From: Bigelowiella natans CCMP2755
Lineage: Eukaryota > Protista > Cercozoa
DNA length: 64,000 nucleotides
Direction of reading: 5' to 3'
Assembly: GCA_000320545.1 (NCBI GenBank)
Contig: ADNK01000501.1
Span: 62,001 to 126,000 of the forward strand
The position numbers and the translations under genes were made by a program. The notes beneath the pieces are model-generated. The model did not search any database, was not told the DNA's origin, and worked only from the letters and a program-made list of their open reading frames with translations. Positions 1 to 64,000 of the stretch are shown here, piece by piece (the stretch's first letter is position 1; the number at the start of each line of letters is the position of its first letter).

Positions 1-21
1 CTGTCGATATGCCTTGCCCAT
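1..21 (-). CDS. Probable start of a gene running off the left edge (MGKAYRQ...)
   Basis: Minus strand reads ctaccATGGGCAAGGCATATCGACAG with a good initiation context and a promoter-like region upstream (GTTGTCGTAGGG at 168-179). Only 7 codons are visible. Confidence 0.3.
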
Positions 22-1388
22 GGTAGCTGAGTTCTGACTATTTTATCCCAAGGCAGGTTTCGTTTGTAGTTGGTGGTTATTAGTTTCTTTCGGGTCCACG
101 GAGAGGAAATCGGCGCTCAGGAGAGGACGAAGGAGAGCAATTGTGCCACAGTCTCTTTCTATTTCTTCCCTACGACAACGTATTCCGCCCTAAAATGTTG
201 TAAATGGAATCTGCTTTTGGTTCCTTTCAGTAGCTAAGGAATGTGGCGTTTAGGTGCTGCGACAACAGGAACAAATAGGTCGCAGGTTAAATTCTGCTGG
301 ACGTTGAAGAAATCCTGAGAAAGCGCATCTCCCGACTACCGTCCATGGTAAGCACATCACATGTTACTAGCTGTTTAGATCATTTCTCGGAGGTGTCCAA
401 GAATTCGTCACATGGCATATCCAGTGATCCTTTCAGATGCCCCTGTGAAAACACCTCATGCACTCATTCATGCATGAATGCGGTACACAATGGTGGTTGT
501 GCATTTGAACACGACGTCATTCGATCTAGCTTGCTAGCTAGCAACAGATTGCAACCTGATCGAAGGCTGCCATTCTAGCATGCCGCGCTCTAGCGCTGCA
601 CGTGTGTGTCGTAAACGCTACGCAAGCAAAGACGGCATCATTGGTGTACGCCGCAAGGATTTCTAGATGTAACGCAAGCCACATGCGCATGTCTAACTAT
701 TCTGGTAATCTAGTAATGTGCTGCGAGGCAAAAAAAAGGTCAATCGGCACTGGCTAGCTGGGGATGCATGCTAGCATGGCATCGCGGACATTAATTGCTT
801 CGTGTCAACTGTGAAGCTTGTATGCAATGAATCATCCTCATCACGAGTCAAACTAGCTAAATGTGAGAAGTGTTTCAGATGTGCCGAACGCGCAACATGC
901 ACATAACCTGCATGTAACACAAACTCCTGAATTAGTAATTACATGTTAATATTGGAAGGTGATTATCAATGAAACGCACAGCAAGTACTACTTTGTTTAG
1001 ATACGTGCAGTTGCAGATGTAGAAGTAGCATGTTGCAGCATGTCCGAGCCCATCTAGCCATCTCTGTAAAATATCGCTGGCGCCACCCTCAATTATAATT
1101 GAACAATTCCGAGTCGTTCACCTAAGAATGATGGACATCTTAATTAAATATCATTGAAATGCGCCATTTTTTGCCAATTGAACAAGAGCATTTCAACTTT
1201 GCAACGGTGTATAGGAAAGAAAACCGGAAGTAACCATTTCATCACAATGTATCTAGTTGTACATAATGCCGCACATACGCGAATAGTCGATGAGGATCGT
1301 CTTTCCAGCGAACATCTTTATCCTGTTTTAACAGAATTATGCACAATTAGATGCCCCATAGCACATGATATAGACTGATAGCTTCAAG

Positions 1389-2443
1389 CTAATTACAAAC
1401 TGTATTCTCTCTCCTTCTCGCTGTTCTTTTGTACCCTACGAACCCCACAGCGCCTCTAAAGGTCTGTGGCTGCTGCTGTTGTTGTTGCTGCTGCTGCCTG
1501 CGGTCTTTATCATCGTTCTTTGGTCCCGCCCCAAGTCCAACATAGACAGTTTTCTGTTGAATACAATACCATCTTATTTAAAAAATATATCCGCATAGCT
1601 TCTCGCCGAATCCTTCCGATTATACGATAAGAAGGTCAACGGCAGGAAAGATCAATTATGTAAGGAATCCTAAATCAGTCAATGCAAAGCTCTGGGACTG
1701 CTGCTACTCATTTTCTACTGGTAGTACGAAAGCTCTTTTAAAAAGGCAACTTGCGTTCGGAAAAATCAGTGCCACTACATTTCCAAGGAAGAGAGGTCCG
1801 ATAGAAATATTAGCAGCCTACGAAATAGTATTTAGTATTATGGAACTAGTTACAGAGTTAGTGGGTGGATGAGGAATGCTTTTAGCTACTACCAACGGAA
1901 TAGAAGGACATCGTCCTGCCCCAGAATCGAAGCCAATCCATTTCTGACAACAGCAACGACAACAACGACGACGACGACGATGAAACAACAAGGAGAATAT
2001 TAACATCAATTTAGTAGCAGCAGCAGCAGCAGCTACAGATCGAAATATTAATTAAAGATGCTTGTCATGATGATAGCAAGACATCAGCTCGTGAATAGTA
2101 CGATGAACTACCGTTGTACTGGCAGCCTGACTACGTCCCATCGCTGCTTGGCTCTTAATGCGTGATATCGCTGCGCTGTACGAGTTTTCAAGGCTCTGAA
2201 ATAAGATTAGATACACATGGTTGCATACATACGAAGGAAAATTACATTTGCAAAAGAAAGGCTGCTAGGGACTCAACACCCTCCACAATGTGTCCTTTGT
2301 TACTCTTCCAAGCCTGCACCAACTTCTCCTCTTCCTTCGTCCCAACAACAATATTGTTTCTGTTATTCTAGTTTTACCAAGAGGGGCACACTTGAGGGAG
2401 GGAGGAAGAGGTCCACATTAAGCCTAACCAAAAGGATATAAAA

Positions 2444-2478
<35 letters not shown>

Positions 2479-3015
2479 GGATAATGAATGTAGGGCCAAG
2501 CGTATGGAGCGATAGACATACACAAATGGAATTCACACACCAACGTTGGCAAGGAATCCAACTTAAAGTTATCAATAGTGATGTTGTCGAATAGCAACAG
2601 CAACAGCAGCAGCAGCAGTAGCAGTAGCATATAGCGACTCTGCATGGGTAATGTATAGAGTGCAGGTATTGATCATATATTGATTGTGATACAGTCACTT
2701 CTATCATTATCCTGGCGCATGACATAACATTTCTTACCCCGTGTCTAAGATCATAAATCTCTTTGTCGTTTTCTTCTTTTTCTTCTGCATTGCAGCGTTG
2801 TCCTCCTTCATTTAAATTTGTTATTATTTTTCTTCCTTATTAGCAGTTATGGCAATGTAATAGTCGCTGACGAAGAAGAGAGTAACAAAGAGTGCTTTAT
2901 TCGTTAAAAGTGTATTGTGCGCAATATCTGTGAGTTAAGGGTTAAACGTGCTAGTCATTGAAGGAGAACTGGATTGTTGAGGATCATGGATGAAAACATT
3001 ACAATAATAGTAGTA

Positions 3016-3047
<32 letters not shown>

Positions 3048-5494
3048 CACAGCGTTGTGATGGAAGCTGACTTCTATGTATGGTACCTATAGAATGAAAA
3101 GGTCATCAAATGAACCCAACTTTCCCACCACACACACACACACACACACACACATACAAACAAATAGGTAAGCATACTCTGAAACACGTTATCAAACAGA
3201 ACATGTGGAAGGGGTGAGGATAACAGGCTGCACTTCTTTACTTTGTCTTCTATATAAAGCGGAATCCATGTGACTGAGTTGTTACTCACGACAGCCTGGA
3301 TCGTATCTTTTCTCCTCCTCCCACTTTGCCCCAATGTAAGCTCTTCCTGCAGAATCATGAAGTGTAAGAAAGTGAAATATTTCACAAAATCTCCGCGTAA
3401 TGCGCAGATCAGATCCTATAAATGACTTTGCGAGTATACATGAAGAAGGAGCCACTATGACTTTCCACAGTAATTGAAGAAGGATAAGATTACTATCTTA
3501 CTATTTAATTTCACACAGGCACACGACACGCATTAACACACCTCTGGATGCAAAAATCTTACGATTTTATTGCTGTTATTGCCTTCCTCTCCCATATCTT
3601 CCTTATCATCCTCCTCGTCCACCCCCTTCTCATGTTCTTTGCTACTGTCATGAGCATCGTTATCATCACAGAGTACTGACATCTGCACCACAGCAGCCTG
3701 GAATATTGGGAAACCGCACACTCCACTCGGATATAGCTTTTGACGGCGCTTATGATGGTGATGATGACCATTCATACCACGAGCAGCGCGACCGTCATTC
3801 TCATTTCCATCAACACGACGGAGGCCATTGAAAACGCTGATGACGGGAGAGTCCAAAGTGATAGAGCCAATCTGCACCTTATCCACGAGGTATTCCTTGG
3901 CGCAAACTTGTGCTGTCGCCCCTTGCCCTATCGTCACATTTGTCGAGCCCAGAGATCGCAGCCCTCTTTGTATTGGTATAGAGTCAGAAAAAGAAGAATG
4001 AGGAGGAGAAGAAAATGATGGGAGCTGATCAGAGTGGAAAAGCATCATCGCTTCTGAGCACGCCGTATCCAGAACGAGGTTGTTCACTTTCATCTTGTTG
4101 TTTATCGTTGCAGAGACGGCGAGCCGACCGTCTGACATCATACGAGCTCTGAGGGGGGGCACTGTATTATTCTCCATCAACTGTGAGGAGCTACGATGAG
4201 ATGGATGAGAAAAAGGAGAACGAGTAGAATCCTTATACGATAGCGATAATGAAGACATGACTTTTACTGCACCATCTATTCCTCTACTGGTCAATAGCCT
4301 ATCTTTCTCTTCCGTATCAATCGCCATAATTATCTCACAACTCCGAATGACGACAGTGGAGCCCTTTGTTGACTTTGTAATGAATGGAACACATGCAATC
4401 TTCATATTGTCATTGCTGTTGCTGCTGACCGACGACCATTCAAAGTACCAATGTGTAGTCGCAGCCACTTCAGGAGAAGGATCATCACTTACACAACATA
4501 GAGGAGTTCCGCTAACCTTATCAATGTACAAGCGTGCTGTTTTTGCTCGCCCCCTGACGCACATCTGCACGACGTGGCAACGGTGCACACGTCCTTCTGT
4601 ATCTGCAATAATGTCCTCCTCCCTAGTTCCTGCATCCTTCACGTGTTCAACGTCGAGAACTCCAGAGAATACACGAGGAAAGGTCCACGCTCCGGTAAGC
4701 GCGTATAATTGAAGTAGTGTCGGATCGTGACCATCAGGAAATAATCTTTTCTTGGACACTGCATTAAGAGGATAATGAGGGGAGGGCGGCAGACTATCGT
4801 GTATAGCTGTTCCAACCGTTGTCGCCCACGCGTCCTCTCCATCGTACTCAACACGGTAGGGAATTTGAGTGAAATTTCCTACTTTAGAGTATGAGCCGTT
4901 TGATGAGAGCATTGCTATAAACTCTTCTGTTTTGCGTCCACTTTCCCACACTTCCCCCTTAATTTTGAGATGCTCATTTCCGCTAATCGTTCCATTCCGC
5001 CACATACGCTCTCTAACCTGCCGCAGGATCTTCTCCAAGCTTATGGGCTTCGCGAGCGAATGTCCTGATGGATCATTGTTCGTATTTTTACGACTCAACT
5101 TCTTTTTCTTTTTCCGTTTTTTCTTCTTTCCGTTTTTGTTCCTCCCAAGTCGGCGTGCTCCTCCCTCGGCAGAGGCGTTTCGAGCGGACGTTGCGCGTGT
5201 ATGGGTGCGTGAATTGACACAACCTCCTGTTTGGTAATTATACTCATTGATACCTTCACCAGTACCAGAATTGTCATTTCTCCCCTTAGTAATTAGTTCC
5301 GACAACAAAGCTACGGAGAGCCGTGGAGACTCCCGAACCCGAGCATCGGCACCACCATACTTGAGCGTTCTGCTTGTGCTACCGCTCCTAATGATTGTTC
5401 TACTGTCGTGATGGCCTACCCTCGACATCATCATTAGAGATATGGATAAGTACACCACCACGACGACGACGACTCCTTCCAGCACGGAATTCAT
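1389..5494 (-). CDS. Multi-exon tandem retropepsin-like (bacterial-type) aspartyl protease with N-terminal signal plus transit-like leader
   Basis: ATG at 5494 (MNSVLEGVVVVVVVYLSISLMMMS...). Exon 1 (~3542-5494) holds domain 1: GRLAVSATINN..LVLDTACS..VDKVQIGSITL..SGVCGFPIF. Downstream exons give WIPLYIEDK|VPYIEVSF, KRFMILDTG (DTG at 2738-2745, followed by a gtaag donor), NITIDNFKLDSLPTL, IPYIIDLS and KTVYVG...NTVCN* (stop ~1389). Some internal exons are unresolved. Confidence 0.7.
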
Positions 5495-5991
5495 CTTAAC
5501 CTTGTAGGACAATGCCGAACCAGAGGAGGAGGAGTAGGAGGATCGCACGTCAAGGTCCTCTCATAGTATATACAGCTAGGTCGTTGAGTGTTCATAGGTT
5601 CTCTCAGCCGCCATCTTTCCGCAGTCATCGTTCACCCCTGCCCTCCTTACTCATCTGAACATCATTCAATTTCACTCGGAACCAACGGATCATCGCTTGC
5701 CGACAGGTGCTCGTAAGAGGTATGTTGTCGCACCCTTAAAACCCCCTACATTCTCATGGGATTTGTGCTATATAAGTGCTACTTTCAGCCCCAATAAGAA
5801 TCCAGATTTCCTACTGGATTTGTCCTAGGCGGAAGGACACATGTGAATAATCGTTTACATGTTAGTTCGTGTCTGGAAAGCCAATCCGACAGCAGTTATG
5901 TTCGAGTTTCGTCGTAATAATATCTAAATAATTATGTCCATAATGGCGTTTCCGAACTTGGCGTAGACTGTCAGAGCTGCGCGCCGAAACC
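5495..5991. promoter_or_regulatory. Divergent promoter region between the aspartyl protease and the nucleotidyltransferase-KH gene
   Basis: About 500 bp between head-to-head starts. Contains GTTGTCGCA (5724-5732) and a TATA-like CTATATAAG at ~5768-5776. Confidence 0.45.
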
Positions 5992-7524
5992 ATGGGACCC
6001 AAACGATGGGCCCCAAAGAAGAACTCACAAACGCAGGATCGGAAAGGCGGTCCTGCGCAAATGCCGCAGGGGGTTAAGAATTCCTCCTCCACGCGCGGCC
6101 AGCAGCGCGAGTCCAATGCAACAAGGAACAGAGGTAACCGTAACAGAAATGCTGCGAAAGCACCATCGCAACGGCGGAGGAGGCGGGGTGGCCCAAGGCA
6201 AAAGCCGAGGTAGTGAATTATCTGGTCACATTTGTAGTTGACGTTATCGTTGATAGTACTGTTCGCCATCAGACAAGATGCTGCAGATAACTCGCCCCAG
6301 CTACCACCCGCAACAGGTGGGGGCCCCCAACCTGTGGCGTCATCATCATCATCATCATCTACTCTTGCTGAAACATCCGCTGCTGGGCCATCTTTTTCTT
6401 CTCAACACCCATCACAGAAGAAGATCCAATTTCAGGTGTGTACATTGCTTTCGTCCATGCTGCGTTCACTCGCTGGGACGCTGTCCCCCCCACCTGCTCC
6501 TTTTTCTCTTCTTCCATGTGAGCTACAAATGTCTGTCTGGTCATGATGCTGCCCAAACCGATTCCTCCTTCTTCTTACCACTCAAAAATAGGGCAGGGTG
6601 AAAGGCGTTTTCTTAGAGTCAAGGGTCGCTGCGGTCGAGTCCAACAGTCTGGGAAGCATTCTTGACTCCCTGCGGCAGCTCGGTCTGCCAGAAGGCTGTA
6701 TTAAGATAGTTGGACCCCGGCAGTTGGTGGTATATGGCGTTCCAGCAGAGACTGGAGATGGCCTTCTTCGCTCTGTGTAAGTATGAGATCATGGCGATGA
6801 TGACGATGATGATCATGATGATGATGGTGGAAGGAAAAGCTCACAAACACTCATCTACTAGCTCTCAATTTATAACATGAACATCGACAGCCTTAAGGAC
6901 GTGGAAAGCAAGATACAGTCTTTCGAAAGTGTTCCTTCATATTTGCAAGTAGTCCCTATCCTTGATCCAGCAGGTACTTGTAGTTCTGCAGCGTCCATGC
7001 TGGTGGTGGTGGTGGGTAGTAGTTTCCTACTTTGTGCGGCTATCATCACTCTTCGTTACTGTTCTCCGCTTCATCAACCGAATCCTCTTACTTCTTTCTC
7101 AGCCCGCCCCCTTGACGCGCTCCCTAAGACTGTTCAATACCCGCATCCGAGGAGTGAGTGCCTGCACAGCCTGCTCGCTTGTCTTACATATATATACACA
7201 TATATACACATATGTGTACATATCATTATCATATATTCACATGTTGTGCGCGTATACGAGTAGTGTTCCATTAATATATAAATATATTATATGTGTATAT
7301 GTGTATATGTGTATATATATGTTCTCGGGCACTTATCACCTATATACATCGTACGTAGCTGGAGATCCTGTCATTATTAGCGCAGTGAGAGACGCTGACT
7401 CTGGACAACCTAGGTATTATTATATACTCATACGTATACACACAAATACTTAAAATTATTTCTTGTTTTTTTCCCAATGTAACACTGTCTTGTATGCTAC
7501 TCAAAGTGGATTTATCAGCAGCAG

Positions 7525-7571
<47 letters not shown>

Positions 7572-10500
7572 TCTCTCTCTCTCTCCTGTAATTCTGGACT
7601 ATCTTCGTGTTATGGCTCTTATGCTACTGCTGCTGCTGCTCTGCGTAAGGATGAAGCCTCCTACCGATAATTCACAGAAGCATGTTGTCGTTGGTTGTCT
7701 TGTGTGGTGATAACAAATTAGGGTGGAAAGAGTCGACCTTGTTGTGCCTGACATGATGCAGCAAAGGGGGGGGGTACCGCAACCGTTTCATCCTCATCTC
7801 CGCTCTCCAGCCTTGCGAGCTGAAGAGCTCGAAATGAAGTTGGCGAAGCAACATCTGCCACCACAAGGAGGAGGAGGAGGAGGAGGAGGTGAAGATGCGG
7901 GAAGGGGGGATAAATCTTGCTTTAAGTTGTGTTGAAGAAGAGGGATGATGACGAGGATGATATGCACAACCAAACACTCAAATATGTACATTGGATAATT
8001 TGTATCTACACCGCATTGACACGCAACATGGGTGATAGAATTAGAATAATTTAACGATATTATTGGAGCTCATGATGAAGACAAATGATCGACTTGATGC
8101 TGACGATATGCTCTTCTTTCCTATCAAAGGCCCGCTCTCATCTCATCATTCTTCCGCGCATCATCATCATCCTCTCCCAATTGGGGGTGAGAATGACTAT
8201 CGTCATCAGCGTCATCTTCATCATCCGGCCTCGCAGCTCCTATCATCGTCGTTGCTTTCCCAACCAACATCATCATCATCATCGTCGCCATTACCATTAC
8301 TATCGTCAAAACTAGGCGGTCTTCAGAACCTACAAGATATGATGCAGAGGGCCACACTTAATAGTGCACGAATTGAAGGTGGGGGAGGAAGAGGAGCAAC
8401 TGTCCAACACCAAGAGATCTCAAATCAGCAACAACAGAGGACATCTCGGCATCAACGCCCTCAGCAGCATGATGACTCTTTTCATCATCACCAACAAAGG
8501 CCTCCTCCTCCTCATCATCATCATCAACAGCAACAACAACAACAACAACAACTTAGCAATCAAGCACCACGATCATCCCAACCAGTAGCCCCCATTGGAA
8601 GATCAGCAGCACCAGCAGCAGCTTCAGCTGGACGACAGCGCCTTCATCATCAACAGCAGCACCAGCAGCAAAGACAAAGACAGCCACGCGAGGAGATGCT
8701 CTCAGCTCTTTCAAATGCCATCCGAGACTTTTACCAGGAGAATGCGGAGCGAGAGGAGGACGTTACGAATCGAGTCAAGGTTTTTCAGCGCCTCGACTCA
8801 ATCGCACGGACATGCTTTCCAGGCATACAGCTGCTCATCTTCGGCTCATGTGCGGTCGGCTTGTCATCGCGTTCCAGCGACATTGACTTATGCTTGGAGT
8901 TTACGGATGTGAGGGCCGAAGCGGAGCTCAAAGAGAAGATCAAACAACGGTGGCAGCAAGAACAGGAAGAAAAGAAGAGGAAGGAGAGAGAAAAGAAACA
9001 AGAAGAAGAAGAGGGAGGGGAGGAGGAGGAGAAAGAAGAGGCCGACGAGAAAGGCGAAGGCGGCCTCAGGAATGACGACTACAAGACGCACGTTCTTGGG
9101 ACCATAGCAGGTAAACTGGAAGATAGCGGCTTCGAGAATGTGAAGCCGCTGCTAGAAATACGCATTCCCATCGTCAAGTGTACTGATATAGAGACCCAGG
9201 TAGAGACGGACATCTCCTTTACTGATGCAGCACAGCATAAGGCCAAAACGCAGTGCCTGGCACGATTTGCCTCCGCCCACGTGCTGGTGAAGGTGTTGAT
9301 CATGGCTGTGAAGCATTGGTCAGGTAATCGCAAGATCCGCAGCTCCTGGATGTTAAATTCATATGGGTGGTGTCTTCTTACCATCCAATTCCTACAAATG
9401 TGCGAGCCTGGCATCCTTCGTCTAGGCGGTGGCAGCACTGACATTCGCAGCACCCTTGGGGAAAAGAAAGGAGGAGAGCTAGAGGAGGAGGAAAAGCAGA
9501 AGCTCCGACACAAGTACGACAACATGCTACGAGGCGACGGAATAGCCGTGCTTTTGCACCGATTCTTTATGTTTTACGCTAAGTATGACTGGGACCAAAA
9601 CGCGGTGTCTGTGCGGCTTGGACGATCTGTAAGCACTATGGCCCGTGCCCACGATGTCCATTCGAAGCTGCTACAGAACGAAAAAGGGGGGGAGGCGAGT
9701 AGCGGCGAGTTCCCATCACTTGCTGCCGCTATTCTCGACAACAACAGCTTGGGGGGGGGGAAGAACAAGAAGAACAAGAACAAGAACAAGAACAAGAACA
9801 AGGAGGCAGCAGCCGGTGAAAATCGCAATGGCGGCGAGAGCCAATCGTCATCAAAGCAGCAGCTGGGGCAGCTAGGGTTCCAGGAGAAGCAGATGACTCA
9901 CATATGCGTGGAGGATCCTGTTGACCCAACAGACAACGTGGGCAGGAACCTACGCTCCTATGAAAGGACTCTCATTCACATGGAGTTTGTGCGTGCTACC
10001 TCCTTGATGTCTGATCGGAAGATCATGATGATGATGATGAAATCCGCCTCCTCCTCCTCCTCCTCCTCGTCGTCGTCGCCCTCATCGGTGTCGCTGTGGG
10101 AGGCTCTGTGCGAGAAACCCAAGTTCGTAATCCTTCAATTTCTCGTTCCTGGTAGCCGGATGGGGGCAGTAATCGGCACCAAAGGCGTCAACATGGAGAA
10201 AATCAAGAACACGACTGGCGTGCGTATGGTAGCAAGCCCCAAGAAAGCGGGAATTGACTGGAGGTATCTTCGGCTCGATGGTATTCCTGAGCGAGTGTCT
10301 GATGCAGCAGCTATGGTGCTGCGTAAGATAGCGATCGGTAGGCCGCCGGAGGTCACAGTCCTTATCCCCAGCGCTCATCTTGAGCCTGTAATGAAGCTGG
10401 TTGCGCTTCCACGCAACGTGACGGCGAGGGTGAGAGAAGGCCTTCCTGAGAAGACATCGTCGAACGTATCGGAGCACAACCACACCGTGGTGCTTGTCGG

Positions 10501-10602
10501 CCCCTCGAGAGCTCTAGGGCGTGTGTTGAAGCTGTTCATCGAAGCGCTGCACGCGGTCGGGGCCAATGAGGATGGCCAGTACAAGTTTCCGATCATCCCT
10601 GA

Positions 10603-10637
<35 letters not shown>

Positions 10638-10702
10638 AGGAGGAGGAGAAAAAGGAGAATGACAACGATGGTAACAGGGAGGAGGACGTGAGGAACGAGT
10701 AG
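5992..10702 (+). CDS. Cid1/TRF4-family terminal nucleotidyltransferase (TUTase / non-canonical poly(A) polymerase) with C-terminal KH domains
   Basis: The terminal exon 8130-10702 has IFGSCAVGLSSRSSDIDLCL (GS and DxD), RIPIVK..TDISF, LNSYGWCLLTIQFLQ, PAP-associated LLHRFFMFYA..YDW and VEDPVDPTDNVGR, and a KH domain LVPGSRMGAVIGTKGVNMEKIKNTTGV. Upstream exons start at ATG 5992 (MGPKRWAPKK). The last junction (donor 7889, acceptor 8129) is phase-1 compatible. Confidence 0.85.
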
Positions 10703-10961
10703 TCCACAGCAGCAGCTGGTGGTTTCAATAAAGATCAGGAGCAGGAGGCTCATCAAGGCTGATGACTTTAGTAGTATAAGCAGAACAACCGCAAGTATTG
10801 TTATTATTATTATTATTATTATTATTTTATGTTCGGAAGACGAAAAATATGCTTGTTACATATAAATGAGAGTACGTGGTCAGTGACCTTCTTGACGAGT
10901 GTCAATCTCCATACTATTCATAACATGCAATCCCAAATACATGTTATTTTTCCGCCACAAT

Positions 10962-10965
10962 TATA

Positions 10966-11045
<80 letters not shown>
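10962..11045. repeat. (TA)n microsatellite, representative of the many SSRs in the window
   Basis: Interrupted TA run. Other examples: (CT)n ~7535-7585, (GAT)n 2444-2476, (CA)n and (TA)n 13406-13487, (GT)n ~23173-23222, (GA)n ~61371-61420. Confidence 0.95.
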
Positions 11046-11047
<2 letters not shown>

Positions 11048-11264
11048 GATGAATGCGCTGGTGCTACTTAATCATTGCAGTGTGCAAAACATGCAATACA
11101 TTTAGAAATGCCGCGATGAATCAAGCAATTATGCCAGAAGCAAAGTACCCTATCTAGCTACTGCTTGCAGCTTGCGTAATAGGTCTTAATGCTGCTCGAC
11201 AATGGCAGAGTCATAGCAACATGGGCGAGATGTTGCACCGAAATATGCAAGCAAATTCATGCAT

Positions 11265-11383
11265 TGCGGTGCGGACTGAGCCGATGATGCTTGTTGGTGA
11301 GCAATTAGGACATCTAGACATCTGCGGTGCGGACTGAGCCGATGATGCTTGTTGGTGAGCAATTAGGACATCTAGACATCTGC
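11265..11383. repeat. Perfect 58-bp tandem duplication
   Basis: TGCGGTGCGGACTGAGCCGATGATGCTTGTTGGTGAGCAATTAGGACATCTAGACATC occurs at 11265-11322 and 11323-11380, followed by TGC. Confidence 0.95.
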
Positions 11384-11833
11384 AACACAGCTCAGTTAGA
11401 GTTAAGTGAGCAGCCAATTGCGCAGTATGCATCGTTGGCAAAATCGTTGCATTTGCGTTATACGCTTCCCTAGGCAATGACATTGCAAAGAGTCCATAGG
11501 CTAGGATGTAGTTGTATAGCTACGTACGTACACAGATTAAGCAGATGCTAAAGTTACTCAACATATGTACATATGATTGCGAACACATGCAGATATTTTT
11601 GGAATAGATAAGTTTGGTGTTTTATATACACAGATAGAGATAATGATATTAAATTTGAAGCATATATGCATGCTAAGATGCACACGTTAGGATGATGAGC
11701 AAACGTACATCCATATTCTTTGTGATTAAACAATTCACCATAAGTTGTCTGTCAGCTGCAAAGTAACACGTTTCTAGGTATTCCTCGGCAGAATCGATAT
11801 TTTATGCAGAATTCGTCGCTTTCTGATGATTAA

Positions 11834-11950
11834 TTACGAGATGCGGAAAAGATTATGGGTAAGTATCAAAAGTAATTCAAAGGCAAAATCTGTGCAGGAT
11901 GGTGCTTTTACACAAGGGATTAGGATGTCCTATATATGTGAGGACACTAG

Positions 11951-11981
<31 letters not shown>

Positions 11982-13266
11982 CTTTTTGTTCAACACTGAA
12001 TAAAAAAGGCCTGTTGCTGATATTGCATCACCCAGGCCTACAGTTGATCCTGGAGACTATCAGCCGGTAAAGGAAAGAATGATAGGGAGAGGAGGAGGAG
12101 AGGAGGGGGAGGAGGAGGAAGAAGAGATAATCATGACAATAGCAAAGATGTAGAATAACAATCTGATTGAATCGCAACATTCATGGCGTGCCTTTTGTTA
12201 TATGTATCATCCCCCCCCTCTCTTCCCATTCTCTTTCCCTGTCTACTACTGCTCTCCCCCACCCCTTCTCTCTGTCCCTCGCATCTTATATTCTGAATCT
12301 CTTGTTCTTCTTACGTTACACACGTAGACAGGCGAGAGATTGAACGCAATGCCGCCTCTTGCCCAACCAATAGAAGCCTCCGTGCTGCTGATGCTCTGAT
12401 GATGATGATGATGATGATGATGATGACGAAGTGTGAAGAGGATGATGACGTAGCAATAGAATATGTATGAGGAATATCCCCCGTCTCTCTCTCGTCATGA
12501 AAGCTCGATCATCAGATCATCGTATTGAAAACAAAGGATATGGTATAGAGAGAGACCAGCTTTCCTCCGGAGGACGTCGATGTGGACACTTGGAACGATG
12601 TTGGGAAGCGTAGCGTAACCTATGAAGATGTGAACGACAAAAACCACCAAACACACACACACACACACACACACATACCATGGACATTGATTTTAAGATA
12701 AAAAACAGATGTAAGTTATATGCATCATCATATTCTTGACCATCATCATCGTCATCGTCATCATCATCATCATCATCCACCACACACCTGATCTAGCTGC
12801 AAGTCTTCGCTCTGACATGCACGTGTCGTGCAGGCCCACGACCCTACACACCACCAGCAGCATCGTAACATTCAACATCAGAATAGCACCCTTAGTTACT
12901 AATAGTAAGGAGACGATCTACAGGTATAATAGCCAGGAACAACTCCTAGAAGTCAGAAGAAGAGGAAGATAGCAATGGAATCGTCGTTGTTGGGGGTCTG
13001 TTCTCTTCTTCTTCTTCTTCTTCTTCTTCTTCCTCTTCCTCATAAGCAGCAGCAGCACACCTGCTGCGACAGCTCTATCGGTATTGTTCCAAGCGCCCTC
13101 GACGTGTGCAATGAGGTGGAAGGTGAGCGAGTGAAAGTGGATCCGACTCAGTCTTGAAGACTTAGAAGATACAAGGAGAAGAAGATGATGCGAGGGAGGG
13201 GGAGGAGGAGGAGGAGGAGGAGGAGGGGAAATGAGAAAACAAGAATGATCATGAGACAACTGCAAC

Positions 13267-13300
<34 letters not shown>

Positions 13301-13403
13301 GTGATGGTAATGCTGTTTACTGGTCCTGAGTATGTCTGCAGAAGCCAGTAGAGAGAATCGCTCACTTTCGCCTAATACATTGCAACAAACCACACGTTGC
13401 AAT

Positions 13404-13441
<38 letters not shown>

Positions 13442-13450
13442 GTAAATATA

Positions 13451-13490
<40 letters not shown>

Positions 13491-15694
13491 CCATACATGT
13501 CTGTTTATATACCGTATCTGCTACAGATCCTCGTGTCGTGACCTCCTTGTGAGGTCTGCCAAAGAGGGAGGAGGTTTCAAGAGAAAACACATACATACAA
13601 CAAATGATGATGATTATGATAACGATGATGCCGATGATGATGATAGTATTCATGGCAGATTGGTTTTATGATCTATCACAGATCGATCTCTCGATCATCA
13701 TCTCACATTCCTCCTCCTCCTCCTCCTCCTCCTCCTCATCATCATCATCCTCATCCTCCTCCCATTCTCTTTCTCCCACCAAAACATTCATTTCCATTAT
13801 AAATACCCCAAGGAGCTCAATGCACACATACAGAAGAAAAAGAAGAAGAAAAAGAAGAAGAAGAAGAAGAAGAAGAAGAGAGGAATATCAGGAAAAGGAG
13901 GGAAGATCACAGCTGCATCATCCAACAGCATTTTCACCCCCACCACCACCACAACAATCAGGATGTTAACGACAAGGAAGTGGTGATAACTGGCAGCAGT
14001 CAAAGTAATGACGGGTATACCGATGATCATGTGTGAGAATCATAACTACTACTACTAGCAGTATGAGAACAAACGATAGTTTTTGTTCAAAGACAAGCTG
14101 AGGGACAACACAACCCACTGCTGTTTTCCCCTCCTCCTCCTCCTCCTACTAATACTACTACTATTACTACTACTATTACTATACTTACTACCCATCAGCT
14201 GAGTTGGCTACTAGCTCTAATTCTTGCTCATTTAGTCCGATTGAGTCCACATACTGCAACACCTACACACACACACACACATACACACACACACACACAC
14301 AACGCATACAGTAGACATTGGTAAGCTAACAAGCTCTTCCTCCTCCTCCTCCTCCTCATAAACATCATCATCATCACCATCATCATCATCATTATCATCA
14401 AGACCTTCTCAGCGATCTCCTTCACATACGGTTCAAGGGCCATAGATGCCAGCTCCAAATGGATCTTATTATCACCATTTGACAACAACAACAACAACAA
14501 CAACAACGCCAACATCACACGATGACGGCGACGACACGTCCGTTGAGAACATCGGACATATATCCAACATAAAAGGAGAACAGAACTAGAAGAAGACGAT
14601 ATAGAAGAGAAACATCCGCACTCATATTCCTCCGGGTCGTCAGCAAGTAAGCAAGTATGCAAAGTTGGGTATCTGTCATCATCATCATTATCATCATCAT
14701 CATCATTCGTCACTGCAACTACTACTATTACTACTACTACCGGGATATGCTTCGGGATTTTCTTTAGCATTTCCACAAAGTCACTTAAACGTTTGGAGCG
14801 AAATTCCTGGTGGTGGTGATGGTGGTGGAGAAGGAGGGGGGGGAGGGGGGAGGAAGAGAAGATTGAATAATGAATCAGGAAGGGGAAGATACGGGCCACA
14901 TCATTTGCAATTGTCGTCATGTGAGGTGTATTATTATGAATAGTTCTACTGGATTTTCTCCCTCAAGCATATGGAGTCCAGACAGCACCACCTGGTGAAC
15001 AAGGAAGGAGAGGAGGGGAAAAAGAAAGATCAAAAGTGAGGAGATGATGAGGGGCATCATTTTAAAAAATGACGTATATAATGCGGTATAGGAATTCATT
15101 GTAGATGACATGTGGCCGATTAATCATCGTTCATTTTATGATAATCCCTGATTGATTGATTGATTGTTTGTTTGTTTATTTGTTTGAATAAATAGATACC
15201 GCCTCGGGGAGGAACGACTCCAATGCAGGTTGGAACACTGAGTAACAAATTAAGACAATGGTGGTGATTCGCCAGTTTCAGTAGTTCGTTGCAGTATTCA
15301 GTATTTGCTTGGAAAAATTGCGTTGTAGAAACGGCAATGATTACATCACGTCATCGTAAAACAAAATGAGTTCTTTCATACGTCCTATTTGGAAAGCAAG
15401 GATGCTCGATCTACGATACAAGAGCTGACCGACATTGAGTTTCCAAATTGAAACAAAAAATACCCAAAGATTTACGTTACGTGACTTCTCACGGCAAAAA
15501 TTCATCATCATCGATATTTTGCCGCATCATCGCAAGAACTTCTCTTTAAAAGGGTCATTTAATAAAGTAAACATCGTTGATACTTATCAACATTACGTTC
15601 GAGAGTCTGCATCTGTGCATTCGTAATGTCGTGAGAGATGATGAAGCGGTTTGCTCTGGGAGCTTTGACCCTGATCGTAATCGCTCATCGTCAT

Positions 15695-15728
<34 letters not shown>

Positions 15729-15885
15729 TCCGTGGGGACAGTAGACAATGAATGGACAACGATGTGATGATTTTGCTTTCCTTCCTTCACATCATTATTA
15801 AATCCTCCCCCCACGACGATGCAGTTTATGTGAAAAATTCTCGATTGCATCATACCGTTACCTCAACAGAAAAATACAGCTAATG

Positions 15886-15929
<44 letters not shown>

Positions 15930-16171
15930 GCCAAAAGAAGAATGCGTAGTGGAATCGTCGCCGCCGCCGCGCTATTACCCGCCCCACTCTGCACCAGAAG
16001 GATACTCCAGGATGACGTGGTAGTCGTCGACTTCGAGCTCGGCTTGTTCAGGAAGAATCTGATCATGACGGGTGTCATTAAGTTCTTATCCATTTTGCAT
16101 TCACCATCGTGCAAACTGACGATTTAGGAGCTGTGCTGCAAGCGCTACTACTGCTTCTATAGGAATTGACA

Positions 16172-16225
<54 letters not shown>

Positions 16226-16507
16226 GGCAGAGGAAACGACGAATTTCCTTCAACACACAAGTAAAAATTCTAACTGACCATATGTGACGAGAGCATATCC
16301 TTGAGCTCTGGGCCATATCCTCCTCCCATTAGTACAGATACTTCTGAATGATGTTCATTACCATCTTCTTCACCATCTTCATCATTATCATCACCATCAT
16401 CATCATCATCATCATCATCAAAACTTCCATCACTGCACCAAACGATGAAGTCTACCCTCGCCTTGAGGCAGATGTTTGACTTTGTTCTTGATGGTCAACC
16501 CTGAGCA

Positions 16508-16552
<45 letters not shown>

Positions 16553-17706
16553 TGCGAGCAGGTTGGAAGAGAGAAAGGGTGGAATCGCTTGTTGTGTCTT
16601 TCTAGTAATTGTGTTTTGTTCCTCTTTCACGATTCTTGTTCGTTTCGTTGTCATACCCATTAATGCTGCGTTTCCACCGACAAAGTTCCTGGCTGCCTTT
16701 ACGCCTCTACTCCGAGGATGATGGGTATGTTTATAGAAAGGAGGAATAGCAGGGGGTGGAAGAGAAGAAGCAGATCATCATTTCATTTTTTTTTTACAAA
16801 ATACTGAGGGCGACAGTAATGGAGAAATTATTCAGTGACGCTGGGTTAAAAGAGCAATATGCTGATGCGAAATAAGCCGCCTGCAAATCCTCGCAATTCC
16901 CATTATCATTACTACCGTCATCATTTTCATTTATCATATTAACACACTACCGTGAAGCAGTAACGATGCTTTTGAACAGGTCACCGTTGGATACGAATCG
17001 TTCTCCCGCCCCCCCCTCATTGAAACAACAAGGAATAGTGAAGATAAATCAATCGTTATCGACTTTATCGAAGATGATACAATTGAACATGCTTGAACGT
17101 AGTCACACCTTTTCGAAGAAGTGCCGAAAGGTTTCTTGTAGATCTTTCAGAGACCTGTTGGAAAACACACATCACCGTTCAGTCAGTCTTGGGTGTTACA
17201 ACAATGCCATATATAGCCGTCGCTTTCGTTGTTGTCATAGTTGTATTCAAGGTCATAACGCCATTCTCATTCACCCAATAGCATCGTGATCTTTCCCTTC
17301 CACGAAACCCTCGGCTCCTAGAGCTTTGAATACCTAACAGAGATGACGACGACGACGATGATGATATGGCAAGTTTATTCAGCCAAAAAGAAGCACTACA
17401 AGCACAGATACAATCAATTCATCTGTGTTGTACTATCTGGTCATTATGTACCTCCAAAGCTGGCACGATAAGATCCACACACGAGTTCAACCCTACGGCA
17501 AATCTCCTCGGCCCCTCTTTAGGAGGTGTCCCGATGTATGATGCGAAGGTCTCAAAGGATTTAGCCTGGTCAAACGTTCCATCCGTGGCTGCTGCCCCAG
17601 AAGGAGCTGCACTGTTAGTAGTCTTGAAATCAAAGTAGAAGTATAGCGCCGCTGCCAATGCCCCGGTCGCAGCCAATGCGAATAGAGAGCGACTTGAAGA
17701 GGCCAT
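11834..17706 (-). CDS. ADPGK: ADP-dependent glucokinase (ADPGK-like), multi-exon, with N-terminal signal anchor
   Basis: Spliced exons give family motifs in order: MASSSRSLFALAATGALAAALYFYF, RRFAVGLNSCVD, VGGNAALM, HVILEYPSGAEW, KAPRANRFIISHD, VVLSGLHMLEG, HLELASM, RIHFHSLTFHLIA..AVAAG, SPVYVCNSPGSTVGLGDAISATGLFYS. The stop position below 11982 is uncertain. Confidence 0.92.
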
Positions 17707-18472
17707 TGCTTCGTCCGACCTCAACAATCTCGTTAGGTGTGACTTTCCTGGAAAAAAGAAGGGTGGGAACACACATATTTCATTCAATTACTAGCGCCAA
17801 AGGCCGCTTTATCCCAAGAAAGTGTGCAATGTCAACATCGGGCCAATGCCAGACACTTTCCATTGCACACGTCCCTCAACTGACAGAAAGAGCTCTCAAG
17901 TGCGCCGCTAGGCACGAAAAGGAGGTGTAAGGGAGTTAGAAAATAGTTGAGAAGGTATGAGGAAAAAGATCTCTGTGCTTAGAGGCGCTTGCAACAGCAG
18001 CCTTACCGATAAAAATGCAGCAGCGCTTGCGAGCAGATACGAAGAGCTGACTCAGCTGGGTTCCGATCAAATTTTGGTAATAAATAATCCCAGGAATATC
18101 TAAGTAGACACGTTAGAATCTTCCCCGCGTGTGTGAGACGACGGGATCTCAAACATAGAGAGACTATCGGACTTTCCAGATATATATGTGATAAAAATTT
18201 GCCTGTTTCCAACGTGTTGGGCCAGTACCTATTATTATCTAGACTTTAATCTGCAGATGATTTCGGTACTACCTATCGTTTCAAGAGCTTCATTGACGCA
18301 AGATTGTTGTCATCCCTCTTTTCTGTTCTCTCCATTATGTATCAATATTAATCGAGAAAATATTGTAATATTTTGTTCTAATTATAGCGATGATCCTGGG
18401 AATTCATTGGTAGCCAGAATTAGTACCACCCCACACCCCCGCTTTCAGCCCCTGCACAGGCTTGCGCAAAGA

Positions 18473-19455
18473 ATGGCGATCGGCACGTGGAAGTCTTTGA
18501 TACACTTGAAATTCGTGGCTCGCAATGCCAAAATAGTCCCTACGGTCACGCGCAACAGTCGTGCGATTACCACACAATGCTTCTCACCAGCGGAGTTACT
18601 GAACCGCAGCGCCTCCAGGCCACTGCAAGTGATGATGACCGACAGTTTTTCGAGACACTTCTCCAAAGAGTCGTCGAAAAAAAATAAGGTTCCCTCTCTC
18701 CCCCTCTCATCCGGTAGATGCCTTTCAATCACTAATAGTCAAAATCGATCATCTCAGAAAAAAAAGCAGAGGAATACTGCGGACACAGGAAACACGCACC
18801 CTGCCTTCACCCAAGCTTGCATAGACTCTGTCAGGGAAACAAAAGAGGAAGAATTATGGGTTGAAGATCGTACTCCGGAGCAGGTGATTCTTTGCCGTAC
18901 GGCCTCCCTCACGACGTCCATGAACAACTGGTGCTGCTTTTTAGGTTGAGAAGGATACGTATTACTACAAAGAAATCCAACGACGACAGATGCGCGAGGC
19001 CCGAAGGTAGTATGCATTATCCCGCTCTTATTAACTATGGCACACTTTCATTGATGGGAGTAGTAACTTAGTTTAATGGGCTGAGTCATCATAATCTTTG
19101 ATCACTTAGGGTTAACAAGCAACTTGCTAGGAAAATTCGGGCTAAGAATGCAGCTTTCGATGCTTTGCCAGAAGACATGAAAAAAACCTGCCGTATCATA
19201 GTACGTTTGCTCCAAACTCCTTTCTTTGATTGTTGAAATGAGGGATGAATATATTCCAGGATAGGCAACCGTTTCCTTACGAGGTTGGACCATGGGTTGA
19301 GAGCCCTCCGATCGAAGGTCATCTTATGTCGTGACGAAGTCTTGAGTGTACATGATGGAATCTTGTGATCTTACGATGCTTATTTTTATAAAATTTATTC
19401 AGGATATGACCCAACGAAATTTGCCCAGAACTCAGGGAGTGGGAAGAAGGGATGA
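18473..19455 (+). CDS. MRPL40: Mitochondrial ribosomal protein mL40 (MRPL40 / yeast MrpL28-like)
   Basis: Basic, acid-poor mitochondrial-type presequence (MAIGTWKSLIHLKFVARNAK...). Exons splice to ...YYYKEIQRRQMREARRVNKQLARKIRAKNAAFDALPEDMKKTCRIIDRQPFPYEVGPWVESPPIEGYDP...KKG*, matching the mL40 C-terminal pattern (AL.LP..D...FP......TPPI..Y.P). Confidence 0.75.
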
Positions 19456-20227
19456 AAAGAGTATAGCTAGCTGATATTGCCAGAAGTGAGTGATGGCTCA
19501 GTAGTCAGCGTGGGAATTCTTCGTTTGACAGAAATCCTAAATGTTCTTCGCAAACCACCCCTCCTATCAATTAGCCTTCGTACATAAGTACACACGTATG
19601 CATGTACATATATACTGCATTTTTGCCACACACCTGTTCGACGCGGTATGCCTAGATGTACCTCTGTGCGGTATGTTTGCGTTCAAATGCATTGTTGCAT
19701 ATTTGCGTACAGCAGTACTGCAACACCCTTGCCGCTTGATTGTAAGAGTCCGCTAGCACAAATTTGTAATATATTCTTGCTTAAAGTATACGCGGGGTAG
19801 TCAATGAGTTAGCTGCGCGCTAGCGCGCCAAATATCCAATAATTATATATGAGGTCATATATTTAGCCTGCGACGTGCTAATTAATTTGTATGCGACGAG
19901 ACAATATAGCTGCATATTGCATTATGTGCATGTACGTTTTGCAACCTGAAAAAATTTATTAACAAGCTAAGTAGCTAACATACACCTACATCTAGACATA
20001 ACTATGGATAAGTCTCATGACTTATGATACTTCCGCAATTTAGATTGGGCGTTCATGTACATCAAATCATACATCCACAGCTTCATTAGGATGACCATTG
20101 ATGGAATGTAATTTTTTGCATCCATTACACCCGTCTCATACATCCAGAAGCTTCTTAATAATGCACAAAGTGTAGCATAGACCCTCACACATACGAATGA
20201 ATATGAACCAAAAATCATTTCAAATTA

Positions 20228-22327
20228 TTAGTCAAATCCGCCCTCATTACTATCATAATCGGCTTGCAGTTTTAGTGCATCCTTATTGGATGCCGATGCC
20301 TCTTTTTGAGAAATGCCCGGAGCTTCAACTATCAGGCCCTCGTGTTTGTATGTTTTCTTCGGCCTTACTTTTTGCAACATCTCTTCGGTATCCTCATCTC
20401 CCCTTTCCTCGGACAGCGTGGTTTCATTCGGATGAGCCAAAGAGTAGTTTCGTCTATATTCTCGTAGGAATCTGAAAACGTTGAGGCTGTTATGTTTCCA
20501 ACTTAACGAAGACCTTATATTAGCAAGGTGGTCGGTGCATTCTTACCGGGCCATTGGCCTTCCACCATTCGTCATCATCATCCGCTCGTACCTACAGATC
20601 GGAATATGTTGCTCTCTATTGACGCTTGACAGATAGAGAATCTTAGGAAATAGGAGGATTAGATCGTACCTATCATATTCCTCCCAGGCCTGTTTCACTT
20701 CTGGGTCAGTTGTTGTAACCTGATAATGGGAAGAATAGTAATCATTTAAATAACTGGTTACCCTCGTCGAGATCATGGAAATTTATGACATCATCATCAC
20801 GTTTTTCATCGTCATATTTTGCGGTGGCTCATTCTAGTGTTTGAACAAGAAATGGCCGTACCGTTCCAACAACCTCCTTAAAATGACGTTCCAAAGGGTG
20901 AGTGGTTGTCGTCGAGGAATCTTCATCGGGTACCCTAGGGTTTCTAGCTTTATCAATAATCTCTCCTAAACCTCGTGCCCTTAACTGAGCCTCTAGGGCT
21001 GATATGCAGTTAGTAAACTTCAAATCGAAGAACAAATGCATGCTTGGATTCAGCATGGGAATTGAGTAGGCTTCACTACTGCTACCACTCTGTCCAATGT
21101 GTCAATACTCCTATTTTGATATTCTTCTTCTTTTAGACGACTACAAGAACAATTACTATTACTGTTACCACTACTACTGTTGCTGCTACTACCACTACTA
21201 CTGCTATCACTACTACTAGTACTACAACTACGGCTATCACTACTACTACTACTCTATCACTACTACCTGGAGCAAGTTTTTCTACCTCCAGATCTAACTT
21301 AGACTTTTGCTCTCGCTCTTTCCTTTTTACATTCTTCTTCGCGCTAGTCGCCAATTGTGACGAATTCAAAAACGTTCTTTCGCATTTGCGGATCCATTTG
21401 GGGTCAATATGATAAGAGGGCCGGCCTGTCTTCAAAATGGTTATATCGCAGGTACCGTCCGAGTGACGTTTATCAATTGAGCAGCCCCTCCACATCTGAA
21501 TATTAGGAAATTCCATCGGAAACGTGTGAGAGAGGAAGAGAGTTATTCTTCCATATTTCCAGGATTATCGTTCATTTGTCACTGGACGCTCGTACCAGAA
21601 TTATTTATTACCCCAAAAGAGCCATTTCTTTTCAGGACTTGCACTTCGTGATCATAGTAAGCTTCAATCTTGCCGTCATCCTCGTCAGCACCTAATTCTT
21701 CCTCGTCGCGGAAAGAGGCCAATATATCGATCGCACTACTCATGTTACTTTTCACAAGCTCAAAGATTTCCCTCTCTGACAGATCGTTGACCCTCTTCAA
21801 CGGTTTTTGAGATTCAGGGTTTGAAGTAGGCTTCCGTTTTCTCTGTAACCGTCGCTTTTCTGTAACTAAACTATCACCACCACTAGTTGCAGCAGCAGCT
21901 GCATTTGGTGTGCTAACTGCGGGTTCCAATTTGACGACATCATTATAATTTATCTCTTCTGATGTAGAAGAAGAAATGCCTGGGATTGCATCCATTGCAT
22001 CTCCGCTGACCTGCCAATGAATGTGATCGTTATTTTTGTGCAAACGAACCTAGCTAGAAATCCCTACTACATAGAGAAGGTTTTATTAATGCATTCGAAT
22101 ACGGAAAAAACATAATTTACGACCGATTCGTTTGGATCTTCAGCGAGTAATCTAGAACTGGGTTTGGCACGATCTTGTCCATGTTTCCTCAGCCCATTTC
22201 GCTGCTCACGAATTCTGGTCCTTCCCTTTGCCAAATCTAGACGACTTGCTGGCGGCGAGTGGAGTAGCGAGAGTACAGTGATAACCACTAGCACGGTGAC
22301 CTTCCGAACAACGGTGATTCTTTTCAT
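20228..22327 (-). CDS. Tudor/Agenet-fold protein with N-terminal signal plus transit-like leader, multi-exon
   Basis: Leader is MKRITVVRKVTVLVVITVLSLLHSPPASRL.... The spliced domain YDHEVQVLKRNGSFG|MWRGCSIDKRHSDGTCDITILKTGRPSYHIDPKWIRK fits a Tudor-like beta barrel. There is a basic cluster KRRLQRKRKP, and the last exon ends QADYDSNEGGFD* at 20228. Confidence 0.6.
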
Positions 22328-23042
22328 AGCCGACCATGATTCTGTCCAGCCATTATCTGCTTCTACACGGCTCTAAACCTCCCCGCCTCTTTGCTTCCAT
22401 TTGCAAGCTTCCATTCTTTTCCAACGATTGATGTTTGCTGCCGAATGTGCGATAGGCTTATTCGGCTTTGAGGCTCATTAGGAGATCCAACTTGCACACG
22501 CACAGAGCAAAAACATATGTGAATTTTATCCTACGACAACATTGGAACAATGGCTGGAGTTAAAATCCTACGGGTTTTCGTTTTCTTGCTACTCTGCTTC
22601 GGGAACTTACTTCTGACAGTTCGCGGCACCATGAAATCCACAAAATCGATGTCAATTTCCCCTAGAAACAGGATTTTTGGGTTGTCGCTTGAGAATTTCG
22701 GGAACAGTCTTCGGAGGAGAAAGTCTTAAAACCGAAAACGGCGACGCTTGTGACCCGAATGTACGAAGGGGTCTGCGGGGGATTCTTCATGCTTCACATC
22801 CCTACAGGAGCCATTCCTTTCATCTTTAATTACAAAATTGATTCTTAAATGCCAGTGGTTTTGACGGAATCAAAGTCACTTTGAGCTTTCCGTCATTGAC
22901 AAGTCCTTCAGCACATTCACATTCTTGTGACATGATTGGTGGTCACATGGGAAAGATGACATTGGCGCGTGTCAGCATCCTCTCAGTCAGTCAATTGCTG
23001 GGCATTCTGCTCGTGAAGCACTGCTGAATGCCTCTCAATCTT

Positions 23043-23170
23043 GCTAGCTAGCTAGCTTGTCTGCTTTCTGCACCAAGACAATGACCTGGTCGAACCTGGC
23101 TAGCTGGCTGCCGCAGCAACATGCTCTTTGCGCACCGTGCTTGTCATTTGCATCGGACACCTTGGAACTG

Positions 23171-23213
<43 letters not shown>

Positions 23214-23320
23214 TGTGTGTGTCGTGTGTGCAGCCCCATGCAGCACATTTGATGCTTCAAGTTTGACCCCTGTGGCTGTCTAGCTAGCTAGCTAGCTAGT
23301 TGGCTATAGCTAGATAGCTG
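23043..23320. repeat. (TAGC)n palindromic tetranucleotide runs
   Basis: GCTAGCTAGCTAGC at 23043-23056 and CTAGCTAGCTAGCTAGCTAG at 23280-23299, in intergenic DNA downstream of the K+ channel. Confidence 0.85.
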
Positions 23321-23655
23321 AATTCTCATCATCATCCATACGCGATCTAGCGATGCATGCATGGCTTGTTCAGAATCCCTGCTATCTAGCTATGTGAATT
23401 AGCAAACAACATCAACATCTAGGCCTGCATGACATGATTTGTGTAAATCCATGTGCGTACATGCTCATTCGCACTGCTGCAATCCATCCATCCCATCTAG
23501 TACATAAAATTCCATGAATGTAATTCATTTCTCGTACATGGAGCTATGGAGGTTTTGGACTGCCTTAACACATTAAAAGCTACACAAATAAGTTAACGAC
23601 ATCAACTCATCCTTTTCACCGTTAAGTCAGTATGAGGAAAAACTCAACAAGCGCT

Positions 23656-26600
23656 CTAAGAAGATTTTTTGGCTTTGAAGCTGGAAAATCCGTGCTTGAA
23701 CTCGCTCGAAAGCATTGAGTTAGATAGCGAATGGGAGTTATTGAAGTGGAAAGGTCCTCTTGGGCTGGATGATGATCGCAAGGGCGAACGTGCAGAACCA
23801 TCCCCTCCCCCCAGGTCTGCTGCTGCTGCTGCTACTAATACACCCTCACTATTCGTCGCCTCTTTGTAATTAAGCAGCATCATCTTCTTGATTTTTTCGC
23901 GCTTACTGAACTGGCATAGGAATTTGAACACGTTTTTGTGTTTGGCCTGAAGAGCTGATTCTATTGGAGACTCTCCCCAGCGGTCCCGAACATCGACATC
24001 CGCCTTCGCTTCTACCAGTACCTCGCAAACATTGAGCTGCCCTTCTGCTGCTGCTAAGTGAAGGGCACATCGTTTGTCGTAATCGCCCGAGTCTACATCC
24101 GCACCGGCAATACACAGCCGTTTGACTAGGTTCACATTCCCCCTAAACGCTGCGTTGCACAGATATTCTCCAGTGTTTTCAAGATCAAGGGTGGCTTTCT
24201 TTTCTAAGAGGAGTTGGATCACTTTATCATGCTTGTTCTCGACTGCTTCCAATAGCGGTGTTCGGCCTGCCCTGTCTTGGTGAGAGAGATCGGCGTGATG
24301 TGCTATGAGGACCTTGCAGGCTTCTAAGTGTCCATTTGCAGCGGCGAGATGCAAAGGAACCCGTCCATCGTAGTCGCCCTCGTCATTATCAAGCTGCATG
24401 CCATTGAGCGAACTTTGCAATCCCTTGTGATTACCCATTGAGGCGAGCTGGCACAACGCGGCAGACATATCGTGCTCGTAATGCTGTGTGAACTCTATGA
24501 TCGCCTCGTAGACGTCTTCAGCCATTAACCGTAAAGACTCCAAAATTGGAGGAAGTTCCTCTTTGTTCCAATGTCTGGACGTAATTTTAATCTTAAATCT
24601 AGATGAGTGACTCTTGCGGGTTGCCATAGTCGACGATCCTCCTCTGTATTTTGACTCACATGGTAGCGAAGGAGCGTTGTTCCTTCGGGTGCTGCCTATC
24701 CCGTGTATGCTGTCGTCCAAACCCACGGACGACTTTTCATCTGTTCCATCCAGAGGGTTATTGTTCATACAGCTTAATCCAACCGTCTTCCTCTGCTTTT
24801 CTTTTAGCTCCATCCTGGACTCTTTGGAAGGGGGAACTTCCAAGTTTTTTGGCGATAGTGGTGATGTTTCGTCGTTTCCATCATCATCATCATCATCACA
24901 GTTATCGACTTCATTTTTTTTTATTTGGTCTCCAATAACACAATTATTGCCCTCCTTCGATTGCTGCTGCTTCTGTGTGGCCGTGATGGATTTTACCTCT
25001 ATTTTAGTCATCTCGACTGCTGCTTCCGTCGCAGGGGGTGATGAAGGCTGCTGATGCTGCTGCTGCTGTGGGTTGTGTGAATGGATCGTGTCGTCCATTC
25101 CGAACCCTCTTTGAGAGCCGTACAGCTTAGACATGCCAAATCCCAGTTTCTTTAATCGTATTCTCATTTCGAATCTGGAACGACGATATAATCAAGCGAC
25201 CAAGACAAATTCATGTGCGCACAATCCCACACTATGCGAAAAAGAAATCTATTTTCTCTTGCAAAAGAAGAAAGTGATGGAACAACAAATTGATGAATGT
25301 GAGAAAACGACTTTCTGTAACGCTCTTCCAGATTTTTCAAGACTCTGTGCAGATCGCGCGCCAAGAGGCCAACCTGAGGTATAATTGCACGAAAGTCATC
25401 ATATTGAGATATTATCATTTATCGATCTAGTCGTTCTTACCATTTCCGATTTGAATGACTCCTCAATTTTGATCACTAAGCAAGGCTTTATCGCCTTTAT
25501 CTTTTTAAGCGAAGTGAGTATACAACATAATGCCAGAAGAGATACCAGAAGATAGAAAAATAAAGGCAAAAGAGAGCAAACAGTGGCTTAAGGGACACCA
25601 TAATAGAATAGAGTATTATCTTTTCCCTATCTACATTCTCCTCCCTTATTCAATAAATTAAAAAGCCAACTATTACCGTGCACGGCTGCGCCAACCCAGC
25701 AAAAAAGGACGCAGCACCGAAATAACCGCCAGGCATTATGATTGCGCAGGGTTTCTGAGGAGCGCGCAGGTAATTTGTGTTTGTCAATATACATTCAACG
25801 AACGAGGGGGGTAGTAGTAGGAGGAGGGGGGAGAATTATGTTCCTTTGGAAGAAAGGGGTTTATGTGCTACATGCTGCTACCAATGCTGAATTTGGCAAA
25901 GGTGCTATGTTGCTGGACTTACCACCTCGCACTTCTCTCGTACAGCCCCTGAACTTAAATTCTTGGAGAGCATCATCGCACATTCACCTATATTTTTGAG
26001 TTCCATCTAATTACTATCTCATTAAAACAAGAGCGAAATCTTGAAGGAATGCTCACGACGACAATTTGATGTGCTCTAGAACAAGTTTCCGATTCGTAAG
26101 AATCAACAGAAAGTCATAATAATCCCACATTGTTACGTCCCGACTAATTTGATCATCCCTATCTTAGATTTTCATTCTACCCCCATACAACACCCATTAT
26201 CATCACTTCTTCAGAGTTACAAAAGCTAAATCCGTGATTGCCTGAACCCCTTGCTCACCACCTTCTCGAATAATATAGAGGGATGTCCCGAAGTCGCCAG
26301 CTTTCATTATCTCCATTCCCTGAGGTATAAAAATCATCTCAAGCTCTTGTATCACCGCATTAAAGATGAGAGGATCACAAACCGCCATGTACAGCTCTTC
26401 CTTCACATACCCCAGTAGCTTTTCGATGAACTGCTCGCTTACCTACGTTGTACGAAACCATATTTACTTGACGATATTATTGGAGAACAAGATCTAATCT
26501 GCGGATATGCTGTACTACGACGGAAAATTACATTTCTGAAGATATCAATATCTGAGAACAGGTCCTAAGATGAAGCACAACAGTTGTTTTTGTAAACTTA

Positions 26601-27975
26601 GAAAAATGTAGCTTGTTCCCTTCCGATGTTGTCCCTTTGGTGTGAGAATAAATTGCCTTACCTGATACAACTGCTCGCGAATTGGCAGCCGAAGGGCCGA
26701 CGGAAGTTCTCTCATGGCCTTATTTTGTTTGAGAAAAGTATAGAAGAATATATTTCCCTGTTGTCGTTGTGTTGGACTATCCCACCCCATGATTAAATAT
26801 GTTATTAGATGTCATCTCACGTACCTCCGTCCGAAGGGTTATACTCAAACGATTTTGGAGAACGATAAACTTGATGACCTGAGTTCGGTACATGCGGTGG
26901 AAGGATGTGGCATGAGATGGTAACTTAACATTAATGTCGAGAAAAGCAAGACTTCGAGTAGTAACATAAAGGGGACTGGTACCCGTTGTTGAAGATTTGC
27001 TTTTACACCGTTTTGCCTCATGAACTTGGAGATCGCATCTGATCAAATATTGGCACCAAGAAATGAATCAAATTCCCGGGAACGAGAACATTATCCTGCG
27101 ATACCGTCTTATGGTTGTATTACAGAGAGAAATCACAAAATTTTCAGTTTCTATTTCTAAATTCCACTCTATGGACAATGTTACTATTATGTTTGGAATG
27201 ACTGTGCTAAATTAAGTGTTAAGATATCACCCAAATATTCGCGGAACTGTGCTGTCTTCGAGTCTCCCTTTGAGACCAGTTGGGTCATATTACCTACAAC
27301 ATGATTTCGTGGATTTCAAATATTCTTTGGATCTTGTCTTGCAAAGGAGAAGGAGGTGTGAGGGAGGGAGTGTTGTGGAGTCGCCCCCTTTGTTGCACAA
27401 GATATTAAGATGGGTTGTTATCCTCATTCACTCTTTCTCACCGATTAAATAGGACGTCAACGCTAGGTTTATCAGCATGTAGATCATCACCTACACGTTA
27501 TATTGTCAAACATTCGACCACAGAACTTCATCCGTAAGTTTAGTTGGGATTGGAATTGAGCAGATTGAACCCAGGCTCGCTCGTCGTTGTTCTGCGGTGA
27601 GATGTCTCTGTAACTGAAATGAAGTGCGGATATATGGCATGAGCTTTCCTCTGCAGTAAAAAGTGGTGTTGGGACAACGTCTATTACCCAACAGTAGTCA
27701 GCGTCGTAATTGCCCAGTATAATGACGTCACATATCTGCATCAACGTTATTGACGTAGAAATACGATATCAAAACTTATTAATGCAACCCTGCTATCTCT
27801 GATTCCCAATCCCAGACATACTGCGTAGAGGTTGGCTCATCTTCAAGTCCAGGACTGTTGTTGAAGACCCAACTTGAATCATCAAAATTGTGGATCTCTG
27901 CCAACCTGGGTATTAAATTAAAAAAGTAAATATTACATAAATATATATTTGAATAATGTGGTGCGACTGTTGATT

Positions 27976-28017
<42 letters not shown>

Positions 28018-29603
28018 AATTGTAGGAGCACCCCAGTACAAATTATCACTGCTGAGAGGAAAAAATTACACTATGATGCAACGATGGAATGTGATATAAT
28101 TTCATTTGCTCCATGGCTATCTTGACTTTTATGCACTTACGTGAAGAAAATGCACGCAGACCAGTGAGAATTGTAAACAGCCATCATCAAGTACTTGAAC
28201 ATCGACAGCCAGAAATAGGGCATCTAGTTTTAAAGCAAGAAGTGAAGGTACAAACGTCTCTCGTTTTAGATTACTTCGATGTAGTTACCCATGAAACTTT
28301 CTCCAGCTTCACTAAGAGTGGGAAAAATCGTCGCAACCTGACAGAAATTGTGGTAGATATGTATATAAAAATATGTGCGAAATTAAATGCATACCTGAAC
28401 AGTCTGAAAAGTCTTAAAAATTGAAAATATCCTTCATCCCCGAATATCTGATTGTAATAATGCTCTTGAATGATTATTCGTGAACATCAGATCCAAAAAA
28501 CTACCCGTTCGAAGGGAAATACGGAGAGAATGTCGAGCCAGAGGTAAAGCTCAGCATACTTTAAGGCAATTTTAAAGTGCTCTGTAGTGTTTACCTTTTC
28601 CAAACCTAAATCGACACGTTTTAAGCAAAAGTATAACAGAATCGTGCCAAAAAACTACCGCGATGTGGCACGCTCACGAAGAAAGTCATAACAATATCCA
28701 CGTAGAAGAAGATCTAAGCAATTGAAGATTTTCATCAGGCCAAGTCATCCTTTATTTTCGTTTTGTTTACATCTAAGGGTAGCTCTGCATTTTTAATTTC
28801 TGGATAGAACGCCATTGCGAGCGGGGTTGTGAACCTGAGGAATCACTTTCATTGATATCTCATATCTAATCAAAAGTACATGTTGCTACCCAGAAACCAT
28901 CGACAGAATGGCTATGAGTGTCCACCATATGTAGTAGGATTTGGACTCGTGGCTTATGATACATGTTGCTATAGAACCAATACATTGTGTTGAATTATCA
29001 GTGGTCAAAGGCCATGTTGGAAAAATAAAACTGTTGAACCAACTGCATTGCAACCATCCAAACATTCTGTATCTCGTTGCTTACTTTTCTCTTCGAATGT
29101 CGACTCTTCATCAACTTCGCTCAGCGAAATGTCCAGTTCCGCCGCTATCTTTTCAACTTCGGTCAGCATTGGTGTCCCTGCACCTATCACGATCACAAGT
29201 GATCAATGATACTCCCCACTTCAATAGTCACTCTACTAAGGATCTTTTCGTCCAGTCACAGGCAACAAATCCCGCAAAGTTGACAACGCTGTTCGACTTT
29301 GGGACTAAGGGTAGCTCGGAGTGGGAGGGTATTCTCAAGTTGAAAGCAAAATGCGACAGGGATGGTTTTATGTCGTAGATCAGAATTAGGACCAAATTAT
29401 ACTTGAAGCGATAGAAGAGAGTCCCGGAACAGCGTTTTTTCGAAGAGCAGCTGATGCTTCAAACCTTGCTTGGAATGCCCACGGTCTGAGTTCTTTTCTA
29501 CGCTAGCTGCGTGCTTAACTGGAAAAAATCCAACGGCGTTACTGGCTACGTCGCCACTTCTGCCTGTATGTGCTCCTGGTATAAACCCTCCTTTATTTTT
29601 CAT
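23656..29603 (-). CDS. Plant-Shaker-type (AKT1-like) voltage-gated K+ channel: 6TM, cyclic-nucleotide-binding domain and ankyrin repeats
   Basis: Exons give S1 YYIWWTLIAILS, S2 IFFYVDIVMTFF, S3 LWLDILSVFPFE, S4 LRLFRLFRLRRFF, S5 HWSACIFF, pore YVTSLYWAITTLTTVG|YRDISPQN, S6 VMIYMLINLALTSYLIGNMTQLV, CNBD (FIPQGMEIMKAGDFGTSLYIIREG..YFGAASFF) and ankyrins (DYDGRVPLHLAAANG, DYDKRCALHLAAAEG). Confidence 0.92.
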
Positions 29604-29820
29604 TTTTCTTGAAAGAGTGTTGTCGTATATATTAAATCAACTATTCATTGTGGTGTTTTAGTTTTGGTGAAATTCCCTAAGATTAGAACCCGGGCACGCC
29701 GCCACTTCTCTTTGCTTTGATCACCCCCTGCTGAAAGCATTGATCACCCCCTGGCTGGTGCAGTGTGGTCCACGCGAGTAGGAAAACTCAAAAACAACAT
29801 AGAAGCTGTTGTAACCAACT
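29604..29820. promoter_or_regulatory. Compact divergent (bidirectional) promoter region
   Basis: About 217 bp between the head-to-head ATGs at 29603(-) and 29821(+). Contains a 14-bp direct repeat TTGATCACCCCCTG (29717-29730 and 29740-29753) and GTTGTCGTA (29619-29627). Confidence 0.55.
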
Positions 29821-31415
29821 ATGGCCCTACACGAGGTGGCTAATAATCTATTGTGCGAGGTTTCCTCTCCTTCACCTACATACGCTCTAGGTGTACGTGG
29901 CTATGTCGGTTTTAAGTCTGGGAATGGTGATGATCTTGATGGGTTCATTTAACATGGGCATTCACAAATCTCCAAATTTGGGCGGTCCGATTATGCACAG
30001 AACCCACCGACTCCAGACGATTCAGGGACCATCAAAAGTGTGGCTGACAATGAGCAATTTGATCGTGCAGTTATTTTGTAATTTTTGAATTTTCTGTTAT
30101 GTAGTGCTTGTCAGCTGCTGGCTTGAGATACGTGCGAAGTTTTCCCTCTGTAGTTAATGGACAATTGCAACAGCAAAGGAGGAGGAAGGTCTCGAGCACG
30201 CTACATATGATTACTCGCAGATAATTATTGATGTTGTACTAATACGCAAGGTATCGGCCAATGCAGCGTCTAAAGACAACGTGGCGGATCAAGTCAGGCA
30301 GCTGACTGTCCGGTAAGCTCATTTCTACTACAAATAAAAATAGAATCACGAGATGAATGCTACGTCTTTCCCAGGGAGATAAAGCAAGAGTTAACGGAGA
30401 AAGGCGTCAGCACCGCAGGAATCTTCGAAAAACAAGATGTAAGTGCAATTATTAGTTCGTTATTGGCCAAACCTCATTATCTTATTTTTGGTATTCTCCT
30501 CCTATTTCATTAAAGCTTGTTAATCTGCTGGTCGATGTGAGGATCGATTCTGGTATGGATGTTAGTAAAGTGCTCTGTTGAGAATGTGTTGAGCCAGCCC
30601 TCAGATGATGATCCCGATTATATTCTACATTGAATAATTGTAAATTATCGTAGAAAATCATATAATTGTGTTGCTAACGTTGGCATCGAATGAAATTGTT
30701 AGGAGAAGTTTCCCCTCTCGATACACAATTAAGACAAGCCAAAGATATCATCGACAAGGTAGTTGCAAGGAGTAATCCATGTCAAAGTGATCGAGATCCG
30801 ACAGAGAGACTTGGACGCCTCATCGGTCTTCTATGTCCCCCACCCATAAATTATAGGCTAGCACTGACGTGAAGGCGAAGGCAGGAAAAGCTGTCTCTGC
30901 TGTGAAGAACTTTGATATTAAGGTCAGGGCACCTATCACAAACGTTAAAGCGAAACACTTGCTTCCGAACTCAATGGAGAGTATCGTGACTTAGTAAGAA
31001 TAGTTGATGAGACGTCGTCTGCGTATGTTGTATTGTGGCAGAATGAGTTGAAGAAGCAGGTCAACACCATCAAAGACGGCATCAAGGAAAACGTGGATTG
31101 GTATGTGAATAATACGTCTGCTGTGTGACCTATGTACGGAGAACCAATAATCATGTGCCTGTGTGCCTAGGTATGGCGAGGGAGAGAAGAACCCGTTCGC
31201 AGAAGGACGAGTTATCCGAAAGCAAAGAGGATACTACAAAGTGAGCGAGAATTTTAAAGAATCGGCATTGTCTCCAGCTGTGCATAAACACGGGGGTGTG
31301 CTGTTCTACATGTGGTTTGCATACAATGATAGTGTAGGATGATGACGATGAAACCTATGATGATAAGAACCCCTTCTTCTTGTCTGCTCTTAGGGTGGTG
31401 ATGACCTTTGAATAA
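29821..31415 (+). CDS. Small protein with bipartite plastid-type leader and a SAP/LEM-like helix-extension-helix motif
   Basis: MALHE|VYVAMSVLSLGMVMILMG (signal), then a basic transit-like segment, then VRQLTVREIKQELTEKGVSTAGIFEKQDLVNLLVDVR. Phase-compatible 3' exons end ...KNPFFLSALRVVMTFE* at 31415. Confidence 0.6.
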
Positions 31416-32286
31416 CAAGCATAATATTCATGGATAAACTAGCAACCCTGAAGCATATCCCAGCGTGTGAATAAAACGGGCTGGCAAGGGAGGGCTAGAC
31501 ACTAGAAACTATCGTGTAAATAAAACTTTCAGACTTCCCTAAAAAATACTGCATATTAGATACGAACATTGCGAAATAGTCGACAATTAACTTGCGTGCT
31601 TACGCAGTTTATTGCCCCATCCTTGAGAACTTTGATAATTAATATTGATCGCGCCTTCGACCTGCCGACGGATGCATTTGATAACATGCCAAAAAGATAA
31701 AAAACTATGAAAAACTTAATTAACAAGCAAGATACACCAGAATTTCTATTATTTACTTTGATATGGAAGGCAACTGTGTAGCTTCACTTTCCCTTCTGCT
31801 CTCGATATTCTCCGACATTTGTCTGGCTTCATATAACCTCAAATTGCAGTATGCTGCCGCCTGTACAAGTGCTTCGATTTCGCGCAACACAATAACATAA
31901 CTTTCATTTAAATATATGTAAACCGTATTAGCCGCAATATGAACTTCTAGAATTATGTATTAACGCTATGACCTAGATGAGTCTTTCGGGAGCTTTGTAG
32001 TGAAGCGCATATGAAGGTTGTAGTAGATGACCTTACATATCTTGTTGAGCTAGGACACGTGAATTGCTAGTTGTACTGTTGTACAACTATACCAAAAAAT
32101 CGTGTCGAATTTAATCATATCTCCATGCAGGCGCTGAGAGCCTTGTTGAACGTGTACATGGCTAGAGATATGTGTCATATGTGAATCCGAAATATAGCAT
32201 AGCTAGATAGCGCGCGCGTGTATAAGCTAAATGATGGGCACGCTATACAAATATTTTCGTTCGTGAGCTTCAAGTTTTATAATGAT

Positions 32287-34607
32287 TTATGAATTGCTGT
32301 CCATGTCATTCAAAACTATTATACGCAGACAATCTGCAAGTTTCATTTTCACTGTTACAGGCGCCTGAGGCCAAGCCATCGTGGCAACCAGCATAAAGAT
32401 GTCTGGGCTCAGATCCGACTGCATCTTCGCACGGAACATGCTCACTAATTTCCTTGCTTTGGCCATACCAGCCCAGATTTCATGCGACAATGGGAAGTCG
32501 TAGTATCCTAATTGCAGTGCAAAGCCCTTTGGCCAATTTTCACCACTTGTCTTCTGGGGTTGCGGTGACAAGGACGAAGAAGAAGACGACGACTTGCGCT
32601 CATGGGCAACCACGAATCGTGTCAGCGCCGACGTAAATGATTGTGAGTTGAAATGCTCATCCACTTGCACAGCGACTTTATTGAGGAAGTCCAGACCAAG
32701 GAGCCTGGTCGTCGTGTTTTGGTTGTAGTGGTGGTGAGGGGGGGAGGATGAGCTGCTGCTGCTACGAGAGTGGTGGTGACCTTTGTGCCTGTTGGCTGCT
32801 GCAGCTGCTTCAGATCGACTGTACTCAATGCTCAATCGTAGATTCCAGAGATCCAACATCCCTCCATTGCCGTGCTGTTCTGGTTGTTGCTGTTGTTGCT
32901 GCTGCTTCTGAGAGAGGAGCCCGTCAAGTAGCGACGCAATGCTGACGTACGATGGCAGAGCGAGTATTCTTTCCTCCACTTCGCATTCTTTTCCGATTTC
33001 CCCGCAGATCCGGCCAATACGCCCCTCCGCTCCCCTGGTGCTGAAATGGTCGCGAAACTTCTTGAAGAGCCTAGAGGTGCTCTGGCCAGCTATTCCATGG
33101 TTGTCCTCATTCACCGCAGCAGCCGCCGCGGCCGCCGCTGCGGCGCTGGATGAAGTGGTGGAGGAGGAAGAAGAGAAATTAGTCATTACCCCGATGGCTG
33201 GTGTGCCATCATCATCTCGCAAATGCGGTTCTTTCCTCTTCACACACAGCACCAATTGCTTGCGCTTGAGCATCTTGAGAAGATCGCCGTCTCCTCGAAG
33301 ATGCAGGTTGATGGGCCAAAACTTGGGAGAGGACACCTTCAAAGTCTTTACGCTGTGGAATGGCGGTAGTAGGCATGGAGCTACCACCCGCAACGTCCGG
33401 TTATTTCTGATCGAAGAAATAGCAGAAGAGGAAGAAGAAGAAGCAGAAGCTCTGCCTGTGATCTTTCCCTTCGTAGACGAAGAAGAGGGAGATGTCGTTG
33501 ACGACGCTATAAATTTGCTCTCCCCCCCCCCTTGCCCTTTTTTCTCCTCAGAAACATCATCGCCGTCGTTTGCAAGAATGAGGTCGATGGGGACATAGCA
33601 GGGCTGCCCAGTATTCACATCTACACACTGAATACAACGGGGCTCTACAGCAACCACGTACAAATGTCGGAGGGCCTATGGAATAAATAACAAAGGAGGA
33701 GGAGGAGGAGTAGGAGAAGGCAAGGAGGATGGTTGTAGAATGCAGTCGTTACAGAAGAAGACTCTTAGTAGTTATCAACTAAGGGTGCACGTGCTGCATA
33801 TGATCATGCAATATTGTTTTTACAAAAAAAGCTTCGTTGTTTCTACAAAGGACCTGCAGGTAGTAGCGGTTGTCGCCGGGATGCATCGAGTAACGAGGGA
33901 AGAATGCACACAAGAGAGCGGCTGTGGCTTCTGGAGTGGATGAGAGCGTCAACTGGCCACCACCGAGAAACAACAGCCCGATTGCCATATGGACGGTCTA
34001 CGGGATAACAAATGTAACAAGAAAAGCAGATAGAATTATAGCTCATCACTCCGTGAAGAAAGGGAACTGTAACTTTATTAGAAGAATCTTCACGGTATAT
34101 CGTGCAATTTGCCGTGTTGTCAAACAATAACTAGGCGCCACAAAGAGGGAAACACCGGCTGTTTCTTCTCATTTCGCAGTGCATTTTTGTATAATGTGGC
34201 CGATCGATTGGAAGCAGAAGTAGCAAAACAACAACAACAACAACAACAACAACAAACGGCACACCTGGTGAGTACCGAACGACGATTTCGCGTCCACCAT
34301 CGTCCTAGCAGCTCGCAGTATTCGAAGAGTGTCAAGATTTCCTTAGAAAAACATAGGAGGCAACAACAATAATTCAATTCAGATCGTCGTAGTCTCACCA
34401 CAGCACCACAAAACCAAAGCAGCATCACACGAATGCTGCGTTTCGAAAAATGACGAAGATATGATAATTGGAATATCCTTCTACACAGTCCTCCTCTTCT
34501 TACCTGTTCCTGCCATCACCATTCCCAGAGCACTTGCAGTCGTTGCAATGCATGCTTCGAGGACGCCACGCTCAACCATCACACGCCCTGACACGATACA
34601 CACACAC

Positions 34608-34646
<39 letters not shown>

Positions 34647-34667
34647 AGCACACACACACACACACAC

Positions 34668-34703
<36 letters not shown>

Positions 34704-35165
34704 ATATATGTTATATTTTTATATGTCAGTAAAGCCAGTGTGACTAATTTCTCGCTGTGGTATACTCGTACGAGTGATCATCAACACCCCCTCCCCCCCC
34801 CACCCAACTAACCTTGGATTATGAGGCGATGCAGCCCCTCTCTTTTGCTGGCTGGTGGCAGGTTTTTCGGGAGCGCTGATGCCCCCTCGATTTTGAATCG
34901 GCGGAGCTCCTACTCATAAACAAGTAGCAACAGCATTAACAACGAACGATGATAGAAAAGAGCGCAGCTCATCATTAGCAAAACATCGGCATGTGCCGTG
35001 GACAGTCGTAATGAAACTAGATTCGTATTTACCAGGAGCTGTCGCAAGTAATAAGTAACTAACTGTTGGGAAGGTTCGTCGCCAGTCCCAGCGAATCTGA
35101 GGCCTACGATAACAACGACGACGACGAGGAGGAGGAGGAGGAGGAGGATGGGTATGATGATGGGT

Positions 35166-35199
<34 letters not shown>

Positions 35200-35458
35200 C
35201 GATGATGATGGTATAAATCGAAAGAGAAGAGCTGAGGCAGTACCGATTGATAGGCAGGCGCCAGCTATGATGTAACAGTAGCTTTGCCTGGGGGTGGAGG
35301 GGAGGGGGGGGGGGGGTAAACAAACGAAACAGCATGCGTGAGTTACATACGACTGTTGATGATATCTGACAATGTAGAGAAGAGATTCGGAGAAATAATC
35401 CAACTTGATCGATAGTTTAATGATACCGCCACCTCTTAAAATTATCTTTGGTCTTGCG

Positions 35459-35489
<31 letters not shown>

Positions 35490-37507
35490 TTGAATTATTG
35501 TTTTGTCCATCTCGTTCCGACCGAATCGCTTCCAAGTCAAGATCCACAGAGCCGGCGACATTGTGCAGTAATTTGCTTTTCTTCCTTCTCATCGTAGGCT
35601 TTTCTTCTTCCTTCTTCTCGACGTCCATTTCGCCATTGTCATCCCCATCGTCGCCTTTCGTGTCCTCCCCATCCCCATCTAGGCTGCTACGGAGCTGCTG
35701 CTGCTGCTGCTGGGTTGTTATCGGCTGTATGTTGTTGTTGATGATGTCTGGTATTTGATCCAGTACCCAATCATGAAGCGGACGAATCTGGAAGGAGCAG
35801 GCGGAAAGAAGGCGGGTAAAGGCGAGAGGGGAGGAGGCAAAACAGACGGTGTAAACAACAACAACAACAACAAAGAAGTACTTGTCAGAGAGGCATCATA
35901 CCAAACCACAGCTCTACCATTCTATTTCTCACGCTACTAGTGCAGCAGCAAGTAGTAACAGCTCATCAACGACAACAACAACAACAACAACAACAACAAC
36001 CTGTGACCATAGCACGAGGTTCTGAGCAACGACTCGGAACATGATGAAGTCGGGCCGCACGTAGTCGAGGGCAAAGTGCGTATCTGGTGTGGCAAGATAG
36101 TTTGCGATGGCTCGGTTTCCACTGGGTATTTTGAGAACAGTAGACGACATGACGGAGGAGGAGGAGGAGGAGGAGGAGGAGGAGGAGGAGTGAGGAGCGA
36201 CAGTGAGTGATGGTGAAGTTGGTGAAGAAGAAGAAGAAGAAGATGATGATGATGATGATACAGGCTTGCAGGGATGATTGGTTCGTGTTTTCTCGTTGGT
36301 TTCATTGTTGTCTTGCTCAAAATCTCTAAATATGTTCTCATCGGTCTATCGATCGAGTGATTGATTGATTGATTGATTGATTGACCCACCTTCTCATATA
36401 CATCAGGCCAAGGGCTGCAATGGCTCCTGGAGCAGTGACATCTACATTGACCATACGGCCTTCTTTCATCCTACTGCCCCCAGAGGAAGATCCCCCTCCA
36501 GCTTCATCTCGCCCTAGACTACCTGGATGTTACCATGTATCATGAGGAGGACCGCGGGGAACATTCGGACGAAAAGGAAAGAAAAGAAGAGGAAGAGGAA
36601 GAAGAAGAAGAAGGAGAAGCAGAAAGAATGCTGCGAGCAATGACCTGTTCTGAAGACTGTACCCCCGTAACCGTGAGAAGGGCCCCCGTCCATGTACTGG
36701 CGCAATCTGTTTTGGATCTGGAGATCGGCGAGTCCTTCAAATAAGAGAAAAGAGAAACCAAGAACAACAACAACAACAAGAAGAAGAAGAAGAAGAAGAA
36801 GGAAAATACAGGAAGACGAGGAGGGGGGAAGTGGGGTTCGGAAGCACCAACATCAGCGTCGTTTCATCACAAACACACCACCATTTGAAACTGCAGCAAA
36901 TACACTCACAGGCAACTTCAAAGATTACACTCAGAAGGATAACGTGCATCTTTCCGCAATCGATTGAAAAAGAAACAGAGGCGCTTTACATAGTGTCACA
37001 GGAGGATGAAGCTGCGAAATTCCAGCACTATAACGTTGGGGAAGAGGTTGAGGGAGTAGTAGTAGTAGTAGTAGTTGTTGTTTTAGTAGTAGTACCGATT
37101 GCATCCGCACCACGCTGAAGACACACCAATCCAAGAGCTAGGCCTTTTTGACGATAATCACGATTAGAAGAAGAATAACAAAGGGGGCTATATGTCATTA
37201 TTTTGAGAATCCACAAGCTAGCCATTTAATATCCTAAGATCCCCCTGCCTCTCCTTCCTCTCTCTATCATTGTGTGATCTCTCACCTGCCGCTAACGAAT
37301 AAGCCTCGTGGCCCTAGTAGCAAGTGGCAACGGCATCGTCGTAAGAAGATCAAGCAATAGTAATGATAACCAAACAGAAATTAAATCATGACACCAACAA
37401 GCAAGCTGCCCCCCTCCCCCTTTTCCCACTTCTCTCGTCTAAAAGCCTAAGATTCTCATCGACATCTCTGCTGTTGCTGCTGCAGAAACGATGCTGTGTT
37501 TAAGTGG

Positions 37508-37541
<34 letters not shown>

Positions 37542-37666
37542 ATGCATGTATAGGGGAGAAGTAGTAGCAGTAGTCGTCGTAGTAGTGTCTTCACCTGATC
37601 CGCCCATTTTTCATCAGCAGGCCGATTTCCTGTGAAGTAAGGACCACGACGATGATGGAAATGCAT

Positions 37667-37698
<32 letters not shown>

Positions 37699-38028
37699 TC
37701 TGCACTCTAGGTTCCCACTATTCAGTATCTACTTCAGATAGCTTTGTATGCCAAGTTTCATGTGTTGGTTATGGACACCTCCTCGATGTTTTTCTATCAA
37801 TCTATCGATCGACAAACTACTACCGATTTCTGTGAGAAGCAGCTCCGTCATGAGCCTGTGTGCCGTCCCTCTATACAATAATCCAATGCCTACCAGCGCT
37901 GCCGTTTGTGTGACCTGATCATTGATCATTGGCAGCGATGACGATGACGATGACGACGACGCAGGATGTGCAGCAAGGAAATCAACTAAGTGCGACACAT
38001 GTGTTGATTTATTTTATTCATAGATTCG

Positions 38029-38064
<36 letters not shown>

Positions 38065-41000
38065 GCTGAGAACGCTAGATCTGCGAATGCTGGAGGGAGT
38101 AGTGCAGGAATACGAAGGCAAAGCATCTTTGATACTCTCACGTCCGTAGTGCCCGCACAGCCAGCCGCCATACCTTTTATGAGTTATCATTATAATATTG
38201 ATAACAATAATAATACTAATGATCTTCCTGCGAGATCTATCCAGCTCATCCACTTCCTCCTGTTTGTTTCTTTGTTGGTTTGTTCTTCTTCTTCTCTCTT
38301 CTGTGCACAAGTACTACTACTAGTACTACTACGATTGCTGCTGGTGGTGGTGGTGCTATTACCAAGCAGAATCGCCATGATGGTTGCATCGTGGTCCTGA
38401 CTGAGGTACCAGTATCTGTGGTGGTGGTGGTGGTGGTGGTGAAGAAAAGGAATAAGAATAAGAATAAGAATGAGGGCATCAATGGATTGCACAAGGAGTA
38501 AGGCTGAAAGACTATCACCAAACACTGTGCTATATGGAACATGCAGTACACCCTACTACTCTCTCACCCTACGACAACGACAAGCGACAAACAACAAACG
38601 ATAACGACGCACAGGTCTGAAGGTGCGAGAGCGTTGAGATGGCCTCTCAGGCCTAATCCAAGCAAGAAGCCTGCGTGCGTGTACGTCAGTTTTCGAGGCC
38701 GGTTATAAGCAATCCAAGTTCGTGTGATCTCGGCGGCTGAAGAGGAGCTAGGCGAAGAAGAGCTGCGCCCATAGGCCTCCCCGCCGTTTTGTCCCCCCCC
38801 ACCCGCTGGAATGACTACGCGCAGGCCTGCTGCGACACCGTTGTGGAAGCCCGGCCAATCTCTGAGGGTGTTCTGCCCGCCCATGCTTGTAAGCAGGCGC
38901 ACCACCTCAGCATGCTCGTAGTCAAGAGAGACTGGGATGTCCTTTGGAGGCAAAATCCCCTTCACCACCAGTCGTGGCACGGCCAGAGCTTCTGTGAGAT
39001 CAGGGATGTAGGATCCCAATGTGAGCATCCCTCGCCCGACCGGCAGGGCCAATGTGCGGATGATGCGGCGGAACAGCTGTAGCTGTTTCCACGACTGAGA
39101 GCCAGGACCGCCGTTTGCTGCGTTGTCGCCCTGCCCTTCCCCACCGCCATTCAGCGAGTGCTCCGCCGGAACATTCATACGAATCAACCGGTTGGAGCGG
39201 AGAATGCGGCACACCTCCTTGATTCGCTTGTCACGCCCGAACCGCAGCAAACTCTGCCGGAGTACCAGCGATGTTCCGTCGACTTCGTTCCCGTAGTCCT
39301 GCCGCAGGGCCTCTCGCTGCTGTGGCGTCTCTGCCGCCGCTGCTGCAGCCGATGATGCTGCAGCGGCCGCCATTGTCCTGCTCATCGAGTTCTGTCCGAG
39401 GACCGAACCGATTTGCAGCGACGAGAGCGGCTGAGCTCTACCACTAGCCCCACCCCCCCCGCCACCACGGGTACTGCCTGTCCCCGGATGCCCCCTCCGG
39501 ACTCCGACAACGCCTCCTCCACTGCTACTGCTACCACCCGCCCCTGCGGCGTTGGTGGACGAGGTCTCAAAAAGCGTGGCTAGGTCCTCACGACGTATAA
39601 GCTTGTATGCAGCAGGCGGCCATCCTGTGGGAGGATTCTCGCGGCAGTTGCAGAGGGCTTGTCGTAATGGCAGGGCTACGCCGAACGGCAGCTCATCAAG
39701 GTCTTCGATGGAGAGACCCTCCTCCACCATGACAATCACCAGCTGCTCCTCTCGGCTGCGCGCCGTGCACTGTCGTGGGGGGGGGCGCGTTGAGGAAGGG
39801 GACAGCAGCGGATAAGGGGACCTCGTCGTTTGGTAGCCATAAGCACCAGCTCTTACCAATGGGGGAGTCTTGCTACCACTACTATTTCCGCTGTTTTGAG
39901 TGGTTTGGAATGGGATCGGGGCTGCCAAAGGGGATGGCGGATGAATCATAAATCGACGTCGTTGAGGGGGGAGAAGGGACGAGGACGTGGACGTGCAGGG
40001 TGTAGCTTGCCTGCTACTCCCAGGCGTAGTTGTGACGGCCATCATCCTCATCCGCTTGTGCTCGTCCACGGTTGTAGCAGCAGAAGAAGAATACGGGGGG
40101 GAGGAGGAGAAGAGAACAGAGTAAAGTCGGCAAATGCGACGTAGGCGATGGAAGGGAAACCCCCCGCCACCTCCAGCCCCACGATGACGACCCCTGTTAG
40201 CAGAGGATGATGCAGTGGTAGCTGTAGCTGCTCCTCCTGATCCAACCATGATACCTTCTCCTCCACCATCGGCATATAGTGTTGGTAGTAAGAAGGAACC
40301 GTAGATTCGAATGCTTGCAGGAAGGGCGTTGAGGGGGTGGGGAGGTGGCCTGCGGCTGCTGCTGCTGGTGCTGTCATCGCCAGACCTGACACAATGTACC
40401 AGCCACTGGAACACGTTAGCAGGTACTTGCTGCTTATTATTCCTTAAGCGGTCTGAAGCGGCCTCTTCTCCCTCTCCTTCTTTTTCTTTTTCTTCTTCTT
40501 CTTCTTTATCCTGTGGAATGGAGACCTGATCGGAATCCCTTAGGTATTGATCCAGGAAAGCTGGCTCTTTCGCAGCACGTGCCAGGCCTTTTAGCAGTGG
40601 CAGCAATCGCAAATGCTCGCTCTTTCGCAACACGTCGAGCTTGTAGTTTTCGTACAGCGTGTGCAGCGCTCTCAGAACCAGTCTCAGGGTGGTGGTGGTG
40701 GAGGAGGAGGAGGAGGAGGAGGAAGAAGAATTGGGAATAAGAAGGGATCCCTGTTTCGCCGTAGCTTTTTCGAATGCCCTGTAGGCCCTCTTTTTCTTCT
40801 TCTGCGGCCCCTTCTTCACCTTTTTCTTTGACCGCTGTTTACGTTGGCCCTTTGCCTTATCTTTTGAGCTCTTTGCCGCCGTCGTCGTCTTCATCGTCGT
40901 CAACGGGAGATAGACAGCAGGACCAAGTGACGACATCGCGTGCATATCACTTTTCAACAGTCTCTCCCAGTGACTATTATCGTTGTCCTCGTCACTGCCG

Positions 41001-42398
41001 TCATCATCGCTTTCTATTTCTTCCTCCATTGCCATCTCCCCATCATCTTCGCTCCCCGCTAGCCGATCGAGCATCGTGCAAAACACTTTCCAGTAGTCGA
41101 TTTTCCTGCTAATGCTGCTGCTGCTGCTACTGCTCTCGTGGCGACTACTACTCGGGGCAGCGTCTCTACTCTTCTTCTCCTTTTCCTCCTTCTTCTCCTC
41201 CTCATCCTCCCGTTTTGCAATGGCTCTCTTCTCCTTCTCAAGCTCGCAGTCCAACAAGAAATCGTGGAGGAGGGCGTGGTGAAATTCTGGGTCAACCAAG
41301 AGCTCAATGGCAGCAAAACACGCCGAAATGAGGCCTTGACGGCTGAACGGGGTTGTTGCCACCTTCATGCGCAGCTCCTTCCCAGTATCAAATAGCACCG
41401 TTATTTTGTCGCGATTGCTTTCCTGGACATCGATAACTCTAGAAGAAAATGCAGCCTTTAGATCGATTGTCCCGATCAGCGTGGCGCCTGTGTACAGATG
41501 CAACAGCTCGCCGTTTTCGCTAAGGACAAGGATGTCGTGGTTGAATGGATCTCCATTTTCGTCGTCATTGTCGTCAACGAGACCGCACCAGCCAATACCA
41601 TCCCATCTACTCGTGCCTACGGTGTGGCAGCTATCAATGCTGTCGCGGTACAGGCAGCGGGCAGACATAATCGGCACTGCTGCGCTGCATGCACCCTCCA
41701 ACATGAAGGCCAGCTCAACCCTTATCTTGGAGGGGGGGAGCGTTGAGGAAGAGGAAGAAGACGAGGAGGAGGCGGTGGCAGTAGTGGACGGAGAAATGTG
41801 CTTCAGCCGGTAGGCACGGAGCTGATTGTAATTCATACAGAAAGATCTCATATCTCATCACTTTTTTACGCAACGAGGTTCAAAATATGACACGTGTGCT
41901 TATGGATGATAACAACACTACCGTTTTCTGTTGCTTGTCAAACAAGCAAAGGAGCGGAGTGGAGGCCTCATCTCTGGCAAGAAACACCTTCGAAATCGCT
42001 GTTCTCTCGCTTTGCACCCAAACGAGGTCAAGGATAACTTCAGATTCAATGCGAGTTGCCTCTTCGTCCTCCTCTTCCACTTCTTCCCTCTCCCCCCCCC
42101 CTTCTATCTCCATGAGATCAATCTTCCTCTTACTATCACTGCTGTGCTTTGCCACAGATAATCTCCCTCCTGCTGCAGTAGTTCCATTTCTCCTTCCCCA
42201 GGCCTCACCATCAGTGTTATCATCCTCGCCGTCGTGATCATTCTTATCGAGCCGGTTGGCGTGGAATCGTTTGTTGATCTCGGCTAGCGACTGATGCATG
42301 ACCCACAGCTTGTGCACATGCTGCTCTGTGTTGTACGTCACTAAGAGCGGCCGGGATTCGAAGCTGAAGACGACTTTCTCACAAGGATCACGGAGGTA

Positions 42399-42433
<35 letters not shown>

Positions 42434-43166
42434 CACTGTTGCTCCTGCTTCTTCTTTTCGCCTACGAGTTGTATTACGTATGAAGGACGCACACAGCACC
42501 ACCACCATCACAACATACACCAGTTATCGTCGTGGAACAAGAACTATTTCTACTTGTATATTGGTAGTACCGTCATTTCTAATGGTGTAGCCAGAATCGC
42601 GTTTGCGTGCTGCTGCTGCTGCTTCTTCTTCATCTCGGCTAATGCGCCTCGTACCCCCCTTTCCTGTAAGCTTTGAGATACCGGTTTCAAGACCTGGCAA
42701 TGGTGTGAATGTTAGCTCGATCGGCTGCCAAGGAAGTCAACAACACGCTCTCGCACCTCTAGAGGATGCATGAGGCTGAAGAGAAGCGGGGCATCAGGGT
42801 TCTTTCCACTTTCCTGTGAGGTATGATCAAAGCATATCCAACGTCATGCTACAAGCCAAGAACGATAATGACACAGCAGAGGGATTGAGGGAGGAGCTCA
42901 CTTCCTTCCCGATTTTGCGTTCGATAAGGAGACCTGACAGGGAAAGCTTTTAGAAGATAACAATAATAAATGTTGAAGGAGTGGTTTGCGGTTGATGAAT
43001 CACCTTCCAAGAGGGGCCACACTCTATTTACCCTACACGGCAGGGCTATGTGATACATCTCGCCATCATCGCGGTGCACTGTAAGACTTTCCGCATGAAG
43101 AATGCAAAGCCATCTGAGGATCAACAATTCTCAGCCATAACATCATTTAATAATATGCTCAACAAA

Positions 43167-43204
<38 letters not shown>

Positions 43205-43820
43205 TTACATATTTATACGTGTGTTTCTAAGTACGATATTTATATAACAACACAGCTGTGCAGGGACATGAAATAGCGTGTGGTGGTCTCGCCAATCGTC
43301 GTCGCATTTACTCACTCCTTCAAGATGGTATTGTTGTTGAAGTCGGCGAAGGAGCACCACACAGCTTGGTGTACGCGCTCATCCGTTCGGAAGCTTGAGA
43401 ATTAATAGAATATCTCATTAAAATAATCAGCCATGATGCACTGTACTTAATTCTGTTTTTATTTCATAGTGTGTGGGAAGATGGATCCATGGAGTGGAAA
43501 GGAGGTAGGGTGATGTTGAGAAGGACCTTTTCAGAATACGAGGCCCCGATGACCAGATAACAATGGTCTCTCCAACATAAAGACTCTCCTCTCGTCGAGG
43601 TCGTGTGTAGCTGAGCCTTGTACATTTCCGCTCCACTCTGGAGATGATGAAGAAGAAGTAGTAGCAGAAGAAGAAGTAGAAGAAGAAATATATCACACCA
43701 CAAAGCTTGGGTTGGAAAAAATGGGGTTCATATCCTTGGTTAGATAACAAGAGAAGCTGTCAACCTTTGCTTGCAACGGAAGCAATCAGAGCCGAGCTCG
43801 CCACACTTCTGGAGCTCCAT
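32287..43820 (-). CDS. APC1: Anaphase-promoting complex subunit 1, multi-exon
   Basis: Motifs in order: EESLYVGETIVIWS; LPFGVALPLRQAL..CRENPPTGWPPAAYKLIRREDLA; LRFGRDKRIKEVCRIL; RTLALPVGRGM; WPGFHNGVAAGLR; HAGFLLGLGLRGHL; QTAALVGIGLLYRGTAHRLMTE; VTAPGAIAALGLMY; LDYVRPDF; AGACLSIGLRFAGT; MAIGLLFLGGG; DNRYYLQALRHLYV. The start may lie further upstream (up to ~44401). Confidence 0.95.
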
Positions 43821-44652
43821 CTGAGATGAAAGCTTTCGGAGAGGACTCCTGTCTCTCTGTCTGCAGCTTCTTCTCGTTTATATTTCTCTGTTTCCCCAGC
43901 CCGTTTGTCAGCTTGAATACTGACACCTACCCAGCAGAAAAGCCGTCAAATTGGTGGGTGCTGTTAGGCAAAATGGTTTTTCGAAAGCAGCAACGTCGAC
44001 GAAGAAGACATAACTAGGACTTCCCCACCCAGCTGCATTACCCTAGGACGAATTATTAGCTGCTGGTGGATCTACACACGCCTTTCGGAATATTTGGCGG
44101 GAAAGTGATCGTGTCGCTCTTGTGTCACTCCCGCTGACCGTGAAACATGTGCGGCTCTTAGTATGGCCGCGTATAGCACATGCAAAGATCTAGCAGCTAT
44201 CTGCGTGGAAAAAGGCGCTTTCAATCTTCCCCTTCCCCTCTCCTCCGTTATCCTACCCACCTGAAAATCGTCTCCAACGCCGCCACTGCAGTTGTCTGTG
44301 TGTTGGCGTCGTTGTTGTTGTTGTTGTTGTTGTTGTTTTGTTGTTGTTGTTAACCACGAAATCGGTCTTCCCACGGCTCCGTCGTATTCATAGTCTTCCA
44401 TAGACCAAATTTATATACTATAAATACCCTACATCATTTTTTAATATTATTTTCTTTGCAAAGTCGGAATCGTTGTTTTGAAGTTCTCTGCCTCTTTGCA
44501 TGTGATCATAGGATATATTATCGATTAAAATTTATTCCGTTGATTCTGTTCGGAAGAGCTTTGCTCTGAGCAATCCATCGGCAAGAGCTCTGACCTGCGA
44601 TGGCCCTTCTTTCCGATAACATTAACAGGTGGGCGCAGCTTTGAGGAGGAGA

Positions 44653-47600
44653 ATGCGAATAGGAAAATGGGAGAGGATGGAACGTGGCAGGAATGTTGAA
44701 GGTTCAATTATCCGTCTCGTGGCTATTTCCGCGTGTATCGCAGCTTTAGCTGCGATTCCACGCTCGGGGATACTCTCGAGCTCATCATCATTGCACCAAC
44801 GCGAGGCCTTCTACAATCACAACAGTCTTAAAAAGTATTATTCAAACTTTGCTCCACCTATAGAATGTTATATGTCGCTGCTGCGTCACAAAAACCCGTC
44901 ATACCTTCTTACCAGGAGATATGGATTTCGAACGAGTTGCTTCGGGTTAAGAGGAGGGGCCGAGGGAAGATTTTCTACAGCTGATAGTTTAAGCTTGGCA
45001 CGCCTTGGACTATCCGACTCTCCAATCATACCGCCTAATCTCCTTCGCGTAGATTACCACAATGAGACCACGTAAGCATGTCCCAAATAAAGGGGATGAA
45101 GTATTCACTCACCACAATGGCCATTTAGTGTACCTGTGTACATCAGGACAAATGGAAAAAGGGTCTCAATGAGAGACTTGTATTTAGCCCTCCTTGCTAA
45201 TATTGGCGGAGCGGTACCTACCTACATTTGCTGCCTATAGACGTCCAAAACAAAAAAAGATGGGGAGCAGGAGAGAAGCTCACTTCCAATTACCTACACG
45301 TCCTTCCACATAAATACACACGCCAGTGTGATCGTCAGATCTGAGACGAGAGCAGCTGATAATGGGTAATAAATTACGTTCAATCAGGGTCGATTGGAGG
45401 CTGAGCGAATGGTAACCAGCTGGCAAGCCAGAGCTGCACCTGGTAATGGAAATGCGTCCACCCTTTAACCACAGACATACCACATGTTGTTAATGAACAA
45501 TGCGGGCTCTGGCAAATAGGAAGAGAATATGCACTGATGTGATTGTATGCATTGATACCATTCAGGGTTTGTGCCTAGTTTGGTGAGCATTGTCACTGAG
45601 CCTACAGCTGATCCCCAGGTGGTAGTAGTAGTAGTAGTAATAAGTAGTTGCCAGTGAAAACTCAGATGCTCATGGATGCGTATCATTACCCAACGATTTT
45701 CTCAGGTCAGGCTGATGGCGGCCATAGTGGCGAAGAACGCAATCGGTACATCTCCTCCTCGTCGCTTGCAAATTACACGTTCCCATAGACTACATAAATA
45801 GTAGGCAGAAATTGCTGTTTGGGATGCGCACCATCCCAACTCAGACGCCGACTAGTTCCATATTGTTTATCATGCTTTTCCACTTCGTGTGAGTGCAAGT
45901 AATGTGATTTCTCCCTTCGGCTATGCTTGTCGACTGTGGCTCTCGCCACCATTCACTATCAGGAGGATTCTCGAGAGAGAGGCACGCAAACCCAGCATGC
46001 TGGCGGTACTACTGCTTATACGTAGCATCGAATGGTAGAAAAACGATCAGAAACGTATTCACACAGGCAGGCAACGTTCCCAACATTCATTGAGTGTATA
46101 AAACAATCGCTGAGATTGCTTCAAACCTAACGTGTCTGCACAGAGGGCTCACCATTCACGAGAAAGTGCGAGCGCGTCAAGCGCTTTTAGACTTGCTCTT
46201 TAAGGAGGAACATCCGGTGCATGATTCGTTAACATGAAAGCACACGCTGTAAGCCAAGAGTGGCGCCTCTCTCTCCATCCGATACTTGTTTTACTTCTCT
46301 CCTTATTTCGTGATTGGCCGAGTTAATGCTGTTACTACCGTTACTACCACTGAGAAACTATTCCATTTCCCTTCCTTCTACAGGCATTGTGCATGCAAGT
46401 GACCTTGTGTATCGCGTACATCTCCCATCACGATTACCCAAGATTGTGGCCAGGTGAGTCGTTACAAACAGACTAGTTGTAGTGTTGCTAAGAGCAGTCT
46501 TTGAGGAGGGTAGGAGGAGTAAAAATTCTGACTTTGTCGGACCACACGTACATTTGTCGTCACTCTAACAAAATCCTTCTTTCCCTCTTTCCCTCTTTCC
46601 GCCTTCAATACGCACAGACGCGGTAGATGATATTCTCGAGAAAGTCATGGTAACGCTTGTGTTGCAGTGATCAAAGATGATAGCAGCTGTAGTAGTTTAC
46701 GTACATTGCTGTCATACGATGCCTATATCTATTACTCGAAGCCCTTCCAAACCCCCTTACTACTACTACTACTACTACTACTACTTCACACACACAACAT
46801 AACCAGGTATCGCATAGCCAGTCCGACTTTCCAAGTATATGCAAGGCTTTGAAGTGTCTGAAGCACGTATGTCGGATGCACGGTAAGCTGCGTGCGTGGG
46901 GTCTAGTAGAAGGAAGGAGGGGACGGAGCGAAATAAATAGCTTACGCTCTCTTGATGCAACTTCCTCATCATCATCATCATTGTCGCATTATTATCATTA
47001 TTATTATTATTAGTAGTAGTAGTAGTATTATCATGATAACTATTCTAACCATCCTCTGTACCATTCACACATATTAGGTAGCGGGCCAGAGGGCACGAGT
47101 AGCAGCAGCCCGTCCGCGAGAGGTCGAATGGGCTCCGCCATGATGAAGATCGTGCAGAGGTAGTAGTAGTAGTAGTAGTAGTAGATGTTTTGTGGGGTAA
47201 TTTCGTTCTTGGGCTACTGTGGCTGCTGCTGAGCTTTGTATTACATGCACTTCCGTCCTTAGCGTTTTCCTCGTCATCTTAGTTTGCTCCTAGCCTTCAT
47301 CAATTCCATCTCCTCTTTACTCCGCTCTCTTCCCCCTCCTCCTCCTCCTCCTCCTCCTCCTCCTCCTCCCTTTCTTGTGCCGTTCGCCAGACTTATGGAC
47401 CCTGATGGTTTCAACTCTCGATCATCCCCTCGTTCCTCGTTGAAGATAGCAGCAGGAAAGGTGCTGGGAAAATGGAAGGAGAGAGGGGGAACGGGCCAAA
47501 CTCTTCTGATGCATTGGAATTTTTTTTGTGTTGTTGTTATGAATGAATGAAACCTTTCATCTTCTTTTACTGTTACTTGGGGTTGCATCGCTGTGTTTTC

Positions 47601-47834
47601 TTCGATTTCTGAATTTAGTCCTCGCTCGTCTCCCCCCCATTCCTTTTACTACAAACGGCATAGGTCCTGGATTTATGGAGGAAGTACTTGAAGATATTCT
47701 TAACAGGTGAGAGTCTCATTTAAATTGTCAGCATCATCATCGCAATGCGAAGTTGATTTCGGAATAGCGGGCAGCTGTGGATGTTCTTTTTTTTAGTTTT
47801 TTCGACCCATTAGTCGTTTTTCATATCATCATCA

Positions 47835-47868
<34 letters not shown>

Positions 47869-48180
47869 GATAATCGTGCTCAGATCAAAGTTCTGGCGAT
47901 TCCGTGGTCATGGCAGGAGTGATCGGAAATAAGGTGTAAGAGAGAAAGGAAAAGTATGAAGAGAGGAAGATGATGGAGAGTATGCGAAGACACGTCGTGT
48001 GGGCTCTCCTCGCTTTCCATTTCCCTTAAAAATATGTCGGAAACTACGAGTATGATGATGACGATGATGATGATGATGAAAATGGTAAACCATTTTATTA
48101 CATACAGTGTTTAAGCGTCTTGAGGGACATGCTGCTGATGCAAGAGGCATCAAGTACGCGATGATCACAACTAGCAGCAA

Positions 48181-48212
<32 letters not shown>

Positions 48213-51200
48213 AGACCAAGGTGGTAGAGAGTACATGCATACTATTATGTATCTTCTTTCCCTCCTGCACAAGTATTTTTCGTACATTTCGACGGCAAGT
48301 CTATTCCCACACGATGTAAGTATTTGAGATTTTCATCTCTGCCCTCTTCCGCATCCTCCTCCTCCTCGTCGTTGTTTTCTCCCTCGTTGTTATTTTATTA
48401 TCCATCCTCACACTTCTGATGGTTCTGGATTAGACCTGATCGAGCCTCTCCAACCGTTGATCGCTGAATTCATACGCGACAGCCAGCAAGTTATGATCAA
48501 GATTGTCCAGGTAGTATCTCCTTGAATAGGTGAATGATGATGATGATGATGATGACGATGATGATGATAGTGATGATGATGATCATCTGACTAGCGTATT
48601 CCTCTTGGCTATTGCTGCTGCTGTTGCTACACAGACGGGCCTGATCTCGTCTTCTCATCAGAATGTCGTGGGAGACTCTACCTCTTCATCCTCCCAAATC
48701 ATTACAGAAACAGCCCTCAAAGTTGTCATTTCATATCTATCCGAGATCATCTCGCAATTCCCTCCTTACGTCCTTTCCCATGATTCGAATCATCGTCACT
48801 ATCAACACGATCATGATATTCACATCATCTTTATCGCCATAATCGTCATTATGTATGATTCTGCAGCAATACGAGCGGATATTATCGGTACTGGTGCTGA
48901 TCCTGGAGACAAATCCCGTCGAGTTTTCCGACCACCTGAAGCAGGTATATGATATGAAATAGGCTCTTTACTCCTTTGATCTTTGCCTCTTGGCAGTCGC
49001 GTTGTAGTTTTTCACATACAACCATATTTCTCATGCTCCTCTTTCTTCCAATTATTGACGACGCTGATACAAGTTATTGTACACAGACTTTGGAGATAGT
49101 CTTGACGGCATTGTATCAGGACAGCACAAACGGCCACACCATGCGGTTCTACTACTGCTACTACTACTACTGCTGTTGCTGCTGCTGCTGCTGATGCTTT
49201 CTTCCTCCTCCGCTTCATTCTCTTCATCATCTTCTCATTTTCGCCTTTCCCCCATCCCTCTTCTTATCCAGATGGAAAACACGTAAGATGATGTTCCAAT
49301 TCGTGAGAGACGTGATCGGTTCCAGGATGTACTCGGAGCAGGTATTACCAGCTTTAAGCACACATTCACACGCACATCTACCACCACTGCTTTTATGTCA
49401 TTCTGTCTCCTCTCAAATCAACCTACTAGTAGTGAATTCGATGTTTTTGGTTCTTCCCTTCTTGCCTTCTGGCGCTTGTGTCTACTTGTTCTCCTCTTAT
49501 CCAGATTGCCAACGTATACCAACAACGATATCTTCGGGTACTCCTATGTTCTAGTGCTTTTCCTTCAGTTGCTGCTGCTGCTGCTACTTACTGCTGCTAC
49601 ATAATGAAGTTCATCTTCCCACCTTATATTTTAAACGCATGTTTTTGTGGGGCCAAAACTCTTCGAATACATTTCATACAACATTTGCTGCGTGATGAGC
49701 CAGCCTGACTTGTGAAGTAATCCTGGTGTATTTATCCTTTTGCAACACAGCTTTCAGCCGAATTGAAACAGCACAGTGAGGGCGGGGAAATGGGAATGAG
49801 GTGATGATGACGTATCACGAGCCACCCACTTTTCTGTACGATTCGAAACATTCTAGATTTGATTGGTGCCTTCCGAGCAAGATTTTTTCCGTCGAAAAGT
49901 ATCGTCTTCATCCCGTACTTTAAAACCCCATTTAAGCGTATATTTCCTATGGTTTTCTTCTCCACAGCATCGACCCCGAAGCCTTGCAGGAAGCACGGGC
50001 TGAACTTGGTGACTCTATTCATCATCCATCTATTCGATGACAATGCCACTTCTTTACATCCGAGTACTTATATACTTATACCTCTTCTTCCTCCCCCTCC
50101 TCCTCCCAACTCTTTCTTCCATCTTTGTAGAACACCTGCAACGAGGGGCTAGGCTTCGGAAGCAAGGAGCCGATGTGATCAAGGAAATGCTTGGTAACAA
50201 GATCGAGTGTCGTTGTTGTTATTGTTGTTATTATTATTGTTGTTGTATTGAGCAAGATGACGATGACGAAGCGACTGTGCTATTCCTCCTTGTTGCTTTC
50301 CTCATGACTCACGTGCGTGTGTGTGTGTGTGTACGGTTGCTCACCGTTAGGCCCAGAGGACGACATTCGGGTTGCTGATGATGATGAGGAGGAGGAGGAG
50401 ATTGAACCTGCAGGAGTAGTAGATCCCTCACCTCAGCTGCAGAAAATCATCGAGGTGCTGCACAGATCTATGTGGCAGGGGGGTTGGAAGATACAGCTAA
50501 ACAAAAAGGAGAGATAGACGGACTAGAAGGGAGAAATTCTTCTTTGTCTCTCACAAGCCTAGCATCTTTCTCAATTCCTCTCCACCTTCTTCGGCCTATT
50601 ATTTTGCAGGCAACCATTGTGAAGTATATTTCCCTTTCGGGGGAAGAATTACAAGACTGGAAAGCTGACCCCGAGGTTTATTTTTTAAGCTATTTGCTGC
50701 CGCTGTTATTGTTAGTGTCGCTCTGATGATGAAAACTCTATCACTACTGGCCAATGATCTACTATTAGTAATATTGTTGTCTGTTCTCTCTCCCCCCCTC
50801 TGCCTCTGCAACAAAACCAACAAATAGCTTTATCTCGCGAGTGCCGGACGGGATGCACCGAGGCCTGAGGAGGAAGGGCCAAGGTAGCAGTATTGATTTG
50901 GGGGGGGAGGCGAGATTGAAAGGGGAACATCGTTGCTGTTGCCGTTGCCGCTGGCGCTGGCGCTGCTGTTAATTCTTGTTGTTTTTGTTTTTCCCTGACG
51001 AGACACAACCTTGATGTCCACCGACATTTAACACACACACACACACACACGCACACAATATTTGTTTATAGGGGCCTTGGTCACGGGCTAATTCGCCAAT
51101 TATTCCTGAGGTAGTAGTAGTAGTAGTAGTAAAGTAGATGTAGTGGTAGTAAATGTCGTAAAAATATGGAGAGAACAGAAGCAGGAGCTGCGACTATTTG

Positions 51201-51408
51201 AAAACAATTGATTTCAGAAGAAGCAGCAACTTGTTCGTTTGACGCAACTAAATACCCGTTACCATCAATACCATTAGAGCTCCTAGGAACACAGCGACTG
51301 CCGTAAGCATCCATTATATAAACATGCCTGTGCTGTAGCAGCAGAAACCAAGAACAAAGCAAGAACGACGATATCACTCACCTTCTCCTATCCACAATCT
51401 CCCCCCCC

Positions 51409-51503
<95 letters not shown>

Positions 51504-51876
51504 TTCCTCTCTCCTCCCTTCTGCGCAGATACATGCTGCATTTTCAAAGTTACAAGATCTTCCCGATAAAGGTGGTTGCGATTTGTGCATTGATAAAGAA
51601 GAACCAAATCATTAACGAAGCTCGCGTGCGCGCGCGCACACACACACACATAAACACACACACAAACACAAAAACACAGATCTATACAATACTTTTACAC
51701 TTGTCCATTATGATTTGAGGCAATGTTGCGTGGTTGTCAGGGCAACCTGCAGGAGTGCTATACCTGGAAGCAGTCTATCGGTAAGAAGAGAATATTGCTT
51801 TCACAGCATGGAAGGAAGAACCCAGAACATATTCAATTCTGACCTGTTATGATAATGCTGATCTCATACCTACTCC

Positions 51877-51918
<42 letters not shown>

Positions 51919-53755
51919 TCCCTCTACTCTGCCTGTCGTTTTCTCTCCGAGCAGAGTCATTGCAGATCTATACGATGAGCGTGAGCTGTACACACGACTC
52001 CCTGCTGATGAGCTGTATCGAAGTGCGCTCCGTCCTCTTTTCCTTCCCCAAAATGAAGCAGTGGGGAACAGCAACAGCAACTTCTTCGTGGGGGAGGCTA
52101 AACAACTAGCAAAGTCGTAGCAGTGCCGTAACGCTGTAGTGTTAGTAATAGTAGTAGTAGTAGCAGTAATGATAATGGCAGTGGTGGAGAAGGAGATTTG
52201 AAGTTTGTAGAATCATCTGTTGTAAGTCTTTACTTTCCTCCAGCTGCTTAACATCATCATCATCATCATCATCATCATCATTATCATCATCGTCATTTGC
52301 TACTGCTATCTTAGTATTGTTCTTCGAACACGAGCGACGGCTGTGCTTGGAACCATCAGTAAGAGGTATTTTCTCTCCTCCTCCTCCTCCTTCTCCGCCT
52401 CCTCCTCCTCCATCTCCTCCTCCTGCTTTTCACGTTTTCCGGTGTTATACTGTTCTTGACTGATTGTGTATTGAAGAGAAGATGATGATGATGCTCAGCC
52501 CTAAAGTGCGTTCTTTGTCATGCGTTGTTGTTGTTGTTATTGTTGCATATGTTGTTTGGAAAGATTGGGAGACGCCGCGTTTATAGAAGCCTACCATCTA
52601 TTGACCTCGCAGCTGGGGGGGGGAGGGGAAGGAGCTGCTAATGGTGGTGATGGTCCCGAGGACACAGTGCTTTCTCTCACCACTGGTATATCGAGAAGGC
52701 TTTTCTCTCTCTCCCTCCCTCTCCCTCTCTATACCTCTCTTAATTTTTTTTATCGTGTCGTCAATTTTTGTCAGTTGAGGGACTGATATCTATGGTCCGG
52801 CACATTCTCAACCTAAGACGGCGCATGAAGCACACCATCGAGGCTTGTAAGGATCGAATCGGAATGCAGCAGCAGCAACAGCAGCAAAATCAACAACAAC
52901 AAAGTGTCGTCAGTTCTGACCTCGACAATCCCTTCGGTATTGTAATAAAATTTAACATTGTATGCACACACACAGAGAGAGAGAGAGAGACAAACTCGCA
53001 AAGAGAGAGGGGGGAGAGGGGACGAAACGAGAGAATAAGAATTGATAATTGTAGAAGCATCACGTGTTCTGTATTATCGTCACTCCTATTGTCATCGGCA
53101 CTGTTATTATTTTCTCCATTTTAATTGTGAACATTTCCCTCCCTCCCCTCAATATGGCAGGGCTCACGGAAGAGGACCTGTAATCCTTATACAACATCTC
53201 AATTCGAACAACTACCACCACCTACCATCATCACGATTATCATAAACCTTATAAACATCATCATCATCATCATCATCATCAAAAACAACAACAACAACGC
53301 TCACATTTCCCTGCTACGATTAGAGTGGATTCCTCTATATTCACTACTACCATGTACATGCTCTTGCCTGTAATACGCAGCTTGCTGCAGCGAAGTTTGA
53401 ACGATCTGACACAGGCTGTAGCTCAATCAATCGACAAAGTAAGGAGAAAAGTATAACAGATTGGACATCAGCAAAACACACGCATTATATGCAGTGCCAA
53501 CAATGAGCAACACGAGCATTGTTTTCTTCTTATAATAGAAGCTCTTATTGAGGTATAAAGATGATGATGGTGATGACGATGATGGCAACAATAGTGATGG
53601 TTCTGAGAGAAGAAGGCGGATGCTGATATTAAAACAACAACAGACACTCGCTCGGTGCTTTCAGTCTCTTGAGAGCCTTCAGGTGAAGTTAATAATATTG
53701 CAGATTTCCTCTTTGAAAAACTGATCATTAATCCAGATGTGACACAAGAAACTCA

Positions 53756-53793
<38 letters not shown>

Positions 53794-53889
53794 CCCTTCG
53801 CGCTTAGGAGCCATACGGGATCGCTACCATTCTTGACTTTGTGTCACTCATCATTGACCTGCTGGAGGACAAAGTGGACAATCATATTG

Positions 53890-53928
<39 letters not shown>

Positions 53929-55742
53929 GAGCCTACATGCTGCCTCGATGTTCATATCATCGGGAATGGGGATATTGATGATTGTCTATCTGACCATGAG
54001 CACGTATGAAAACAAATTCTAAGTATATGATGATGACCATCGCAGATATTTGCCACCGCAGTCCCCAAAGCCTGGATGTCTGCAAGTACTACTTTCATCA
54101 TCATAATCATCATCGTAATCATCATCATCGTCGTCATCATCATCCTCCTCCTCCTCATCATCATCATCACTAGCTTACCATTTCCAGCTGCTTGACTCTT
54201 ATATCGTGTTCTTCTACCTAACAGGACAACGTGCTGAAAAGGCCACGCGTAATGCAATTGCTTTTACCTCCTCCTCCTCCTCCCCCTCCTTCTTCTCTTC
54301 CTCCTCCCCCTTCCATCTACATTTCTAAAGCTCCTTTATTTCTCTCTCTCTCTCTCTCTCTCTCCCCCCCCCCCCCCCCTTAAATTTACATACAAAATTT
54401 TTAGTATTTTAACCGGGTTTGTTACTATTATTATCATGATTATTATTCGCAGGTGATAATACAGGGTTGGCAGGAATTGGGCTGACACGGTAGTATTATT
54501 ATCATTATTATTATTATTAGTAGTAGTAGTAGTAGTAGTAGTCATACTGAGATCTATGTATCAACTTCATTAAGTAGCTGTCATATGATTTCGATATCAT
54601 CATCCCAATGAAGTGCTTTGTATGCGGTGGTTGTGGTGGTACGTGCCCCCACCCCTTTTCCCATAACGTTATATTCTCCTTCGTCAGGGTCTACGGAGCG
54701 CTGATTACCTTGCTCTCCCACCTCGTTGCTCGGATGGGGTGAGGAGCCCTCAATAAACTCACGCTCGCAAAAAAAAAACAACGAACAACCTAATGCAATT
54801 ACCTCGATGCATCTAATACTACCGTGATCATCTTTTCACCCATTTGTTGTCGAATGACAATGCTGTTCTCTATTAATATCTTCTTATGATTGAAAGGCCG
54901 GCAGCATTAGATAATGAGCAGGTAGCAAAATTGATAGCCGTGTTGTCGTTGTCGTTGTTATTCTGGTTGATGTTGGACATACGATTTTTTGGAAAATAAC
55001 TTACCCCAAAAACACCAGGCATCATGTTTCAATGGTTTTGTTGTAAGTTGTCGTCATGTTTCCTCCTTGAATTTTTGTGCATAGTTTTGTTATATAAATC
55101 TATGTAAATGTGTATGCGTGTGTGTTTGCCGCTGTGTGCATTCACATTTGCATGTATCAAAGTATCGTAAACACATGCATTTCATTTATCATGTTTTGTC
55201 CTTGTTGCAGCTACGTCCCGTCTTGCTGTCGTTACTCGGTAGTACAATTCAATGAGTGTTGGTTCTATCACGCCGCTGCTGCTGCTGATGATGATGATGA
55301 TGATAATGCTCATTTTCATGTCGCCAATTCACAATCCCCTGCCTCTTCAAGGCAACTTCGGTTAGCAAATAGTTTCTCTGCCGCAACAAGTAATTACACC
55401 AGTAGAATGATGTGATTTTGTGCTGTGGTCGTCGTCGTCATCCGTGAAACACGATGATCGATCATCAGGACATGTGCTCTCGGCGAAGCAGGAGGACGAC
55501 TCTGAGATGCAGTACATACTAGGTATACTACCAAGATGATGAGGGCGGGGAGGTGGGTGGGTGGAAGAAGGGTGTAGCAAGAACATTAGGACGATGATAG
55601 GTTTATGATTGTGGCTGCTGCTTCTCTCCCCCCCCCCTCCTCTACCTACCGCTGCAGATGATGCGTTTGCGCTCTTTGAGACGATGCAGCTGGCTATTGG
55701 TTAGTAGTAATAGTATTGGTAGTAGTTTTGGAAAGACACACG

Positions 55743-55795
<53 letters not shown>

Positions 55796-55912
55796 AGTTT
55801 TACGTTTCCACATTGGTATCGTTGGGAGTAGAGAAGATGATATAGCGACGTTACTTTATGCTGCTCATTATATACATACATATATATTCTAAGCTATTCA
55901 TCCATCAACCCT

Positions 55913-55943
<31 letters not shown>

Positions 55944-56963
55944 TTCAGGTGAGAGAGCCTCTGTTGAGCTGACTCCTCTCCTACAGCACGTGGTGTTGAG
56001 AATCAATCCAGAGAGGTACTACTAGCGGCGATCCTGTACGATATGTTCTTCATCTCTACAACTACAACAAAAGTGCCACTATCTGCAGCATTACCTTGCC
56101 CTACTGATTTGGCTATGATGATGCTCCTCAACCCTCTCCAAAGGGATGGGATAGCACCTTCCTAGTGTATACTACTATCTTGTTCCTTTTGTTCTCCTTG
56201 ACCCTTCTTCTTCTTCTTCTTCTTCTTCTTCTTCTTCTTCGACTATTCAGTCCAAGTGGGCTTGGGATAGTTGATGGCTATCTGGTGCACCGAAGGTGGG
56301 TTTTGTTCAGAGATGTGAGCTGCTGCAAAAAGCCAGTAGAAGTAGAGAAGTAGCAGAGGAATTGTAAGTGGAAGAGGAGGAAGAGAAGAAGAAGTCTACG
56401 AATATCTCTCTCCCCTCTGCTCTCTCTCTCCCTCTCTTTCTGTGCACAGCGACTTCATCACGAATCCCTTGTCGTTCTGATTTAAGCGTCGTTTTTAACA
56501 ACTTGGCTCAGGTACGACCTTATAGAAGGTTTCCTTCCGCAGATCATACCCATCCTAAGATACTCCACGTTTGAGCTCCGTGACCGCCTGGTAGAAGAGA
56601 AAGAAGAAAAAAGATGAGAGGAGGAGGAGGGAGAAAAGAGAAAAAGCTAATCAACACAATATGCAGTGTTTGTAGTCTTGAGAAAATACAACTTTCATTT
56701 GAGCTCTTCGATTTCATCACCGCAGCAAACACGCCTATTATAACGAAGAAGAAGCAATAAACAAATACACGCCGTAGGTCGCCCCTCCTCCACGCGCCTC
56801 TACCGAATCTAAAAAGGGTGATGGCACTCGGGGTAAAGGCAAGGATGATCCCGAGGCAATGGACAAAGAGGAAGAGAGACCTCCAAGGTGACGTCATAGT
56901 AGTGTAGTACACTGCGATGATGATGATGATGATGATGATGCTGTTTCTCCATTACTGCTACCT

Positions 56964-56996
<33 letters not shown>

Positions 56997-57656
56997 ACTA
57001 CTACCACCACCACTTCCACAACAAACATCGTTTATCAGATCATGATGATCATCATAACCACTACCATCCACCCAGCTACTACTACTACAAGTACAACTAC
57101 AACTAGCACATAATCCCCCCCTAAATAATCGGGTAGAGGCCTGTCGTCCATGAGCGTGAGGGAGATGGTGACTGTCTGTTCCGTCCTTGCGAATTTGATT
57201 CCTTTGCTGCCAGGTGCTAGTATTTCATAATAACATCAGCATGATCCTGATGATAGCGACATTCATTTTACCACATAGAAGAGGCTGTTTTGGTGCTTTT
57301 CTCTCCCTCCCGCACCCCCTTGACTCCTTTGTCTTTGGTAATTCTGAGTAGAGTCTGCCTGGGCGCCTTACGAGATAGAAGGTGTAACTTACTATGAAGT
57401 ATAGAGATCTATGGTGGGAGGAGGAAGAGGAAGTGGTAGAGGGGATTGAATTAATAATCGTATATTAGGCTGCTCTGCCAAGTGCAATGAGGGCGTGTCT
57501 TTTGTTATGTGCTGATTCTCTTCTTGTATTATTTCTATACGATTAGAACTTCTAAGAGCTATGGCCCAGCTGGCTTCTGCACTGTCAAACGTGCAGCACA
57601 GACTCGTAATTTTGAGTGCAGCAGTCATGATGAAGGAGCGTGTAGTTTATCATTGT

Positions 57657-57688
<32 letters not shown>

Positions 57689-57896
57689 CACAAAGCATAC
57701 AGCCACGTATGCGGGGACATGAATGCGCTGATGATACACAAGGATATTTAAATATATAATGTGCGTGTAACCAGGTCGCTCCTCTGCAAACGGCACTGCT
57801 CCTAGTTCTCTCTCGAGCCATCTATACTCGACCAAATCTCATCAACAAACTCAACCCTCGGCAGAAACCAAACCCCCAAACAGCAGAAGTAACGAC

Positions 57897-57931
<35 letters not shown>

Positions 57932-58614
57932 TGATGCTTTAATCCATGGTCTTAACGTCGTTGTCGGCGTCGTTAATCTGCTACTGCATCATCGTCGCAC
58001 CGTTTATTAGTTCCTTGCAGCAGGCAAACGTGTTTGTTCTTCATTATTCTTGTCGAAAACATTGTTGCGTTCTTGCCCCATCATCGTCATTACCATCATC
58101 ATCATCATCATCATCATTATCATCATCATCATCATCATCACCACCACCATTATTCGCTTTCACGCCTATGACTAAATCGATGCTGCTACTCTCACATCGT
58201 GCTCAGCTAATAGCAACCCTCTCCAACCTTGCTGCACGTGTCGGCTTCGATGAGCTCCTCGGGAACATCTTCTCCAATGCTTTCCGGAGAGCGGTAGGAG
58301 GAGTAGAAGTAGCAGTTGTAGAAGTAATAGCTGGCAAACTAGAGGTCTTACTAGAGGAGGGAAAGGACAACGAGAACCTCACGTTTGCAGTACAATTAAG
58401 CCCTCGTAGGAAGGCCTCAGGGGGAGGAAACGTGATTCATGAACATCATCTTCGGCCTGTGTTATCATTCAGGTGAACGGTGGAGGGGGGGGGCACCGTG
58501 GGTTAGATTCAGTCAAAACTAGTCGAGAAAAGCGCCACGTGGTATTCATGGCTATCGCATCTGCCGTTTGCAAAGGTGCGATAAGTAACAGTAGTTGTTG
58601 ATTATCATCATCAC

Positions 58615-58647
<33 letters not shown>

Positions 58648-59179
58648 ACGACAGTAGCATAGTGTTGTTGTTATTCTTTCTCTGTATGATGAGCGCTGTG
58701 AATAGGTGCGTGGAATCTTAAGGAAAGCAGATTCATAGAGCAACGTCAGGCTGTGAAAGCGCTTCTGAGCCTAGGAATACGGGTTGATGATGATGTTAAA
58801 CGATGATGCTCTCTGTTCCCCCCCCCTCTTCCTTGTGCATGATGTGCAATAGCATTGAATGGCTGTGCTCTTTTTAGGTCGTACATGAGGAATCGCAATT
58901 CCGTAAGGTACGGCGTCACATATCACACAACATCGTTCAAATTCAATTTACTCTCGTATTCTAGCACAGCTACGACGCTATCATTGTTGTTCGGAAATTC
59001 CAAAGTTGGCCCCACCCTCACCAACACCTTCTTCTGTGTACATCATCATGGTATTTGTAGGACCTGGACGCGCTGGCCGGGGTAGCAGGAGATGAACGTA
59101 AGATATATAATCCACCACGCCAGCAGCGCATCATTTGAATACTATCCCGGAACCACAAGGCGGTGGAACAGAATGAATT

Positions 59180-59215
<36 letters not shown>

Positions 59216-59892
59216 GTGGTAGTGAGAAGGAAGGAGGAGGAGGAGGAGGAGGAGGAGGAGGACAACAGCGATGCTGCTTTATCTGCTGCTGTTCTCAAAC
59301 TCCATGCTGCTTTTTCACATTATAACATCTAACACCCTCCTCCTCAGGCCCAGGCGACAGCAGCAGCAGTAGCGTAAACGGAGCAGTAGCGGTCACTTCT
59401 TCCTCCCCAGCCTCAACAGCTCTATCTTCTCCATCCACAGCAATGAGAGTGGTGGCCGGTGACACTCTGTATCGACAGCTAAAACGACATACACTGACGC
59501 TGATAATGACGACGACGACGACGACGACTGTACCAGGGACCTATGGAGGTGATGAGCTGGTGAATGGGGCTGCTGGGCCATTGCTGTCTCAATTAGCAAA
59601 ACATCTCCTCAGTAACTTAGGCTGGAGCGAAACCCAAGCCTGCGACATGCTGGGATGGTCGGGCACTCGAAGAGAGCAGCAACTCGCTCGTATCCTTCGA
59701 GGAGAGGACCTCTCCAAAAAAACAGCGTCGCCGCATACGACATCCTCCGCGTCGTTCTTTGGTATGGGCGACAGCGATGATGCGAGCGCTGTTGATGTAG
59801 GCGGCCACCCTGCAGCGCATCCCTTGTTCTCTATGCTTGGTGGTGGACTCACGCCAATGGTGTTTCGACCCTCTGGGGGATTCTTTCCCTAG
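44653..59892 (+). CDS. IPO11: Importin-beta family karyopherin (importin-11/Kap120-like) with a ~150-aa N-terminal bipartite leader; dozens of exons
   Basis: Phase-checked splicing (45071/45147, 45213/45388, 45442/45566) gives an IBN_N-type region LYLALLANIGGAGRLEAERMVTSWQARAAPGFVPSLVSIVTEPTADPQVRLMAAIVAKNAIG, then EKVRARQALLDLLFKEEHPALCMQVTLCIAYISHHDYPRLWP and later KYISLSGEELQDWKADPE. HEAT-like exons continue to the stop at 59892. Central and 3' exons are only partly resolved. Confidence 0.8.
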
Positions 59893-60899
59893 CATCGCAT
59901 ATCTAATTTTTTAAATGAATGCACGATCTATTTCCACCACTGGATGATTGTTGTTTCGTTTGCACATGCCCTAATGTACACACGCACACATACATGCACA
60001 CGTATGTAGCGGCGCCTGGCTGCAGCTAGATGACAGTAGCAAAATGACAAAACATTTGCCAAACATACTCTAGTTGTATCTAGATACCATAGTGTAGCAA
60101 ATAAACATGAACCTTGCTAGCGCACGAAGAGGAAGTGAAAAATGTGTAACAACATATATCATGTGTTGATCTGCAATGTGCGCAAAACGTCTGATGTCTA
60201 GATGTGGAGTTGATGTTCAGATGCCACAGATGCAACAATTAGGGCATCAGATGTTGCTATAAAGTTGCACTTGCGATAAGTGCAAGGAAAGTGCATTGAT
60301 CTTGAGATCTAGAGATGTACAACATTTATAGGGTAAGCAGAGAGCTGCCGTGCGTATGCTTAGGTGTAGATGGTCTGCCCAACAGCATAATCCGAACTAA
60401 GTAGTGCAACAAGCTCATGCGAAGCACAACCAGCCTACGTGCGTTCTATATAGGCATGCCATGTCTGCAAGAACACAATTAATATGGAGATATCTCTAGT
60501 TTGGATCGGTAGCAGAGAGTCTAATTATGAAAACGTACGCGTAAACGATGAAAGAGTGATGTCATTGCCGACGATGATAGCCCTTGGGTGTTGCACCTCT
60601 TCGATGATTTTGCGCAATCGTTCGAGACCAGCCATTGACGCATACTTTAAAGAAATTTTTTCTCCTTTTTTGGGCTGCAATACATAATTGTAAAGTCAAA
60701 TGGATACGTGTTACATTTTCCCTCTCAGCACCGCTAGACCGCTTGCTACCGAAAATTGAGTTACATTGGCAAAATACTGTGCCCTACCAGACGGCTCGCC
60801 ACAGACAGATGCCGAAATCTTCTCAGATATAATGGAATTTGAAGGGGAGGATCGATCGATTTTTAAACGTGCCTCTTCGCTACCCTCAAGAACCTACAT

Positions 60900-61382
60900 T
60901 TAGGCATCATACAACTTCTTGTTTGACGGCCATTTCGGGTAAAAATGGAGACATGTGGCATGAACAGGCAAGTGTTTAGATGTGTCGGCAGATGCTACCT
61001 TCTCGAGAGCGAAAGCAGCAGGTTTTTGCAGCACGGAGGGAAGATGGGATGTTTTCGAAACAGAGGGCAGAGAAGTTGATGATGGCGAAGGCTCTTTTCT
61101 CGGGCATGTATTCGGGTAATTGACCTTTGGATAATGACGCGCAGCAAAAACACACGTACAATTTGTTGTGTGCTCTTCTCTCTGTTAGGTAGGAATAGGG
61201 TGATCTATGTGTGGATGATGATGATGATAGGTGATGTGCGCATTAGTACCGAGTCAGACCACCAATCCCGACCCCATATAAGCATCCCTACAATACGATA
61301 AAGAGCAACGTTAATCATCATTGTCCATCGTCGTCACTATATCATCATTTCATACATATCAAATTTACACGAGAGAGAGGGA

Positions 61383-61419
<37 letters not shown>

Positions 61420-62339
61420 GAGGAAAGAAGGACACGAACGGTTGAGAAAGAAGCATGTGTATTTATTTATTCCTATATGATGATGCACATAAGTTCATGC
61501 ACGCGCGGAGCACCCATTGGTCTTCGTTTCCTGGTGAAATTGATTGTGCCCCTAGTTTGTAAAAGGAGATGGAAGGAAAGGAAGAGACGCGTAAACAACA
61601 AAAAATATATCCTCCGTATGAGTTTCTGTTGTTTGCTCATGATCGTCGTTATTGTCTTGTGTGAAAGTAGTAGATTGACCTGTGCACGGTCCTGTAGTCT
61701 GATAGCACCTGCAAAACCACATCACATTTAATACAATGCGAATATATTATGTCACCGAGCATCACTAGATATGGCAGGTAGTTTGAGAGATATCAACTAC
61801 TGACTCCAAAAAGGAGAGACGTAACTGTGCTCTGCTGCTGCTGCCATATCTGCTGCTGCTGCTGCTGCTGCTGTGTTATTGTTTCGGTTCATCATCATCG
61901 TCATCATCAGTCATGTAGTAAGTTCCGACTATGCTGCCTTCCTTGAGGTAGAATCGAGCGTCGGTCGTTCCGTCCTGCGTCATGTTGATATAAGAATGAA
62001 ATAATATATAGAAAGAGAGGAGTGCGAGGGGTGAGAGGAGGAGGGAGATGATAACTCTTTAGTTCTCTTCTTTCATTCTTTTGGTTTGCTAGGCTGGCCT
62101 CCATCATTGCACGCACGCTCAACCACCTCTTCGTCATCGACCCATTTCGTTCCCCATTGGTGAGACCTGGGAGAAGATGCATAGCCTTGTATCAAGGGGC
62201 AGAGAGAAGGAGAGGGAGGGGGAGAAAGAGAGGGAGAAAGAGGAAACAACTACCCCAATGAGAACTCAGTCGGACCATTGTCTTCAGTTGCATTTACCTG
62301 ATCATAATTAATGAAAATATATTTAACAACGACGACGAC

Positions 62340-62376
<37 letters not shown>

Positions 62377-64000
62377 TGCCTACTAAACAAGTTGATGACT
62401 GATCCACTTCGACTACCAGCATAACGAATTGGTTGATAGCGTATGGAGGCAGGTGCACGCCCTAATGATGTTAAAAGCAGTCATCATAAACGGTGAGAAG
62501 ATGGAAGTGGGAAGATTATACAATTCATGCATGTTTTTGGGAAAAGTACTTAGCCGAGGTGAAGAAGATGGTTACAAAACAAAGTTTGAGATCCCATGCG
62601 CATAAAATGTTGTTGGCCCTTATTCTTATTCTGTGCTACTACGAGTAATACTGCTGACACATGCATGCCCATAAAATCGCCAGCGGCGGACAAACAAATC
62701 TGCGACAGCAGCACCTTCGTCTTATTGTGCACATCTCGCATTTGGAAGAAATCATCATTGGGAAAAAGAAGGCCTTTGCGGGAGTAGTGAGAAGGGGGAA
62801 AAGGGGTCAATGTGAGGACCAACGACGTGTCCGGAGATGGAGGGGATAAGTAGACCGACGCCAACAATAACATTGTACCTGTGTCCCTGTGCCAATGTTG
62901 AGGCTCATTACTTGCTCCCTCGTGGAGAGGGAGGGCCTTATATATATATATATATATATATATTAAATATATTTATATAGGAGGAGGAGGAGGCGGAGGA
63001 GGACGAGAGAGACCAACAAGCAGCGAAGGTAAGTACAATATAAACGCATGTTGGAACTACTCAACACTCAACACTCAACAAGCGAGAGCTTGCTTTTATT
63101 ATTTTTTAATGGAGAAATTGCAATGGCTGCAAGGGCAATACGATGACAAAAAATCAGCAACCCTCCCTCCCTCCCTCTATTACTCTTTCATCTCAGTCTC
63201 CATCGAGATAATACCGAAGAGAATACCTGGATTGCATGGATCGATTTGAGTTCTAATCGTTCCCCCAATATCCTTGCGTCAGAACAATGATTACACAACA
63301 TCGATTCAATGATGATTAGAATGATGAACGGCATATGATGATAATATGGGGTGTGTGACAGTGGTAGTCGCATAACACGCGCAATATCGACACCTCCTTA
63401 CAATTTAATCTGCACGCCATGTGGTAAAGTAGTGCATGGTTATGACTCTGTCTGTCATGTCACATTTCATTTCTAAGTGGCACTTGCTGCTGCTACCGTG
63501 AGAGTATGGGAAATGCAAAAGCGTTGGCAAGAAACTCGGGGTCCCCAAACCCCCCGACAGGGTGTAGCTATGTATATGCAGGGGAGCAGTGAAGAGGAGT
63601 GAGTCTGAGTCTATTGGCTCAATTCTTGGTTTAAAAACGTACGTTTCATGCAATTGGCTCATCTGTGGAAATTTTCCGGGAAAGCATCATGATTGAATTA
63701 GTTACCCGCATGTCGATCCTACCATCGTTGCGCTCTCTAAACACATGTCCTTGTTATGCAAAATAGAAGGAAGGAACACACACAGAGAGGGGGGGAGATG
63801 ATTATTGGTGCGAGCAAGCCAAGGCAACATGCGTCGACGTTGCATATTGATAAGTGAGAGAACACACCTTGAGTGAAAAACAACTCCTCCTGAATACCGG
63901 AAACATTCTCTTCCCAGAGATTTATCGGAGATCCGTGCGATATCATTGAACGTTCTAAGATTCCCCGTACACGACTACGACTGTGATTGTGTGTAATAAG
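60900..64000 (-). CDS. Phytanoyl-CoA dioxygenase (PhyH)-family Fe(II)/2OG dioxygenase, 5'-truncated by the window edge
   Basis: Exons splice to EPQHWHRDT (HxD), LPPYAINQFVML, VNATEDNGPTEFSLGSHQW, GSIVLSDYRTVHRGTINFTRKRRPM (distal His and Arg) and WGRDWWSDSVNY. The 3' end is uncertain; further exons toward ~60520 are possible. Confidence 0.85.

Follow-up and report, generated by a model that had tools for sequence, protein, structure and literature searches.

A leader-bearing importin-11-family gene of Bigelowiella natans as a candidate for nucleomorph nuclear import

Introduction

Host-made proteins of chlorarachniophytes are carried to the plastid or to the periplastid compartment by signal plus transit-like peptides (PMC3542566). 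Among the proteins retained for the nucleomorph are Rae1 and an algal Nup98 that bears a signal and FG repeats, and these two were the only components found when the nucleomorph pore was studied, in a work that did not survey the transport receptors (PMC6411479). Nucleomorphs are without a canonical pore complex, and the entry of GFP fusions larger than 40 kDa was read as the sign of a possibly passive pore (PMC6411479); a 2021 review named the organisation of this pore as an open question (PMC8421043). Suzuki 2016 predicted 147 nucleomorph and 134 periplastid proteins (PMC5635652). No discussion of chlorarachniophyte nucleomorph karyopherins was found in the literature searched, and such proteins may sit unremarked in the prediction lists of Curtis 2012 and Suzuki 2016.

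Here we describe a gene from a stretch of 64,000 nucleotides of the Bigelowiella natans CCMP2755 genome (contig ADNK01000501.1, positions 62,001 to 126,000, hereafter the window), whose product is predicted to be an importin-11-type karyopherin preceded by a leader. Cryptophyte nucleomorphs encode importin alpha and beta, CRM1 and Ran, which the window protein resembles as a soluble nuclear-transport factor that would serve a nucleomorph; the cryptophyte factors, however, stay in the red-algal nucleomorph genome, whereas the window gene is host-encoded, its product would be reimported and it is of the importin-11 type. The periplastid and nucleomorph class to which such a product would belong is said to have comprised 1002 predicted proteins in the study of Curtis in 2012.

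From its sequence the window gene looks like a member of this known class of nucleus-encoded periplastid and nucleomorph proteins. It shares with the targeted POLD, POLH, RFC1, RPA1, H2A/H2B, EFL, Nup98 and Rae1 the signal plus transit-like leader, a nuclear or cytosolic function, a separate leaderless host copy and a probable algal origin (PMC5635652, PMC6411479, PMC3542566), its own localisation being a predicted one. With importin-11, KAP120 and plant KA120, the last being a karyopherin-beta subfamily (PMC3083441), it has in common the IBN_N region, the D-Y-P-x-x-W motif, the acidic W-x-x-D-P-E motif and a HEAT body of about 1000 amino acids. It differs from these proteins in a 147-residue bipartite leader, a C-terminal extension, a long branch and a two-residue insertion before PGF, and it is a member of a second importin-11 subfamily, outside the canonical green and the host IPO11 clades.

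Materials and methods

The exon 1-exon 2 junction was called on the genomic sequence and the rest of the gene by spliced alignment to an importin-11 profile; the joined model is a local analysis, and the databases were queried exon by exon. The parts of the leader were called by hydropathy and residue composition, and chance was assessed with 3000 dinucleotide shuffles of positions 44200-45071. A 13-residue motif of the window protein was back-translated into a degenerate pattern and run against metagenomes; since the relatives obtained in this way had been selected by the motif, the motif was removed from the tree tests. The importin-11 assignment was also checked by a tree with CSE1 outgroups, and the B. 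natans assembly (91.4 Mb, 3736 contigs), whose proteins match the JGI Bigna1 models, was searched for IBN_N and Xpo1 domains. For the expression of the junction, the destination of the protein, its cleavage site, Ran-dependent transport and the cargo we give what we infer, while the anatomy, the family, the separate host paralogue, the subfamily placement and the parallel genes were read from the sequences.

Gene structure and family identity

The gene is spread over about 56 exons on the plus strand (44653-59892; Table 1), of which 53 were identical under a second profile; the boundaries of the middle and C-terminal exons are uncertain. The preliminary description of this DNA had ended the gene at 46460, which is far too short, as the stop codon lies more than 13 kb downstream. 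At the 5' end nine successive GT-AG introns yield a 309-codon model free of stops. The N-terminal domain carries the motifs WQARAAPGF, RLMAAIVAKNAIG and D-Y-P-x-x-W, and a conserved acidic ELQDWKADPE exon was located at 50610-50675.

The joined model aligned to positions 22-855 of the IPO11 profile with 219 bits, 754 profile columns having good posterior, and the spliced model corresponds to a mature protein of about 1080 residues, in agreement with a HEAT solenoid of about 1000 amino acids. The IBN_N region was recognised in the same alignment, and the closest relative, a metagenome protein of 41% identity (L044), matches PF03810 at 46.5 bits. Single exons searched in Pfam gave no match, since they are too short, and the C-terminal extension, which runs roughly 120-170 amino acids past the profile, had no Pfam match either. 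The best 40 phmmer matches in our IPO11-heavy local set were all of the IPO11 type, with none of CSE1, TNPO3 or IPO4. A genome search with PF25758 (TPR_IPO11) found only the host copy; the exons of the window gene are very short, and a member of the same subfamily (L030) also misses this domain model. The earlier identification as an importin-11-like karyopherin is borne out by the profile alignment, the phmmer matches and the tree, by which the predicted protein is a nucleus-encoded member of the importin-11/KAP120 family.

Table 1. Parts of the window importin-11 gene (window coordinates) and other B. natans karyopherin genes with LRGG-ending extensions
Feature	Location	Strand	Remarks
AT-rich upstream stretch, probable promoter and 5' UTR	44400..44652	.	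promoter role inferred
Start ATG and charged n-region, aa 1-18	44653..44706	+	further in-frame ATG at 44677
h-region of signal-like peptide, aa 19-35	44707..44757	+	Kyte-Doolittle 11-residue maximum 2.7
Basic Ser/aromatic-rich transit-peptide-like segment, aa 36-102	44758..44958	+	LRGG codons 44947-44958
Post-LRGG linker, neutral charge to Met148; exon 1 ends	44959..45071	+	
Intron 1, 75 nt, GT-AG, phase 2, in-frame stops	45072..45146	+	from genomic sequence
Exons 2-8, Met148 (45169) and importin N-terminal domain	45147..46453	+	41% identity over 122 aa to metagenome relative L044
About 45 short exons, HEAT-repeat body	46618..59097	+	spliced-alignment model; some boundaries uncertain
Last exon(s), C-terminal extension	59348..59892	+	stop TAG 59890-59892; exact structure uncertain
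Importin-4-like gene, Bigna1|142119, near-intronless, leader to RLRGG	C1218 (L020:2268-6332)	minus	
IPO4/5-like gene, extension to LRGG	C2405 (L059)		
Importin-beta1, extension to LRGG	C2720 (L060)		
CSE1, extension to LRGG	C2909 (L061)		

The exon 1 leader

Exon 1 (44653-45071) is an open frame of 139 codons from its ATG, and intron 1 (AC|gtaagc...catcag|G), with a donor near consensus, fuses it in frame to exon 2, so that 147 residues precede Met148. Its hydrophobic stretch reaches a best 11-residue Kyte-Doolittle mean of 2.7, against 1.4 for the N-terminus of the host IPO11, and the following residues 36-102 hold 10 K/R, 2 D/E and 13 S/T, with LRGG at 99-102. The layout proposed before, in which a signal-like hydrophobic stretch is followed by a basic, Ser-rich segment up to LRGG, a linker and an in-phase splice onto the importin, is confirmed in the genomic sequence; the term acid-poor fits up to LRGG but not the linker (residues 103-147), where 5 D/E accompany 5 K/R. 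As judged by hydropathy and composition, the window importin-11 carries the signal plus transit-like leader predicted for periplastid-targeted proteins. LRGG was not found in the plastid leaders of the LHC proteins examined, a small control.

Such an arrangement is far beyond chance: an in-phase ATG frame of at least 100 amino acids arose in 6 of the 3000 shuffles, one with an h-region as well in a single shuffle, and one with [LIV]RGG in addition in none. Attribution of exon 1 to an upstream gene was ruled out, since the neighbouring APC1 gene lies on the opposite strand and exon 1 cannot be its tail. Two other phase-2 donors were noted inside exon 1, at 44733 and 44835, and use of the latter would give a shorter leader which keeps the h-region and loses LRGG.

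The host copy and the origin of the gene

A separate leaderless host importin-11 (Bigna1|88418, on the minus strand of contig C2314) was recovered by the PF25758 genome search, as the preliminary description had proposed to look for. Its protein starts with the importin domain itself, an in-frame stop lies upstream, and the gene is transcribed, as its transcript contig (L047) shows. The host nucleus does not need the window gene, given this copy, and the leaderless isoform previously suggested to start at Met148 found no support and becomes unnecessary.

The degenerate pattern matched 20 metagenome contigs (L026-L045), 19 of which score against the importin-11 profile, the remaining one being cut by the contig end. 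These contigs have 53-71% GC and bear introns, and some of them were sampled from Antarctic rock and at a mine site. Their proteins form a second importin-11 subfamily with the motifs AAPGF and AKNAVGSSWRK, distinct from the canonical green IPO11, and no description of it was found. The grouping of the window protein with this subfamily, with the motif removed, received 100/99 on 704 columns, and again 100/99 on 483 columns when the profile was also free of the subfamily. Short N-terminal alignments lacking the motif gave 89/91 on 163 columns and no resolution on 98 columns (mid-exons out of frame). The two-residue insertion before PGF is present in the window protein and in all nine informative rows of the subfamily, and in none of the 26 other rows.

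The host importin-11 and a foraminiferan copy form one clade (100/99), and the window protein, a long branch of 1.6-1.9, does not fall into this rhizarian orthogroup of B. natans host and foraminiferan copies. A clade of the window protein with the host copy was rejected (p-AU 1e-5 and 0.0004), and the AU tests ruled out that the window gene arose from the host IPO11 by recent duplication. The 100/99 trees, the shared insertion and the rejected host clade together place the predicted protein in the second importin-11 subfamily.

Whether this subfamily is green was approached separately. The AU test rejected a tree in which the window protein joins the canonical green IPO11 and the second subfamily stays outside; a common clade of the second subfamily and the canonical green IPO11 received 68/88 and, with a p-AU of 0.15, is neither supported nor rejected. 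An intron-containing PGK gene adjoins one of the second-subfamily genes, and its closest match is PDB 7zy7, the chloroplast PGK of Chlamydomonas; sequences like the subfamily are presumably present in chlorophytes, which serves as a lead. The habitats, the PGK neighbour and this lead suggest that the subfamily is probably chlorophyte, and that the window importin-11 was probably transferred from the green-algal endosymbiont. As to the earlier proposal that the W..xAAPGF and AKNAxG motifs resemble green-algal homologues, the motifs do mark the subfamily of the window protein and set it apart from the host and foraminiferan copies, and the green-algal identity is a probable one; the phylogeny separated the protein from the rhizarian copies. 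The best PDB match of the subfamily is KAP120 (importin-11/KAP120 entry 6fvb). Alignment-based searches, one swamped by plant IPO11 and the other made with a degenerate profile, retrieved no chlorarachniophyte orthologue of the window importin-11.

Other leader-bearing karyopherins

At least four further karyopherin genes of B. natans have N-terminal extensions ending in LRGG; they encode importin-beta1, CSE1 and two importin-4/5-like proteins (Table 1). Three of them show a clear h-region, and the 5' exon of the CSE1 gene is ambiguous. The Amorphochlora orthologue of the gene on C1218 (GAB5364178.1) has kept the signal-like stretch, the basic segment and an RLWGG, and there the leader is present on a transcript contig. 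Leaderless CSE1, TNPO3-like, XPO1, IPO7/8-like and IPO11 genes are found in the same genome, and no LRGG was seen upstream of the importin-beta1-like and transportin-like copies.

The two IPO7/8-like genes (C3733 and C3288; L011, L012) are leaderless and near-identical and lie at the ends of their contigs, which may reflect a duplication in the assembly. An Xpo1-domain gene on C3181 (L062), exportin-T-like by reading, has an ambiguous 5' end and no leader was established for it. At least three loci with the importin-alpha C-terminal domain (Arm_3; C2655, C1243, C3401) and two with a RanBP1 domain (C3276, C3257) were also noted.

Discussion

We propose that the window gene encodes an endosymbiont-derived importin-11 which is imported by its bipartite leader into the periplastid compartment and serves the nucleomorph, a reading we hold on balance to be probable; targeting to the periplastid compartment, whatever the role there, is more likely still. 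The endosymbiont importin-11 gene would have moved to the host nucleus and acquired, in the form of an added first exon, its bipartite leader. The protein would then enter the ER of the host by means of its signal peptide and the periplastid compartment, the cytoplasm of the endosymbiont, by means of the transit-like part; there the leader would be removed, possibly after the ubiquitin-like LRGG. Mature importin-11 would bind cargo and take it across a pore lined with the FG protein Nup98, and so into the nucleomorph, as one of a second karyopherin set (with importin-beta1, CSE1 and the two importin-4/5-like proteins) that parallels the host set. Binding of RanGTP, cargo and FG nucleoporins is putative, by analogy with the family. 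Import into the periplastid compartment is the expected route, since a karyopherin would have its partners there and not in the plastid. The original proposal of a nucleomorph import receptor is in this way supported by the leaderless paralogue, the subfamily placement, the other leader-bearing karyopherins and the fact that B. natans, as a chlorarachniophyte, does possess a green-algal nucleomorph, the destination still being a predicted one.

The strongest competing explanation agrees on the periplastid compartment but supposes that the pore is leaky and passive and that the protein, without being a Ran-driven transporter, mainly acts as a chaperone of basic cargo prone to aggregation (ribosomal proteins, histones). 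Importins are chaperones of basic proteins, and the window protein is highly divergent, both of which would suit such a role, as would a nucleomorph that has no canonical pore complex and admits large GFP fusions (PMC6411479). We nevertheless regard it as unlikely, since the FG-bearing Nup98 has been retained and since a leader-bearing CSE1, the protein that re-exports importin-alpha, occurs beside importin-beta1, a pair that suggests a genuine cycle of import.

It is improbable that exon 1 is unused or only partly used and that translation from Met148 gives the host cytosol a second importin-11, one of algal descent. The homologues do begin where Met148 lies, exon 1 contains two alternative phase-2 donors and the junction comes from genomic sequence only; but the rarity of an in-phase frame with an h-region among the shuffles, the near-consensus donor, the same type of leader on four other karyopherins and the presence of a host IPO11 all speak for a leader that is translated. 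Still less probable is retention of the protein at the outer membranes of the plastid or within the endomembranes of the host, by a signal anchor or an ER/secretory signal: the n-region of 18 residues is long, but bona fide LHC leaders of B. natans have n-regions of similar length, the window importin-11 has no ER-retention tail, and we know of no karyopherin function in the ER lumen. A new role outside the nucleus, with the protein targeted to the stroma of the plastid, is the least credible. The likeness of plastid and periplastid leaders and the basic character of the first 67 residues past the h-region would allow it, but the LHC leaders examined had no LRGG, a whole set of nuclear-transport factors bears such leaders and the stroma, to our knowledge, has neither Ran nor FG partners.

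A lone leader-bearing importin would be an expected kind of gene, and the weight of the argument rests on the set, which suggests that the nucleomorph still uses active, receptor-driven transport. Several retargeted and imported receptors of 100 kDa are hard to reconcile with a passive nucleomorph pore, so that our reading of the window importin-11 runs against the published suggestion (PMC6411479). We can go further only tentatively, to a near-complete, host-encoded and reimported kit (importin-beta1, CSE1, two importin-4/5-like proteins, importin-11 and NTF2) which might drive selective Ran-dependent traffic through a pore of little beyond Nup98 and Rae1; this is possible, and if it is true, no natural selective gate to a nucleus would be simpler, and this one would be under the control of the host. 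The leader-bearing karyopherins would show a route for host control of an endosymbiont nucleus, and their genes provide handles for testing the selectivity of the pore in the transformable Amorphochlora.

Neighbouring and other loci

Upstream of the importin gene the window holds APC1 (PF20518; 38567-42461, minus strand), a single open frame of 1096 codons transcribed away from the importin. On another contig (C2228, locus L089) a chlorophyll a/b-binding domain was observed in an open frame of 820 codons, behind apparent RNA-recognition motifs.
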